Of a DNA stretch of 64,000 bases, positions 1-64,000 are shown one piece after another. The stretch is from assembly GCA_037917685.1 (NCBI GenBank), contig JAVCBU010000014.1:1-64000 (forward strand). Reading direction: 5' to 3'. Below the pieces are notes generated by a model. It was not told the origin of the DNA. It was given only the letters and a program-made list of their open reading frames with translations, and made no database searches. Positions within the stretch are counted from its first letter, which is position 1; each line of letters opens with the position of its first letter. The position numbers were made by a program, and so were the translations under genes. The DNA comes from Thermoproteota archaeon. GTDB lineage: Archaea > Korarchaeota > Korarchaeia > Korarchaeales > JAOZGB01.

Positions 1-351
1 CAGGTTGCGGATTAGAAAGCTGAAAAGCATGTCCCTGTCATCGAGGTTCTTGAGGTGAGGAAGGGCAGGGTAACCGTTGGGAAGGAAATACCTCATCCAA
101 ATACTACTGAGCACCATATAAGATATATCGAGCTAATATTCCATCCGGAAGGCGAGAAATTTCCCTTCCACGTGGGAAGAGCGAAATTTACAGCACACGG
201 CGAATCTGTAAAGGGCCCTAACACAAGCACAGTCTACACAGAGCCTGTTGCACAGTTCACCTTCAAAACAGGGAAACCTGGAATGCTAATAGCACTCTCC
301 TACTGCAATATACATGGTCTCTGGAAGGGAGAAGAACAGCTGAGAATCTAA
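1..351 (+). pseudogene. sor: Superoxide reductase (neelaredoxin-type), 5' end outside window, in-frame TAG at 13-15
   Basis: Frame 1 reads QVAD*KAEKHVPVIE...HPNTTEHHI...YCNIHGLW. SOR iron-ligand motifs are present; TAG sits at the conserved Trp of DWKxEKHVP. Confidence 0.8.
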
Positions 352-783
352 ATGGCCATATAGCCTGTACATGCGACTATGCCTAAATAGAAGACTGGCG
401 AACAGCTGATACCCATTTTTAAGGGGAGAGCTCTTCACATTATCTTTTTACAACCTTCTGTTCTTCAACACTTACAAACAATAATGGTAAGAAGGAATTC
501 CTCCCCCAGCGTAAATCTGGCTTTTAACCACGAAGCCACTTGGGGGCTGGAAGAAAAACACTGTGTGGAGAGCAATAGTTACGAGTAGAAAGAAACAACG
601 TCCAAATGTTTTGATAAGAAATAAGAACAAATTCAATTCACTACACGCCATCCATCAATAGAGTTAAAACTTTACTTTACAAAAATAGAAGATTTTACTA
701 ACGATAATCATGATGTAAAACTATAAATGCAACCCCCATAGTGGGGCCATAATGCTTCACGATATCGCTGCTTTATCCAGACT

Positions 784-1881
784 TTACGATGAGATGGCGT
801 GTTTTAAACCCGACCCTGTTAGGGGCATTAGTACTTTACTCCCTCTCTCAATCTCCCCATCCACTATAAGTTTTAGAATCGCAGCGTGGGCTGTAGCACT
901 GGTTGGCTCCACTAGAAAACCTGCTTTTAAGAGTTGGCTCCAGGAGTCCCTTATAGCATCATCATTGAGCGTTACACATGTCCCCTCGGTGGATCTGATG
1001 GCATCCAGTATTTCACTCTTTCTAGGCGGTTTTTCTATCCTTATTCCATCTGCTAAGGTTGACTTTTCATCGCATTCTACCTTTCTTATTTCCTGACATA
1101 TCTGACTATATCCGCATGCTTGGACCCCTATAAGCCTGGGCATTTTACCTGCACCTAGCATGTGCAGGTCTTTGAATCCCTTGTAAAGGCCTAGGATTAG
1201 GGTTCCGCTGCCAACCGGGGCGACAGCGTAGTCGAACGGGCCTGACTGCTCTTGGGACTCATAGGCTATCGTTTTAACCCCCTCTATGAAGTAGGGGTTC
1301 CACCAGTGTCCAACGTACGCTGAAGTCCCACGCTCTGAGGCCCCTATCGCCTCTCGGTTTACGTTCTCCCTGCCTCCCCCCACAAGGTGGAGGTCTGCCC
1401 CCAGAAGTCTTAGAATACTTATCTTGCCGGGGGGAGCGTCGCTTGGCACGTAGACGTGGACTTTCAACCCGGCTACGGACCCGTAGAGGCTGAACGCAAT
1501 GGCTGAGTTCCCACTTGAGTCTACAACAATATCTCTCAGGCCGTACTCGACAGCTTTCGCAACACTTACAGCCGCGCCCCTATCCTTAAAAGACCCGCTT
1601 GGGTTAAGATATTCAAGCTTATAGTATACCCGAACTCCTTTGATGGCTACTTCTACAATGGGGGTTCCCCCGATGGGGATTCGTGGTAGATCTTCAACTC
1701 TTACCGGTAAAAGCCTATGATACCTCTTTACTCCGTGGCCCGCGTCAACATAATCTTTGAAATCCCCGGTTAACGTGTATTTTACTGTCAACGGCTGTCC
1801 GCATGGCTCGTGCCTCCACATCCATCTAGAGCCGTCGAGTTCAGCCTTGCATCCCAAGCATTGGAGTCTGTATTCTAACAC
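784..1881 (-). CDS. Threonine synthase-like PLP-dependent enzyme
   Basis: N-terminal CxxC, NPSGSFKDRG PLP-lysine motif, SSGN, VEPTSA, LTGSGLK. Confidence 0.85.
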   Translation of the reverse strand: MLEYRLQCLGCKAELDGSRWMWRHEPCGQPLTVKYTLTGDFKDYVDAGHGVKRYHRLLPVRVEDLPRIPIGGTPIVEVAIKGVRVYYKLEYLNPSGSFKDRGAAVSVAKAVEYGLRDIVVDSSGNSAIAFSLYGSVAGLKVHVYVPSDAPPGKISILRLLGADLHLVGGGRENVNREAIGASERGTSAYVGHWWNPYFIEGVKTIAYESQEQSGPFDYAVAPVGSGTLILGLYKGFKDLHMLGAGKMPRLIGVQACGYSQICQEIRKVECDEKSTLADGIRIEKPPRKSEILDAIRSTEGTCVTLNDDAIRDSWSQLLKAGFLVEPTSATAHAAILKLIVDGEIERGSKVLMPLTGSGLKHAISS

Positions 1882-1928
1882 ATCATGGTATTCCTACTGA
1901 CAGCTTATATACCTGCTGTCATCCTATT

Positions 1929-2579
1929 TTACTCTTCAAATGTCCTCCGATAGAGTTCTATCGATAGTTCCATTGGGAACTGGGTGAACAGCTCCTTAAA
2001 TTCCTCCTCAATCCTTTTTCTTTGGATGCTTTTAGGTATGGTTATGAAGGTTAACTCGCAGTGGTCGTCTCCTCTCGCCTTACATGCTGTTTCCCTGGTG
2101 ATTGTGTAGTAGTCTATACCCCTCACGATGTCGAAGGTGTTTCCAGCCGCCTCGTAGGCCCCCGCTGGATAGCTGCAGGCCATTACTGGGTATTTGAACT
2201 CGCTACACCATGGACAGCTTCTATCCCTAACCTTAAGTACTATTACGGTTTCATCTCCCACTTTAGACTCGTATGCTTCAACTTCCGGGTCTGTACCGCT
2301 GAACAGGAGCCAGGCGGTTCTCCCTATGAATGCTATGTCCTTAACCCTCACCTCATACTTTCCCAGTTGAAGCCTTAGCTTGAGGAGGTACGCATGTCCC
2401 ATCTCATAGCCTCTTCTGAACATGATCTCGGCAGCCTTCTCGGGGCCGTGGATTTCCGCGAGCTCTGTCAGGCTTGATGTGTAAAGTTTGTTTAGGGTAT
2501 AGCTTGAGACCGTTGTCTCTCTTAGTGCTTTCATAAGCTTGACAGCCATGATAGCTGCCCCGGATGTTCTAAGACTCAA
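1929..2579 (-). CDS. V4R domain protein
   Basis: CPWC...C.YPAG...ETACKARGDDHCEL is the V4R cysteine pattern. Confidence 0.8.
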   Translation of the reverse strand: MSLRTSGAAIMAVKLMKALRETTVSSYTLNKLYTSSLTELAEIHGPEKAAEIMFRRGYEMGHAYLLKLRLQLGKYEVRVKDIAFIGRTAWLLFSGTDPEVEAYESKVGDETVIVLKVRDRSCPWCSEFKYPVMACSYPAGAYEAAGNTFDIVRGIDYYTITRETACKARGDDHCELTFITIPKSIQRKRIEEEFKELFTQFPMELSIELYRRTFEE

Positions 2580-2994
2580 CTTTAACCTCCCTCCTCAACT
2601 CCTTAAGATAGCCCTTACTTAAAAGCTCAGCAGTCGTAATCCTGACCTTAAATTTCGGCATACCAAGGATGCCCGCGATCCTCTCGATACTTCTGTTGCC
2701 GTCGCACAATGCCAGAATGGCAAGCTTCTCCCTGGGGAGCCTATCCGTTGAGGGCATCTCTTCATTCTTGACAGGGACGGGGATTTCAACCTCAACCACC
2801 CGGCCAGGCTTCTTCGAAAAGGTTCTACTCCACGTATTAGCTTCCCCATCCACAAATATCATAAGTAGATGGTCTCCATGATCAAAAGTTAGCACTTCAG
2901 GAATACCTCTTTCAGAGGCCTTTTTGGCTGCATCGTTAATGTCAATCTCAACATCTATCCCGCAGTAATCACACTTAACCCTATCCGGGCTCAA
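2569..2994 (-). CDS. Zn-finger (CxxC...HxxH) plus C-terminal winged-helix protein
   Basis: CDYCG...DHGDH; ILALCDGNRSIERIA...AELLSKGYL; overlaps the V4R gene. Confidence 0.7.
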   Translation of the reverse strand: MSPDRVKCDYCGIDVEIDINDAAKKASERGIPEVLTFDHGDHLLMIFVDGEANTWSRTFSKKPGRVVEVEIPVPVKNEEMPSTDRLPREKLAILALCDGNRSIERIAGILGMPKFKVRITTAELLSKGYLKELRREVKVES

Positions 2995-3120
2995 CGATTC
3001 AACCTCGAACAGTAATAATTTTAAAGTTAATCCTCTACTCCTCCAAGGACCAGTATAAAACCTGCTATGAAAATTGCAGGTATCCAGTATTGTTAGGGGG
3101 TTAAAAATTTATTTTGTTAG

Positions 3121-4395
3121 ATGCTTGTTTCACTTGTTTCCGTGATGAAGTCGGACGTTGTGGTTGTTGGTGCTGGACCATCCGGCTCGACGTGTGCTTG
3201 GCACCTCGCCGATAAAGGCTTCAAAGTAACCATTCTCGAATGGAAGGCCATTCCTAGAATGAAACTGTGCGGCGGGGCTTTAAGTGATGAGGTTTTCAAG
3301 CTTCTAGGGTTTAAGCCTGAGGTTGAGGAGTATGTTGATGTTGACACGGTTCTTTTCTACTCCCCTAGCGGAAACAGCTACATTTACAACTACAGGGAGA
3401 GTGTAGGAGCGCTCATCCCAAGGTACAGGTTTGACGAGCAGCTTGTGGCTATGGCGAGGGATGCTGGGGCGTCGGTACATACTGGGAAACAGGTTACCGG
3501 TTTGAAATGGGGTGGAGAGGGTGTGAAAGTTTACTGCAGGGACGGTTCGTCATATGAGGCTGACGTGGTTGTTGGAGCCGACGGATTCTCGTCAATTGTT
3601 AGTAGGGATGCGGGCTTAACCCCTGAGGGATGGTATGAGAGAAATGCTTTCTGCCCCGTTGCCTTGATTCCGAAGAAGTATGAGGAGGGTGAGCCTCAGA
3701 CGGAGTTCTACTTTGGCGTTTTTGGTGAGGGTTACGCGTGGATCTTTAGACACTATGATCATCTGAATGTTGGGATAGGGACTTTCAGAAGGAACTACAC
3801 GGAGAACCCTAGGAGTGTGCTTATCAGCTTCATGAGGGGGAATAAGGTTGCAGCTGAAAGGGTTAAGGGTGCAGACTTTAAGAGGATGAAGGTTTACGGC
3901 GCCTATATACCCTATGATGGAGCTAAACCCAAGATCTACGGGGATCGGGTGCTACTGGTAGGCGATGCAGCCGGCTTGGTTTCAACCCTTACGGGGGAGG
4001 GGATAAGATACGCTATCAAGTCTGGAATTATAGCTGCCGAGGTGCTTGAGGAGAAGCTTATCTCTGGCGGGCTTTCCGAGGGCCATCTTAAAATATACCA
4101 GGACAGGTGTCTTGGGGATCCCTCTATTCGGAGAATCCTTGCATTCGGCAGGGTGATAAGGGACATAATGTTCAGCGACTTGGAAACCCTGTCAAAGCTT
4201 GTGGATCTTATAGGCGGGAATCCTGAGATGAAGAAGATGTTTGTGGATCTAATTTTCACTAGAGGTGACTATAGGGATCTATTGTTGCAAATGCTTCCCA
4301 ACATACCGATGAAGCTGAAGCTTAGCATTTTCAGGCATGCACCAGCTGAAACCGTAAAACTGCTTGCCGGTGTAGCAGACCCTTTTTTTAAGTAG
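3121..4395 (+). CDS. Geranylgeranyl reductase family FAD oxidoreductase (true start probably 3145)
   Basis: VVGAGPSG, CGGAL, GADG, GYAWIF, GDAAGLV...GEGI. Confidence 0.88.
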   Translation: MLVSLVSVMKSDVVVVGAGPSGSTCAWHLADKGFKVTILEWKAIPRMKLCGGALSDEVFKLLGFKPEVEEYVDVDTVLFYSPSGNSYIYNYRESVGALIPRYRFDEQLVAMARDAGASVHTGKQVTGLKWGGEGVKVYCRDGSSYEADVVVGADGFSSIVSRDAGLTPEGWYERNAFCPVALIPKKYEEGEPQTEFYFGVFGEGYAWIFRHYDHLNVGIGTFRRNYTENPRSVLISFMRGNKVAAERVKGADFKRMKVYGAYIPYDGAKPKIYGDRVLLVGDAAGLVSTLTGEGIRYAIKSGIIAAEVLEEKLISGGLSEGHLKIYQDRCLGDPSIRRILAFGRVIRDIMFSDLETLSKLVDLIGGNPEMKKMFVDLIFTRGDYRDLLLQMLPNIPMKLKLSIFRHAPAETVKLLAGVADPFFK

Positions 4396-4403
4396 GTGTC
4401 TGG

Positions 4404-4880
4404 ATGGAAATTAGGCTTAGGATGGTTCTTAACATGCTGCGTGACGCTGAAAGTACATGCGTGGTTGAGGGCGAAGGGCTCAACGTATTTGTAGTTAATG
4501 GTAGACCGCTAGCCGTAGAGGCATATGGAAAATTTGGAAGGCAGGCATTAGAGGCTAATCCACCGGTTAGTAGAGCTGAGATTAAAAGGGTAAAGCTTGA
4601 TAAAATTATAGATGAGATTAAAGGCGAAACGATATTTTCCGAAAAGGTTAGGGCTAAGCTTATCGAAGGGTTAATATCATACTTCTCCCAGTCTGAGAGA
4701 CGCCTGATAGCTGAAATCAACGGCTACGTAGTAATATATGATGGGGGGAAGCCAGCAGTGGCTCTAAATGTTAATGAAGAAAAGTGGATGCCAGGCCTAC
4801 CAGACCTAACTTCTAAGGAGGAGGTAAAAATTACAGCGTACAGGGTAAAGAAGGAGTATGCGGAGAGGCTTATCTTGTAG
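4404..4880 (+). CDS. Hypothetical protein, apparently two similar beta-rich halves
   Basis: Co-oriented ORF with GGTG RBS; VFVVNGRPLAV resembles VIYDGGKPAVA. Confidence 0.6.
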   Translation: MEIRLRMVLNMLRDAESTCVVEGEGLNVFVVNGRPLAVEAYGKFGRQALEANPPVSRAEIKRVKLDKIIDEIKGETIFSEKVRAKLIEGLISYFSQSERRLIAEINGYVVIYDGGKPAVALNVNEEKWMPGLPDLTSKEEVKITAYRVKKEYAERLIL

Positions 4881-5027
4881 AGCGCGGCTGAGGGCTGTGA
4901 TCCAACTATTCAGAGGCTGTACGCCCGCCTCAAGGCAGTAGAGATGGCTTATGGAAAGATGGGTTATTAAATCCAAACTTGTATATTTTTAAGACTCCAA
5001 CGTGGGCTATTATCTTTGGGGTTGTAA

Positions 5028-5981
5028 TTGTCGGTTTCACCAGAGCTGGTTGAAAAGATAGCCCAGGCTGTGGCTGAGAGCTTCGCTCAGGCATTGAAGC
5101 AGCCGGCCAAGCCTTCCAGCGAGTGGGAGATTGTCGAGGAGCCTTTCGAGAAGCCCGTCGAGGAGGCTCCGTCGAAGCTTATACTAATGGCTGACAGCTC
5201 CCCCGATGCTATTAAGGAGCTTAAGCCTCTCCAAACAGGCACCATTCTTGACGAGCTTTTCATCTCTGCTGACGGTAGCTCGCTCGGTGGAATCCCAGTT
5301 TGCGGTCAATTCATAATTACTGGGCTTCCAGGTAGTGGTAAGAGCATTCTAGTTGAAGAAGTAGCTGTTAGAACGGCATACTCTGGTCTCAAGGTTCTGT
5401 TCGTGACTAGCGAGGACCAGTGGAAGGCTGGAACCGAGAGGTTTGACCTACAATCTAGAATGGCTAAGAAGGCTGAAATACTGGGGTTAGACTGGGGTAG
5501 GGTTGCCGAGAACCTCTACGTCCTCGACGCAGCAACTTACCCCGAGCTTAGAGAGTGGGAAAGGTTTGTCGAATCTTATAGATACGCTATCGAACGGTAC
5601 AAGATAGACCTTGTCATAATAGATTCCCTAACCCTTCTTGAAGCCTACAGGGGTGCATTAAAGTACAGGCTGGCAGAGCTCATGAGGTACAACCAGAACG
5701 CTGGTGTCACAGCTATATTCATAAATCAAAGGTCGGCAGAGAGGTGGGACACCTACGATATAGCAGGGGGAATAGGCTTGGCTCACCTTGCCGATGGAAC
5801 CATAATCGTTGACTATGGCCGTGTATACTATGAGGACCAGATGAGGGAGCTTAACGCCAAACGTGGAGAATTCGTGAGGATAGTGAGAGTCTTGGACTGC
5901 AGGCTAACCGGCTTTAGAAGGGAGAGAATAAGGGTTAAAATAACGGACGATGGGTTCCTCAGGAAGGCTGATGCTGGATGA
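5028..5981 (+). CDS. KaiC/RAD55-like RecA-fold ATPase (thermophile single-domain KaiC-like family)
   Basis: TG.LDELF...LGGIP, Walker A GLPGSGKS, Walker B VIIDS, HLADGTI. Confidence 0.85.
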   Translation: MSVSPELVEKIAQAVAESFAQALKQPAKPSSEWEIVEEPFEKPVEEAPSKLILMADSSPDAIKELKPLQTGTILDELFISADGSSLGGIPVCGQFIITGLPGSGKSILVEEVAVRTAYSGLKVLFVTSEDQWKAGTERFDLQSRMAKKAEILGLDWGRVAENLYVLDAATYPELREWERFVESYRYAIERYKIDLVIIDSLTLLEAYRGALKYRLAELMRYNQNAGVTAIFINQRSAERWDTYDIAGGIGLAHLADGTIIVDYGRVYYEDQMRELNAKRGEFVRIVRVLDCRLTGFRRERIRVKITDDGFLRKADAG

Positions 5982-7753
5982 GCCTGGTTAAGCCTCCATC
6001 TTTCAGGGAGCTCTCAAGCAGGATGGGGGAGGCTGAAGCTGTAAGATATCTACTCCTGATAGGCTACACCCCGGCCAAGGTTGTAGCAGAGTCCGGCCTT
6101 CCGTATCATAGAGTCCTACTTTACAAGGAGGGCGTCAAAAGCCTTAAGGGCTTGGAGTTTTCGAAGCTTGCCTCTTTCTACGAGCGTCTATCAGCTGTAA
6201 GAAGCAGGAAGGCGAAGGAGGCGCTGATATCAAGATTCCTATCATCTAGGATTCTGCCTGTGGATGTAATGGTTAATCTTCTAACAGCTAAGCCCTTCAA
6301 GAACCTGGGAGTCGGCCCTGGAACGGTTAGAGACTCCTTGGCACTGGCTTCAAGGTGGTCGCCTGAGAGGGTTGAAGCTCTTTACAGAGAGTATGGCGAG
6401 TATGGAGAGGTAGCATACCTCATTTTAAAGGGGACTGGCATGCCGCTGTCTGTCAAGGAGGTTTATCTCACGCTAAGACTTCTCCCAAGGCTAGCCCGTG
6501 ATGGTCGGGTGAAGGTTCTGTCAAGTCTTCTGTCCTCTTCCTCCAGGATAGAGGGGAAATACATCGTTAGACTGGCTCTTGGAGACCTTAAACTAGGCTT
6601 TAAGGAAAATACCTTGCTCATTGCTGCTTCCAAAGCCTTCGGTGTGGATAGGCGGCTTCTTGAGAATGCTTCGGCGATTAAAGGTTTAGTTGAGGCTTGT
6701 AGGCTCGCCTCCGTAGGGGAGTACATGCTCAGACTCGTGGAGCTAAAGCCAGGGGTACCCTTCAAACCTATGCTGGCACACCTGTACCGGGAGGATAAGG
6801 TCAAGTTTCCCGTAAGGGTAGAGTTAAAATATGATGGGTCAAGGCTTCAAATCCATAAGATGAGTGATAAAATAGGACTTTACACCAGGAGGCTTGTGGA
6901 GAAATCTAACGTACTACCTGAGGTTGTTGAGATTGCGATGGGCTTCAACGCTGACAGCTGCATTGTCGACTGTGAAGTCATAGCTGTAGATGATAAGGGC
7001 AACCCTCTCCCATTCCAGTACCTTCTCGAAAGAACTCTTCCAAGGAAATTTGAACTCGAAAGGGTGGAAAAGGTTAGAGTCACAATTAGAGCCTTTGACA
7101 TAGTCTACTATGACGGTAAAAGCCTTGTCTCTACTCCCCTCTATGAGAGAATACCGATACTTATGAGCGTGGTTCCAGAAGAGTTCCTCGCTGAGGGAAA
7201 AACCTGTACTACGCCAGGGGAAGTCGAAAAATACTTTAGGGAGGCTGTAGACAGGGGATATGAAGGTGTAATGGTTAAGGCTTTAGACTCTATCTACGAG
7301 CCAGGGAAGAGAACTTATACATGGCTTAAACTAAAGCCGTTGAGAGACACCATAGATGCTGTAGTGGTGAAAGCCTACTATGGTACAGGCCTTAGAGCAG
7401 GCTATTACTCATCACTCCTCCTTGCAGTTAGAGATCCAGAAGTAAGGAAGCTATACACCATTGGGAGAGTTTCAAACATCTCTGAGGAGCTGATGGACAG
7501 GCTTAAGGCAAGATTTGACCAGCTTATAGTTAGAAGAGATAGGGAGGGAGTGGTTCTGAAGCCGGAGGTGGTGGTTGAGGTCACCTACATGGAAATCCAG
7601 AAATCGCCGGAGTATAGTAGTGGATACGCTCTAAGGGTTCCAAAGATCGTTAGAGTAAGGAGTGATAAGACTGTTGAGGAGATAGACACCGTTGACAAGA
7701 TCAGGGAGCTCTACACGTCCCAGACATCTGGAAAGGCTGATGTGAAGCCCTAG
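5978..7753 (+). CDS. lig: ATP-dependent DNA ligase with N-terminal extension
   Basis: Motifs ELKYDG, DCE, FDIVY, EGVMVK, WLKLK, LRVPK...RSDK; ATGA overlap with the KaiC-like gene. Confidence 0.92.
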   Translation: MSLVKPPSFRELSSRMGEAEAVRYLLLIGYTPAKVVAESGLPYHRVLLYKEGVKSLKGLEFSKLASFYERLSAVRSRKAKEALISRFLSSRILPVDVMVNLLTAKPFKNLGVGPGTVRDSLALASRWSPERVEALYREYGEYGEVAYLILKGTGMPLSVKEVYLTLRLLPRLARDGRVKVLSSLLSSSSRIEGKYIVRLALGDLKLGFKENTLLIAASKAFGVDRRLLENASAIKGLVEACRLASVGEYMLRLVELKPGVPFKPMLAHLYREDKVKFPVRVELKYDGSRLQIHKMSDKIGLYTRRLVEKSNVLPEVVEIAMGFNADSCIVDCEVIAVDDKGNPLPFQYLLERTLPRKFELERVEKVRVTIRAFDIVYYDGKSLVSTPLYERIPILMSVVPEEFLAEGKTCTTPGEVEKYFREAVDRGYEGVMVKALDSIYEPGKRTYTWLKLKPLRDTIDAVVVKAYYGTGLRAGYYSSLLLAVRDPEVRKLYTIGRVSNISEELMDRLKARFDQLIVRRDREGVVLKPEVVVEVTYMEIQKSPEYSSGYALRVPKIVRVRSDKTVEEIDTVDKIRELYTSQTSGKADVKP

Positions 7754-9735
7754 CTAGCCACGCTTTTTTCTATCTCTTGAAGCTCAGTGTTTATGAGGGT
7801 TGAGAGCCTCCTGTAAAGCTCCGGGTTTGCTTCACGGATTGACTCAAGCTTTATGGCAAGATCCATAAGCTGATACTTACTTGAGAGTACACGGCCTCTC
7901 CAGTAGCTTCTTGAGATTGAACGCCAGCCTCTCCTAACAGTGTCGTTCACAAGCTTCCAAGCTCTCCTGAGGATTTGTAGTTCGCGTTTTATCCCTCTCC
8001 TCTGGAAGTAATCATAGACCAGTGACAGCGTGAAAGATGCGATTACCACTAGGAGAAAGCCCGTGTATCTGGAGAGGAGTCTGTGCCTTATATCAGGGAC
8101 TGCTGTTAGTGCAGGGCCGAGGAGCTTGTAGGTTACAGCCGCGGTCATAAGTAGGAATAGTTTTACAAACCTGCTTCCCTGCTGTATCAGGGTGAAGAGG
8201 AACCATGCTATGAAAATATAGGCTATGCCATAGTTGACGATCTTAACGTCGAAGAAGTAAAAGCTGAAGGCAACCATGAGGAACACGGCTGATACGGCAA
8301 CTGGTCTGATTCTCGATATCTTTCCGGACCATTTTGAAATGTTAATCTCGGAAAGAGCTATTAGAGCCATGGATATTAATACTGCGAAGTCTGTGGTTTT
8401 TATTAGGAAGTCGGCGTCGCTGGTGGCTAGTATTAGGGCGGCTATGAATGTGAACAGCCAGCTGAAGCCGCTTATCTTCCTTGGAAGCTTAGCATCTGCG
8501 ATAAGCATTTCAAGATGCTTTGAGGCAGCTATATAGGCAGGGACGAATGTTGTCAGTATGGCCGACATGAAGGCTACGGATAAGAGGCCGGCTTCCCTTG
8601 TTCCCAGGAGGTTCATTGCTACGCTTATCATAGGGATCCTCTCCTCACCTATGTTCAGGCCTGAAACTGCGATACTGTAGAAAACGAAGAATGCCAGGGA
8701 AATAAGTACTGTAAAGACCATAGCATAGCCTGCAAAGGTGCTTTTCTTAATATTTCTAAATTTCCCGGATAACCTAGATAGGAGCGGGAAGCCTATTTCA
8801 TCTTTCATCTCATTGCTTATTGACTGTATCTCTTGGAAGCCGAAGATCAGCAGGTACGTGTACGCTGTTGCAAAGAATATTTCCCACGGCCTATCTTTCA
8901 CCTTCAAGAGCTCGTAGGTCAAGGTAATGTTCTCCCTCCTCACCAGGTAGACTGTAAACGTGTGCCTAATCAGGATTAACAGTAGCACTATCACAAGGGC
9001 AACCTGGAACCACATGAACCCCCTACTGTACTTCTCCCTGTAGAGGAGGCTAAACATGAACCATACCGTAAATATTAGAATTAGCGCGATGACTACAGCC
9101 GACGAGGTCCACTCTGGTAGGACCTTACCATTTAACATTGGAAATAGAGTCTTTAGGACGAAGTTGTAGAACATAAGCAGGTTGAAGGCCGAGAGTGCAG
9201 TATTTGCAACCCAAAGGTTAAATCTAGCCGTGAAGTACAAAGCCCCACTGCCAAACGCGGACTTAACGAATGCTGGTCCTCCGACCGGGATCTCCTCTTC
9301 ATCATGCTCTAGGGTTCTGAACATTCTAGAATAGCCAACGGCTAGGAGGGTTGAAGTCAAGCCTCCTATAGCAAGTCCTATGATTGTTGCTGCACCGTAA
9401 TGGCCCATCGCCAGGGGTAGAGCTACAAAGGTTGAGGTTCCAATTGTTGATCCTATTCCCACCGCTAGGCTCGTGAAGAAGCCGTAGATCTTTCTCGGCT
9501 CCCTTTTAATCTTCAGTTTTGGCGCTAGAAATCCCATATAGTCAAGATAGTCAGAGATATGTATGGCAGCCGACATGGTGAAAAGAATCAGAAGGATAAG
9601 GCCGAGTGCTACAATAGTTATCTCTGGAACCCCACCTATCAGCATTAGCAGGACTAGAAAGTCTAGAACGACGCACATCCAAAATATGAAAAGCTTAATA
9701 TAGGTGATCGCAGGCCTAAGATCCTCTATCCTCAT
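7750..9735 (-). CDS. APC-family amino acid permease-like transporter
   Basis: GIGSTIG, GG..FVKSAFG, FGFQEI motifs; more than 12 hydrophobic segments. Confidence 0.75.
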   Translation of the reverse strand: MRIEDLRPAITYIKLFIFWMCVVLDFLVLLMLIGGVPEITIVALGLILLILFTMSAAIHISDYLDYMGFLAPKLKIKREPRKIYGFFTSLAVGIGSTIGTSTFVALPLAMGHYGAATIIGLAIGGLTSTLLAVGYSRMFRTLEHDEEEIPVGGPAFVKSAFGSGALYFTARFNLWVANTALSAFNLLMFYNFVLKTLFPMLNGKVLPEWTSSAVVIALILIFTVWFMFSLLYREKYSRGFMWFQVALVIVLLLILIRHTFTVYLVRRENITLTYELLKVKDRPWEIFFATAYTYLLIFGFQEIQSISNEMKDEIGFPLLSRLSGKFRNIKKSTFAGYAMVFTVLISLAFFVFYSIAVSGLNIGEERIPMISVAMNLLGTREAGLLSVAFMSAILTTFVPAYIAASKHLEMLIADAKLPRKISGFSWLFTFIAALILATSDADFLIKTTDFAVLISMALIALSEINISKWSGKISRIRPVAVSAVFLMVAFSFYFFDVKIVNYGIAYIFIAWFLFTLIQQGSRFVKLFLLMTAAVTYKLLGPALTAVPDIRHRLLSRYTGFLLVVIASFTLSLVYDYFQRRGIKRELQILRRAWKLVNDTVRRGWRSISRSYWRGRVLSSKYQLMDLAIKLESIREANPELYRRLSTLINTELQEIEKSVAS

Positions 9736-9746
9736 GGGTCACCACT

Positions 9747-10181
9747 TCAGGGAAGCTTTCCAGACATTCTAAGGCTTTCTCCTGCGATCTTCGATACTAG
9801 AAGTGCGACGGCTATACATGCATATCCGAGGATTATTAGCAAGAGATTTATGCCGCTTGGACTGAAGGACGCGGTGTAGTTTACAAGTTGAGATATGAGG
9901 TTTGGGAGTTCACCCATCGAGTAGATCGGTACGACTAGTATGAGTCCTAGTACGAAGAAGATGACTGCTACGAACGCCATTATGATCCCGTAGGCTGCAG
10001 CCCAGAACTCATTTTCGTATAGTCTCGGATGTCTGATCATGTAGATAAACTTAATGGTTTCTAGGGAGCCTTCCTCCTCCAGCATTCTTAATGCTTTTAC
10101 AAGCCTAGCTCTATCACTCCCATACTTAGCCATAAACTCTGAAATGCTCTCTTCAAGTTTTTTAAGGGAGTTTTCTTTCAA
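9747..10181 (-). CDS. Hypothetical membrane protein (2 TM)
   Basis: Two hydrophobic helices; co-oriented and adjacent to the permease. Confidence 0.6.
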   Translation of the reverse strand: MKENSLKKLEESISEFMAKYGSDRARLVKALRMLEEEGSLETIKFIYMIRHPRLYENEFWAAAYGIIMAFVAVIFFVLGLILVVPIYSMGELPNLISQLVNYTASFSPSGINLLLIILGYACIAVALLVSKIAGESLRMSGKLP

Positions 10182-10266
10182 CCCTTATCTCTCTATGCAT
10201 ACATATTCAATCCCTTAAAAATGTATAGCAACAGCCTTAATATTCCACAGGCTAATCATATAAGAG

Positions 10267-11583
10267 TTGGATACTGAAGAGGTGTTGAACTATTATAGGA
10301 GAGAAGACGTTGTAAAGGAAATTGTAGACTATTCAAAGTCTAGGTGGGTTTCAATCGAGTGTGAAAGCCAGGAGGATAGGAGGATATTTCTAAGATACTG
10401 GGCAAAGGGGAGGCTTCCCCTTAGAATAAAATCGAAGGAAGATGTAGCGAAAATTCTAGGAAGGTTCAAGAGCTTAAAACCGAGAAGCATATATGCGACA
10501 ATACACCTTTACAAAAGCCTTAGTAATGTGGACGATCCCTCATCCATCGCGTCCACAACCCCCATATGGGATATAGATGTGGCAATCGATGACTGGAAGC
10601 TCGCGCTTAAAGCAGCAGCGGTAATCGCTGAGATTTTAGAAGAGGAGGGGGTGGCTGAGTCGGTATATCTTAAGTGGTCTGGCAGAGGAATACACGTACA
10701 CCTTCACGAGAATGCTTTTTCCGGAGATCTTAGGGCAAAAGTGAACCCTTTAGATCTGGCTTATGCCACGGTAGAGTATGTTAGGGTTAAAGCGGAGAAA
10801 AGACTGTCGACTACTCTTCCTAGGCCTGGAAGTTTGAAAATTGAGAATGAAATGGACATAAAGAGGGTTTTCACTGTGCCTATGTCCCTCCATAGAATTT
10901 TGGACCGTGCATGTGTCTGCTTTAAACCGGAAGATATACCTAACTTTACCCTTGACTGGGTTAATCCGGACAACCCCAAACATAACATGGAATGGAGGAA
11001 ACATGTTGAGGGAGAAGCTGACAATTTAGGCGCTAAAGCGTTTAAGCAGGTGGGTGGGTATATAGGCTGGCAGAAGCCTGCCGGGGAACGGGCCGTAGCC
11101 ACGCCTGCCAGGGCGGCTAAAACCGGGAGGATTGGCAGGTTCCAGGTGATGGCGCTTCTACAGGCGGCAAGGTACTATCTTGTTAAGGGAGACCTGGAGA
11201 AGGCGAAGAGCTTCGGCCTAAACAGGGCGATATTCTATGCATGGGCAAAGTATCATGGGAGAGAACGCAGGGAAGCTGTGGGTATACGTAAACCGGAGGG
11301 GGAGAAGCCTTTAGAGGGGCAGAAAGTTGAGATGCTGGGAAACGAGGCTGCCTTCATTTCCGGTAGGGGGTGGTTCACAATTGGAGGGCAGGAGCAGACC
11401 CCCAGAGACTATGACAGGCAGATCGTGGCAAGGATTAATAGTGTCGCCCCCTACGAAAAAGCCTGGGATGCAGCTGTCAGGTATCTCTCAGGGTTCCCAA
11501 AGGAGGTTCTGCTTGACCAGAGAAGGTTTTATGAGAAGGCTTACAAGCCTGTTAGGGACAGGTTTCTAGAGTTACTGGAGTAA
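10267..11583 (+). CDS. Archaeo-eukaryotic primase (AEP/PriS-like) domain fused to an uncharacterised C-terminal helical domain
   Basis: Motif I WDID, motif II WSGRGIHVH, motif III MD..RVFTVPMSLH; low-complexity linker, then GRFQVMALLQAAR...GLNRAIFYAWAK. Confidence 0.75.
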   Translation: MDTEEVLNYYRREDVVKEIVDYSKSRWVSIECESQEDRRIFLRYWAKGRLPLRIKSKEDVAKILGRFKSLKPRSIYATIHLYKSLSNVDDPSSIASTTPIWDIDVAIDDWKLALKAAAVIAEILEEEGVAESVYLKWSGRGIHVHLHENAFSGDLRAKVNPLDLAYATVEYVRVKAEKRLSTTLPRPGSLKIENEMDIKRVFTVPMSLHRILDRACVCFKPEDIPNFTLDWVNPDNPKHNMEWRKHVEGEADNLGAKAFKQVGGYIGWQKPAGERAVATPARAAKTGRIGRFQVMALLQAARYYLVKGDLEKAKSFGLNRAIFYAWAKYHGRERREAVGIRKPEGEKPLEGQKVEMLGNEAAFISGRGWFTIGGQEQTPRDYDRQIVARINSVAPYEKAWDAAVRYLSGFPKEVLLDQRRFYEKAYKPVRDRFLELLE

Positions 11584-12129
11584 CCCGTGGCTTCTAGCCT
11601 TTTCGGTGAACCTTAGGAGTATCTCACTCCTCTTGTCAGATGCAACCTTTGGTGAAATCTCATACATCCCGTGGATTACGTATCCAGACCCTTCCTGGTA
11701 AATCCCAACTCCCACAACCTTACAGCCGGAGTCTCTTATAGCTTCGTCCATAAGCTTGCCTAGCAGCTTTAGGTTGCCCCCCTTAACGTGGGCTAGCACC
11801 TCGTCTATAATTACGCCTCTATAGATTAGGAGGGGTTTGAAGATCAGCATGTGGTTTGGGATCTTAATGTATCTTCCAGTCTTCATGGACGGCAGCCTCT
11901 GCCCATCCCCCACCTCGTGTAGTGTCGTCCTCAAAGGGCCTATCTTCCTAATTTCGCCCTTGATCGGTGTCGGCTCCAGGATTTTAATTCTAACCCCCCT
12001 GTGGACCTCGTTCCTCGTCTTGAGGACTATGTAGGCAAGTAGATTCTGAAGGTAGTCTCTGAAGACAAAGGAGATTCCTAGGAGGCTGAGCAGGGTTAAA
12101 ACACCGCTGAAACCTATACTTAGACCCAA
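11572..12129 (-). CDS. MscS-like mechanosensitive channel domain protein (short)
   Basis: FRDYLQNLLA, GEIRKIGPLRT, IKIPNH. Confidence 0.7.
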   Translation of the reverse strand: MGLSIGFSGVLTLLSLLGISFVFRDYLQNLLAYIVLKTRNEVHRGVRIKILEPTPIKGEIRKIGPLRTTLHEVGDGQRLPSMKTGRYIKIPNHMLIFKPLLIYRGVIIDEVLAHVKGGNLKLLGKLMDEAIRDSGCKVVGVGIYQEGSGYVIHGMYEISPKVASDKRSEILLRFTEKARSHGLLQ

Positions 12130-12225
12130 CTATACCACGACAGATTATAAGGCTTCTACCCAATTTTAGACTTGATCCGACGGTAAACGTTCAAACTTTT
12201 AATCTTACCCTAGGAATTCCAAGGG

Positions 12226-13959
12226 TTGGAGGGATTGTTGAAGGAAGGAGTACTAATACTCATACTCATAGCCAGTTCTTATAATGGTGCTGAAGTAGTA
12301 GACAAAGCCTACTCGTCTCTTCTATCGCTTTCAAACTGGCTTCTATCGGTTCAGGACAGCTCAGGCATGTTTAACGTTCTTTACAGCCAGGAATTTCCTA
12401 ACTATAAGGACGCACTAATCCTTGGCTATGCGGCGATGATACTGCTTGACGCTTACAAGCTAACCCAGGTGCCAGAATACATGGAGGCTGCGAATAGGAC
12501 ACTCAGACTGCTTACAGAATGGCAGACAGAAGAGGGGGGATGGCCCAGCCATACAAAGTTCAACATGGAGGGAATATTCTACCCACTAATGGCCTACTCG
12601 AAATATAAAATGTATACCGGCAGTGGAGCCTATGAAAACTCAACTCTAAAAGCAGCTCTTAGACTTTCAAACCTGATAAAAAGCATTGGTGTAAAATATG
12701 TATTTGAAGCTGGAGAATACTGCTACGCCCTCCAGCTTGCATGGATGGCTACTGGAAACCCTGAAGTGCAGGCTTCGGCGGAGGAGATCCTAGGCCTAAT
12801 CGTTGAGAGCTTTGACGTTGAGGCTGGAGCCTGGAATACAGACGTCTATGGTAACGGGCCAGCTGGCATTTGGGACGCGGTTCTACCAGCCTTACCGTTA
12901 CTTAACAGCGGCAACGCCATCCTAAAGGGTATAGCGGCTAAGTCTATGGAATGGGCATACAAGAACCTCAGATCCGTGGAGCTAGGCGGCTATAGGGCCT
13001 GCATCGTGACAAGTGAGATAGTGGTTACTCTAGAGGCGTACATAGACGTAGAAAATACATACACGCATTTCACAGCTGAATACCTAATCCTATCATCAAC
13101 CCTGGGGCATAACAGTTCTCTTGAAGCTCTAAACTGGCTGCTCGAAATGCAGTCTGACGAGGGAGGATTCTACTATAAGAGGACGTACACCGGGGTAAGG
13201 GATGAGAGAATATACCTATGGGATAGTCTATGGGCTGGGTTTGGACTAGTGGTATTCCTTAACAGGATGGGCGATCAATACTATCAAAATTCCAGGTCAA
13301 AACTCCTGGCAGAAGTTGACCGTCTCAGAAGGATAGGAGTATGGGTGAACGATACCCTAAAACTCATAGCTGAAGCTGACAGTCTGCTGGGAGAAGGACT
13401 CATACATTCAGCCTTTCAAATGCTAGAGCAATCCTATGACAAGCTTAACAGATCATATGAAGCTTTCATCGAGATAGGCAGGTTTGAGAACCTGACTGTT
13501 GACATGGATAGTAGAGGGTGCAATGTTTCACACCTATTTGCTATGGTTGGTAAGTGCTGGAAGCTCTACAATCTGGGCATGATGTACGAAGCCGTTACAA
13601 TCGCGAGACAGGGGATGTTTGAGGCAGAGAGAGTAGAGGCGGAAGCTAGAACGGCCGCGAGAAATATTATAGACCAAGCTTCCCAGGCCATAAGTAAAGC
13701 CTTGAGATACAGGGTTAAAGTAGATATGGCCGAGTGCTACCTTAGCATAGCATTCAGCTCATACTATGAGGGAAATTATACCCATGCGATCAAATATGCA
13801 AGGATGGCTGAGGAGCTAGCTATGGAAAGGCTGAAATCCAGACTGAACACTTTAAAATACCTGTTAACTCTCGCAATCGGAGCCCTAGCCGTCACCCTAA
13901 CCCTTGGTTTCAGGAGAGGAAGGAAGCATCCTAAAGAGAGTCAGCCTACTCCTGTTTAA
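12226..13959 (+). CDS. Secreted, membrane-anchored alpha/alpha-toroid (prenyltransferase/squalene-cyclase repeat-like) protein
   Basis: Signal-like N-terminus; repeats WLLSVQDSSG, EWQTEEGGW, WLLEMQSDEGGF; C-terminal TM followed by basic residues. Confidence 0.6.
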   Translation: MEGLLKEGVLILILIASSYNGAEVVDKAYSSLLSLSNWLLSVQDSSGMFNVLYSQEFPNYKDALILGYAAMILLDAYKLTQVPEYMEAANRTLRLLTEWQTEEGGWPSHTKFNMEGIFYPLMAYSKYKMYTGSGAYENSTLKAALRLSNLIKSIGVKYVFEAGEYCYALQLAWMATGNPEVQASAEEILGLIVESFDVEAGAWNTDVYGNGPAGIWDAVLPALPLLNSGNAILKGIAAKSMEWAYKNLRSVELGGYRACIVTSEIVVTLEAYIDVENTYTHFTAEYLILSSTLGHNSSLEALNWLLEMQSDEGGFYYKRTYTGVRDERIYLWDSLWAGFGLVVFLNRMGDQYYQNSRSKLLAEVDRLRRIGVWVNDTLKLIAEADSLLGEGLIHSAFQMLEQSYDKLNRSYEAFIEIGRFENLTVDMDSRGCNVSHLFAMVGKCWKLYNLGMMYEAVTIARQGMFEAERVEAEARTAARNIIDQASQAISKALRYRVKVDMAECYLSIAFSSYYEGNYTHAIKYARMAEELAMERLKSRLNTLKYLLTLAIGALAVTLTLGFRRGRKHPKESQPTPV

Positions 13960-14578
13960 TTACACTTTTGAAAGGTTTTAAGGATTCCTGAAGCTTTACA
14001 TTTGCAGAGACATGTAAGAATTCAGATTTAGACTTCTCAAGCAGCGATCTTATGTAGTCTGTCTTCCTCCGTAGCGGTACAAGAGCATCCGGGTATGATA
14101 ACATCGAAACACCGTTATAAATCTCCTCCATAAGCTCCAGGAGTCTTTTAGCCTCTTCAAGGTTGCCCGTAATAAGATTTGACAGGAACTCCCTTCTCAG
14201 TTCACCTACTAGATCGCAGAGCCCTATTATGTATTCTCTAGCTGGTATCCCAAGTTCATCGTGTCCTGGAAGCCTTGATCCTTCCTTAACGTGCAAAAGT
14301 AATATGTCCTCAGCGAGCTCCTGAAACGCCACCGACATGTATGGGTACACCACTGAGTATATGTTAGGGCTTGACAGGTACTTGTTTATAAAGCTTTTGG
14401 CATCCTCCAGCAAGCTGTAGAGAGAGCTTCTCGCCTCTGCAGTCTTTCCGGATCTAAGTGATGTCTCAGCCTTTTTACACTCTCTAACTATCTTTCTAGA
14501 CTTAGCTAATGCCTCCTCCCTTGCACTGTCAAGGGCGTCTAGGGTTACTGAGGCTTTCTCTACATGTTTCTTGATCAA
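13946..14578 (-). CDS. Translin/Trax family protein
   Basis: RE...SR.IVR, QELAE, YIIGLCDLVGELRR, LRRKTD. Confidence 0.88.
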   Translation of the reverse strand: MIKKHVEKASVTLDALDSAREEALAKSRKIVRECKKAETSLRSGKTAEARSSLYSLLEDAKSFINKYLSSPNIYSVVYPYMSVAFQELAEDILLLHVKEGSRLPGHDELGIPAREYIIGLCDLVGELRREFLSNLITGNLEEAKRLLELMEEIYNGVSMLSYPDALVPLRRKTDYIRSLLEKSKSEFLHVSANVKLQESLKPFKSVIKQE

Positions 14579-14599
14579 CTGTTATACACCAAACCGGTA

Positions 14600-15414
14600 T
14601 CAGGGTGGAATTTCATGACTTATCATTTTGGATGATATTAAAGCTTTAATCTTGCTTTCTAAGCCCATCACTTGCATCTTGTAGGTCATGGTTACTTCCT
14701 GTTCCACCTGCCATCCTCTCTCGACATCTATAAGTATGTACCCGTACATTTGGAGCTCGGCAGTCATATTTTCGCCGAAGAGAATCATCTCTACTCTCCC
14801 TTCACTAATGGAGAACTCTATTTTTGCCACAGTATAGCTTTCCCGGCGATAACTGTCTTCTCAACGGATTTTAACCTGTAAACTATTGTACCGGTGATCC
14901 TGCTATCACCGAAGCCGAGAAAGCTGAGATTATAGTCTAGAGGGGTAGACCAGCTCTCTCCAACCTTTAAAGGATCCGTGGGGTATCCGCCCTGAACTGT
15001 TACGGGAAGCGAATTTGAAAATTCTGTTCCAAACATTTCTATCTCTACGGGCTGCATCCTGTCGTCAACCTTAAGCTTGAACTCCTCAGTTCCCAGCATC
15101 TCCTGCTCCGTGACACATTTAAGCGTGTACATGTTGCCAGTAACATTCTCCACGTAGAATGTTATCATGGAGGATGTAGCTATCGGCTGTTCCGCAAGCT
15201 CTAGGGAAAGCGTAACATTATACACCACCTTCTCCCCAACAACCGGTTGGAATCTAAGTAGAACCTCCTGCTGTCTTTCTCGTAGAAATATGAGGAGAAT
15301 CAAACCAGATGCTAATACTCCAAATACTATGCCTAAAAGTATCCTCCTTTTCTTCTCTGCTGTAGGAGGGGATATTTCAAGCTGAACCTCGGTAGGCTCC
15401 CCCATACAGGTCAA
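14600..15414 (-). pseudogene. Frameshifted membrane-anchored hypothetical protein (two overlapping ORFs)
   Basis: ORF 14818-15414 continues in another frame after GGGAAAG (about 14840) as SYTVAKIEF into ORF 14600-14830. Confidence 0.55.
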
Positions 15415-15506
15415 TAACAGATATCTGTTGTTATATTAAAAGTTGTACATTATACCATCTTGAGTTTATGACAAGCCTGTTGCAAGCTTTATACCATGGC
15501 TTATTA

Positions 15507-16505
15507 TCAACCTGTTTTCAGGCTTCTCTTCTCCTTTGCCTTTTCAAGCTTGTTTAGAAGTGCCATACAATCCTCTGGCGGACTTTTCAGCTCTAGCATT
15601 CCCCTGTTGGCTGCAAGTTCGAGGATCTTCTTTCCTGTTTCAGTCCTAACCAGGATGGTTGACCAGCCCTCTTCCGAGCCGATGCTTCCAATGGAAATGT
15701 CTGAGTAAAGTGCTGTAAGGTCGACGCAGGTGCGGCATGATCCCCTCATAAAACTCTTAAGCTTTTTAACTGGAACCTCAGCCTTTCCTCCTCCCCTAAG
15801 GTGGACAGTGAATTTTCCATGTTTGATCTGCATTTTACCCGCGTCTGCTGGGTCTACTCCCAGCAGGTTTGGCAGCATCTCCCGTACGAGTGTAGTGTGC
15901 TTAAAGTTTTCCATGCAAAAGATTCCAATTATCACTTTGATCTTACCCCTATACCTGCCGAAACCTTGTAGAAGCCTTGATGCTTTAACCTGGCAGGGAA
16001 CACCTACTATTGCTACCTTATCATGTTCAGATATGGCTTTCGTAAGCAGGCTGAGGTTGGGTGACGACGAGTACTTAGAGCCTGCGGATTCAACTACATC
16101 TCTCGGGGTAGTGGATATAAATGGTGTGGGCTTTAATCCGTCTGCCTTACAGGTTAATGCAGCCGTGAATAAGCCCTCCCTTAGGCCTGCTACAAGTAGA
16201 GTTGATACTACTCCTCCATCCTGGGCGCGTCCTTTAACATCTTCTAGGAGTGTCCTACCTGTGTAAGCTTCTATGACAGGTAATGTCTCGATCTCAGCCG
16301 GCTGGGATGGGCAGAACCTTAAACAGAGCTTACAATTGGCGCATTCATCCCTGTTGAAGGACGGCTCATCTACAGCAGGCTCTAAAGCCCCCTTGGGGCA
16401 GACAGCAATACAAGATCCACAGTATGAACACCTATCCTGACTTATTACCACGTCATAGACGTTTAAAGGCTCCGACAATGTAATCACTTCAATGACATGG
16501 GGCAA
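15507..16505 (-). CDS. F420 hydrogenase/dehydrogenase beta subunit (FrhB/FpoF-like) with 2x[4Fe-4S] ferredoxin domain
   Basis: CSYCGSCIAVCP, CANCKLCLRFCP, QDGGVVS, AGSKY, GVPCQ, GIFCMENF, CRTCVD, DISIGSIG. Confidence 0.9.
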   Translation of the reverse strand: MPHVIEVITLSEPLNVYDVVISQDRCSYCGSCIAVCPKGALEPAVDEPSFNRDECANCKLCLRFCPSQPAEIETLPVIEAYTGRTLLEDVKGRAQDGGVVSTLLVAGLREGLFTAALTCKADGLKPTPFISTTPRDVVESAGSKYSSSPNLSLLTKAISEHDKVAIVGVPCQVKASRLLQGFGRYRGKIKVIIGIFCMENFKHTTLVREMLPNLLGVDPADAGKMQIKHGKFTVHLRGGGKAEVPVKKLKSFMRGSCRTCVDLTALYSDISIGSIGSEEGWSTILVRTETGKKILELAANRGMLELKSPPEDCMALLNKLEKAKEKRSLKTG

Positions 16506-16594
16506 AACAATTAAATATTTTTACATTTGCCCGAATGGTTCGACGGGGCTAGGCAATTTTATATTAAGGTTCATAGGTGGACTTTCGTGGCTAA

Positions 16595-17437
16595 ATGATG
16601 CTGAATTTTAAGATTATCCCCATAATCACTCCATATTGGAGGCCCGGATACCCTTTCAACAAGGAGGTGTGCAGAATTCTCGATCCTATACTTGAGGATG
16701 GAGACATCGTAGTCTTCTCGGAGAAAGCTTTGTCTGTCGCGCTTGGCAATATAGTTGACGAGTCAAAGATCAAGCCTGGACTGCTGGCGAAGATATTAGC
16801 GGTAGGTTGGATGAGGGTTGCCTGGGGTTATCTGCTGGGGAGGCTATGCCGTATGAAACCAACGACGATAAAAAGGCTTAGGAGATACCCCTACCCTGAG
16901 GGTGCAAGACACAAGCAGGTGGCTATAAACCATGCGGGCTTGCTCGCGGCGTTGAGACACGGGTCTGAAGGCGGGATAGACGGGTCAAATCTCCCTTTCA
17001 GCTATGTCTCCCTACCCCTTCCAAACCCTGGAAGGCTGGCGGAGATGCTGGTGCAAACATTGAAGGAGAGAACTGGAAAGGACGTTGGAGTTGTCATTAT
17101 GGATAGTGACAAGATGTACCGTCTTGGACCATTGTATTTAAGTGTTAGAAGCTCGACTTTTCATTTATACAATCTAGGTTTTATATCTTATCTTGCAGGT
17201 AGATTTCTAAAGCTTAAGAGATGGCCAACCCCCGTCTCAGCCTATAATGTCAAAATAGCCTTTAAAGAACTCTTAGAAGTTCTATCGGAATGTGAGAAAG
17301 CCATGGGCTCGGGGGCAGGGCTGACTGTGTGGGATATGGCTGAGAAATTCGGCGTCGGAGTAGATGAGGTTACATGGGAAATGCTGGAGTCAATAGAGCA
17401 TAAACCCGTAGTACTTGTTAAAATCGGTTCTGGATAG
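16595..17437 (+). CDS. CofE (F420-0:gamma-glutamyl ligase)-related protein
   Basis: DGDIVVFSEKA, GGIDGSNLP, VVIMDSD. Confidence 0.75.
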   Translation: MMLNFKIIPIITPYWRPGYPFNKEVCRILDPILEDGDIVVFSEKALSVALGNIVDESKIKPGLLAKILAVGWMRVAWGYLLGRLCRMKPTTIKRLRRYPYPEGARHKQVAINHAGLLAALRHGSEGGIDGSNLPFSYVSLPLPNPGRLAEMLVQTLKERTGKDVGVVIMDSDKMYRLGPLYLSVRSSTFHLYNLGFISYLAGRFLKLKRWPTPVSAYNVKIAFKELLEVLSECEKAMGSGAGLTVWDMAEKFGVGVDEVTWEMLESIEHKPVVLVKIGSG

Positions 17438-17537
17438 AGTCTGATTCTTCCCACTTTACTGTTATGTGTAGACGCTAACGATAGAAGGCTTAAACTATTA
17501 CACTAGGAGAGCAGCAAGGATAAAGGATTGGAGGGGG

Positions 17538-18401
17538 TTACTGTGGCTTCCTTGGTTTTTCTATGAGCTTTCTCTTGTCAAGTATGGTGCCATCGTCATA
17601 GTGGGGGGTTCTCCGCAGAGTGTCACCATACTTCTCTATCTCCCTTGCCTCCAACGCGAGCATTGCCGCTACCTGCATCAGCTCGTGGGCCTCTGCGCAC
17701 ATTAGGGTGTACTTCTCCCAGTCCTTCTCAATGAAACAGGCTTTCACGGTTATGGACGCTACGTTCTTAGCCATCTCGTATGCTGCCATCGCCTTAGCCT
17801 TTGCGTAGGGGTTTTGGAAGCCCGCTGCCTCAACAGCCTTCTTCGCCGTGACCTTTATCCTTGGCAACTCCGGTTTTTCCCCCTTCTTAATACTGTCTAT
17901 TGCCTTGTCTATCTCGTTGAACAGCAGGTTTAGGGCGCCGGTGCATGCCAGCAGGGTTATAGCGTTTGCATTGAACAATGCCATCTCTGCAGGATCGAGG
18001 AATTCTCTCCTCGCACCAATCATTGAGTCTGCCTCTACAATAATATAGCCTACTCCAAGCTCCTCGTATTTTTCCTTAGCCTTTAAAGCAGGGGGATCCG
18101 AGACAACTATCAATGGCTTACCCGCACCCGCTATCTTCTCAACAGCCTTCATAGGACCTTTCAAGGATGCATTGGGGGAGGTGAGTACCACTAGGTCCGG
18201 GTTCAGCTCCAAAAGCTTCCCGGCTATCTCCTCAGCTTGGCTTGGTCCTAGTTTAGCCCCTGAGCTGACTACTCTCACGTCTATGTCCTCACGTTCTGCC
18301 CTCTCATCAAGAAGGAACTCTAACATAGGTGCTGAGGCTATATTCCCCAGCTTCAAAAATCCTATTTTCACAGTCACGTTGACACCACTGTTCCAAGCCA
18401 C
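17538..18401 (-). CDS. mtd: F420-dependent methylene-H4MPT dehydrogenase
   Basis: KLGNIA, LLDERAEREDI, SGAK, DSMIGARREFLDPAEMALFN, NPYAKAKAMAA, RTPH. Confidence 0.95.
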   Translation of the reverse strand: MAWNSGVNVTVKIGFLKLGNIASAPMLEFLLDERAEREDIDVRVVSSGAKLGPSQAEEIAGKLLELNPDLVVLTSPNASLKGPMKAVEKIAGAGKPLIVVSDPPALKAKEKYEELGVGYIIVEADSMIGARREFLDPAEMALFNANAITLLACTGALNLLFNEIDKAIDSIKKGEKPELPRIKVTAKKAVEAAGFQNPYAKAKAMAAYEMAKNVASITVKACFIEKDWEKYTLMCAEAHELMQVAAMLALEAREIEKYGDTLRRTPHYDDGTILDKRKLIEKPRKPQ

Positions 18402-18510
18402 TAAATTTTTATAGATATTTCTATGGGATAGGTTTGGCAGCCTTACATGGTGTCTGCCGTACTAAAGAATATATGGGTGATGGGGGTAGACAGGTAAAAA
18501 ATGGGGGCTT

Positions 18511-19197
18511 CTACTTTATTTTTGGCATTATCTTCTTCTCCGCGTACTCCCTGACAACGTCCTTGAGGCCTAGGCCGAGTGCTGCTCCTATGCCTATTGC
18601 TGCTCCTATGGCTACGCCTATGACCATATACCTGACGATGTCCTCGAGGAGTGATACGTCGATCATCATTTGTCTTAGGCCTATGAGGAACACTATGAAG
18701 TATACCATAATCTTGAAGAGGTTTCCAAATATGCTTGCCCATTCAAGCTTTTTCTCCTCGCTGATTCTGATTATCAGGTCTCCTAGGAAGTCGCCGGCGA
18801 TAAAGCCGCCTATGATAATTATCATGCCAGCTGCCAGGTTAGGCAGGTATGCCACGACCCTCTGGAGGAATGCGCTCAGCATTTGGATGCCTAGAATGTC
18901 GGATGCAGCCATAATAGCCAGGAGGTACACAAACCATCTCGCTATTATATCGAATATCCTGACGATGCTTACCTTTGTCCTCTCTTCAATAGCCTTTCCG
19001 ACCGTTGTTCCTCTGATGGCGTCGTCTACTCCTATCTTGTCCAGTATGTAGGATACTGCTTTCCCGAACGCTCTTCCTGCAGCCCATCCGATGAGCAGTA
19101 TTACGATTGCACTTACTAGCTTAGGTATCCACATACTTACAAACTCCGTCAACCTTTCTATTATCTGTTGAATTGGCGGCTGCATGGCAGTCACCAT
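18511..19197 (-). CDS. TM-helix repeat protein (CmpX/MscS-associated family)
   Basis: IPKLVSAIVILLIG and LPNLAAGMIIIIGG repeats; ALGLGLKD. Confidence 0.75.
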   Translation of the reverse strand: MVTAMQPPIQQIIERLTEFVSMWIPKLVSAIVILLIGWAAGRAFGKAVSYILDKIGVDDAIRGTTVGKAIEERTKVSIVRIFDIIARWFVYLLAIMAASDILGIQMLSAFLQRVVAYLPNLAAGMIIIIGGFIAGDFLGDLIIRISEEKKLEWASIFGNLFKIMVYFIVFLIGLRQMMIDVSLLEDIVRYMVIGVAIGAAIGIGAALGLGLKDVVREYAEKKIMPKIK

Positions 19198-19441
19198 TAG
19201 TAACTATTTGTAAGGGGTATTTAAAGATTATCAGCCTTCTAACGCTTTATATAAGATGAAATTTTGTGATATATGTAAATTTTTAAAGTAATACTTAAAA
19301 GATGTTGTTGATGACCAATGTATTTTGTATACTCATATCTCTTAAAGATATACTCTAAAGAGATTCTAGAATATGAGGGGGTCTTAGTAAGCCAATTAAT
19401 TATTTTAATATTTGAATTTCAAGGGTTTACGGGGGTAAGAA

Positions 19442-20362
19442 TTGAAAATCGGAAATGTTGAGGTTGAGGAAACCTTTGCAGAAGCCTTCCCCATGTATGC
19501 GTCGAGGATACTGATCACTGCAAGGGACAAAGAATGGTGTCTAACAGCTGCGAGAGCGGCAACTGGATTCGCATCCTCCATAATAATGTCTCCAGCGGAG
19601 GCTGGGATAGAAAGGCTGGTACCAGAGACCGAAACACCAGATGGAAGACCTGGAATATTCATACACATATACCAACGCTCAGTCCCAGAGGTTCAGATGC
19701 AGGTTCTAGCCAGAATCGGACAGTGCGTCCTTACATGCGCTACAACATCCGTATTCGACGGCCTACCAGATGTAAAAAGGAAGATCGGAATGGGTAAGGC
19801 TGTAGCTAAGTTCGGAGATGGATTTGAGAAGAAGGAGAAGGTCTACGGCAGGAACATGTGGCGTGTACCAGTGATGGAGGGGGAATTCCTGATAGAAGAC
19901 AAGGTAGGCATAGTAAAAGGGGTAGCAGGGGGAAACATAATAATCCTAGCTGAAAGCCATGAAGCCGGACTTGAAGCTGCAATGAAGGCTGTCGAGGCAG
20001 CCCAGAACAAGGCTAAAGACATAGTTCTACCCTTCCCAGGCGGAATAGTAAGATCCGGCTCCAAGGTTGGAAGCCTAAAGTATCCAAAGTTCATAGCTAC
20101 AACAAACCACCTGCTATGCCCAACCCTCAGGGAAATGGTTAAAGAAACTCTGGTTCCACCAGGTGTAAAGAGCGTCTTCGAAATAGTGATAAACGGCCTA
20201 AATGTTGAAGCTGTTAAGCTTGCAACTGGACATGCGATCCTCGCAGCCGCATCTGTCGGCGGGGTTGTAAAGATAACCTCCGCTAACTATGGTGGAAGGC
20301 TTGGCCCCTACAAGATATACACCCATGAAGCCGTAAAGATGGCGAAGGGTGAACAGGTTTGA
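19442..20362 (+). CDS. ftr: Formylmethanofuran:H4MPT formyltransferase
   Basis: ETFAEAF, TGFASSII, TPDGRPG, RIGQCVLT, GVAGGN, FPGGIVRSGSKVGS, NYGGRLG. Confidence 0.96.
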   Translation: MKIGNVEVEETFAEAFPMYASRILITARDKEWCLTAARAATGFASSIIMSPAEAGIERLVPETETPDGRPGIFIHIYQRSVPEVQMQVLARIGQCVLTCATTSVFDGLPDVKRKIGMGKAVAKFGDGFEKKEKVYGRNMWRVPVMEGEFLIEDKVGIVKGVAGGNIIILAESHEAGLEAAMKAVEAAQNKAKDIVLPFPGGIVRSGSKVGSLKYPKFIATTNHLLCPTLREMVKETLVPPGVKSVFEIVINGLNVEAVKLATGHAILAAASVGGVVKITSANYGGRLGPYKIYTHEAVKMAKGEQV

Positions 20363-22068
20363 AGCTTACCCTAATAACAGGGAGAACGATAGTGCAGGGT
20401 AGAAGTGTCGAAGATAAACTTACAGGGAGGTATAGGGAAGCGGTTTCAACAATAGTCCTTGACAAGAGGGACATGGAGAAGCTAGGGGTCAAAGAGGGAG
20501 ATAGGGTAAAAGTTTCAACAAGCAACGGGGAGGCTATACTCAAGGTTTCAGCCTCAAGGTTCAACCAGCAGGGGGTTGCATTTATACCTATGGGCCCCTA
20601 CGCCAACCTTCTACTCCCATATGAGACGGAAGGAAGCGGGATGCCATGTCTAAAAAACATTGAAGCAGAGATATCCAAGGCTACAGGAGAAGTACTCGGC
20701 GTACAAGAGATACTACAGGTCTACGGAGTAAGGGAGGCCATTACACCTGAAGACTACAAGCCTGTAGATGGGGACTCGTACACCGTTGAGGATGCTGTAT
20801 GCAGTTTCTGCGGATGTTTGTGCGATGATCTCATGGTGAAAGTAGAGAACGGTGTTATAACACAGGTTGAAAAGGCATGTAGCATCGGGCGTGCAAAGCT
20901 TGAAAACCATTGGAAGGGGAGGCTTCTCAAACCGTACATTAGACAGGACGGCATGATGAAGCCTGTAAGCCTTGAAGAGGCCTTGGAGAAGGCGGCTGAG
21001 ATCCTTGCAAGTTCAGATTACCCGCTGCTCTACGGCTGGAGTAATACAACCGTTCAGGCTATGAGGGTTGGCTACGAGCTTGCAGAACTCCTCGGAGGGG
21101 TGATAGATAATACAACCTCTGTATGCCATGGGCCAACCCTTCTCGGGGTTATGAATGTAGGTACCGTGAGAGCAACGCTCGGCCAACTCCGAAACCAGGC
21201 TGACCTTCTAGTTTACTGGGGATGCAACCCGTTAGAAGCCCACCAAAGACAATATGAGAGGTACGGGGCTACATCCAGGGGCTTCAAGATCAAGTCTAGA
21301 AGCGATAGGAAGGTTGTTGTGGTCGATGTTAGGGAAACTCTCACAGCTAGGACTGCCGACCTACACCTTAGGGTTCAGCCTGGAGGCGACTATAATCTGA
21401 TCACAGCGTTGAGAATGGCAATAAGGGATTACGAGATCGAAAGAGACCAGGTGGCAGGGGTTCCGGTTGAAAGGATATACGAGCTGACTGACATGATGAG
21501 ATCCTGCAGGTTTGGAGTGTTATACTTTGGTGTTGGTGCCACGATGACAACAGGAAAGGAGCTTTTAATCGAAGCTCTTGTAAGGCTTGTTCAAGACTTG
21601 AATGAGTGGACTAAGTTTGCTCTTCAACCGTTAAGGGGGCACTACAATGTTTCCGGGGCCTGTCAGACCAGCCTCTGGACCACAGGCTACGCTTTCGGCG
21701 TTGACTACATGAGAGGATATCCTAGGCATAACGCCTCTATCACCACTGCCGTGGAACTCCTGGCGAACAGGGATGTAGATGCCGCCCTCATAATCGCCTC
21801 GGATCCCGTTGCACACTTCCCAGCTGAAGCAGTGAGAGGCCTCCTAGAGATCCCAGTCATAGCTATAGATTCAAAGGCCAGCCTAACGGTTGCATCGTCA
21901 ACCGTGGCGATACCATCAGCCATGTCAGGGGTCGAGGTTGAAGGGACAGCCTACAGGATGGACGGGGTTGCACTACACCTTAAGAAGATAGTTAAGCCGC
22001 CCCCGCAAGTTCTTGGAGACGAGGAGATCCTGAAGAGAATACTTGAAAAGGTTAGGTCTGCGAGGTGA
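20359..22068 (+). CDS. fwdB: Formylmethanofuran dehydrogenase fused subunits D and B
   Basis: N-terminal ~110 aa FwdD (LITGRTIVQG...FIPMGPYAN...GMP..K), then FwdB (CSFCGCLCDD, VCHGP, WGCNP, RGHYNV, YRMDGV). Confidence 0.93.
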   Translation: MKLTLITGRTIVQGRSVEDKLTGRYREAVSTIVLDKRDMEKLGVKEGDRVKVSTSNGEAILKVSASRFNQQGVAFIPMGPYANLLLPYETEGSGMPCLKNIEAEISKATGEVLGVQEILQVYGVREAITPEDYKPVDGDSYTVEDAVCSFCGCLCDDLMVKVENGVITQVEKACSIGRAKLENHWKGRLLKPYIRQDGMMKPVSLEEALEKAAEILASSDYPLLYGWSNTTVQAMRVGYELAELLGGVIDNTTSVCHGPTLLGVMNVGTVRATLGQLRNQADLLVYWGCNPLEAHQRQYERYGATSRGFKIKSRSDRKVVVVDVRETLTARTADLHLRVQPGGDYNLITALRMAIRDYEIERDQVAGVPVERIYELTDMMRSCRFGVLYFGVGATMTTGKELLIEALVRLVQDLNEWTKFALQPLRGHYNVSGACQTSLWTTGYAFGVDYMRGYPRHNASITTAVELLANRDVDAALIIASDPVAHFPAEAVRGLLEIPVIAIDSKASLTVASSTVAIPSAMSGVEVEGTAYRMDGVALHLKKIVKPPPQVLGDEEILKRILEKVRSAR

Positions 22069-23750
22069 GAGTTATGGAGCTTCTGATTAAGAATGCCTAT
22101 CTTATAGACCCCCTACAGGGCATTAAGGGAGAAATAGTTGACATTCCAGTAAAGGATGGGAAGATAGTTGAAGATGTCAGTAGCTCAGCTGAAGTCATAG
22201 ATGTCGGCGGTAGGCTTGTCATGCCAGGCGGGATAGACATTCACAGCCACATAGCGGGCCCAAAGGTTAATGTTGGGAGGCTGATAAGGCCGGAAGACCA
22301 CTATGACAGTTTCATGTCTAGAAAGTCTGCTAGAAGGTCTGGCTCTGGGAAGACCACGCCGACAACGTATATTACAGGATACAGATACGCCAGGATGGGC
22401 TGGACGATGGTTGTAGAGCCTGCAACTCCGCCCCTGAAAACAAGACATACCCATGAGGAACTCGATGACGTGCCAATAATAGACAAAGCCTGCATACCCC
22501 TGGTAGACTCGAACTGGGTGCTTCTTCACTTCCTAAGCAAGGATGACTTGGATTCGGCGGCAATATTTGTAGCATGGCTCCTCAGGGCTACAAAGGGCTA
22601 CGGCTTGAAACTTGTCGATCCAGGCGTGGCTCTCAAGTGGATTGAAGGAACAGGGTTCGGCCTTGGCTTTGACGAACAGATACCAATATTCAACATTACT
22701 CCAAGAGAGATTGTAAGAGGCCTTGGGAAGGTGAACGAGATGCTGAGGCTTCCGCATCCTATTCACGTGCACTGCAACAAGCTAGGCATACCCGGAAACT
22801 ATGAGACAACCGTTGAAACCATAAGGGAGGCTGGAAAAAGCGTTGGTAGAATACACATAACGCATGCCCAGTTCAACTCGTACAAGGGGGAAAACTGGGC
22901 TGAACTCAAACCTGGAAGCGAGGAGGTAGCCAAAGCAGTGATGGAGACGAGGGGTGCAACCCTTGACATGGGACAACTAATATTTGGAACCTCAACAACC
23001 ATGACCGCAGATGCACCATTCGAATTTGCACTCTACCACCTCACCTCCATAAGGAAATGGGCAGGAGGCGAGGTTGAAGCTGAGTCAGCATCAGGGGTAG
23101 TGCCGTTCAAGTATAAGAAGAAAAACCTTGTCAACGCGGTCCAATGGTGTATAGGCCTAGAGCTAGCCTTACTTGTCAGTGACCCATGGAAGGTATTCCT
23201 TACTACGGATCATCCCAATGGCGGGCCGTTCACAAGATACCCAAGGATAATGCTGTGGCTGATGCGTAGAAAAGCGAGAGAGGAAATCTTGAACAAGATA
23301 AGCAGGGCAGCTAGGAGAAGAGCTATACTTCCAAGCCTTGAAAGGGAGTACACCCTTTATGAAATCGCCGTTATGACCAGGGCATCGCCAGCCAGAATTC
23401 TAGGCCTCGACAATGTTAAGGGAACCCTAAAGCCGGGGGCTGACGCAGACATCTCTGTCTACGACGTTAAACCAGACTCCATCGATGAAATCGGAGACGA
23501 AGAATTTGTTAAAACCTTTAGATACGCGTATCTAACAGTGAAATCAGGAAGAATAGTAGTGAAGAACGGAGAAATAGTGGAAACCATGTACGGCTCGACA
23601 TACTATGTGAAACATCCCAAGGCCGAAGAGTTCAAATCGATAGATAGAGAAGTTAGAGATCTTTTCCAGAAATGGTACACTGTGAACTTCAACCAGTACA
23701 CCGTACATGAGAGTGAGATAAAAAGCCTAAAACCTGTGGAGGTGACGTAA
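22065..23750 (+). CDS. fwdA: Formylmethanofuran dehydrogenase subunit A
   Basis: DIHSHIAG, YARMG, HTHEE, HVHCN.LG, TTDHPNGGPF. Confidence 0.96.
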   Translation: MRVMELLIKNAYLIDPLQGIKGEIVDIPVKDGKIVEDVSSSAEVIDVGGRLVMPGGIDIHSHIAGPKVNVGRLIRPEDHYDSFMSRKSARRSGSGKTTPTTYITGYRYARMGWTMVVEPATPPLKTRHTHEELDDVPIIDKACIPLVDSNWVLLHFLSKDDLDSAAIFVAWLLRATKGYGLKLVDPGVALKWIEGTGFGLGFDEQIPIFNITPREIVRGLGKVNEMLRLPHPIHVHCNKLGIPGNYETTVETIREAGKSVGRIHITHAQFNSYKGENWAELKPGSEEVAKAVMETRGATLDMGQLIFGTSTTMTADAPFEFALYHLTSIRKWAGGEVEAESASGVVPFKYKKKNLVNAVQWCIGLELALLVSDPWKVFLTTDHPNGGPFTRYPRIMLWLMRRKAREEILNKISRAARRRAILPSLEREYTLYEIAVMTRASPARILGLDNVKGTLKPGADADISVYDVKPDSIDEIGDEEFVKTFRYAYLTVKSGRIVVKNGEIVETMYGSTYYVKHPKAEEFKSIDREVRDLFQKWYTVNFNQYTVHESEIKSLKPVEVT

Positions 23751-23751
23751 A

Positions 23752-24588
23752 ATGGTTATAACCATCAAGCCACGTAAACCCCTGAAAGTCCTGGTTGAAG
23801 CTGAAAACCTGAGCCCAGACAGGATTGCAGGCCTCTCCCACAGGGAAATAGAGAATATAACAGTTAACTACGGCTCACGGAAGGTGAAGCTGAACGATCT
23901 ATTCGAAATAGAAGGTGAACCCCCATCAGACCCGGCCGGGGCTACATTAAAGGTGGTAGACGGCTATGGAAAAATATGTAGACTCGGAGAAAAGATGAAA
24001 GCTGGTAAGATAATAGTCGAAGGGAGCACAGGACACTACCTGGGAAGATGGATGGAGGGAGGGGAGATAGAAGTCCACGGAAGTGTAAGAAGCTATGCCG
24101 GCTGTGAGATGAAAAATGGAAAAATAGAGATTTACGGAAACGCCGGGGCATATCTTGGAGGAAGACTTAGAGGCAAGATAACAAAGCCCGGGATGAAGAA
24201 AGGCCTAATAATAGTTCACGGGTCAGCCGGGGCAAGAGCCGGCTATGGAATGGCGGGAGGTGCGATTATCATAGAAGGAAGCGCAGGGATTGCCCCAGGA
24301 GCCTACATGACAGGTGGGAAAATCATGGTTAAGGGAGACTGTCCAGGCCTCCCAGGAGCAGGGATGACAGGCGGAACAATCATAATATGCGGCTCTGTTG
24401 GAAGCATACCACCATCCTTCTACCCGGACAGCACATCCGGAAAGGCGAAAGCCAAGGGAGTAATCGTGGAAGCCCCCTTCCTAATATACGTCGGGGACGC
24501 CGTCGAAAATCCCAAATGCATGGGGAGACTATACATAAACCTGGACAAAAACCCGTGGGCTAGAAAACACGAGGAATTAATCAAATAG
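23752..24588 (+). CDS. fwdC: Formylmethanofuran dehydrogenase subunit C
   Basis: Repeated G..M..G.I.V.G beta-helix motifs; downstream of fwdA. Confidence 0.95.
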   Translation: MVITIKPRKPLKVLVEAENLSPDRIAGLSHREIENITVNYGSRKVKLNDLFEIEGEPPSDPAGATLKVVDGYGKICRLGEKMKAGKIIVEGSTGHYLGRWMEGGEIEVHGSVRSYAGCEMKNGKIEIYGNAGAYLGGRLRGKITKPGMKKGLIIVHGSAGARAGYGMAGGAIIIEGSAGIAPGAYMTGGKIMVKGDCPGLPGAGMTGGTIIICGSVGSIPPSFYPDSTSGKAKAKGVIVEAPFLIYVGDAVENPKCMGRLYINLDKNPWARKHEELIK

Positions 24589-24763
24589 GAGCATGCCATT
24601 CCCCATATTTTGTTTTATCCGCATTAGGCTCTCCTCGATACATGTGAATACACAGGCCGAAACAGGCGTTTAGGGGAGAGGCGGGTGACCTGTTGCTTGG
24701 GGTTAACCCGTCTTTATAGCTGCTATCGAACAATTTCTATGTTTTATATTTTTTCCCAAATAC

Positions 24764-25741
24764 ATGAACACCCAGGGTAGGAACATGGTGAGTGTTAATA
24801 GGCTTGCCTACAAGCTTGCCCGTAGGCTTGTGGAGGAGAGCGGATACTTCCGAGTTAAGGTTGAGACTGTTGATGGCGGTGCGACGGTTATAGATACTGG
24901 TATAGAGGCTGTGGGTGGATACGAGGCTGGCCTGATGATCACAAAGATAGCTATGGGAGGCCTTTGCGACGTGTTTATCTCCATGTTAGACTATGGCGGG
25001 ATAGTGCTCCCGACAATAAATGTTTACACAGACCATCCAGCCGTCTCACTGTTAGGCTGCCAGCTTGCAGGGTGGAATGTTAAAACAGAGGACTTTAGAG
25101 CAATGGCCTCAGGCCCTGGCAGGGCTCTAGCCCTAAAACCGAAGAAGGTTTATGAGAAGATAGGCTACAGGGATGACGCCGACGTTGCCGTCTTACTCCT
25201 AGAGACCGAGAAATACCCTACAAGGAGCGCTGTGGAGCTTATCTCAGAGAAATGCGGGGTTAAGCCTGAAAACCTCTACCTAGTCCTAACTACTACAAGA
25301 TCCATCGCAGGATCAACCCAGGTCTCAGGGAGGATTGTTGAGACAGGCCTATATAGGCTTGACTATCTCGGATTCGACCCTAAGCTTGTGGTCTCAGGGG
25401 TTGGCTACGCTCCAATAATGCCTATCCACCCTGATGAGGGAGTAACCCTTGGTAGGGAGGAAGACGCACTGATATACGGGGGTTCAACAAGCTTTATAGT
25501 AGACTACGAGGATGACCATGCCCTAAAGGATCTCATAGCCAGGGCTCCAGCAACAACCTCAAACTTCTATGGTAAGCCCTCATACCAGGTTCTCAAATCC
25601 GTGGAGTTCGACTGGAGTAAGCTTGACCCAGCCTTCTTCGCGCCCGGAATGCTGAGGCTGGAAAACCTGAAGACGGGCGTAGTACATCAGGCTGGAAGGA
25701 TAAACATAGACGTGTTAAAAGAGTCTCTGGGGATAGCGTGA
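24764..25741 (+). CDS. mch: Methenyl-H4MPT cyclohydrolase (start probably 24785)
   Basis: SVN, LGCQLAGW, SGPGRAL, SIAGSTQVSGRIVETG, DPAFFAP. Confidence 0.95.
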   Translation: MNTQGRNMVSVNRLAYKLARRLVEESGYFRVKVETVDGGATVIDTGIEAVGGYEAGLMITKIAMGGLCDVFISMLDYGGIVLPTINVYTDHPAVSLLGCQLAGWNVKTEDFRAMASGPGRALALKPKKVYEKIGYRDDADVAVLLLETEKYPTRSAVELISEKCGVKPENLYLVLTTTRSIAGSTQVSGRIVETGLYRLDYLGFDPKLVVSGVGYAPIMPIHPDEGVTLGREEDALIYGGSTSFIVDYEDDHALKDLIARAPATTSNFYGKPSYQVLKSVEFDWSKLDPAFFAPGMLRLENLKTGVVHQAGRINIDVLKESLGIA

Positions 25742-26805
25742 GAAGCTTTAGGGATCGGGACTTCATAGCTGACAATGACGGCCTAATATTCTGCGTCGTC
25801 GGAAACATGCATCCCCCGGGGAAAGTTATCTGCTACCTAAAATACGTTCCAGAATATAGAAGAGGATACCGAAGCAAATGGAGTAGAAACGGCCAGTACT
25901 ATGGCAGAATACTACCCTACTACAGCGCGGTAGGAGTCTCAAAAACCTATGAGTATCTCGAAAAGCACAAGCCAGACTACCTCGTCTGGGATGAAAGCCT
26001 AAACATAAAGTTCCCAATGGTACCCATAGAGTCAATAAGCATCCACTACAAGCCAGAGGAAAGGCTTAACCAAATCCTAAGGGAATGCCAGGATAGCCTT
26101 GAACACCAGGTTAGAGAGCTCTACACAATCCTCGCAGACAAGTCTGGGATAGACTCCTTCGGAGTGACGGGATCCATACTCCTAGGAATACATAACCCTA
26201 AGATCTCAGACATTGACCTAACAGTCTACGGCATAGAAAACTCCTGGAAGGTAAGGCATACCATGGTGGAAATACTTGAGAAACAGTCTTACGGCATAGA
26301 AAAGCCAAAGAGCCTAGTGGAGAAATGGGCCAAGCATATAGTACAAATACACAAAATACAGTATCAAGCTGCCCTAAAACTCTACATGGAGAAATGGAAC
26401 AGGGCACTGTACAAGGGAAGACAATTCTCAGTACACCCAGTAAAAACCGAGGAGGAGGTAAAAGAGAGGTATGGAAGCCTAAGATACCAGCCTCTTGGGA
26501 TGGCGAAGATAAAGTGTACGGTGGAGGATGCGCGGGAAAGCCTCTTCATACCAGCAGTCTACAAGGTTAAAGATGTCAAGCTGCTCGAAGGGCCAAGCCA
26601 AACCACACAGATAGAGAAGATAGTCACATATGAAGGCCTATACTCGGACGTAGCCGTTGAAGGAGACAAGATAGTAGCATATGGTAAGCTTGAGAAGATA
26701 TTAAACATTGAAAGCGGGGCCTCAGGCTATAGACTGCTGGTGGGATCTCAGGAGGCTGAAAGCAAGGACTACATACTTAAAGAGGAATGGCTGAAAACGA
26801 GATAG
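25738..26805 (+). CDS. Predicted archaeal nucleotidyltransferase-domain protein
   Basis: GVTGSILLG...SDIDLTVYG Pol-beta motif; GTGA overlap with mch. Confidence 0.75.
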   Translation: MRSFRDRDFIADNDGLIFCVVGNMHPPGKVICYLKYVPEYRRGYRSKWSRNGQYYGRILPYYSAVGVSKTYEYLEKHKPDYLVWDESLNIKFPMVPIESISIHYKPEERLNQILRECQDSLEHQVRELYTILADKSGIDSFGVTGSILLGIHNPKISDIDLTVYGIENSWKVRHTMVEILEKQSYGIEKPKSLVEKWAKHIVQIHKIQYQAALKLYMEKWNRALYKGRQFSVHPVKTEEEVKERYGSLRYQPLGMAKIKCTVEDARESLFIPAVYKVKDVKLLEGPSQTTQIEKIVTYEGLYSDVAVEGDKIVAYGKLEKILNIESGASGYRLLVGSQEAESKDYILKEEWLKTR

Positions 26806-27244
26806 ACTAAGGAGCGGCCGAGACCTTCCGCAGACGACGATCATACCCAGCTCTATCCGTTCACCGGGGACCCCTCTGATGAGTTTCAGCTTCTCCCATA
26901 TTCCATGGTCGTCTCTTATAATTACAGAGTCCTTTAGGGCCTCCCTCCATGAGGGCTTTTCCAGCATCTTCTCAAACTCCTCCGGGGTCCAGCATATCGG
27001 GATGAGGTTGCTGAAGGGGGCCGCCCATATTCAGGCATCTCTCGATGAACCTTACTCCCCTGAACCTTTCGGAGATTATGATTACGTCGATGTCACTCCA
27101 TAGGTTAAAGTCGCCTCTCACAAATGAGCCGAAGAGGATTAGTGAGATTCTACCGGATTTTTCGCCGAGTTCCCTGGAATACTCTCGGAGCTTCTTTATC
27201 ACTCTCATCCTCAGCCTAGTCCTCTCCTTAACTATCTTCTCCAT
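26722..27244 (-). pseudogene. MNT (minimal nucleotidyltransferase) antitoxin, frameshifted
   Basis: LFGSFVRGDFNLWSDIDV..., with the typical C-terminal ICWTPEEFEKML in another frame. Confidence 0.75.
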
Positions 27245-27420
27245 CGATCCCACACGCACTTTTCCACCCATTCCAGCACCCTCCTAGCGCACTCCCCAGC
27301 CCTTATCGCATCCCTCCTGGTGAACCTTTCAGCCGGGTAGCCCTCCGTGAAGGCATCCGTATACCTCAGCAGATGTAGAGCTTATCCAGGTATGAAACAC
27401 AGTCCTCCATCTCCTCGCTG
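27232..27420 (-). pseudogene. HEPN toxin C-terminal remnant
   Basis: Minus strand reads LDKLYI / LRYTDAFTEGYPAERFTRRDA...VLEWVEK across a frameshift and overlaps the MNT start; N-terminus missing. Confidence 0.7.
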
Positions 27421-27570
27421 CCATTACAAACCTCTATGACGAAGGCGGGATCGGCTGAGGGGAAATGATGCTAAGCATAGAGTACACGGCTGGTGTGGAA
27501 AGGTGTCCACTGCTGCCCACATCAACCTCTAGGATAGTGACGACACCGATACGTTAGACAGTTAAAATTT

Positions 27571-28302
27571 TTGATGAAAGTATATATATTGGTTTGGTAT
27601 TCAAAGAAATTGATGAATTGGAAGAAGATTCTCATGTTTATAACACTCGTCGCCGTAATCTCTCAGTCCACCATCCTCCACGGATTTGAGGGTAAAATAA
27701 AGCTTAGAATAGCCATAGTGTATGGAAACGCGGACTCGGAAGCTGCATCACTTCTCTATGAGGGTCTATCAAACCTAAACCTTGGCAATTTTACATTGAT
27801 CCCTGAGGAAATCCTCCCGGTCAGTATTAGGCCTCTACGCTTCGACATAATCTACGTTGTCGGGGGGCCTCTTGCTAGAGGCTGGCCAGGGATGATTTCA
27901 CGGAATATTCTACCCAAGGAAGCCATTGAAAACCTCACCATACCCGGCTACTACGGCTACTGGACTATACCTCTGCTCGATCAGGTTCAGATCTACGTTA
28001 TAATAGCCGGCCATACTAGGAATGAAACCATCAAGGCTGTGGAGAATTACCTTATTGAAGGCCTAGACGAAACAGTCTTGATGGTTGGAGTCACCTGCAC
28101 AATACCTGTGACCCCTGAAATGATGGGTGAACTAGAGGCACTCGGCCTGAACCCCCTCCTGTTAAGCATGAATAAAACGGTTATAGGAACAGCAAGCCTG
28201 TCAGCAATGGTCAGGATAGCCGAGCTCCCATACGTAGCCTCTATCAAGCCGATGACGACGGTCGGAATAGTACTTGTGGAAGTATCCCAGCCATTCCCCT
28301 GA
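27571..28302 (+). CDS. Secreted hypothetical protein with S-layer C-terminal-like domain
   Basis: Signal peptide; VVGGPLA...IIAGHTRNET..A. Confidence 0.6.
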   Translation: MMKVYILVWYSKKLMNWKKILMFITLVAVISQSTILHGFEGKIKLRIAIVYGNADSEAASLLYEGLSNLNLGNFTLIPEEILPVSIRPLRFDIIYVVGGPLARGWPGMISRNILPKEAIENLTIPGYYGYWTIPLLDQVQIYVIIAGHTRNETIKAVENYLIEGLDETVLMVGVTCTIPVTPEMMGELEALGLNPLLLSMNKTVIGTASLSAMVRIAELPYVASIKPMTTVGIVLVEVSQPFP

Positions 28303-29037
28303 AACCCATCAGATGCCACGGCAAGAACACGGCTACACCCCACCCAAAGTAACGCGGGCATAAAGAGCAGATCCTGTAAGACCCGCTTACAGCTGAATTA
28401 GCCAAGTCCAAACTATCTATAGAGCTAGTAGCACTCGCTTCCCAACCTCTCGGTCAACCTCTCGGTCTTCACTCAACGTTATCACCAATGATTGAAGAAG
28501 GATTTAAAGATTCTCATCCATATAACTCCTTCCCCCTTACACTCTCTCCCTATCTCATCCTCGAATTTCTTGCATACTGGGCATTCTCCGCTTTTCTAAA
28601 GCAGAGTAAAACAAGCCTTTAGAAAGCAGAAGTGAGTTCGTTAGATTCTCGAATCCATGGTTACGAACTATTTTAATCCTTGTCTCACCCAATTCTACAT
28701 CTATACGATTGGACGAGGTCTAATTTAAGTTTAACATTAGATTTACAAGCGCAAATAGTAGACCATTGGACTCTACTCTAATTTCAGCCCAGCTGGATCA
28801 TTTACAAATTGTAGGGATTAAGGTGCTTCAAATTTCATCATCCAGGCATGCTTCAAGAGGTTTCACGCGCCGTGAATCGTGCTTTTGAGTCCATTTACAC
28901 GTGTATGGTGTTTCTGAGGTTGAGTTTTCCTTTATGGGAGATGTCAAAGGGGTGGGCCTCGTTGGAGTATTCGAGTACCAAATAAGCATAGGCAGCATGA
29001 TATATTGTAGTTAATATTTTAATATTTTGATGATCGT

Positions 29038-29325
29038 ATGTTTCAGATGGCTAGGGATAGGGTTACAAGTGTAAGGATTCGCGATGGCCTACTTAAAGAA
29101 GCTAGAGTTCTAGCTATCCTGGAAGGCTCCACTTTTAGAGCCCTGGTTGAAGAGTTGCTTGAAATGGCTGTTGGCGGGGCTAAGCTTGCCGGCTCAGTGG
29201 AGGCTGTACCGGATGAGGAGGTTGTTGAGGAGTTGTTAAAGATGAGTAGAGGGGGGGCTAATCCCCTGGTTATTGTGCATGAGAAGACGGCTGTGGAGAT
29301 CGTGAGAGAGGGAAGAGGTGATTAG
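29038..29325 (+). CDS. VapB-like antitoxin (RHH-type N-terminus)
   Basis: VTSVRIRDGL...; C-terminal AVEIVREGR; directly upstream of a PIN gene. Confidence 0.75.
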   Translation: MFQMARDRVTSVRIRDGLLKEARVLAILEGSTFRALVEELLEMAVGGAKLAGSVEAVPDEEVVEELLKMSRGGANPLVIVHEKTAVEIVREGRGD

Positions 29326-29829
29326 TTGCCTTTTCTGGTTGACACGAACATTGTGGTAGCATACTACAAGCCTGGAGATCCTCTTCATGAGCCTGTGGTC
29401 AGCATGCTAAAAAGTGGAAGGGGATTATTCCAAATCTCACCGGTTGGCTTATTCGAGCTTTACTCGGTTATCTCCAGGATTAGGGGCTCTATAATTCTAC
29501 CAGAGAAATTTAGGGAAACACCTGTAGATGTACTTATTCGTTTCATCATTAGAGATCTTGATTTAAGACCTATTGCCGCCACCTACCTTGTAAAACTCAG
29601 GGAGTTCAAGGTTAGAATTCCACTCGAATATTATCTGTGCATCATCCTATCTAAACGTTTACGTCTTAGAGCCCTAGACATGCTTCACATAGCTTACGCA
29701 AGCATCCTTAGAGATAAGGTTGAAGCCTTTGTCACAGGCGACCATGAGCTCCTCGAGAAAAGAAACCTAATCCTAAGGGAAGCTAAAGTAAGAGTAAAGG
29801 AGCCAGGAGAATTGTTAGAAAGTCTGTAA
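29326..29829 (+). CDS. vapC: PIN-domain VapC toxin
   Basis: VDTNI, E, LRALDMLHIA, FVTGD. Confidence 0.88.
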   Translation: MPFLVDTNIVVAYYKPGDPLHEPVVSMLKSGRGLFQISPVGLFELYSVISRIRGSIILPEKFRETPVDVLIRFIIRDLDLRPIAATYLVKLREFKVRIPLEYYLCIILSKRLRLRALDMLHIAYASILRDKVEAFVTGDHELLEKRNLILREAKVRVKEPGELLESL

Positions 29830-29913
29830 CGCCACAATTCCAGCAGTCCCTGCAACTCACGGTTGAAAAACCATTTAATACTCTCCCAAACATAGTGCAC
29901 TCTACAATCATCC

Positions 29914-30627
29914 ATGCTTTCAAGAGCTGCCGGTGTTCCAAGAACGAAGATTTACGATGTTTTAAGGTCGCTCAGATCTAAGGGGTGGGTAAAAATATAC
30001 TCAGGCTTTCCACTGCTTTTCAAAGCTGTTCCCCCCTCTGAAGTCTTTAACATGGTTAGGATGGAGTTTGAGAGTCTTATCGAGGCTGTCCAGACGGCGC
30101 TTAACATGGAAGGTGACGTTAAGATGGAAAGATTCCTTATAAAGAAGGCGGATATTGGCCTTAGAATCTTGAAAGAGGAGATATCCAAAGCTAAAACCGT
30201 GTGGATTAGTAATGCCACTGCTGAATTCGTAAAGGATGTACGTGATTCCTTTGCTGAGGGTTCAGAGGTGAGGATCCTACTTTTCCCCGGCAAGGAAAGA
30301 GATGGAAAGGTGAACGCCGAATTTAGAAGGGCTGATGGAAGGATAGTATGTATGGTCCGGGGCGTAGAGGTTCAATCAATATCTCTTATAATTGATGAAG
30401 AGAGGATATTCACGGTTTACAAGGACCCAGTAGAAAACAGGTACGTAGTGGAGGAGATGCTGTATGAGGAATGCAGTAAATGCTTCATAGAGTGGTTCTA
30501 CATGGGCTGGGAGTCTGCAGAGAGGTGCCAGTTACTCTACAAACCTTTCCAGCACCACAGCTACCGCTACAACTCCTTGTATTTTCGTTCCATACACATT
30601 CCCCGCCTCCGGCCCCACCTCCACTAG
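29914..30627 (+). pseudogene. TrmB-family regulator, 5'-truncated, 3' end running into foreign DNA
   Basis: Starts mid-HTH (LSRAAGVPRTKIYDVL..L..KGWV); after GWESAE it reads antisense through another gene fragment. Confidence 0.7.
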
Positions 30628-30805
30628 GCTGACTAGTTGTTGTAGCGCCACCTCCTCCACCGTTAAAAACCGGAGGTGCAATAATAGCATAGTAAGGCTC
30701 ATAGGGTATGTTAAAAGAGTTCAAGTTAACTTGAACTATTACGTAGTCTCCGGGATGGAACGGACTCTTACAATCGTAACTCAATTTACCGTTTTCAAAC
30801 AACAA
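30525..30805 (-). pseudogene. Fragment of a Gly/Cys-rich extracellular protein
   Basis: GGGGGATTTSQPSGGGAGGG linker then CVW...CSGSC...C; no convincing start; truncated at the TrmB junction. Confidence 0.45.
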
Positions 30806-30982
30806 ACCAAGTAAGGTTTTCTTTCAACGAGCATCCTACTTTCACATTCTTCCAAGAGATTAGAAACACCCCTCCTTAAAAACTTATAGTAATAAAACAG
30901 TAAAGTGAAACAAAAAACAAGAAGAATCGGGATAAACAGTTTCTTACTCATACATTACTTTTTTTGTTTTTTTAATATAAAT

Positions 30983-33385
30983 TTATTTTTTTAATTTTTT
31001 AAACCACCAGAAAGCTACAGGATCGAACTCTACAATATACACTTTGTATTTTTCCCAATGGTAGCCATCATTCCAATCATGCGTATACAATTCACTTTCA
31101 GGAATAGGATTTTTAAGTCTCCAATATCCAATGGCATACATCCACTTATTACCATCCCAATAAGGTGTGATACCATGTGTTATTGCCCAGTCTATCGCCG
31201 CTCTTGTAGGGATTCCTAGCACTTGCCCAATCGTGTTGACATAAAAACATGCGGGTAGACACGAAACCTTCATATTATCAATTTGAAGTGGTGTAGGATA
31301 AGGCCATTCTGTAATTGGGCCACCGCTATAAATAACTTTTCTATAAGCAAAATTCAGAATAGAATATACACTTACGTGCAACATTCCCTTGTACATTTCA
31401 TGTAAAGCTTTCAAATCTCCTATAGGTGTAACTATTATACTTTTAACATGATTAGGTTCAACGTACAGGCTACGATAAGCGGGGAAAAACGTATCAACAA
31501 CATTAACAAGTTCCCTTACTTTTAACTTTTTCAAATTAAACTTAGTCTCCTTCTTCTCATTTATGTTGACGAAGAAATTAGCCAAATCAGCAAGGTACTT
31601 ATCGTAATCAACCTTGCTGGGATAGACTTTTAGCTCATCGTCTTTCTTAACCGGATAATCCCAGACAACACTTAAAGCTATAGCCATATTCCCATAATCG
31701 TTAACATAGCTGGGTATAGCTTTCCTAACCACGTCAAGCAGTATGTACAAAGCAGCATCTGGGTAATCTTCAGAGCCAAAAGAATCAAAAAGCTTGCCAG
31801 TAAAACTGCAGTTGTAGAACAACCAAGCTAAGTTATCCCTTATAACATCAAAACCCTTCCCCTTCCCTTCAGCAAAAACAACGTAGCTCCTAACCTTTCC
31901 TATATCTCCTTTTCTCTCCAAATCCCTAACTTCATCGTTGGGGTCAAAGCTTACCGGTAACCCATCCTTATCCTTATCTATCAAAGGTTGCAACCCATCC
32001 GGCGTATAATTGCTATCCATATCCAAAGTTCCAAACGAAGTTTCCCTCCTGGTTTTCCCAGCAACTATAACAACCGTTTGTCCCTGCTTGAATACATCTT
32101 TCTTAACGAAAACAAAAGCTTTTCCGGGATTGTTGATGAGCAAGTACTTCTCAGTTGGATTCAAAATGTTCGAAGTTACGTTGCTTATTCCATAAGCAAG
32201 ATGACCTCCGAGTATTAACAAGTTCGAAGAGTTTGAAATCTTGCTAAAATCGGCAGAGCTGTTAACCCTTAAATAACGTATCTTAGCAAATTCAAGCTCA
32301 CCAGCAATTCTTTGCCCATTAAGCTTCCAATCTATATCGTTAGCAAGTATACCAACCTCTTCATCGTCCTGCTTTAAACACTTAACCTTGTTAAACGAAT
32401 TGCAACCACTCGTTTGATACAACTTCCCAGCCAAGTATCCACACACAGGTACAATTCCCTCAACGAGAAGTGGGAAAAGGCTGGATTTCTTTATCCCTTT
32501 AACGTAATCCTTAAACCTCTCCCACCAACTCTTCTTCTTTCTTTCAGCATCTCTAAAGGCCTCCCTTAATTCATACCTCAAAAGCAGGTAATCCATAAGT
32601 TCTTTTCCCCTATACTTTTTAAACCTCTTCCTTATCTCCTCAAACAAATCGTTCTCTTCATCGCTTTCAATTATAGTATCCAAAGAAACCAATTTACCAT
32701 CAACTTTAACGTACGTATCTTTAGGGCTCACCATGTACTCCTTACTACTTACCAAAAATCTTGACAGTTCAAGCGAGCTTACACCAAGCCCTTCGAATAC
32801 TTCCCTTATTTCGTCATAACTATCAGTCACTATAACTCTCCTGTGTGGGTCTATTACTGCTGTTAACTCGTCTCCACCTTTTTTGAAAAGTTTAAAATCT
32901 TTATGCTTGTATATCAGTAACCTACTATACCCATCTATCGAATGCTTCCTTGCATAGAACCCATCACCCAAAGCGTAGAGCCCATTATTCAAATCGTAAC
33001 TCTCTATTTTTAACCATAGCCTCTCTAAAGCAAACTCCGGCTCTTCCAAGGCTTTCAGATAGAATTTCCTCTTTTTCTCCCACTCCTCCAAACGCTCCTT
33101 TACAGCCCTTTCTATAATTCCTCTGTTCTCATCGAATTTTTTAATAACTCCCATTGGCAAGCCCAAGGTTCGTGAAGCCTCTTCAAGAAATTCCTTATCC
33201 TCCATTCCTGAAGCAACCCTCAAACTTTCAACGTAATCGTCACAACTTCCCCAAACCCCAACCATAGATTCGAAAAATTCTATAGGGGGTAAGCCAGATT
33301 TTTCCATCTCACCTATTGCAAAATTCAACAGCTCCCTGTCTAGGTCTAACAATGAGAACCTTCCAAACCCTTCTACAGGCATCAT
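30983..33385 (-). CDS. Large AT-rich hypothetical protein: charged N-terminal domain, central hydrophobic segment, S-layer-like domain, transglutaminase-like C-terminus
   Basis: ILGGHLA...IVAGKTRRET; SC......LGIP......THG..YWDG.KW; Lys/Glu-rich and low GC. Confidence 0.65.
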   Translation of the reverse strand: MMPVEGFGRFSLLDLDRELLNFAIGEMEKSGLPPIEFFESMVGVWGSCDDYVESLRVASGMEDKEFLEEASRTLGLPMGVIKKFDENRGIIERAVKERLEEWEKKRKFYLKALEEPEFALERLWLKIESYDLNNGLYALGDGFYARKHSIDGYSRLLIYKHKDFKLFKKGGDELTAVIDPHRRVIVTDSYDEIREVFEGLGVSSLELSRFLVSSKEYMVSPKDTYVKVDGKLVSLDTIIESDEENDLFEEIRKRFKKYRGKELMDYLLLRYELREAFRDAERKKKSWWERFKDYVKGIKKSSLFPLLVEGIVPVCGYLAGKLYQTSGCNSFNKVKCLKQDDEEVGILANDIDWKLNGQRIAGELEFAKIRYLRVNSSADFSKISNSSNLLILGGHLAYGISNVTSNILNPTEKYLLINNPGKAFVFVKKDVFKQGQTVVIVAGKTRRETSFGTLDMDSNYTPDGLQPLIDKDKDGLPVSFDPNDEVRDLERKGDIGKVRSYVVFAEGKGKGFDVIRDNLAWLFYNCSFTGKLFDSFGSEDYPDAALYILLDVVRKAIPSYVNDYGNMAIALSVVWDYPVKKDDELKVYPSKVDYDKYLADLANFFVNINEKKETKFNLKKLKVRELVNVVDTFFPAYRSLYVEPNHVKSIIVTPIGDLKALHEMYKGMLHVSVYSILNFAYRKVIYSGGPITEWPYPTPLQIDNMKVSCLPACFYVNTIGQVLGIPTRAAIDWAITHGITPYWDGNKWMYAIGYWRLKNPIPESELYTHDWNDGYHWEKYKVYIVEFDPVAFWWFKKLKK

Positions 33386-33789
33386 ATCCCCACTACTCTT
33401 TAGCTATTAAAACACAAATTTATATTGAAAACACAAATTTAAAGCTCACCACCATGCGATATAAGTGTGTGTAAACATTCGAAACATTCGAAACAGCATG
33501 GAGATACTCCAAGAAATGGTAGCATCTCTCCCCTTTTTAAGTCACTAGATAACATAGTGAAATATGTCATAACTTTCATTAAATCGTTATCTAATGACAG
33601 CCCAGACGCACTACCTGTCTTTAAATGTCTTTAAATGCTACATCGCGCGCAGCAACAACATAAAGGTTTTCTCACCCACAGATGATATCCTGCCATTAAC
33701 CTAAAAGAGTATAGTCATGAAGATCCTTGCGCCAAATTTATGTTACAACGAGAAAAGGAAACTCCAATTTAGGAATATTTATAAATGAA

Positions 33790-33816
33790 TACATGTATTA
33801 CATGTACTAAATGTAT
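33790..33816. promoter_or_regulatory. Three tandem 9-bp repeats (TACATGTAT/TACATGTAC/TAAATGTAT), probable operator
   Basis: Located between TATA-like TTTATAAA (33778-33785) and the start of an RHH-like gene. Confidence 0.55.
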
Positions 33817-33830
33817 TATGGGGTGATGGG

Positions 33831-34352
33831 ATGGGTGAGCCGGAGAAGAGGGAGGTAATAAGTATCCGGGGTATAGACAGGAATCTCTACTCAAGGGTCT
33901 TGCTACTTGCAAGGGAAACAGGGAAAACGGTGGGGGAAATATTGAATGAGGCGATGGATACATATCTAACCCTGAAGGAAAACCTGAAGGGAAGCATGGC
34001 GACATTGATAGATAAGCTTGAACAGTTAGGGGTGGAGTTTAAGGAGGGATTTAAGTCAGCTGCAAAACATGAAATCTCTGACTTAGATGAGCTTGTTGTA
34101 ACAAAGAAAGACTTAGAATACCTTAAAAACAATAAGGTATCCTTTAAGAGAATAAGAAGACTTATATTCTCGAAAGATGTGGATCCAGAAACCTTTGAGA
34201 GATATATAGACACAATAGCATTTTGCGGGGAGGTTGCGGCTCCCCCTCAACTACCCAAACTGCTAATCCTATCAAGATGTAGGCATGTTAACAGAATTTT
34301 AACAGCAACCGAGGAATACTTGGAGTTAACAGGCCTCTACGGCCAGGAATAG
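33831..34352 (+). CDS. Hypothetical protein with RHH-like N-terminus
   Basis: VISIRGIDRNLY...ARETGKTVGEILNEAM. Confidence 0.7.
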   Translation: MGEPEKREVISIRGIDRNLYSRVLLLARETGKTVGEILNEAMDTYLTLKENLKGSMATLIDKLEQLGVEFKEGFKSAAKHEISDLDELVVTKKDLEYLKNNKVSFKRIRRLIFSKDVDPETFERYIDTIAFCGEVAAPPQLPKLLILSRCRHVNRILTATEEYLELTGLYGQE

Positions 34353-34465
34353 CCCGTGGCTACCAACTATGGAGTAGATTTATCAGTGCTGTGAACGAAC
34401 CTTAGTGTTTAAGTGCCCTGGAAGACACCATATTAAGAGCAAATCTTAGATTATGAATAGACTCA

Positions 34466-34630
34466 TTAACAGCCCACAATTTCAAGGAGCTCCATTAAAT
34501 TCCTAATCTCATGGTCCGGTTTTTCGAATTCATTAGTGGCTCTTGAGCTGCCATTAAACCCCTCTTCATCCGCTAGGGTAGATCCCCAGTCGAAGAAGAC
34601 CCACCTCAAACCAGAAAGTCTCGGGGCCAT
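34466..34630 (-). pseudogene. HAD hydrolase remnant, in-frame internal deletion (54 aa)
   Basis: MAPRLSGLRWVFFDWGSTLADEE (motif I-like) joined to KPDHEIRNLMELLEIV (HAD C-terminus). Confidence 0.65.
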
Positions 34631-34738
34631 TCTAAGCACCAAGCATATCTTACTTTCCTTATATTCAAATTTTAGGTTATACGTAAAGCATTGTTGAAGG
34701 CGATAGAGGATTTTAAGAGGATTACTGTTAATGTAGAG

Positions 34739-35590
34739 CTATATGTGGAGTATTGTTCTCGCTATCAACCCTATTATGAATGATACGGTTGCCACCCCTA
34801 GGCTTACTGTCAGCATTTCCAAGAACATTTTCTTCATATCTCGGTCCTTTACAACCGAAACAAAGAAGGAGAATGCTGCTATAATTATGATGCTTACTGT
34901 AAGCGTGGCCGAAAGAGCTGTTAGAGGACTTTCAGCTACGAAATAAGGGGACACCAGTAGTATTACCGTGATTATATAGGCTATTCCCGTGTAAAAGGCT
35001 GCTTTTCCCGGCTTTTCCTCACCCTCGGACTTTCTCGACATGTACTCGGAGGAGGCCATCGATATGCTTGCAGCTACCCCAGTAATTAAACCTGCAACAC
35101 CTATTAGAAGTGGTTTGGGAAGAGTGAATGTCAAACCGGCTAGGGCGCCAGTAAGCTCGACAAGGGCATCATTCAAACCTAGAACCATCGAGCCAATGTA
35201 GCTTATCTTCTCCTCCTCAATCATATCAGCAAGTTTCTCCTCATGCAGCTCTTCCTCCCTATAAATAGTGGCAATACGGGGATACTTTCCCATCAGAATA
35301 GAGTAAGCGTTCTGAGCAGACTTTTCCCCCCTCTCCATAAGCTTAATAGCAAAGGTAAGCCCGAAAACCATCGCTAGCAGAGAGTATAGCCAGATCTTAA
35401 GCCTGCTGGGGGAAACGTCCCTGCCTGAGTACTCCTTTAAAATTTGGTAATGCCTTAACTCGTCATCGGCAATGCCGATAAGTACGCCTCTATTTTCCCC
35501 CTCTGACCTCCCGGCAAGCTTCAAATACACATAGTGCTCTGTGATTTCATCCTTCTGCGCTTCCAGTATCATGTCAACTTTACTTTTCAT
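34739..35590 (-). CDS. VIT1/CCC1 iron transporter with N-terminal rubrerythrin-like domain
   Basis: DELRH, EELHE, VLGLNDALVELTG, SMASSEY. Confidence 0.9.
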   Translation of the reverse strand: MKSKVDMILEAQKDEITEHYVYLKLAGRSEGENRGVLIGIADDELRHYQILKEYSGRDVSPSRLKIWLYSLLAMVFGLTFAIKLMERGEKSAQNAYSILMGKYPRIATIYREEELHEEKLADMIEEEKISYIGSMVLGLNDALVELTGALAGLTFTLPKPLLIGVAGLITGVAASISMASSEYMSRKSEGEEKPGKAAFYTGIAYIITVILLVSPYFVAESPLTALSATLTVSIIIIAAFSFFVSVVKDRDMKKMFLEMLTVSLGVATVSFIIGLIARTILHI

Positions 35591-35755
35591 CCTGCTTTAA
35601 TTATGCCTAGAATGTTTTAATTCCTGGTCTAGGATAACCGTGGTAATATAACATTTGGACGGATTTGTCTAATGCATAGTGAATATGAGCATCGGCTGCT
35701 TATCAGTTGGCGTTACGTTTAAATTGGAGTAAAGCGCAGTCTCAACAGAATATTA

Positions 35756-36910
35756 ATGGGTGTGGAACGTTATTTTAATGGTTCACTTAGGATTCTGGCT
35801 GTGATAGCTTTGATTATCTTAGCCTGGGACGCCCCTCAATTGTCTAGCTTTGACTATACCATGATTACCGGTGATTTTAAGGTTCTAGGCTTTATGCCCT
35901 ACTGGATTCTGAACTACACGCCAAGATATGAGTATCTAAACTACATCGCATGGTTTGCAGTTGAGGTTAATGGACAGGGTGAAATAGTAGATTTACATGG
36001 CTGGCCGCCTACCGAACTCATCGAAGAGGCCCATCATCACAATGTTAAAGTAATGCTCACAGTAGCCTGCTTCCACTCTGACTCCATAGACAGAATATTA
36101 GCATATAACTCGGAGAAGCTTTCCCAGAGATTACTCCAGATTATTCGGGATGGTGACGGTATTGTAATTGATTTTGAGGGAGTTCGCAAGGTTAACTCCT
36201 ACACAGGGATGGAGAACATGGCTTTACTTGCCAATTTTATGAGGACTCTAAAGGGCATGTTGAAAAATGCAAGTCTAAGCCTTCAAACATGTATCTGCCT
36301 TCCACCTGTCGACTGGAATGGCGTATTTAACTGTACAGTACTTACGAACTATGTTGACATGTTCTTCATAATGGCCTACGATTATCACTGGAAGTACGAT
36401 TCTGTCTCAGGACCAGTAAGCCCATTTGAAGGTGAAGAGTACTGTGTAAAGCATACATTAGACTATTATCTTGAGCAGGCTCCCCCTTCAAAGTTCATAC
36501 TTGGCCTTCCACTATACGGGTGGGACTGGCCTACTAAAACAGATAGGAAACACTCAGAAACTCTTGGACCAGGCAGTCCAGTCGTCCTCAGGGATGCTGT
36601 TAGGAAAGTTGAGATCTACGGTCGTAGATGGGATTATGAGACGAAATCGGCATGGTACGCGTACAAGAAGGATGGTGTTTGGCATCAATGCTGGTATGAA
36701 GATCCAGAATCGTTAATGCTCAAGTATAGGCTTGCGAAAAGCAGAAGGCTTGAAGGGGTGGGTTTCTGGGCGCTTGGCTTCGAAGGAGACATTACAGAGA
36801 TCTATGAGGCATTACCGAACGGGACGGTGAATCCTAACCCGCTCGGGTGGAGTTCAGAGGATCAAACCGAGCATGGCATTTATACACGTTACCAGAACAT
36901 TGAGGCGTAG
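35756..36910 (+). CDS. Glycoside hydrolase family 18 protein, secreted
   Basis: DGIVIDFE, MAYDYH, LGLPLYG, GVGFWALG; signal peptide. Confidence 0.88.
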   Translation: MGVERYFNGSLRILAVIALIILAWDAPQLSSFDYTMITGDFKVLGFMPYWILNYTPRYEYLNYIAWFAVEVNGQGEIVDLHGWPPTELIEEAHHHNVKVMLTVACFHSDSIDRILAYNSEKLSQRLLQIIRDGDGIVIDFEGVRKVNSYTGMENMALLANFMRTLKGMLKNASLSLQTCICLPPVDWNGVFNCTVLTNYVDMFFIMAYDYHWKYDSVSGPVSPFEGEEYCVKHTLDYYLEQAPPSKFILGLPLYGWDWPTKTDRKHSETLGPGSPVVLRDAVRKVEIYGRRWDYETKSAWYAYKKDGVWHQCWYEDPESLMLKYRLAKSRRLEGVGFWALGFEGDITEIYEALPNGTVNPNPLGWSSEDQTEHGIYTRYQNIEA

Positions 36911-36944
36911 AATAACATTTTAAACCTTCGAGCCGTATTTTGAA

Positions 36945-38654
36945 GTGATGAAATTAAAGATCACCACATTATTTCTAGCTACAGTCCCTCTAATCCTCCT
37001 GGCTGGAGCCTGCCTTCAGAAGACTTACTGGATAGAAAAGTATAGGGTTGATGTTGAAATTAAGATGCAGGGGCATCTGAAAGTTTCAGAGCTTATAACA
37101 TTCGCTTTTAAGGGAGGAATTTTCACATATGCTTATAGAAGTATCCCTCTAAGAGGGATATATTCCATTGTAAACGTCACTGTTACATCTGATGGCCAGC
37201 TCCAAGACTTCACAGTTTTAGAGGAGCATGACAGAGTAAATATTAGATGGGAGTATCCACCTGTAGACGCAACCTACCAAACCATTTACCGGACTTTTAA
37301 CATAACCTACACTGCAACCTACGTGGTGAAGGTTAAGGGTGATCTCAACATTCTAGACTTTCAGGCTATAGGAGAAGAATGGACAGTCCCAATCAGAGAC
37401 GTTGAGATAAACATTCTATTTCCCGAAGGAGTACATAATATCTACCCTCATGAAGATATAGCAGGGGACATGTATACTGAAACAGTTCATGGTAGAATCG
37501 TGGCACACATCAACTATCCCTACCTTGAACCCGGCGAGGGATACCGGGTCTACATCTCATTCCCTAAGGTCATAGAAGCTGAAAAAACATTATCCAAAAA
37601 GTTTACCTTACATGTGACGGACCTAGGCATGGTGGCAATGCTCTCTTCTATTATAGCGATCACGGCATCCCTGATCATCGTAGGTAAAAATAGGCTACTG
37701 AGAGGGGAAACAGGCTACGTCACGGACTCTGAACCTCCGCTTAATCCCCCAGAGGCTGGTGCTCTGATTGGAGGATGGTATAACCCGGTAGTGCTTGCTT
37801 CTGCAATATTTGACCTTGCGAGAAAGGGATATCTAAATTTTACGGTTAGAGTTTCGAGGAAAAGGACGCTTTTCAGCGGGAAAAAGATGAAAGTGGACCT
37901 CACCATTGTTCCAACCGGAAAGGATGATAGTGAGCTCAAAGACTATGAAAGAAACATCCTCTCAAGGATAGGAGCTGGTGTCGGCCGGGAAGAACTGAAA
38001 AAGCTTGGGAAGGATGCAAGAGAGATCCTCCAGCCGATAAATAGGGAGTTCGTGGAGAAAGGTTTCTATGTAAAGAGGAGGTACCCACGTCAATCCCTAG
38101 CTGCGGCATTCATAGCTTGCACCATACCATCCATCTGCCTCCTGTATAAAGGAGTAGTAAGTATGGACTTTCTACTCATCATAGCTGGAGTTTTATGGGA
38201 TGCTGCCTTCTCTATACTACTTATCGATATGATAATCCCTGTACTCTCGCAGAAGGCTAAACACCTTAGAGCCCAGACGAAGCTTTACCTGGAGAAGCTT
38301 GAGAAACAGGTGGAAACGGCGATGGAGGCCTCCCCCTACTCCGCGCTAGAATTGATTAAAGATAAGATCCAATGGCTTGTACTAACCCGTAACCCTGTAG
38401 GATGGCTGAAGAACATCCTAAAGAGGTTAGAGAAGCAAATCCTAAGCCTCCGATTGCCTGACTACATAAGGGTGGAGTATGAGAGGGGATTAGCAATCCC
38501 CTCAGCAGCTATAGCAACCGTAGTCCTCCTCGAAGCATACAGGCAGACAGTATCCTACGTGTACAGCGGTGTAGGAGCGGCCGGGGGAGGAGTAGGGGCA
38601 GCAGGCGCAGGAGCTGGCGGAGGAGCCGGCGGGGGAGGGGGAGGTGCAGGCTAA
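36945..38654 (+). CDS. DUF2207 membrane protein
   Basis: V.E.ITF, IG..W..PI, IFDLARKGYL, Gly-rich C-terminus. Confidence 0.82.
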   Translation: MMKLKITTLFLATVPLILLAGACLQKTYWIEKYRVDVEIKMQGHLKVSELITFAFKGGIFTYAYRSIPLRGIYSIVNVTVTSDGQLQDFTVLEEHDRVNIRWEYPPVDATYQTIYRTFNITYTATYVVKVKGDLNILDFQAIGEEWTVPIRDVEINILFPEGVHNIYPHEDIAGDMYTETVHGRIVAHINYPYLEPGEGYRVYISFPKVIEAEKTLSKKFTLHVTDLGMVAMLSSIIAITASLIIVGKNRLLRGETGYVTDSEPPLNPPEAGALIGGWYNPVVLASAIFDLARKGYLNFTVRVSRKRTLFSGKKMKVDLTIVPTGKDDSELKDYERNILSRIGAGVGREELKKLGKDAREILQPINREFVEKGFYVKRRYPRQSLAAAFIACTIPSICLLYKGVVSMDFLLIIAGVLWDAAFSILLIDMIIPVLSQKAKHLRAQTKLYLEKLEKQVETAMEASPYSALELIKDKIQWLVLTRNPVGWLKNILKRLEKQILSLRLPDYIRVEYERGLAIPSAAIATVVLLEAYRQTVSYVYSGVGAAGGGVGAAGAGAGGGAGGGGGGAG

Positions 38655-38723
38655 GACTGCCCCCTAAAAGCCGGGGGTTTAACTTCGATATACTATTAAC
38701 TTTCGAAGCGGTAGTATACCATT

Positions 38724-39497
38724 GTGAGACTGGAAGTCGCCACTTTCAATGTGAACTCGATTAGGCAGAGGCTTCACATAGTTATACCATGGCTTATCAG
38801 GAATAAGCCTGACATTTTCTGCATGCAGGAGACAAAGGTCTCGGATGAGATGTTTCCTGAGGAGCCCTTCAGGAATATAGGATACCACGTGGCCTATAGG
38901 GGGTATGGAGGATACAACGGTGTAGCCATAGCCTCCCGTAACAATCTCAAAGATGTATCCTACGGTCTTTACGGCTCCGATGAGGATAGGCTTATAAGAG
39001 GAGAATACGGGGAAGTTAAGATAGTGAATACATACGTTCCCCAGGGCTATAAGATAACAAGTGAAAAGTACAGGTACAAGCTTGAATGGCTCAGGAGGCT
39101 GAGAAGGTTCTTCGAAGAAAACTACAAGCCTGACGACCTACTTTTATGGTGTGGAGACATGAACGTCGCCCCAGAGGAGATAGACGTCCATGACCCGAAG
39201 GGGTTGAGAAATCATGTCGACTTCCACATTGCAGCGAGACACCTGTACAAGAAGGTCTTAGAATGGGGTTTCATAGACATATTCAGGAAGCATCACCCTG
39301 GCGAGCCTGGTCAGTACACATTCTACGATTATAGGGGTAAAGATAATGTAGCTAGGGGTAAAGGTTGGAGAGTTGACCACATCCTGGCAACAAGACCACT
39401 AGCAGAGAAATCCGTCGACAGCTATATAGACCTAAAATCAAGGCTGATGGAGAAGCCGTCGGACCATACCATACTAGTGGCGGAGTTTGAACTATAA
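38724..39497 (+). CDS. xth: Exodeoxyribonuclease III / AP endonuclease
   Basis: TFNVNSIR, MQETK, YNGVAI, YVPQG, GDMNVAP, GWRVDH, SDH. Confidence 0.95.
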   Translation: MRLEVATFNVNSIRQRLHIVIPWLIRNKPDIFCMQETKVSDEMFPEEPFRNIGYHVAYRGYGGYNGVAIASRNNLKDVSYGLYGSDEDRLIRGEYGEVKIVNTYVPQGYKITSEKYRYKLEWLRRLRRFFEENYKPDDLLLWCGDMNVAPEEIDVHDPKGLRNHVDFHIAARHLYKKVLEWGFIDIFRKHHPGEPGQYTFYDYRGKDNVARGKGWRVDHILATRPLAEKSVDSYIDLKSRLMEKPSDHTILVAEFEL

Positions 39498-39586
39498 ACC
39501 TGCACCACCCGCATGGGCTTTCCGCTTATAGTAGAAATGTTGATGCTCCTCAGATTCTAAGATAACTTGGTTGTTCACTCTTTATA

Positions 39587-41470
39587 TTGTTTGGAAACAA
39601 TAAAGCATCGATGTCCAGCATTATATCGGAGGTTTACCGTGAAGTCTCCGGGGAGTCTGCCTGGAGATACGCGTCTTCAATCAGCATGCTCCACCGCATT
39701 CAAATGTCACCCGGCCTATGGGATGCGGCTAGATACGTCCGAGACCAGCTTGACAGCCTAGGAATAGAGTGTAGGCTTGAAAGCTACAGGTCAGACGGGA
39801 AAGCTGAGTATCTCGGCTTCAGAAGCCCTCCATTCTGGAAGCTAAAGAATGCCTACCTCAAGTTTACATCTCCAAAAGAAACTCTGGTCGGGCGTTCACT
39901 TGACCATCCAGTTATCGTGGTAGCCCATAGTCCATCTACAGAAGGAATCCTGGAAGCTGAGGTTGTTGACGTTGGGGAAGGAGATAAAGCTGAATGCTAT
40001 CCGGACAATGTGGAAGGGAAGGTTGCCCTGGCCTCGGGAAGGCCATGGGACGTTCTCATGGAGGCCTGGAAGCACGGGGTAGCCGGCCTACTTTTCTATA
40101 GGGCTGGTGGCTACGTGGTTCCGGAGGCCTACCCGTATTTTGGCATTTTTCCCTGGGCTGAGGACACTGGGAAACTTAGACCCTCGATGACCTTGCCGTA
40201 CAAGGTTGCAATGCAGGTTAAAACCTGGCTTTCAAGGGGTAAGACTGTTAGGGTTGAGATGATGATTGACGCTGAGATGTCGGATGGTGAGATGCCTGTC
40301 ATAGAGGCGAGGGTTGGCTCGGGTGGCTCAAAGATTTTCTTTGTAGCGCATCTGTGTCACCCTCACCCGGGTGCAAATGATAATGCCTCAGGATCAGGAC
40401 TCGCAGTTGAGCTTGCCAGGGCCTCCGGTATCCTCTATGAAAGGCTGGTTTTTGACGGGCAGATTGTGTTCCTATGGGTTCCAGAGATAACTGGGACCTG
40501 CGCCTATCTTCAGTCCCACACGCATGAGGTACGAGAAGCATTAGGCTGTATAGACCTTGATATGGTAGGTGCAGATCCGTCGAAGACAGGCTCGGTTCTC
40601 ACAGTTGTTGAGCCGCCCTTTTCAAGCCCGGGTTACATACACTGGCTTATAGAGTCCGCCCTGGGAGAAGTCGTCGGCAAGCTTGGCCCCAGCCAGTTCT
40701 CAGAGGTTGAGAAACTTCCTGTTCTAAGAGTGAAACCCACAAGGTTCACGATAGGAAGTGACCATCAGATATTTGCCTCGATAGGTGTATCTTCAGTAGC
40801 CCTCATAACATGGCCGGACAGGTACTATCATTCCAGCATGGACAGGCCGGGCATGCTAAGCCCTAGAACCTTGAAAGCAGTAGGCTCATCAACACTTTCA
40901 GCTGCTATCCTGCTCCTAAAAGAGGGGAGGGAAGCCGTAAAGAGAATATGTATAAGAGCGTTGAGAAGAACCCTTGAGGTAATGGAGTCCACAACAACCA
41001 AGAAAGAGGGCTACAGGTTCATGGTGGAACTTGCCGGTAAGCAGGCTATAGATTCCCTATCAAGGATTAAAGACGAGCTGGGAGAAGGTGTTCAACTGGT
41101 AAATGAGACCATATCCCTAATTGAAAAGTCAACAGAATACTTCAAAGTCCTCCTCCCGGACAGACATGTTAGACCTCCCAATAGTAGGATGGGATGGAAG
41201 CCCATAAAAACAAAATTACACTTCAACAGGAGAAGACTTGTAAAACACATGAGTCCAGAACTCCTCAGAAAGTACAGGGAAACCTTATGGGAGGACAAGT
41301 CCCTAAACGTCAAGCTGTGGGAGGCATGGAATCTGTCAAACGGTAGAAGAACCATAGACGAAATCCACAGAATAGTTGAAGCTGAATATAACCGGTTAGA
41401 CAGGGACTTTCTGCTAGAAATCTTCAACACCATGGTTAAAGCCGGCTTCATAGCGAAATGCCGCATTTGA
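39587..41470 (+). CDS. M28-family aminopeptidase-like protein (DUF4910, PA domain, C-terminal wHTH)
   Basis: AHLCHP..GANDNASG, PEITG, DMVG, GSDH, YYHSS.D. Confidence 0.85.
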   Translation: MFGNNKASMSSIISEVYREVSGESAWRYASSISMLHRIQMSPGLWDAARYVRDQLDSLGIECRLESYRSDGKAEYLGFRSPPFWKLKNAYLKFTSPKETLVGRSLDHPVIVVAHSPSTEGILEAEVVDVGEGDKAECYPDNVEGKVALASGRPWDVLMEAWKHGVAGLLFYRAGGYVVPEAYPYFGIFPWAEDTGKLRPSMTLPYKVAMQVKTWLSRGKTVRVEMMIDAEMSDGEMPVIEARVGSGGSKIFFVAHLCHPHPGANDNASGSGLAVELARASGILYERLVFDGQIVFLWVPEITGTCAYLQSHTHEVREALGCIDLDMVGADPSKTGSVLTVVEPPFSSPGYIHWLIESALGEVVGKLGPSQFSEVEKLPVLRVKPTRFTIGSDHQIFASIGVSSVALITWPDRYYHSSMDRPGMLSPRTLKAVGSSTLSAAILLLKEGREAVKRICIRALRRTLEVMESTTTKKEGYRFMVELAGKQAIDSLSRIKDELGEGVQLVNETISLIEKSTEYFKVLLPDRHVRPPNSRMGWKPIKTKLHFNRRRLVKHMSPELLRKYRETLWEDKSLNVKLWEAWNLSNGRRTIDEIHRIVEAEYNRLDRDFLLEIFNTMVKAGFIAKCRI

Positions 41471-41603
41471 AACTCTCATTCCAAAATTCCACGGGAAACA
41501 GTATGGCAGGGACGAGGGCATGGAACTACTCCAGAGTATGCTTGAGGGCGACTAACTGTATAGGCCTATACGATTTAATTTAAGGCCAGCCTAGAATTCG
41601 CGG

Positions 41604-42527
41604 TTGGCCATGAAATACTTGAAGATTCTTTGGCTCCTTGTTCCAGCCATCCTGATCTCTATACACCTTCTATCCAGGATTAGAAAACATGAAGCGGACA
41701 GGCTACAAACAAGCGCAGCTGTCAGCGGTGTAGTCAAGCTTGGCAAGTTTACGGTGATCATAGACAACAATGTAGGCGGCACCAGACTACTAACTCGTTG
41801 GGGATTATCGATTCTCGTGGAGGCTGACAATTATACAGTTCTATTTGACACCGGGCCAGATCCTGATGCTTTAAGGCTAAACATGCAGGCTCTAGGCATA
41901 AACGCTGAAAAAATTGACGCTGTGTTTATATCTCACGGGCACCATGACCACATAGGAGGCATCAGCTATATAGCTGCGGTTAGGAAGGACATATCTGTTT
42001 ATTTACCAGCCCACATCGGCAAAAGCGTGAAAGAAGAACTGGAAAAAGTAGGATTTAAAGTATTTGAGGTTTCAGGGCCTACCGAGATATACCCTGGAAT
42101 CCTATCCTTAGGCGAGATGTACTGCCCTCCATACGAGCATTCCCTCGCCATCTGCTTTAGGGAGGGCGTTGTTATAGTGGTAGGGTGCAGCCATCCCGGT
42201 ATCGAGAAAATAGTGTATAGGGCATCCGAGATAACTGGTAAGCCTGTTATAATGGTTATCGGCGGCTTCCACCTTGGCAGGGTTTCGCAGGAAAGACTTG
42301 AAAGTGTTGTGGAAGCCTTCAGAACGGCCGGTGTTAAAGCTGTGTTTCCAATCCACTGTTCGGGGGACAACGCTAGAAAATACTTTAAGGCTAAGCTAGG
42401 AGAAGCCTACATGGACGGCCATGTTGGAGTAAAAGTGGCCGTTCAAAATGGCGTGGTGAAAGTTATAGAGGAAAACCGTGTATTAGGCAGTCTAGCATAT
42501 CTATCAGGTTTTAAAGTTTTAATTTAG
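41604..42527 (+). CDS. MBL-fold metallo-hydrolase with N-terminal TM/signal
   Basis: FDTG, SHGHHDHIGG, GCSHPG, GGFH, HCSG. Confidence 0.88.
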   Translation: MAMKYLKILWLLVPAILISIHLLSRIRKHEADRLQTSAAVSGVVKLGKFTVIIDNNVGGTRLLTRWGLSILVEADNYTVLFDTGPDPDALRLNMQALGINAEKIDAVFISHGHHDHIGGISYIAAVRKDISVYLPAHIGKSVKEELEKVGFKVFEVSGPTEIYPGILSLGEMYCPPYEHSLAICFREGVVIVVGCSHPGIEKIVYRASEITGKPVIMVIGGFHLGRVSQERLESVVEAFRTAGVKAVFPIHCSGDNARKYFKAKLGEAYMDGHVGVKVAVQNGVVKVIEENRVLGSLAYLSGFKVLI

Positions 42528-42571
42528 AAAGATTTTAAATCTTAAAACGTTGAGAGTGTAGAGGTCATACT

Positions 42572-43009
42572 ATGGATTATAGGAAGGAGCTGGAGATCTA
42601 CGTGTCTTATTGTGGGTCCTATTGCCATACTTGTGCGTGGTTTACAGGGGAGATTAGAAGGGTGTTTAAAGAAGCATTACACGCGTTCGACGAGTACGGG
42701 CTCAGGCGTAGGCTTGCTGGGACCGTTGATGCAGACGCCTTTAGAAACGGCCTGATAAGGCTTTCGGAATCTGGAATATGCTCCGGCTGCAAAGCTGAGG
42801 TTAAGGAGAAGCCTGAGGAGGACAGGTGTAAAATCAGGCAGTGTGCACACTCCAAGGGTTACCAACTATGTTCCGAGTGCCCAGATTTCCCGTGCAACAT
42901 GCTTAAAACCCATCCTGGGGTTGTAAAGTTCGGTTGCATAGAAAATCTTAGAGAGATAAAGGAGAAAGGCATTGAAAAATGGGTTAAAAAACAGTGGGAG
43001 ATACCATAG
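42572..43009 (+). CDS. DUF3795 Cys-rich protein
   Basis: YCGSYCHTC, CSGC, CKIRQC, CSECPDFPC. Confidence 0.85.
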   Translation: MDYRKELEIYVSYCGSYCHTCAWFTGEIRRVFKEALHAFDEYGLRRRLAGTVDADAFRNGLIRLSESGICSGCKAEVKEKPEEDRCKIRQCAHSKGYQLCSECPDFPCNMLKTHPGVVKFGCIENLREIKEKGIEKWVKKQWEIP

Positions 43010-43135
43010 CGCGTGCGATCACACATTTCAATGCAATGCAGAGGTTACAGTAGTAAAATCCCCCAATAAACCGGACCCATAGAAAGGTCAAACCTTAAAT
43101 AAAGATTGCTGTACTGATGTAAGTAAGGTGATACT

Positions 43136-43201
43136 CTGGCGGGTGTGAAGACGAGCTTTGTACTGCCGGAGGATATCTACAATCAACTTAAACAGTGGTG
43201 A
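43136..43201 (+). pseudogene. RHH/CopG antitoxin-like N-terminal remnant
   Basis: LAGVKTSFVLPEDIYNQLKQW* downstream of an AGGTGA RBS. Confidence 0.4.
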
Positions 43202-43309
43202 AAGCAGATCCGAACATGTCATTTCACGTTAAACATGTCTGGCTTAGCCTACCATCATGGAGATGGAAGAGTGTATAGTTTTATAGGCTGGACACGTATA
43301 TATTAGCGT

Positions 43310-43696
43310 ATGGATAAGTATTTGCTTCTTGGACTTTTAATCATAATAGCACTTGCCCTAACCGGCCACGTGTTTATAGGGATATTCATCGCCGGACTGG
43401 TTGTAGGCTACTTTAAAACTAAGTCTGGCGACTACAAAGGCTACGGGGATGCAGCTGTAGGTACTGCTGGACTGGGGGCGATTGGAGGTTTTATAGGCGT
43501 GATACTAGCGGTACTCCTCATAGGCGTTGTTGGAGGACTCATCGCGATTATACTCTCACTATTCGGAGGACCGGCGGCTGTAATCGGTGGAATAGCAATA
43601 ATCATAGGAATAGTACTTGCAATCGGCGCGGCTATTATAGGTGCTATAGTCGGAGCTGTTGGGGGAGTTATAGGGCATTTACTGGCAGGATTATAA
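43310..43696 (+). CDS. Gly-rich small membrane protein (DUF5518-like)
   Basis: FIAGLVVGY, GAIGG, GAVGGVIG. Confidence 0.7.
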   Translation: MDKYLLLGLLIIIALALTGHVFIGIFIAGLVVGYFKTKSGDYKGYGDAAVGTAGLGAIGGFIGVILAVLLIGVVGGLIAIILSLFGGPAAVIGGIAIIIGIVLAIGAAIIGAIVGAVGGVIGHLLAGL

Positions 43697-43818
43697 TATT
43701 ATCATCCCAAAAGGTTAAAGGTCGATCCTTCACCTCAAACACGTAGCAGAACTACAAGACATGTATGGTTTTTAAGGTTAAATTGCAGTCTCAGAGTGGT
43801 GATATGTGAAAATTTATA

Positions 43819-44451
43819 TTGGATACTGAGAATATACACTATCCTATGCTTGAGGGTAAAAACAATTTCAAGTATAGATTTATAGAGCTGGGATATATCT
43901 CGGGGGTTGCCTCCATAATAACCCTGTCCATAGCTATTCTTGTATCTGTCCTTCTGAACCCATGGTTTTCCCCATGGAGACACGTGTTTAGCACGCTTGG
44001 AGGTAACCATGCGAGCTATGGATTGGTGTTTAACATGGGTCTGTTCACTTCTGGTTTAATCGGCTTCCCATTTTCCATATCCCTTGCCTTAACCGCGAGG
44101 GGGAAAGCCGGTAAGGCCTCAATATTTCCCGTATTACTCGGCTCACTTTCACTAACGATACTTGGCCTCCAGCCTATTGAGAAGCCCTATCATACTCCGA
44201 TAGCAGCTGTTCTTTATCTCTCAAGCTCGATAGGAATACCCTTGTACGCTGTTGGGATTTATGGTGAAAACGGTGTAAAAGCGAAACTTATACTTGCAAT
44301 AGCTCTTCTAAGCCAGCTTTTAGTGTGGGTGCCTAAGTGGCCTTCCGCAGGTATACCTGAAATGATAGTCTTCATTTCAACGTCTGCCTGCATCCTAATC
44401 CTCTGCTTCTACCTTAGAGGCCTGTGTAGACAGAGATCTAGCCGGGGATAG
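43819..44451 (+). CDS. DUF998-like membrane protein
   Basis: NPWFSPW..VFS.LG, FN.GL, H, IPE. Confidence 0.7.
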   Translation: MDTENIHYPMLEGKNNFKYRFIELGYISGVASIITLSIAILVSVLLNPWFSPWRHVFSTLGGNHASYGLVFNMGLFTSGLIGFPFSISLALTARGKAGKASIFPVLLGSLSLTILGLQPIEKPYHTPIAAVLYLSSSIGIPLYAVGIYGENGVKAKLILAIALLSQLLVWVPKWPSAGIPEMIVFISTSACILILCFYLRGLCRQRSSRG

Positions 44452-45613
44452 AAGACAGAATTGCAACGCAAAGGCATGCTCCTATAAGGTTTATCAGGAG
44501 CGGCGTTGAGTATCCAAACCTAGCGTAAACTAAGCCTCCTATAGTTGGTGAAATGAACGCTGAAAGCTGTCTAACCATATTAAGTCTCCCTACTTCGAAG
44601 GATCTATGTTCGGGAAGTGTGTGGCTGGCAATGTACGAGACTAGAGTGGGCACCCACAATGAAGACATTACACCTGCGAAAGCATAGCCCGCTGCAACCA
44701 TAAGCTTACTTGTAGGGTGAAGCCAGAAGGCCAAGGCTATAACCCCGAAGCACTCGCTTAGCATCAATGCACGCTTAAACCCAATCGTATCTATGAGTCT
44801 TCCGGCTGGAACCTGCAGGACTGCCCAGCTCAGGCTCATAACTGTTGAGAACAAGCTTATCTCAAGGGGTGAGTAGCCATAGGAGTCTTTAAGCATACCA
44901 TAGAGGAGGAAGAAGCCGACACCCCAGGCAAACCCGTCCGCCATAACAGCAAGGTAAAACCTCCTTATCCTTTCTATCTTTAGAAGCCCCAGGAGAAAAC
45001 CTTCCAAGCTGTACTCTTTCTCAGCCCTAAGTGTTTCCGAAAGGGAGAGCTGGTAGAGTACTACACTGGCAGCCTCGCCTATCACGCAGCCTAGGACAAT
45101 CGGCATGTATCCAAACCTGAGGGCTAGGAAGCCCCCTATAGGCGTGGATACTATGGAAACACCCCTATTAATGAATATTAGCAGGCTGTATGCAGATCCA
45201 AGTTTCTCACCTGTGGATTCCGCAATGAGGGATGCCATGGCCGGGTTCCACCTTTTAAAAGTGACTGATGAACCCATTAACAAAGCATAGCCATAAAGCC
45301 ACCCAGTCTTCCTGTTTATAAGTGAGACTATCAGGAAGAGCATAGCTATAAGCCTCATCATGCTTGAGATGACTATTACAGGCTTCCTTCCAGCCCTGTC
45401 GGAGACGTATCCTAGGACTGGGGATGCAAAAAGGCCTGAAAGATCTATTAGAGAGGCTAAAAACCCGATCATCACCATGGATGCTCCGATGTCAAGCATA
45501 AGGGGCTGCCAGAGGGCTATAAAACTACTGAAAAAGAGGGCTCCTATAAACCTACCTATCATTAACACTTTATAGTTGTCACGCTGAATGCCGCTTGACT
45601 GCAAGTTCAACAT
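44438..45613 (-). CDS. MFS transporter
   Basis: GYVSDRAGRK and GRLIDTIGFK MFS motif A; about 12 TMs. Confidence 0.88.
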   Translation of the reverse strand: MLNLQSSGIQRDNYKVLMIGRFIGALFFSSFIALWQPLMLDIGASMVMIGFLASLIDLSGLFASPVLGYVSDRAGRKPVIVISSMMRLIAMLFLIVSLINRKTGWLYGYALLMGSSVTFKRWNPAMASLIAESTGEKLGSAYSLLIFINRGVSIVSTPIGGFLALRFGYMPIVLGCVIGEAASVVLYQLSLSETLRAEKEYSLEGFLLGLLKIERIRRFYLAVMADGFAWGVGFFLLYGMLKDSYGYSPLEISLFSTVMSLSWAVLQVPAGRLIDTIGFKRALMLSECFGVIALAFWLHPTSKLMVAAGYAFAGVMSSLWVPTLVSYIASHTLPEHRSFEVGRLNMVRQLSAFISPTIGGLVYARFGYSTPLLINLIGACLCVAILSSIPG

Positions 45614-45738
45614 GCATTATCTCCATGGTAAAACTTAAAATGCAACTCTATTCTCCAGATAATGGTAGGAGACTATCTAAGGGCATACTTCAACTGGAAA
45701 CCATACACACGTATACTTGAAACATAGGGTGATGCAAG

Positions 45739-46284
45739 ATGACTGATGTAGAACTTAGGAGGAGGGTTGCCGAAAACGTTAAGAGGCTGTTAGGCTCGGT
45801 GCTAAAATTGCTGATTATAACAGTAGTACTAAAGCTTCTAGGCAGGGTAATAGGCGAAGTGGAATTTACAATCTTATTCTACACTGTTAAGGCGAATGTA
45901 ATACTCAGCATGGTGCAGATGGCTGCAACAATATACTACGGCTACTACATTTTAAGGTCAAGTATCTTCTTTATGGACAAGATTTCAAGTCTCGTTACGA
46001 AAACTCTGGGCCTGACAGAGTCCAAGCTCCCCCGTAGAATAGCTATGGACATCGTATACCTAATAGGCCTCATACTTGTATGGGAAGCCCTTGTTCCCAT
46101 GGTATCAGAGATTCCAAGGCTTGGAGGCCTAACCCTAAACGCGATTCAGGTAGTTATAATCCTCCTAGGTGCCGGAATAATATACGATACTGGAAAACAT
46201 GTTTTCACACTTCTAGAAGACAGAATAAACAGTGTCATAGACAGGCTGTCAGAGTATATCTCCAGACTGATCGCTGAAAGCTGA
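45739..46284 (+). CDS. Hypothetical membrane protein
   Basis: Four hydrophobic helices; GGTGA RBS. Confidence 0.7.
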   Translation: MTDVELRRRVAENVKRLLGSVLKLLIITVVLKLLGRVIGEVEFTILFYTVKANVILSMVQMAATIYYGYYILRSSIFFMDKISSLVTKTLGLTESKLPRRIAMDIVYLIGLILVWEALVPMVSEIPRLGGLTLNAIQVVIILLGAGIIYDTGKHVFTLLEDRINSVIDRLSEYISRLIAES

Positions 46285-46483
46285 AAGACATTAAGAGCTC
46301 TCATACAATTGTATCTCGATCTTCAGCTGTGGTCTACTGGCTGCTGTTCAACCCTTATATGGCCTCTTCACATATTCCAGCATTGTCAACCATCAGGGTA
46401 GCCATTGTTTTAAAGTAGTTAGTAATTATAATTAGAGGGGTTGCTGGCGGCCAACCCCAGGGTTATCTTCTGCCTCCCGTGGT

Positions 46484-46720
46484 ATGGGTGGTAGTATGAT
46501 AAGGAGGAAGGCCCTCATTAGACGCTTTGAAGAGGAACTTGAACTTATGGATAGGGCTCTTGGAGATGTGATAAGGATAAAGATTGAAAGGCCGCCGGAG
46601 CTTACGCCTGAAGAGTTTAAAAGCCTTGAAAATAACCCTGAATTTCTGAATGACCTAAAAGAGTTTGTTAAAGCATGGGCCATAGCGAGAAGGAAGGTGA
46701 AAGGAAGCGGTAAAGAGTAG
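46484..46720 (+). CDS. Small hypothetical helical protein
   Basis: Charged helical ORF converging on the next gene. Confidence 0.55.
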   Translation: MGGSMIRRKALIRRFEEELELMDRALGDVIRIKIERPPELTPEEFKSLENNPEFLNDLKEFVKAWAIARRKVKGSGKE

Positions 46721-46724
46721 GCTT

Positions 46725-47993
46725 CTATGCAACCTTCAGTATCAGATAGGCTGTAGTTACCATGAGCATAAGCATTGAGGGAGCTAGGTAATTCTTTAGG
46801 TAGTAGCCAACTGTTACTGGTTTACCTTCGCTCTCAAGTATCCCTGCAGCTATTACAAGGCTTGGGGATGCAAATGGCAGGAAGTTTCCCCCTATGTTAG
46901 CCCCGAAAATTATCCCCCAAACCAGTGTTCTCGTTGCCACTCCCGTCATCTCTGCAAGGTCGGCTGCCATGGAGGTTAAAAGCAGTGTTACGGGAATATT
47001 GTCAAGGAATGCCGACATTCCTGCACATATCCAGAGGTTTAAAGCTGTAGTTACAAGCCCGCCCATTCCAAGTAGCTTCCCAGCGTTCATTGCCAGCGCC
47101 TCCATAACCCCGCTGGATTCAAGTCCGCCGATTATTATGTAGAATGATGCTATGAAAAAGACGCTGCTCCAGTCAATACTCTTTAGAACAGTATCCGGCT
47201 CCATTCCGCCGAGCGTGAGCACCGCGACAGCTCCTAGAAGTGCAACTGTTTCAGGCTCCACACCAAGGAACTCCGATCCTCCAAGCAGGAAGATAACAGC
47301 TGTAAATATTATGAAAACCCTTATTAGAACCCCCTTATCTTCTATTACACTCCAGGGTTTAATCTTAATGTCAAACCTACCTCTTTCCTTCCCCCTTGAC
47401 AAGTAGAGAACTGTTACCACTGTAAGGAGGAGAACAAGGGGGGCTGAAACCCTTACAAAATCTACGAATCCTATCTTAATCCTCGATGAGACAATCATGT
47501 TGGGGATAGAACTTATCTGGAGTGTCAAACCCCCAATGTTAGACATCAGGGCTTCATCCAAAATCCACTCTCTAATGTCAACGTGGAAATACCTGGCAAT
47601 TGCAACTGTAAGAGATCCCATAATAAGCATGGCTGGAATGGTTGTCAGAAACGCTGAAAGCAGAACAGAGAGAATCATCAGTATAAAATACAGTCTTAAA
47701 ACGCTTCCCCCAGATAGTTTGACAGCTAACATGCCTATAAACTGGAATAGGCCTGACCTCCCGAAGGCTTCCACCAAAATCATGATCCCAACAATAAACA
47801 GCAGAGTCTCCATATCTACGAATTCAAGGTAGGATGAGCCGATAATAACCCCGTACCTAAGCCCAAAAAAGATTACAAGCGCAGCTCCTATGAGAGCTGC
47901 GAGAGCCCTATGAGATATCTCAGCTACAAGCAAGATTATGACAAGAATAAATATAAGGCTGAAAACTTCGAAAGGAGGCATACCCCTCACCAA
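46725..47993 (-). CDS. ArsB/NhaD/SLC13-family transporter
   Basis: LSAFLTT, SNIGG, PN, SAFLDNIP, GANIGGN. Confidence 0.88.
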   Translation of the reverse strand: MVRGMPPFEVFSLIFILVIILLVAEISHRALAALIGAALVIFFGLRYGVIIGSSYLEFVDMETLLFIVGIMILVEAFGRSGLFQFIGMLAVKLSGGSVLRLYFILMILSVLLSAFLTTIPAMLIMGSLTVAIARYFHVDIREWILDEALMSNIGGLTLQISSIPNMIVSSRIKIGFVDFVRVSAPLVLLLTVVTVLYLSRGKERGRFDIKIKPWSVIEDKGVLIRVFIIFTAVIFLLGGSEFLGVEPETVALLGAVAVLTLGGMEPDTVLKSIDWSSVFFIASFYIIIGGLESSGVMEALAMNAGKLLGMGGLVTTALNLWICAGMSAFLDNIPVTLLLTSMAADLAEMTGVATRTLVWGIIFGANIGGNFLPFASPSLVIAAGILESEGKPVTVGYYLKNYLAPSMLMLMVTTAYLILKVA

Positions 47994-48123
47994 TATTAAA
48001 TCATAATCATAATTAATATGTCAGGAAATAATAAATCTCTAATCCGAGGAAACCATCTGTAAGGCTACACTTGGCACCGGACAAATTATTATCTCAAGTC
48101 TCCTTCATCGAAGTATCTTATCT

Positions 48124-50577
48124 TTATGCTTCCAGCTCTATCGTCCCCACAGTTTCTTCCACTTCCTCCATTTTCTCCCATGCTTGAGTCGGTGTTGCAG
48201 ATGTCTTTGATGGGTAAATCTCCGCATCGGTGGCTACGATTACTGGGAAGCGTATGGGGGAGGCCATCCCCCATACGAGAGCATAGTGGTCCGGAAGATC
48301 AGGTAGATACCTAAATATTCTGCTTGACCCCTGCTCCGTATACTTAGCTATCGCCTCCTGGTCATTTCCAGACCGCATTCTAAAGCATACGACAGTGTTG
48401 CACTGGCTTATCACGTTTTTCGAGACGTAAGCTGGTCTCTGGGTTAGAATTATAAATCCTACATTGTAGCCTCCTGCCTGGCTTATTGCCTCAGTTATTA
48501 TCTTATCAATGCCTGCGGCCTGGGGGTTCGCGATCATCGGGGCTCCCCTCTCAGGGACGAAGTACTGGGCTTCTTCTACTATGTTTATCACGGAGAAGTC
48601 TCCCTTGTCTCTTCTTTCAATTGCTTCCTCCATAATCCTCTCAATTATACTTCTGACAGCCATGAACTGGTCCATGTAGTTATAATCCACGCTTAAGTCG
48701 ACAACTACTATTGGAAACTTCCTTACTACCTCAACTGGATCCAGAGGTTCGCTCATATCTTTTTCAAATAGAACCCTCCCCCTTCTCCTAAGCCAGTATT
48801 CTATCTCCTTTACGAGTGCTTCGCCGCCTCTCATGCTTGTTGATTCCACGATTTCAACGACTTCCCTGAGTATGTTCTCGGGGGTGAGCCTCTTCCCTCT
48901 TTCCCCAACAGATATTATGGCTTCGAGGGCAAGTTTGCCAACGCGTCGGTTAGGGTCGAGGCCGAGCATCTTAACCATGCTCCGCGGGTCTGGATAGCCG
49001 TTGTTCCCCATAAACTCTCGATAGGTGAAAATAGCCCCGCCGTAGTCTGCGAGTAGCGAGTACTCTCCTCTCCTGTCGAAAACTATGAATCTAGGCCTGG
49101 GCTTAAGGAAGGAGGCTGAGTTTCTAACAAGATTCAATGCGAAGGTGCTGTTGTGTAGGAAAAGCTGGTTTGCCATGAAGTTTTCCTCCATCTCCACGCC
49201 TAGGTCGTATACATAGCCGTCGAAAGGCATCTGGTAAACGTCTAACACTCTGTCAAGAATTATCTCTGAATCTAAAACCTGCCGGATGAAGTTTATTGAT
49301 TTTTCAGCTTCTTTAGTCTTTAGCTTGGAGGATAAGCTAAGCATGTGGGCTGGTAGACCCAGTGAGAAGCTCGGCTGAACCCCACCTAGATCTTTGTAGA
49401 GTGTGAGGATGCTTTTAGCCCTTTCAGCCTTTCCCCTTGGGGAGCCGGCTTCCTGGATCCATTGAACCTTCCTCTTGAAGAGTTTAGCCTTCTCCAGTCT
49501 TTCTGTGAGAAATCTACATACGGATTTCAGCTGCCTATAGCTTAGAGTATCGCAGCCTCTCTCGTATAGGGAGAGCTTACTCTGAGGTATCCCGGTTCTA
49601 AGTGACAGGCTCTCCTGGCTTAGTCCGAGTAGGATTCTAGCCCTGTGTACAATCCTAGAAAGGCATAGGTAGTCTTTGTCTTCAAGGGTGTATCCGCAGG
49701 ATTTGACTTTTGACCCGGGGGATATAAGCCAGAAATCTCTTCTCACATCTCTTGCTCTCTGGACGCGTACTCTTCTCCCATCCCAAACGAGGACTGAGTG
49801 GTCTCCTGTTACCCTTATGGTTTTGCCACTCCTTGTTATAATATTGTAGATCTTACGGTAGTACTTATGCCTGTAGACAGTGTAGACCTTGCCAAGTGTA
49901 GGCTTATAGGATACTCTGTTCAGGGCGATAGTCATAAATCTTCCATCAAGCAATATTTGCCTTACACCGTGGCGGTAGAATCCATCCACAAAGTCCTTTA
50001 TCTCACAGTCAACTGTGACGGCTTCCCTGGCATCATATACTCTTATAAGGGCATCGCCGGAGATGCTTTTACCGCTCCTCGTCATCCCTGCCACAAACAT
50101 GTGGCCTCTCGCCACTCCGTCAAGGTCTAGGGCGTAGGGCATTTCAAGACCTTCAACCTTTCCGATTGGAACCATAATTCCCCCAGAGCCGTGGCTGTTG
50201 AGGAGGTAGCCTATAAAACCCTTCAACAGTTCAACGTCGGCTTTGTATATCTCGCTCCACGTTGGAGGGGCAACGTCAAGGCTTCTAAACTTTCCATCAT
50301 AGACGTATCCTAGAGGCTCGCATATCGCTACAAGGTACTCGAGTTCTTTCCCAAAACCCGCAGTAATACCTATGCTACCGGCCAGGGCGCCTATCCTCCC
50401 AGCCTCCATTCCATAGTTCATGCTCCTGATATCGAAAACCCTAATAATCACTGGAACATCATGGTATGGATGTTTTAACATGAAATACTGTCCAAGCTTC
50501 ACTTTAGAGTCCCGTTTGACAACGAAGGCTATTTTCCTCGGGCTGCAGTTATGAAGCGTGTACCCTACAACTTTCAT
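48124..50577 (-). CDS. herA: HerA/FtsK-family ATPase (HAS barrel plus ATPase) interrupted by an intein
   Basis: HMFVAGMTRSGK/S, FDRRGEY, IVEEAQ, TQRP, SQCNT; downstream of nurA with overlapping start/stop. Confidence 0.88.
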   Translation of the reverse strand: MKVVGYTLHNCSPRKIAFVVKRDSKVKLGQYFMLKHPYHDVPVIIRVFDIRSMNYGMEAGRIGALAGSIGITAGFGKELEYLVAICEPLGYVYDGKFRSLDVAPPTWSEIYKADVELLKGFIGYLLNSHGSGGIMVPIGKVEGLEMPYALDLDGVARGHMFVAGMTRSGKSISGDALIRVYDAREAVTVDCEIKDFVDGFYRHGVRQILLDGRFMTIALNRVSYKPTLGKVYTVYRHKYYRKIYNIITRSGKTIRVTGDHSVLVWDGRRVRVQRARDVRRDFWLISPGSKVKSCGYTLEDKDYLCLSRIVHRARILLGLSQESLSLRTGIPQSKLSLYERGCDTLSYRQLKSVCRFLTERLEKAKLFKRKVQWIQEAGSPRGKAERAKSILTLYKDLGGVQPSFSLGLPAHMLSLSSKLKTKEAEKSINFIRQVLDSEIILDRVLDVYQMPFDGYVYDLGVEMEENFMANQLFLHNSTFALNLVRNSASFLKPRPRFIVFDRRGEYSLLADYGGAIFTYREFMGNNGYPDPRSMVKMLGLDPNRRVGKLALEAIISVGERGKRLTPENILREVVEIVESTSMRGGEALVKEIEYWLRRRGRVLFEKDMSEPLDPVEVVRKFPIVVVDLSVDYNYMDQFMAVRSIIERIMEEAIERRDKGDFSVINIVEEAQYFVPERGAPMIANPQAAGIDKIITEAISQAGGYNVGFIILTQRPAYVSKNVISQCNTVVCFRMRSGNDQEAIAKYTEQGSSRIFRYLPDLPDHYALVWGMASPIRFPVIVATDAEIYPSKTSATPTQAWEKMEEVEETVGTIELEA
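49150..50067 (-). mobile_element. Intein (306 aa, Ser1...His-Asn, +1 Ser) in the HerA Walker A motif, containing an XRE-type HTH
   Basis: Block A SISGDA, block B VTGDH, block F YVYDLGV, block G ENFMAN.LFLHN/S; removal restores GMTRSGKST. Confidence 0.92.
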
Positions 50578-51713
50578 TTCACACCACCCACAACCCTCTC
50601 CCCGTACTGTAACACTAAGAGCTTTAAGACATCATTCGCCAGTTCTCCATCCTTAACAGCCTTAAGAACCTTTGAAATAAAGCCTAGAAGCATGCTATCA
50701 GCAACCTTATCGGTTACCTTTGAGTAGTCGTCCACTATCATCAGTGGAACCGGCACCCCCGTGGAAGGCTCAGCCAGATGATAGAGCAGAGTAGCTAGCC
50801 CTCCAATGTTATCACGATTCCAGCCCGAGACTTCGACTCTGTAAACTCTTCCTCCAACACTCTTCATGTAGAAGCAGTATAAACCGTCGAGGATTTCTGT
50901 GTCACCATTAAAGTATGATTTATACCTGGAATATGCTATATCACCTATTTCTATCGGCCTCGTGAACTCGCCCACTTCGAGAACCTGGGAAAGCAACGCC
51001 GAATCTCTAAGCCTCAAACCAAGCTTTTTAGATAGGAACATGCTCCTGCTACGCTTGACGAAGCCTATAACCGGGATCTCCATATTTCGCGCCTTGGATA
51101 ATAGGCTGAGGAGGCTTCCGACAAGTTTCCTCATATCTTCCTTTAGGCCTAGAAGCTTTAGGTGTGATGGCGCAACTATGGGGCCGTCGAGGATAAGCAT
51201 GTCAGGCCTCCAGAGGTTAAGAGCACGAATCCCCATTTCAAACTGTAGATGATAGCCTAGAATCGATGCTTTGAGCCTCGGCCTCGAAACCTGATTCCAT
51301 AGGCCAAGACCCTCCAGGATGCCTGCTATTGGCTCTGAGACTAGGTTTGAACCTTGGAAGAGACCTGCAACACCGCAGATTACAGGTATGAAACCGGAGA
51401 TCAGCTCTCGGCCGTTTATTCCCACGTCTACACATGCGAGGAGCCATGTTTCATTGTTTTGATATGTTGATATACGGCCTGCGACAAGGTTACGGTATTC
51501 CTTAAATCCAGCCGAGAAATTTTTGAAGATGGAAAAATTATCCTCTAATATGCTGTTGAGGAGGACGGGTATACCCCCGATAGTATCATATTTTACTCTT
51601 AGATTCTCCCTATTATCCCTGGCAACCATACTTCCGGACAATGTGACACCCCGGGGTGCCTTCTTCACACTATTCGAAGCCATAAGCATAAGTGTGAGAA
51701 GGCTAAGACTCAT
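50574..51713 (-). CDS. nurA: NurA-family nuclease
   Basis: ACVD, FE, ILDGP, GFVKR, YRVE, GVPVPL..VD; adjacent to herA. Confidence 0.8.
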   Translation of the reverse strand: MSLSLLTLMLMASNSVKKAPRGVTLSGSMVARDNRENLRVKYDTIGGIPVLLNSILEDNFSIFKNFSAGFKEYRNLVAGRISTYQNNETWLLACVDVGINGRELISGFIPVICGVAGLFQGSNLVSEPIAGILEGLGLWNQVSRPRLKASILGYHLQFEMGIRALNLWRPDMLILDGPIVAPSHLKLLGLKEDMRKLVGSLLSLLSKARNMEIPVIGFVKRSRSMFLSKKLGLRLRDSALLSQVLEVGEFTRPIEIGDIAYSRYKSYFNGDTEILDGLYCFYMKSVGGRVYRVEVSGWNRDNIGGLATLLYHLAEPSTGVPVPLMIVDDYSKVTDKVADSMLLGFISKVLKAVKDGELANDVLKLLVLQYGERVVGGVK

Positions 51714-51793
51714 AAGCGGTTAGAATATTTAAATTACTCGCCTCCTGGAGCTCCATGTCAGGAAAAAATGATGATTCCAATTTTTTCAGAGAT

Positions 51794-51866
51794 GTTGGAA
51801 AGTTTTTGAACCATAAATTTTATATTTTACATCAGCCATAATTTATTTGTTCAAAAAATTTTGATA
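51794..51866. promoter_or_regulatory. Two imperfect palindromes, consensus GTTCAAA-N4-TTTGAAC, in the divergent promoter region
   Basis: GTTGGAAAGTTTTTGAAC at 51794-51811 and GTTCAAAAAATTTTGATA at 51849-51866, flanking TTTTATATTT. Confidence 0.55.
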
Positions 51867-51903
51867 AAATCTAGGAGGCTTCCTCACAGGGAGAGGATAA
51901 ATC

Positions 51904-52677
51904 ATGGCAGACATAGTATACATAACAGCTCAAGACCCAGATGAAGACCTCATGATGACATGTCACAGAAGCAAACCAGCAAAAAAGATAATCGTAATAC
52001 GAGATGACGGTTCATACGGGAGCGAGGAGTGGCAGATACAATGTGAATCCACGGTTCAGAAGATAAAAAGGGGGGTATCCTATGCGGGAATAATGGTGGA
52101 AGAAGTCACAGCACCCTACGGAAGCCCGCTCCTCCTACTAAAAAAGGTGGAAGAAACAATAATGTACGAGAAAGGACAGGGAAACGAGGTATACGTAAAC
52201 ATAGGCGCAGGAGACAAAATAGTAAGCACAATGCTATACGTTGCCACAATATTCGCGGGAGGACACCCAGTCAGCCCAAAAGACTATAGAAGCATAGAGC
52301 TACCTCAGATTCCAATGGTAAACATAGGCGAGAAGTCGGTGAGAATACTGAAATTCCTCGTAAAGGTAGGGGGGGCTTCAACCCTAGAGGAGCTTAAAAA
52401 CGTTGTTATAGGAAAGGGTGGGAAACCCTCAAAGTCCCTGGCCCACTACTACATAGTTAACGAGCTGGCTCCCTACAACCTGGTAGAAACGAAGAGAACT
52501 GGGAGAAAACTAAAAGTAGTAATAACAGATAGAGGTAGAACAGTCGCACTACTGGCTGAAGCCTACATTAGAGCTCTAACGAGGGGTATGAAAGCCGTCG
52601 GTAAACCTGAGATGAAAATCGCGGCTGCACCTGTAACCTCTGAGAAGACTATAGCTCCAAACCAGCTGTTAGAGTAG
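51904..52677 (+). CDS. CARF-like plus wHTH transcriptional regulator (Csa3/HFX_2341/DUF6293-like)
   Basis: Rossmann-like N-terminal domain with EVYVNIGAGDKI, IELP linker, wHTH ending TGR...V.ITDRG. Confidence 0.8.
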   Translation: MADIVYITAQDPDEDLMMTCHRSKPAKKIIVIRDDGSYGSEEWQIQCESTVQKIKRGVSYAGIMVEEVTAPYGSPLLLLKKVEETIMYEKGQGNEVYVNIGAGDKIVSTMLYVATIFAGGHPVSPKDYRSIELPQIPMVNIGEKSVRILKFLVKVGGASTLEELKNVVIGKGGKPSKSLAHYYIVNELAPYNLVETKRTGRKLKVVITDRGRTVALLAEAYIRALTRGMKAVGKPEMKIAAAPVTSEKTIAPNQLLE

Positions 52678-52712
52678 GAATCCTTATAAAGAATAATGTT
52701 CAATCTTCAAAT

Positions 52713-54158
52713 GTGAAAGCTAACACCTTAATCCTCCTATCCATGATAATACTAAATCTAACCCTCTCTAACTGTCAAGGCCCCGAAGTAGTAAATATTA
52801 AGGCAGCGAAAGACACCTATATAAGCACAGCAAACCCGAATGGTAACGCAGGCTCATCTTTCGCGTTGTACGTGGGGTACCTGGGTGAAAACAGAAATCA
52901 AAGATCCTTAATCTACTTCTCCCTTGCATCCATACCCAGCGAAGCCTCGATACAGAAAGCTGTGCTGAAAATTTACATGAACGCCTTCTACGAAAGCCTT
53001 TCTGACACAATGACCATTAGAGTGCATAGGCTTCTGAAAAGCTGGACAGAGGGAACAGGCAGCTCCATGGCTGAAGATGTTAGGGATGGAGCCTCATGGA
53101 TTAAATACTACCCTGGAGAATGGGATAACCCCGGGGGAGACTTCGACCCGAAAACAGAGGCTTCAGCACAGGTAGACGGGAGCATGGTGAACAGCTGGAT
53201 AACTTTCACCATAACCCAGCTTGTTAGAGACTGGTATCAGCACAAGTATCCAAACTACGGATTAATCCTGGAGGCTGATGAATCATGGTGCTCCGCAACC
53301 TTCTACTCAAGCGAGTATGAAGCATATCCCCCAACCCTTGAGGTAACCTATAGTACAGGTGAGGCGGACTTCACGGTTACAGTTACCCCTCAGACAGGCG
53401 AGACGGAGCCAGGAGGCCAGGTGGAATACCATGTAGAAGTTACCCCCACGGAGTACTTTACATCTACAGTGACAATATATGTTCTAAACCTCCCGCAAGG
53501 CGTAACATACAAGCTTTCAAAGACCCAGGGAAAGCCCCCACTAACATCCACGTTAACTCTTACGGTCCCCGAAAACGTCCAGCCTGGCGAGTACACCTTT
53601 AAAGTCCAGGTAGAGGGGGGAGGATTGACGCGTGTTAGGACTGCGAAAGTTGTAGTGACAGCTGCACCTCCTACCACCATTCCACCTACAACTCCGCCTC
53701 CAACCACGCCCACAGCGGGATTCGACTATAGTATAGTAGTTGATAAGAACAGTGTAGAAGCAAGCCCGGGAGACCAGGTAACCATAACGGTAACTGTAAC
53801 GTTGATTCAGGGAACACCAGGGCAGGTTGACTTAACTGTGCTAGGGCTTCCGCAGGATGCAACCTATACGTTAAGCCCAGCTACACTTACACCTACAGCG
53901 TCGTCGGTCCTAACGGTAAACCTTGGATCATCCACAGGGGTCTACACGCTACTAATACAGGCAACCGGGGGAGGCCGGACAAAAACACAGACCGTAATAT
54001 TAAGGGTTAAGAAGGCTGCAGGGTTAACGATAAACATCAAATGGCTTGGCATAGCTGCCGCGATCATAGCTGCCGTGATCATAGTAGCTATTCTGGCGGC
54101 GAAAAGAAGGAAGCCTAAGCCTCCAGCTATCCCACCGCCCCCGCCGCCACAATTCTAA
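52713..54158 (+). CDS. Cell-surface DNRLRE-domain protein with two Ig-like repeats, P/T linker and C-terminal TM
   Basis: KDTYI...N.G, RSLIYF, SWTEG, NYGL, F.SSE..PTLEVTY; PPTT linker; TM followed by KRRK and poly-Pro. Confidence 0.85.
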   Translation: MKANTLILLSMIILNLTLSNCQGPEVVNIKAAKDTYISTANPNGNAGSSFALYVGYLGENRNQRSLIYFSLASIPSEASIQKAVLKIYMNAFYESLSDTMTIRVHRLLKSWTEGTGSSMAEDVRDGASWIKYYPGEWDNPGGDFDPKTEASAQVDGSMVNSWITFTITQLVRDWYQHKYPNYGLILEADESWCSATFYSSEYEAYPPTLEVTYSTGEADFTVTVTPQTGETEPGGQVEYHVEVTPTEYFTSTVTIYVLNLPQGVTYKLSKTQGKPPLTSTLTLTVPENVQPGEYTFKVQVEGGGLTRVRTAKVVVTAAPPTTIPPTTPPPTTPTAGFDYSIVVDKNSVEASPGDQVTITVTVTLIQGTPGQVDLTVLGLPQDATYTLSPATLTPTASSVLTVNLGSSTGVYTLLIQATGGGRTKTQTVILRVKKAAGLTINIKWLGIAAAIIAAVIIVAILAAKRRKPKPPAIPPPPPPQF

Positions 54159-54218
54159 ATGCGCGTCAAACATGTCGGCATTACCGCATTAGCATCGTTC
54201 GGCAATTAGTGGCTTACT

Positions 54219-56408
54219 TTAGGCTACCATCCCCAACTTATTCTGTCTCCTCCGGTATAGCGTGTATATAGGGTTTAGAATGTTTTTAAACCCTATTTTT
54301 CCGGTAAGCTTGCCCTCCCACTTGGAGTGGAGCTTCTCGGCCTCATGGAAGGCCTTTTCGGTCAGGACGTGCTGCTTCCGCCCTTCTTCAAGCTTTGCTT
54401 TAGACTTTAAGTCTTCTACTTCACCTATTATCTTCGACTCTAACGCATCCCTGAACTCTATCAGGTAAAAGCTGTCTCCTACGTTTCCAAGGCTTACTCC
54501 TGCAAGGATAACGTATCCATTGTCGGCTGATCCCTGGTTAAGTGCTGATATGTAGATGCATCTCTCCTTCTCCCACCTAAGGTATATCATGGCTATCTCG
54601 TCGAAGGTCATCCATCTAACCTTCCCCTGTTCAACTAGCGGGTCAACCACTTCGGAAAGCCATTTATCATAGGCGTTCAGCACTCTTTCAACCTCTTCCT
54701 CACTCCTCCCGCACTGGTATAGGTGGGAGCTGAACCACCAGACGTTGATGAACCTGTGATCAGCGTCCTCCAAAGCCTTGTAGAGGGACTGCGACGCCAG
54801 TTCAAAACAGTTTCCACCATTCCTGCAGTCTATCTCAAATCCTTCACTGCACATGTACCATCCGGGAATATACACGATGCTTCCCCCCACATCGTGAGCC
54901 AGCCAGGATGGGTCTCTAAGGTCGATCATCTGTGTCGGGGGCAGTATCCAGGGGTGAAGGCAACTTGGAGGCTTCCCAGTCCTCTTGTTATAGGGTTTCT
55001 CAACAGCTGTCATTGAGGTGAAGCCTAAGCCGCCCTCCACGGTGCCTAGGAGGTTAACATTCTCCATCTCGAACCCTCCGCCTATGTTAGTGGGCTCGTA
55101 GCCAACAGCACTTGCAACAGCCCTCTTAACCTCAAGAGTGTAGAGGAGCTTTTCCTCGTCTGTGTTGAGGTGAAGCTCTCTGATGTGGTGCCCCATGTGG
55201 CTTTGGACGCCTACTCCATGACCCCTTTCCACAAGTTCCCTGAGGATGCGCCTTCCAAACTTTACATCTGCCAAGGCGAAGTTCTTCTCAGTCTGGACCG
55301 AGATTTTAGCCCCATGCCTCTCAAAGACATTTGCAAGCCTGTCCAACACGTCAGCGTACTTCTCGAAGAGAGCCCTGTCATCGTCGTAGTATCTTCCCTC
55401 AACCATCTCCTCTATATGAAGCTGGAAGGCAACGAGTAGTACGTCCTCCTTACAGTCGAAGGGACTGTTCTCCCAGCTCTCCCCTTCATCGCATACGCCA
55501 TTCCCACCTGTAGGCGGTGTCAAAACGTCTTTAACCAGGTCTGACACCTCGAACGTTGCCTCCTCACTCTCGAAGAATTCTCTTGCATCGTTGAAATACT
55601 CTGAGAAGGGCATTGAATGGGAGACATCGTGCCAGATAATCTTCCTCTCCCTGGCTAGGATTGCAGCGTTATAGGCGAAAACCCCGGACTCAGGCGTTAA
55701 AAGGGAGTCTCTCCTCCCCAGATGGAAATGTATCCTTCCAGTATAGTTTGGTAGGAAGTATAGGGGGTCAATCTCCCTCAGAATCTTACTGTCATATATC
55801 CATGAAGGCTTCTCACCTATACCTCCATATTCAAACACGTATTTAAGGTGAGCGCATGCCAGCAGGAGCACAGCCTTCTCTATTTGAGCCCCCTTCCCAA
55901 GGGCAACCCCGGCTACTATGCTACCTAGACTTCTCGAGATAAGGTAGACCTCCGAAGCACCCATAGCCCTGAGGGACCCGGCAATGAGCACAATCTCATC
56001 AGAACCCTGCCTAATCAGGTCAGGAAGCTGTTCAGCCCCCTGAAACACCCCTCTTTCCCCGTGGAACGGTAGATCAAATGAGAAAGTAGCATATCCAAGC
56101 TTCTCAAAAGCCTCCATGTCATCAGACCACACCTCCTTGCTCCTTCCGAGGCCGTGGACAAATATTATAGCCCTCCCATTCCAGTCTTCTGGTTCATGGT
56201 AAATGAAGGGAATATTACCAAGCATGTCTGTAAGCGAGACGCCTTTAGGGGCAGGGGAAAGGCTGGGTGTCGGTTTAACCGTTTCTATAGGTTTAGGATA
56301 TGGTGTAGGCGCCGCCCTACCATTCTGCATGAAGGCTAGGTACACGTAAAACGCAGAAGCCGCTACTACCGCAAGTAAGAACAAGGCTAATATGGTCCTC
56401 CTATGCAT
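54219..56408 (-). CDS. Membrane-anchored alpha/beta hydrolase fused to a polysaccharide-deacetylase-like domain
   Basis: HGLG, HGER, SRSLG nucleophile elbow; GNGVCDEGE...DC linker; LHIE...QSH..H. Confidence 0.7.
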   Translation of the reverse strand: MHRRTILALFLLAVVAASAFYVYLAFMQNGRAAPTPYPKPIETVKPTPSLSPAPKGVSLTDMLGNIPFIYHEPEDWNGRAIIFVHGLGRSKEVWSDDMEAFEKLGYATFSFDLPFHGERGVFQGAEQLPDLIRQGSDEIVLIAGSLRAMGASEVYLISRSLGSIVAGVALGKGAQIEKAVLLLACAHLKYVFEYGGIGEKPSWIYDSKILREIDPLYFLPNYTGRIHFHLGRRDSLLTPESGVFAYNAAILARERKIIWHDVSHSMPFSEYFNDAREFFESEEATFEVSDLVKDVLTPPTGGNGVCDEGESWENSPFDCKEDVLLVAFQLHIEEMVEGRYYDDDRALFEKYADVLDRLANVFERHGAKISVQTEKNFALADVKFGRRILRELVERGHGVGVQSHMGHHIRELHLNTDEEKLLYTLEVKRAVASAVGYEPTNIGGGFEMENVNLLGTVEGGLGFTSMTAVEKPYNKRTGKPPSCLHPWILPPTQMIDLRDPSWLAHDVGGSIVYIPGWYMCSEGFEIDCRNGGNCFELASQSLYKALEDADHRFINVWWFSSHLYQCGRSEEEVERVLNAYDKWLSEVVDPLVEQGKVRWMTFDEIAMIYLRWEKERCIYISALNQGSADNGYVILAGVSLGNVGDSFYLIEFRDALESKIIGEVEDLKSKAKLEEGRKQHVLTEKAFHEAEKLHSKWEGKLTGKIGFKNILNPIYTLYRRRQNKLGMVA

Positions 56409-56660
56409 GTAGATTCAACACCAAAGCAAATCCCCGCCACTTTTAATATAACATCTATGAACGAACCCTCCAGACAAATCATCAATCCAAGCATGGCCAG
56501 GGATAGGCAGCTCCGGGAAGCCCTGACACAGCTATACTCGTTGCACTTAGGATAATTACTGAAATAATAGCTTGTACTTTAAGGTTCAGCCGGGCGCTGA
56601 TGGCTAAATGTAGCCTCCTCGAATAACCTGTATTGCACATGTCAACATTTATAAGTAGGG

Positions 56661-58742
56661 TTGGGGTATCTGGCGGTTATGGGTAATGGAAAGGTTCCGG
56701 GCATGGTTTATATACTTTTCTCCTTTGCTCCGTGGATTGCCTACTGGATAATTTGTGGTGTGGGCCGGCGGCTTGGGGTTGCGGTCTCGATGGCTGTCAC
56801 ACTGCTGCTTTTAGTCCTTCGGGCTCGTAATAGGGAGTTTAACCTGATGGATGCCTGCTCCCTACTCTACTTTACGGCTGCATCTGCCGGGACATTTCTG
56901 TTGAACAGTGATGTGTTCGTAGAGGAAAGCGGGTTCCTCGGCTACCTATCACTGTTTCTTATGGCGGTTTTCTCCCTGGCAGTTAGGCAACCGTACACCC
57001 TTCAGGTGTCCAAGAGGGACTACCCGGAAGTCTACTGGAGGGATAAGGCATTCCTATTCATAAACAATATCGTCACAGGGGTTTGGGCTGTAATCTTCGG
57101 TTTAAACGCAACTTTGTATCACTTCATAGGCGGCCCCCTCACACTAATCCTTTCAAACCTCCTGATCGTCATTGGCATAGTGTTCTCAATCGTGTTTCCT
57201 TTGAAGGCTCCTGCCTACCTGGCTTCAAGAAGGTTTAGGAGGTATGACTGGAATGTCAGGGTTGATCCCCGGCGGCCTAAGGGGGAGAATGAGTACGACG
57301 TAATAATTGTTGGCTCTGGTATAGGAGGTTTGACCTGTGGTGCCTTGCTCTCTAAGAGAGGATACAAAGTCCTAGTTTTGGAACAACACTACATGGCTGG
57401 AGGCTACTGCTCCTCATTTAATAGGGGCGGCTTCGTCTTCAACGTGGGGGTAGAGAATGTCAGCGGGCTATGGGAGAAGGGTCCTATTACCTATCTCCTT
57501 AAGGAGCTTGGGCTCAGGAAGGAAGACCTATTCGTGAGGAACAGAGTAAGATACATCTTTAAGGGGAGAGCGATCGACGCGGAAGGTATAGAGGACTTCG
57601 TAGGTGCTCTCGCAGATATGTTCCCAGAGGAGAGAAGCAGCATCCAAGCCTTTTTCGAGGATGCCATTAAGGCCTATGAGGAGTGCTATAGGGATGTCGA
57701 GGCCTACGGGGTACCTCTACCAGCAGAGTTGATAGTTAAAGTCTATGGGGAGAGGAAGCTGCTGGAATACCCGAGGGAGCATCCTCACTTCTACGACTGG
57801 ATGAATAAGACGTACAAGCAGAAGCTTGACGAGTACTTCATCGACGAAGACCTGAAGATACTACTCTGCGCCCTGTTAGGCTACGTTGGAACAAAGCCTG
57901 ATGAAACATGGGCAAGCACAGCTCTCACAGCAGTAGTCTCATACTACATGCACGGCGGGTACTATCCGATTGGGGGAGCACAGAGGTTCGCCGACACATT
58001 AAAGGAGTACATTGAGAGCCATAGCGGGAAAGTCCTACTCAAACATAGGGTGGACAAGATAATAGTAGAAGAAGGACGGGTTAAAGGGGTTAGATCTAGG
58101 GGCAAGGTTTACAGAAGCCCGGTTGTCGTCGCCAACGCAAACGCCAAAACCACCTTTCTAGAGCTTGTCGGAGAGGAAAACCTGGACAGGGAATTCGTAG
58201 AATACATTAAAAGCCTGAAGATGTCCCCCTCATGCTTCATGGTGTTCCTCGGGGTAGACATGGACTTATCAGGGTACCCCACTATAATAGAGAACCTAGA
58301 TGATGGATACAGCATCGTTATCAACTCAAACGCTGACCCAAGCCTAGCCCCGGAGGGGAGCGCAAGCGTCACAATAATAACAGGCGCAGACTACCATGAC
58401 TTCCCAGAGAGGGGGACAAAACCATACCGGGAAAAGAAGGAGAAGCTTACAAGGATACTGATTGAAAAGGCTGAAAAGGTAATACCAGGCCTAAGCAGGC
58501 ATATAATTGTACAGGACGCAGCTACACCAAGAACATTTGAAAGATACACCTCAATGCCGGAGGGAGCAATCTACTCCTTCGACCAGTCTATAAAGGTAAG
58601 AAGACCCTACTTCAAAACCCCAGTCAAAGGCCTATATCTTGCAAGCGCCTCAACCTTCCCAGGCGGCGGGATAGAAGCCGTAGTAATATCAGGAACAATA
58701 TGCGCAAACGACATATGCAACTGGGAAACCCGAATGCAATAG
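56661..58742 (+). CDS. Phytoene desaturase-like FAD oxidoreductase with N-terminal multi-TM domain
   Basis: IVGSGIGG...LEQH..AGG, YPIGGAQ, TP.TFERYT...GAIY, PGGG. Confidence 0.85.
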   Translation: MGYLAVMGNGKVPGMVYILFSFAPWIAYWIICGVGRRLGVAVSMAVTLLLLVLRARNREFNLMDACSLLYFTAASAGTFLLNSDVFVEESGFLGYLSLFLMAVFSLAVRQPYTLQVSKRDYPEVYWRDKAFLFINNIVTGVWAVIFGLNATLYHFIGGPLTLILSNLLIVIGIVFSIVFPLKAPAYLASRRFRRYDWNVRVDPRRPKGENEYDVIIVGSGIGGLTCGALLSKRGYKVLVLEQHYMAGGYCSSFNRGGFVFNVGVENVSGLWEKGPITYLLKELGLRKEDLFVRNRVRYIFKGRAIDAEGIEDFVGALADMFPEERSSIQAFFEDAIKAYEECYRDVEAYGVPLPAELIVKVYGERKLLEYPREHPHFYDWMNKTYKQKLDEYFIDEDLKILLCALLGYVGTKPDETWASTALTAVVSYYMHGGYYPIGGAQRFADTLKEYIESHSGKVLLKHRVDKIIVEEGRVKGVRSRGKVYRSPVVVANANAKTTFLELVGEENLDREFVEYIKSLKMSPSCFMVFLGVDMDLSGYPTIIENLDDGYSIVINSNADPSLAPEGSASVTIITGADYHDFPERGTKPYREKKEKLTRILIEKAEKVIPGLSRHIIVQDAATPRTFERYTSMPEGAIYSFDQSIKVRRPYFKTPVKGLYLASASTFPGGGIEAVVISGTICANDICNWETRMQ

Positions 58743-58942
58743 TGTAGCTTCAACAACCCCGACTATAACATTATAGTCATCGCATAGAGCACATAGCCTG
58801 CAACACCGGGCTCTCCAACACACTGTCAAGACTCGTGGCGAAGCAGGGTAGCTCCCATTTTTAATATTGCTTGCGTATGAGTATAAATTCAACTGCGCTA
58901 ATAAAAATAAGAGAGAGGGGAGAAGAGTAGGTTTAACCAGGT

Positions 58943-59426
58943 AAGCTGCCGGTCGTTAGGTCATGGATCTGGAAAGATGAATTCTTAGAGGGATGGCTTG
59001 ACCTACTTGAAGAGTATTCTGGTATGATTTACGCCATGGGCACGATAACCCTGCTACTCGTGTTAATAGTCGTGGGGAGTGTTCAGATTCATCTCCATAA
59101 TAGAGGCAAAGTGGAGCTTCACAATACTGAAAGCAATTGGATTTTCAGATTGGGAAATTGCAAAAGGACATCTTTCGGAAACACTAATACTAACAGCGAT
59201 AGGAATACTAATGAGCATACCTATAAGCATGCATCTCGCCACACTCTTAAACAAAAGTTTCGAGAATCTAATGTCACCGCCGCCAACAGTCCTAGACACC
59301 AGCGTCGTCATCTATAGAGCCGTCCTAGTATTAGCATCAGCACTTCTAGCTACTCTTATCGTGCTGAGATACGCCTTAAAAGGCAGCTTAGCAAAAAGAC
59401 TAAGAACCGTATTCGAAACGCTATGA
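58943..59426 (+). pseudogene. FtsX-like ABC permease C-terminal remnant, frameshifted
   Basis: ...MIYAMGTITLLLVLIVVG then frameshift near 59078 to FRFISIIE...ILKAIGFS..EI...SE; no 5' part. Confidence 0.65.
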
Positions 59427-59471
59427 TAGTAGTAACATGGAGGCTGACTCACCTATTACTGTATTGCCGCT

Positions 59472-60035
59472 CTATAGATGGATTACCCTGTCCATCTTTC
59501 CAATTATCTTTAGAACAGCCTCCCTTTCCCTAATGCTAACTCCGCTCCCGTGATCCTCCGAAAGCCTTTGGCCTAGGTAAGAGTTCGCCAGGAACGTGCT
59601 CGACTTCTCAATCAACAGGAATACCTTTTCCACGGAGCCGGCTTGAAGGTACATTGACAAGTCGTTAACTATCAGTATTGGGGTTGGAAGGTCCAGAAAC
59701 TCTTGGAAAACAGCGTCGATTCTCCTGGCATTTTCCCATGCCAGTCTTTCAACATGGCCTGCTGTGTCACCCTCAAGCCTTGGGGCATTAAGGAATTCGG
59801 GTACAAGCAGCCTTACCTCACCTATCCTCCCGGAGAAGTGTGTAAGCTTAAGCCCAACACCCCTCCTTTCCGGGCCTAGATCTATAACAGTTATATGATC
59901 CTTAAGGCCTAGGTCTACAAGCTCGTCTAGCAGGCGGGCTGTAAGCCTGGTTTTCCCAGTGCCCACGTCTCCGACTATTAAAGTCTTCAAACCTATAATC
60001 TCAGACGCGGAGATTCTCCCATGTAATTCCAACAT
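59472..60035 (-). CDS. Small P-loop NTPase of unknown function
   Basis: GDVGTGKT, IDLGP, LIVND; overlaps thiW. Confidence 0.7.
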   Translation of the reverse strand: MLELHGRISASEIIGLKTLIVGDVGTGKTRLTARLLDELVDLGLKDHITVIDLGPERRGVGLKLTHFSGRIGEVRLLVPEFLNAPRLEGDTAGHVERLAWENARRIDAVFQEFLDLPTPILIVNDLSMYLQAGSVEKVFLLIEKSSTFLANSYLGQRLSEDHGSGVSIREREAVLKIIGKMDRVIHL

Positions 60036-60519
60036 GTCTAAGCCCCTCTAGGATCAGGAAGCCAAGTATTGATCCAGGCACACAGCTAGATGCCCAAGCC
60101 AAGTACACCGGGAATAAAGCCCCTATCATCTCTTTGTGCCCGAGGCTTGGTGCGAAAACGTAGACGGCGATGGTTGCACCGATAAAGATGGTTCCAATGG
60201 GCTCAGTTAAAGCTGCAAGCTCGGGTTTCAGTCCTAACCTCCGAAATACCCATGCAGAGATACCCACTATAAAGGCTCCGGGTATTCCTCCTGGTAGCGA
60301 GTATATAGTTCCGATGTTCATGGCCATACGTATAACTCCAATGGCGAACGCTATCAGTGAAGCCCAAACAGGCCCCAAGAGTACCCCTGCTGCAGCATTG
60401 ATCATATGCTGGCCTGGATAAGCCTTTGTAGCCATGAAGGGGAACCATAGGAGGGGAGCTATGGCAACGCCCACTGCCACCAGCAGGCTTGCAAGGGCGG
60501 CCCTTCTAATTCTCCCCAC
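60001..60519 (-). CDS. thiW: ECF transporter S-component for thiazole precursor
   Basis: PGQHMIN..AGVLLGP, R...GT...PGGI.G, EPIGT. Confidence 0.9.
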   Translation of the reverse strand: MGRIRRAALASLLVAVGVAIAPLLWFPFMATKAYPGQHMINAAAGVLLGPVWASLIAFAIGVIRMAMNIGTIYSLPGGIPGAFIVGISAWVFRRLGLKPELAALTEPIGTIFIGATIAVYVFAPSLGHKEMIGALFPVYLAWASSCVPGSILGFLILEGLRHVGITWENLRV

Positions 60520-61909
60520 TTAGCTCCTCACCTATCGAAACCACTATCTTGGCAAGCTCCACAGGATCCTCCCCCAGTAAAACAATCATAGGCTCTTTAC
60601 CCCAGTCTCCAAGATGGTAAACCGCATCTGGAACCCGCCCGGCTCTCTCTATTGCAACCTGCATCCCCCAGGGTATGGTGGCTCCCTCGACCTTCTTTAT
60701 CTGCTCAGGCTCCTCCCTCCTATCATAGCTACATATAAGTAAGCCTTTGCTTCTAAGTTTACTCAAAATCTCCCTGTCATATTTTATGTTCAGAGCAGCC
60801 CTATACCTGGGTTCACGGCGCATTGCTTCAAGAATATAGCTTGCAAGGTGGGAGCTTACCCCGAACTCTGGGCACATGGCAGCCCTCAAATGTCTCCCAC
60901 TGCTCCTAAGCCTTCCAGGGACTGCTGCTACATCATTCTTATCCCTTGCATATGGGAGAGCCATTGCAACGTTCATCCCAACTTCCGGGGCAAGCTCTCC
61001 AACCATAGCGTCTTCAAGGATTTTAGTTGCCTGCTTTACCCTGTTTATAACCTTCCACTTTTCAGACTCCATATAGAGAAGGGCCATCGGGTTTACGGGG
61101 CCATGCCCGCTACCAACATGGACCCCGAACATTATACTGGCTGTGACTATCTTCTTAGCTGTTTTAATGGCGTTGATTAGGCTTGAACCCTTCGCAAGCT
61201 CGGCAGCTATAGCTGCTGAGAATGTACATCCTGTCCCGTGGGTTGTCCTAACTTCTACTCTACGGGACTTTAGCTCCTTAAAGCCCCCATCATGATAGAC
61301 GATGTCAATCGAGTACTCCCCCTCCATATGTCCCCCCTTCACAACTACTGTCCTGGGGCCTAAGCCTGCGATCCTCTTTGCAGCCTCCCTTGCATCTTCG
61401 AGGCTTTTTATCCTCATACCAGTTATCTCTTCAGCTTCCTTTAGGTTTGGCGTTAGGACGGTGGCTATTGGGAGAAGCCTCTTTATTAGTGTTCTCTTCG
61501 CCTCAGGCTTAAGCAGCGGAGCCCCACTCTTGGCAACCATTACAGGATCGACAACAAGGGGGAACCCGTATCTTTCAACCTCGCTGGCCACTGCCTCTAT
61601 TATCTGTGATGTGTGAAGCATACCTGTTTTTGCAACGTCAACACCTATATCTTCAACTACAGCCTTAATCTGCTTCCTAACCATCTCAGGGCTTACATCT
61701 TGAACCCCTGTAACAGCGGTGGTGTTCTGGGCTGTAATAGATGTGATGACAACAGTGCCGTGAACCCCGAGGGCTGCAAAGGTTTTCAAATCAGCCTCTA
61801 TACCAGCTCCTCCGCCGGAGTCTGAGCCTGCGATGGTCATGGCAACTGGAACTCTACCATTCAAGGGTATCCAGACCAAGCCATCACCTCCTGAGCTTTG
61901 AGATGACAA
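60506..61909 (-). CDS. thiD: Bifunctional HMP(-P) kinase / thiamine-phosphate synthase ThiDN
   Basis: [34 protein letters not shown]; C-terminal PEVGMN...GKEPMI ThiN domain. Confidence 0.95.
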
Positions 61910-63167
61910 GCTGCGCCAAAGCTGAGAATAGTAGGGCGGGAAGCGTAGCCCCTATGCTTGGGAGCCTGTAGGCAAAGAATAGGTACACTGCGAAGCCTAA
62001 AGCCCATGAAATGATAGACTCAGACCTCAGCGCAGGGGCATCCCTGTAGAATTCCTCAACCTGGAGCTTCAAACCTCTTACTATAAAGTACTCAGAGATG
62101 AAAACGCCAAAGAGAGGTACGAAGGAAGCTCCTATGATCAGGAGGAAGTGCTCGTACTCCGCGAGAGGCACCGTGTACGCTAGGATGGCTCCAAGCCCTG
62201 AAGCCGCTAGTACAAGCTTCCACTGTTTCACTCCTGGCCACAGGTTTTGGAGGGAGACAGCAGTCGAATATACATCTGCAAAGGCGTTATCAGTCTCATC
62301 AACGAGTATTGCAATTAAGGCTACAGCACCAACATAGATACTTAAGATGGAAGATGGCGCCAGATACTTGCCGGTTGCAACCGCCAGCGCTGCGCCAAGC
62401 CCGTAGAACCAGGTGTTAGCGATCGAATAGCCCAGCAAGGTTCCAGCAAAACATCTTCTTCCACTCCGCGCAAACCTATTATAGTCCGAGACTAGAGGCA
62501 TCCATGAGACAGGCATAGCTATAACAAGGTCCAACGCGAGCGGGATGGACAATCCCCCCGTGCCAGCAGTTGAGAAAATGCTTAAATCCCTGGCAACCTG
62601 ATACGTAATCCATACTGTTGAAGCGTATACAAGCCATATTGCAAACTTCTCAAGCCACTGCCTAACCACTGCTAAGGGCCCGCCTACAGCGAAGAGCGTA
62701 ACAATAACTGTGAATACTATGAGCCAGAACGGCCTCGTCAAGCCTCCAAGGAACATGCCTGAGAGAAGCACAGCCGAGTCCGCCATGACCATTAGCTCAA
62801 AGGCTGTCCACCCCACGAGCTGAACCACGTTAAGAACTGTGGGAAGGTATGAACCATACCTTCCAAGCAGCGGCCTCAGCGAAACCATGGTGGGAACGCC
62901 ATACTCGCTTCCAACAAGTCCTACAGTTGCAAGAAGCAGACTTCCAACGGCTGAGCCTACTGCGGAGATGGCTATTGCCTTAAGCAGGCTGAGGGCTGGG
63001 ACAAGAAGCATCCCTGCCTGGAACACTAGGAGTCCAACCCCTAGACTTGACCAGAGGACGAAGAAGTCTATGCCTCTAAGCTCTCTTTTATCCCTGGGAA
63101 CCGGGTTGACACCCCATTCGGGCGGGAACCTTATCCCAAACATATTGCTCAACATGTTTATCAACAT
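61884..63167 (-). CDS. cytX: CytX-like NCS1 hydroxymethylpyrimidine transporter (start probably 63143)
   Basis: [32 protein letters not shown]. Confidence 0.85.
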
Positions 63168-63204
63168 GTAAAATTATAAATGTTGTATGGCATACTAACC
63201 ACGA

Positions 63205-64000
63205 ATGAGACCCCCATGCGAAGAAGTAGTACGAAACTACCTTCCACAGCTCAGAGCCAGAATAGTTAGAAACCTCATCGAAGAACACGGATGGACAATG
63301 GCTGAAGCTGCAAAGGCCCTCGAAATATCCAGCACAGCCTCAGCAAAGTATAAGAGAATAATAGAGTCTGGGACAAACCTGCCAGTCCAGATCCTAGAGG
63401 GATCAGCGGCTAAAATATCAGAAGAACTGTCAAACGGCTCAGCCACCCCAGAGTCAGCCATAACACAGATATGCGAAACATGCATGCGAATGAGAATAGA
63501 GGGACCCATATGCCGGCTCCACAGGTCGACAGTTGGAGGAATCGAAAACTGCAAGGCATGCCTAAACGTTAACACAGCAATCGCCGGGGAGGCATGGGAG
63601 AAGCTAAAGGTAATATCAGAACTCAAAAAAGCACTACTCCTCTTATCCACATGTAGAGAATTTGAAAAACTGATACCAGAGGTCAGAACTAACATAGCAA
63701 TGTGCACCAGAAACCCAAAGGACGAGTCGGACGTAGCAGCCTACCCAGGCAGGATAACCACTATAAAAGGGAGAGCAGCATCCCTCTCCCAACCAGAGTT
63801 CAACGCCTCAAAACACCTGTCCAAAATACTACTCCAAGCCCGGAAAGTAAACCCTAGGATCAGAAGCGTATCCTGCATAAAATTCAACCGGGAAGTAGTG
63901 CAAGCTATGGAAAAACTAAAAATAAAATTCACAGTAGTAGACCGGGAGGTATACAAGGACGTTGAAACCTTCATAAAGGAAACAGGGATGGTTGGCGACG
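63205..64000 (+). CDS. thiR: Thiamine regulator ThiR (HTH plus ThiN-like domain), runs off the window end
   Basis: Not in the ORF track because it has no stop in the window: MRPPCEEVVRNYLPQLRA...AEAAKALEIS...IPEVRTNI...DVAAYPGRIT...PEFNASKHL; divergent from cytX-thiDN-thiW. Confidence 0.88.
   Translation, partial: MRPPCEEVVRNYLPQLRARIVRNLIEEHGWTMAEAAKALEISSTASAKYKRIIESGTNLPVQILEGSAAKISEELSNGSATPESAITQICETCMRMRIEGPICRLHRSTVGGIENCKACLNVNTAIAGEAWEKLKVISELKKALLLLSTCREFEKLIPEVRTNIAMCTRNPKDESDVAAYPGRITTIKGRAASLSQPEFNASKHLSKILLQARKVNPRIRSVSCIKFNREVVQAMEKLKIKFTVVDREVYKDVETFIKETGMVGD

Follow-up and report, generated by a model that had tools for sequence, protein, structure and literature searches.

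We identified a conserved three-gene cassette in the 64-kb window (the whole stretch of 64,000 nt that was analysed), in which a nurA-herA operon is transcribed divergently from a gene for a CARF3/HFX_2341-like regulator (Table 1). The cassette is near-universal and lineage-faithful in its phylum, as seen from the HerA counts and the HerA tree. We consider the trio to be probably an autoregulated, ligand-modulated DNA-end-processing cassette, chromosomal and vertically inherited; it is best read as a newly described variant of the known Csa3a/nurA-herA and nurA-csm6-herA associations.

Table 1. Coordinates of the cassette's genes, protein domains and promoter elements in the window.
Feature	Position	Strand	Remarks
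herA-type ATPase gene	48124..50577	-	817 codons including intein; 511 aa expected for the mature, spliced protein
Intein	49150..50067	-	residues 171-476; Ser1, TGDH 257-260, HN 475-476, then Ser+1
XRE-type helix-turn-helix within intein	49507..49644	-	residues 312-357; Pfam HTH_3 25.4 bits
nurA-type nuclease gene	50574..51713	-	Pfam PF09376 54.6 bits, cut-off 21
Divergent promoter region	51714..51903	.	190 bp, 32% G+C
TATA-like box TTTAAATA	51726..51733	-	invariant vs L137; putative promoter element of nurA-herA
Second inverted repeat GAAAAAAT-N10-ATTTTTTC	51762..51787	.	repeat I8, arms 100% complementary
TATA-like box TTTTATATTT	51818..51827	+	invariant vs L137; putative promoter element of regulator gene
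Palindrome TCAAAAAATTTTGA	51851..51864	.	candidate operator; single match in 64-kb window, expected 0.06
CARF3/HFX_2341-like regulator gene	51904..52677	+	CARF-like domain and winged helix
CARF-like Rossmann domain of regulator	51928-52272	+	about residues 9-123
Winged helix of regulator	52297-52551	+	about residues 132-216

The host is an uncultured heat-vent archaeon of a korarchaeon-like lineage. The ORF listing confirmed all three genes (817, 379 and 257 aa for herA, nurA and the regulator) and the 190 bp that separate the operon from the divergent regulator gene; nurA ends and herA begins within a shared ATGA (gtg aaA TGA aag), an overlap by which the two genes are translationally coupled. 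The first-pass annotation had described this layout correctly, as well as the lack of mre11 and rad50 nearby: tblastn searches with the genome's own Mre11 and Rad50 as queries (E≤1e-3) found no relatives on the window's contig. Its view of the pair as stand-alone rather than housekeeping is likewise borne out, since a canonical nurA-herA-mre11-rad50 operon is encoded separately on contig C14, and a third nurA-herA pair is found on C1. The canonical pair shares with the cassette the NurA domain, the HAS-barrel plus DUF87 ATPase architecture and the coupled genes; but against the NCBIfam DSB-repair HerA models the C14 HerA obtains 222 and 184 bits, whereas for HerAs of the cassette type no HerA equivalog (cut-offs 800-970) gives more than 36-74 bits. 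The cassette proteins are 28-30% identical to their C14 and C1 paralogues, across the C-terminal parts only, and in the HerA tree both HerA paralogues are set apart by branches of 8.5-10 changes per site. The genes directly flanking the cassette encode transporters and hydrolases.

Six residues of NurA (D96, D176, K220, D237, R292, and D328) are invariant among 17 sequences, which, like the conserved HerA motifs described below, speaks for catalytic competence. The TATA-like box of the operon lies merely 13 nt before the listed nurA ATG, so Met9 or Met11 is the likelier start; judging from this promoter sequence, translation probably begins at 51689 or 51683. HerA contains the Walker A sequence GMTRSGK (164-170) plus S477, a Walker B VEEAQ (667-671), and TQRP (712-715); both Walker motifs and QRP (Q713 R714 P715) are kept across the aligned orthologues, and L039, an orthologue without the intein, clears Pfam DUF87 with 56.6 bits. 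The gene is 817 codons long because a 306-residue intein, overlooked in the first-pass annotation, splits the Walker A loop (GMTRSGK/S...HN/STF). The intein matches Pfam Intein_splicing (68.2 bits), TIGR01445 and TIGR01443, and its insertion site is common to seven of the nine aligned HerA orthologues, including the present one. Inteins are known in the P-loops of MCM (site a), DnaB (site b) and RFC-S (site a) (Novikova et al., 2016, PMC4760082); the HerA type that hosts the present one is unnamed in the main text of that paper, and unlike those inteins it carries an XRE helix-turn-helix and has no LAGLIDADG match detectable with Pfam profiles. HTH_3/HTH_31 matches also occur in the inteins of L036 and L038, and LAGLIDADG_3 was found in two Bathyarchaeia inteins only.

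The first-pass annotation had asked whether the three-gene arrangement recurs, and it does so across the phylum: the cassette type of HerA is present in 35 of 43 genomes, and in 24 of the 25 high-quality ones. NurA adjoins the regulator in 26 of 30 loci retrieved with a regulator profile (of the four exceptions, three lie at contig ends), and among 15 loci of relatives that have a regulator homologue, 11 have the NurA type next to it; among 12 extended loci, NurA was found in 10 and HerA in 8, two of those without HerA being cut by contig ends. A search with the HerA C-extein returned 60 loci, 49 of which have NurA directly upstream, the remaining 11 being truncated by the end of the contig. 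This is a small and distinct family, with 29 representative clusters (E≤1e-30) among 1.84 billion proteins. Linkage is thus conserved in the phylum; in another archaeal phylum, NurA or HerA adjoins only one of the best 30 regulator-family loci.

The assignment of the regulator as a Csa3/HFX_2341-like CARF and winged-helix protein stands in part. It passes DUF6293_C, a winged helix (27.6 bits, cut-off 27), and matches the PADLOC CARF3 profile PDLC01874 with an E-value of 2.1e-24, but remains below the Pfam cut-offs for HFX_2341_N (21.7 bits) and Csa3_N (17.6 bits), both of which are cleared by the orthologue L130 (64.5 and 28 bits). The regulator-family profile matches the CARF ring nuclease Sso1393 (3qyf, E 2e-4), APE2256-family proteins (7pq6, E 2e-3), and the AF_1382 winged helix (E 1.7e-4). 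HFX_2341 of Haloferax mediterranei belongs to the same broad family (Pfam HFX_2341_N, DUF6293_C) and is reported to be a vertically inherited transcriptional repressor without a CRISPR link (PMC11434293); it differs in that the main text of that paper makes no mention of a NurA-HerA neighbour.

The two halves of the regulator are unequally conserved. All 11 invariant columns of the alignment fall in residues 134-215 (the winged helix). The canonical CARF loop N-I-T-G-G-T-R is retained in L037 and L039, but most orthologues have lost it, and the present protein has N-I-G-A-G-D-K instead; given this degenerate loop, the CARF-like domain may sense nothing at all. In genus g2, the profile match is confined to the winged-helix half. 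The Bathyarchaeia copies, which form one clade in the HerA tree (SH-aLRT 95), share this nurA-herA type, but where the CARF regulator would stand they have a small divergent ORF unrelated to it, whose product has no detectable CARF domain. Families f3 and f4 have the cassette HerA type, and no canonical-type HerA was found there with the NCBIfam profile. These observations, together with the near-universal presence, would fit a constitutive second resection machine, a housekeeping paralogue under a plain autorepressor whose CARF-like domain is a ligand-free dimerisation scaffold. We give this explanation little credence: 18 genomes retain the N-terminal domain in full length, the canonical loop survives in two orthologues, and comparison with L137 (codon positions 1 and 2 about 90% identical, position 3 66.7%) indicates that the domain is under purifying selection here.

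The first-pass annotation also proposed that the pair serves defence and is switched by a cyclic oligoadenylate. In its full form, this is a signal-induced antiviral effector: cyclic oligoadenylate from Cas10 binds the CARF domain, the promoter is released or activated, and NurA-HerA degrades invading or host DNA. The genome does encode a type III system, as that annotation had suggested looking for, with a Cas10 carrying HD and intact GGDD motifs, six RAMP proteins and a Csm2-like subunit on C9, and a true APE2256-family CARF protein on C15, so cyclic-oligoadenylate signalling is plausible in the present cell. The CARF kinship of the regulator agrees with such an input, as do the nurA-csm6(APE2256)-herA clusters of Thermoproteales, which resemble the cassette in combining a paralogous NurA-HerA with a CARF-family gene and in being vertically inherited (Bernick et al., 2012, PMC3396285), in genomes that also have at least three nurA-herA pairs (PMC3396285; Shah et al., 2019, PMC6546367). 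In those clusters, however, the CARF gene is flanked by nurA and herA and located beside CRISPR arrays (PMC3396285), whereas the present one is divergent, with a winged helix; no cas gene or array adjoins the cassette, either here (as first annotated for cas genes) or in the flanks of the eight relatives inspected. HerA/NurA is included in the reported "type III coevolved" list (PMC6546367), but the PADLOC model of that group gives only 28.6 bits for the cassette HerA and no match for its NurA. Cas10 itself is patchy: it was found in 21 of 43 genomes of the phylum (14 of the 25 high-quality ones) and in 10 of the 18 genomes with a full-length regulator orthologue, and was not found in three (G041, G017, and G039) of the 11 such genomes that are at least 90% complete, although draft genomes can hide Cas10. 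CRISPR cyclic oligoadenylate therefore cannot be the general signal. HFX_2341, a characterised relative, is moreover reported from a CRISPR-negative species (PMC11434293), and the loop is degenerate. We thus regard the antiviral effector as unlikely, and defence by a cyclic-oligoadenylate switch is not upheld as a general mechanism; the earlier interpretation keeps its separate copy, its type III Cas10 and its recurrence.

We also compared the divergent promoter with that of the close relative L137. Of the intergenic positions, 86.3% agree between the two, whereas third codon positions in the three genes show 57-67% identity, a difference that points to constraint on the promoter; both arms of the second inverted repeat are unchanged. 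About 29 nt separate the palindrome from the upstream TATA-like box of the regulator gene, and 40 nt from the ATG that follows, a placement that favours control of the regulator gene itself; proximity suggests control of nurA-herA. The pattern TCAAAA-N2-4-TTTTGA, picked post hoc after having been seen in about four loci, is found in 13 of 24 cassette loci, a single time in each and always within the divergent promoter, and has no match in 331,937 nt outside the promoters; it is absent from the other 11 (groups g5, g6, f3, and f4, and L122). Among 171 fetched loci 34 contain it, all but two being cassette loci. The present genome has four further copies (on C6, C7, C18, and C22; 1.55 expected from mononucleotide shuffles), and none was found near cas genes in a scan of this genome.

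This last result bears on the possibility that the cassette helps CRISPR adaptation, NurA-HerA supplying the DNA fragments that are captured as spacers, and its expression being tied to adaptation by the regulator in the manner proposed for Csa3a. Csa3a, a CARF and winged-helix factor, is reported to bind the nurA and herA promoters of Sulfolobus islandicus, including those of a stand-alone operon unlinked to mre11-rad50, and to activate them along with adaptation cas genes (Liu et al., 2017, PMC5587795); Cas1, Cas2, Cas4 and Csa1 are present on C9. Csa3a differs in being encoded in the cas locus and acting at a distance on many promoters (PMC5587795), whereas the present regulator belongs to another CARF clade (PADLOC CARF3; below Csa3 thresholds) and stands head-to-head with one nurA-herA pair, far from cas genes. 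With the placement of the palindromes, the same distribution argument as against the antiviral effector, and a reported HFX_2341 knockout that affects cas genes only mildly (PMC11434293), a role in adaptation seems very improbable.

For the autoregulated end-processing cassette that we favour, the following course of events is proposed. The regulator, a one-component protein of the CARF3/HFX_2341 type, most likely binds the palindrome TCAAAA-N2-TTTTGA as a dimer; the site would cover the expected transcription start of the regulator gene, and the bound protein would both autoregulate and set the level of the divergent operon through the shared promoter. The operon encodes a NurA nuclease of non-canonical type and a ring translocase of the HerA type, the latter presumably able to bind ATP only once the intein is spliced out and the Walker A loop rejoined; judging by family membership, the complex would thread and degrade DNA ends like canonical HerA-NurA. 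The CARF-like domain probably adjusts DNA binding to a small, likely nucleotide-derived ligand, for which cyclic oligoadenylate from the cell's own type III system is a possible input in the present genome. A core, vertical distribution is compatible with a defence role, as the CRISPR-linked nurA-herA pairs of Pyrobaculum are reported to be vertically inherited too (Bernick et al., PMC3396285). The near-universal spread nevertheless points to an inducible role in DNA-end processing, repair or surveillance over a mobile defence island, and the conserved trio looks like a switchable DNA-processing machine rather than a typical antiviral island.

The three-gene layout reported by the first-pass annotation is borne out: open reading frames for nurA, herA and a divergent CARF-like winged-helix regulator are all present in the window (see the table), the nurA stop and the herA start overlapping in an ATGA, and an AT-rich spacer of 190 bp (32% G+C) separating nurA from the regulator gene. 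The annotation had also claimed that mre11 and rad50 are missing nearby, which holds for the whole contig: it carries no relative of Mre11 or Rad50, and the cassette does not adjoin these genes as a canonical resection operon does. Its neighbors in the window are transporters, a carbohydrate-binding protein and hydrolases; no array-like repeat of the CRISPR kind was found within the 64 kb, and no cas genes lie beside the cassette in the relatives’ flanks inspected (the genome’s own cas genes sit on another contig, C9). Elsewhere in the window, a stretch of low G+C content with a strongly negative GC skew contains a long open reading frame.

Coordinates of the features discussed (bare coordinates refer to the window; C numbers are contigs of the same genome, G000, and L numbers are fetched loci)
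Feature	Location	Strand	Description
nurA	50574-51713	-	379-codon ORF
herA	48124-50577	-	817-codon ORF, intein included
Intein in herA	49150-50067	-	between Walker A lysine and serine (GMTRSGK/S...HN/STF)
Regulator gene	51904-52677	+	257-codon ORF
TATA-like TTTAAATA	51726-51733	-	ahead of the listed nurA ATG
TTTTATATTT box	51818-51827	+	ahead of the regulator gene
Palindrome TCAAAAAATTTTGA	51851-51864		about 29 nt downstream of the TTTTATATTT box; 14-bp candidate operator
Low-G+C stretch	30001-34000		G+C 0.40 vs about 0.47
ORF within the low-G+C stretch	30983-33385	-	800 codons
Third nurA-herA pair	C1:100242-102806 (L009 6240-8806)	-	367 and 488 aa
Gene with Csa3/CasR and CARF3 matches	C9:18142-19713 (L139)	-	523 aa
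APE2256-family CARF gene	C15:3-914 (L141)	-	96.8 bits; cut by contig end
DUF87/HerA-like ATPase gene	C6:165242-165895
DUF87/HerA-like ATPase gene	C14:101291-102148
herA with mini-intein (genome G040)	L037:4370-6397	-
herA of Bathyarchaeia with two inteins	L132:5405-9604	+	1399 aa
Divergent ORF of Bathyarchaeia	L080:4848-5246	-
Divergent ORF of Bathyarchaeia	L084:4843-5286	-

The arrangement recurs across the phylum. As a single-protein query the regulator matched in 16 of 61 genomes (its own included), and in 11 of the 15 foreign loci a NurA like ours is divergent from and adjoins the regulator homologue. Among 12 extended loci, 10 contain NurA and 8 contain HerA; two of those lacking HerA stop at a contig edge, and the other two hold more distant relatives of the regulator, with neither gene. 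A profile of 11 regulators found matches in 34 of the 43 species genomes of the phylum, and NurA adjoins the regulator in 26 of the 30 loci it returned (three of the misses are cut by contig ends, and locus L066, where the regulator has no adjacent NurA, is the one true exception). Since the flanking genes vary between genera, the trio itself is the conserved unit. The regulator family is also common in another archaeal phylum (120 of 301 genomes), where only 1 of the best 30 loci has NurA or HerA next to it; the linkage between the regulator and nurA-herA is thus lineage-specific.

Searching with the C-terminal extein of HerA gave 60 loci in named records, titled Korarchaeum, Methanodesulfokora, unclassified Thermoproteota or, in many cases, Bathyarchaeia. 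Of these loci, 49 have NurA directly upstream of HerA and 11 lack the upstream DNA. Twenty of the 60 have a CARF-type regulator, and no row of the Bathyarchaeia clade in the HerA tree has one. In that tree, a quick search to which long-branch warnings apply, the Bathyarchaeia rows make up one clade (27 rows, SH-aLRT 95), and the HerA paralogues of our own genome are on very long branches. A conserved divergent ORF of 132-151 aa takes the place of the CARF regulator in 13 of 21 Bathyarchaeia loci (the table lists two examples). It has an invariant, winged-helix-like C-terminal block, GYHYDR.A.AH.LA.LVR; no Pfam family matches the ORF above threshold, and profile comparison (hhalign) found no similarity to the korarchaeal regulator.

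The cassette is clearly retained more widely than type III CRISPR in this phylum: cassette-type HerA is present in 35 of 43 genomes (24 of the 25 of high quality), and Cas10 in 21 of 43 (14 of 25). Canonical-type HerA was found in 17 of 43 genomes (10 of 25) by single-protein query; the impression that it is rare was rejected, as the NCBIfam profile finds it in 34 of 43 (21 of 25), although not in any genome of families f3 and f4. Eighteen genomes have a full-length regulator, and Cas10 was detected in 10 of them; among the 11 such genomes that are at least 90% complete, none was detected in 3, and draft genomes can miss Cas10.

The genome of the window (1.81 Mb in 22 contigs, 95% complete) has three NurA loci. 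The separate mre11-rad50-herA-nurA locus that the first-pass annotation had proposed looking for is on contig C14, where nurA, herA, a Metallophos (Mre11-like) gene and an SMC/Rad50-like gene stand in a row and the NCBIfam models of double-strand break repair HerA give the HerA 222 and 184 bits; this is the canonical operon. The third pair, on C1, was considered as a second copy of the cassette and rejected: its divergent neighbor encodes a protein of the purine nucleoside phosphorylase family, and its HerA type is confined to our genome and one other genus (6 of 43 genomes, 5 of the 25 of high quality). Downstream of it are weak matches to DUF4388 and the HPr-kinase C-terminal domain. The cassette NurA and HerA are only 28-30% identical to either paralogue, over their C-terminal parts. 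Two further DUF87/HerA-like ATPase genes are on C6 and C14, in open frames of 588 aa and 720 aa; the family search showed no NurA match close to either.

A type III CRISPR system, whose presence had likewise been raised as a question, does exist in this genome: C9 carries a module of Cas10 with HD and GGDD motifs, six RAMP proteins and a Csm2-like subunit, together with type I-A genes (Cas1, Cas2, Cas4, Csa1 and a helicase). Another regulator, linked to cas, may be encoded on C9: the 523-aa protein listed in the table, which matches Csa3/CasR and CARF3 only over a MarR-like winged helix (residues ~170-235). A true APE2256-family CARF gene on C15, next to an AbiEii-type toxin gene and with its upstream context lost at the contig end, probably encodes a type III accessory sensor or ring nuclease.

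Both enzymes of the cassette are recognizable members of their families. The nurA product contains the NurA domain (PF09376; 54.6 bits, cut-off 21, Pfam), and D96, D176, D328, K220, D237 and R292 are invariant across an alignment of 17 sequences that includes the canonical NurA of the same genome; D96, D176 and D328 are candidate acidic residues of an RNase-H-like active site. The intein-split HerA scores 21.1 bits on DUF87 (cut-off 23.2), and its intein-free orthologue in locus L039 scores 56.6 bits, which places the family among the HerA ATPases; the HAS-barrel is weak in the orthologues (19.8-23.4 bits vs a cut-off of 25.2). Walker A (GMTRSGK/S(T), the slash marking the insertion site), Walker B (VEEAQ) and TQRP, the QRP motif of the arginine-finger region, are conserved. 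The equivalog models for HerA of double-strand break repair (NF040819, NF040937) and of anti-phage systems (NF042943, NF042944) gave 33-74 bits against cut-offs of 800-970, over the C-terminal part only. This HerA family is small: a search of 1.84 billion proteins yielded 29 representative clusters at E<=1e-30.

The herA gene proved real; what the first-pass annotation had overlooked is an intein of 306 residues within it, and herA is unusually long because residues 171-476 of its product are this intein. Intein_splicing scores 68.2 bits (Pfam; 35.8 required), the intein N- and C-terminal TIGRFAMs match too, and all splicing residues are present: Ser1 (S171), TGDH (257-260), HN (475-476) and Ser+1 (S477). 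Walker A is rejoined only after splicing, which means, as far as the sequence tells, that HerA would need splicing to bind ATP. Inside the intein is an XRE-type helix-turn-helix (HTH_3, residues 312-357 of HerA); no homing endonuclease of LAGLIDADG or HNH type was matched in Pfam. The P-loop site is occupied in seven of nine aligned cassette-type HerAs, ours included (the L039 protein is without an intein), and inteins were found in 11 of 13 further ones (Pfam), the P-loop being among the sites used. Most korarchaeal orthologues keep the same-site intein, and most Bathyarchaeia copies do not have it. The HerA of L037 lacks the P-loop intein and has a mini-intein (38.9 bits on Intein_splicing, Pfam) at a second site, between QRPAYVSK and SVISQC; a Bathyarchaeia HerA (L132) has two Intein_splicing stretches and a LAGLIDADG_3 match, which indicates two inteins in one gene. 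Between the window and the locus of a close relative (L137), the intein is 79% and the exteins are 93-95% identical at the protein level. We treat the HerA intein as an ordinary element because the P-loop is described as a hot spot for inteins (PMC4760082).

Comparison of the regulator with domain models supports its placement as a putative member of the CARF3/HFX_2341 group (PF19810 + PF22665), since orthologues and the family profile match. The protein itself reaches 27.6 bits on the DUF6293_C winged helix (cut-off 27), 21.7 on HFX_2341_N (cut-off 30) and a sub-threshold score on Cas_APE2256 (Pfam), and the PADLOC CARF3 profile matches it at E 2.1e-24; the orthologue in locus L130 passes both HFX_2341_N (64.5 bits) and Csa3_N (28 bits), and matches of the family profile to solved CARF ring nucleases have modest E-values (3qyf, 2e-4; 7pq6, 2e-3). 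It did not qualify as Csa3 (TIGR01884, PF22662), with 17.6 bits vs 27 on Csa3_N and 48.4 vs 60.2 on TIGR01884 for the best orthologue. Orthologous regulators share only 21-29% identity with ours; the alignment has 11 invariant columns, every one of them in the winged-helix half, and a word-index homologue search returned only two close relatives besides the query. In CARF domains that sense cyclic oligoadenylates, the ligand loop after strand 4 is of the T-G-G-T-K/R type; the corresponding loop is N-I-G-A-G-D-K in ours and N-I-T-G-G-T-R in L037 and L039, and it is lost in the other eight orthologues.

The divergent promoter region is under constraint, since the spacer is more alike between the window and L137 (86.3% identity) than are the third codon positions of the three genes (57-67%); all three genes are under purifying selection. 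The TATA-like box lies 13 nt before the listed nurA ATG, which points to a transcript with a short leader or none, starting from Met9 or Met11. (Sigma-70-type promoter and terminator scans, unsuited to archaea, gave no more sites than in shuffles.) The palindrome lies where transcription of the regulator gene is expected to start, which fits the predicted repression of this gene by its own product, and from the shared promoter region we infer control of nurA-herA too.

TCAAAA-N0-6-TTTTGA has one match in the 64-kb window (0.06 expected; matches in 6 of 100 shuffles). Thirteen of 24 cassette loci contain exactly one copy of the looser form [TG]CAAAA-N0-6-TTTTG[AC], always in the divergent promoter, and the other 331,937 nt contain none. 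Of 171 fetched loci, 34 have TCAAAA-N0-6-TTTTG[AC], and all except two of these are cassette loci of groups g1, g2 and g4. The pattern was not found in g5, g6, f3 or f4; it was defined after about four loci had been seen, and many of the loci that have it are closely related. Our genome has four copies beyond that in the cassette promoter (five in all), and neither the cas genes nor the other nurA-herA loci have one nearby. The palindrome is a strong lead as the operator, but no proof.

Associations of this kind have precedents. Csa3a of S. islandicus is reported to bind nurA and herA promoters, including that of a stand-alone nurA-herA operon (PMC5587795); in Thermoproteales a nurA-csm6(APE2256)-herA cluster adjoins CRISPR arrays, with at least three nurA-herA pairs per genome (PMC3396285); Shah et al. 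list HerA/NurA of such a kind as coevolved with type III (PMC6546367); and HFX_2341 is described as a repressor that is inherited vertically, has no link to CRISPR and affects cas genes mildly (PMC11434293). The present cassette differs from these in its lineage, its near-universal presence there, its candidate operator and its intein-split motor. We found no description of the trio as a unit in the literature searched; supplements and the CARF census of Makarova et al. (2020) could hold a mention.

Thus, the part of the earlier interpretation that saw a regulated, non-canonical and conserved cassette stands, whereas a defence system triggered by cyclic oligoadenylates is probably not what it is. 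We favor, with some reservation, a regulated system for DNA-end processing. A more specific proposal, which we consider rather improbable, is a phylum-wide one-component switch for DNA damage or DNA invasion: CARF3 would sense a non-CRISPR endogenous nucleotide, the regulator would leave a TCAAAA-N2-TTTTGA operator, and a dedicated NurA-HerA degradation machine would be induced, with splicing of the long-retained, endonuclease-less P-loop intein as a second, post-translational gate on the motor. If this holds, archaea would have a counterpart to SOS-type circuits, made of ‘CRISPR-associated’ parts.

CARF domains are commonly assumed to receive cyclic oligoadenylates made by CRISPR systems, and stand-alone NurA-HerA pairs to serve either repair or defence. 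Here one such pair is tied to a CARF-type regulator in almost every genome of the phylum, whether or not Cas10 is found, and domain content alone is no ground for calling such trios antiviral. With this pairing, the ligand of the CARF3/HFX_2341 clade and the role of ‘extra’ NurA-HerA pairs become directly testable, in a compact system of one regulator, one 14-bp candidate operator and one operon.
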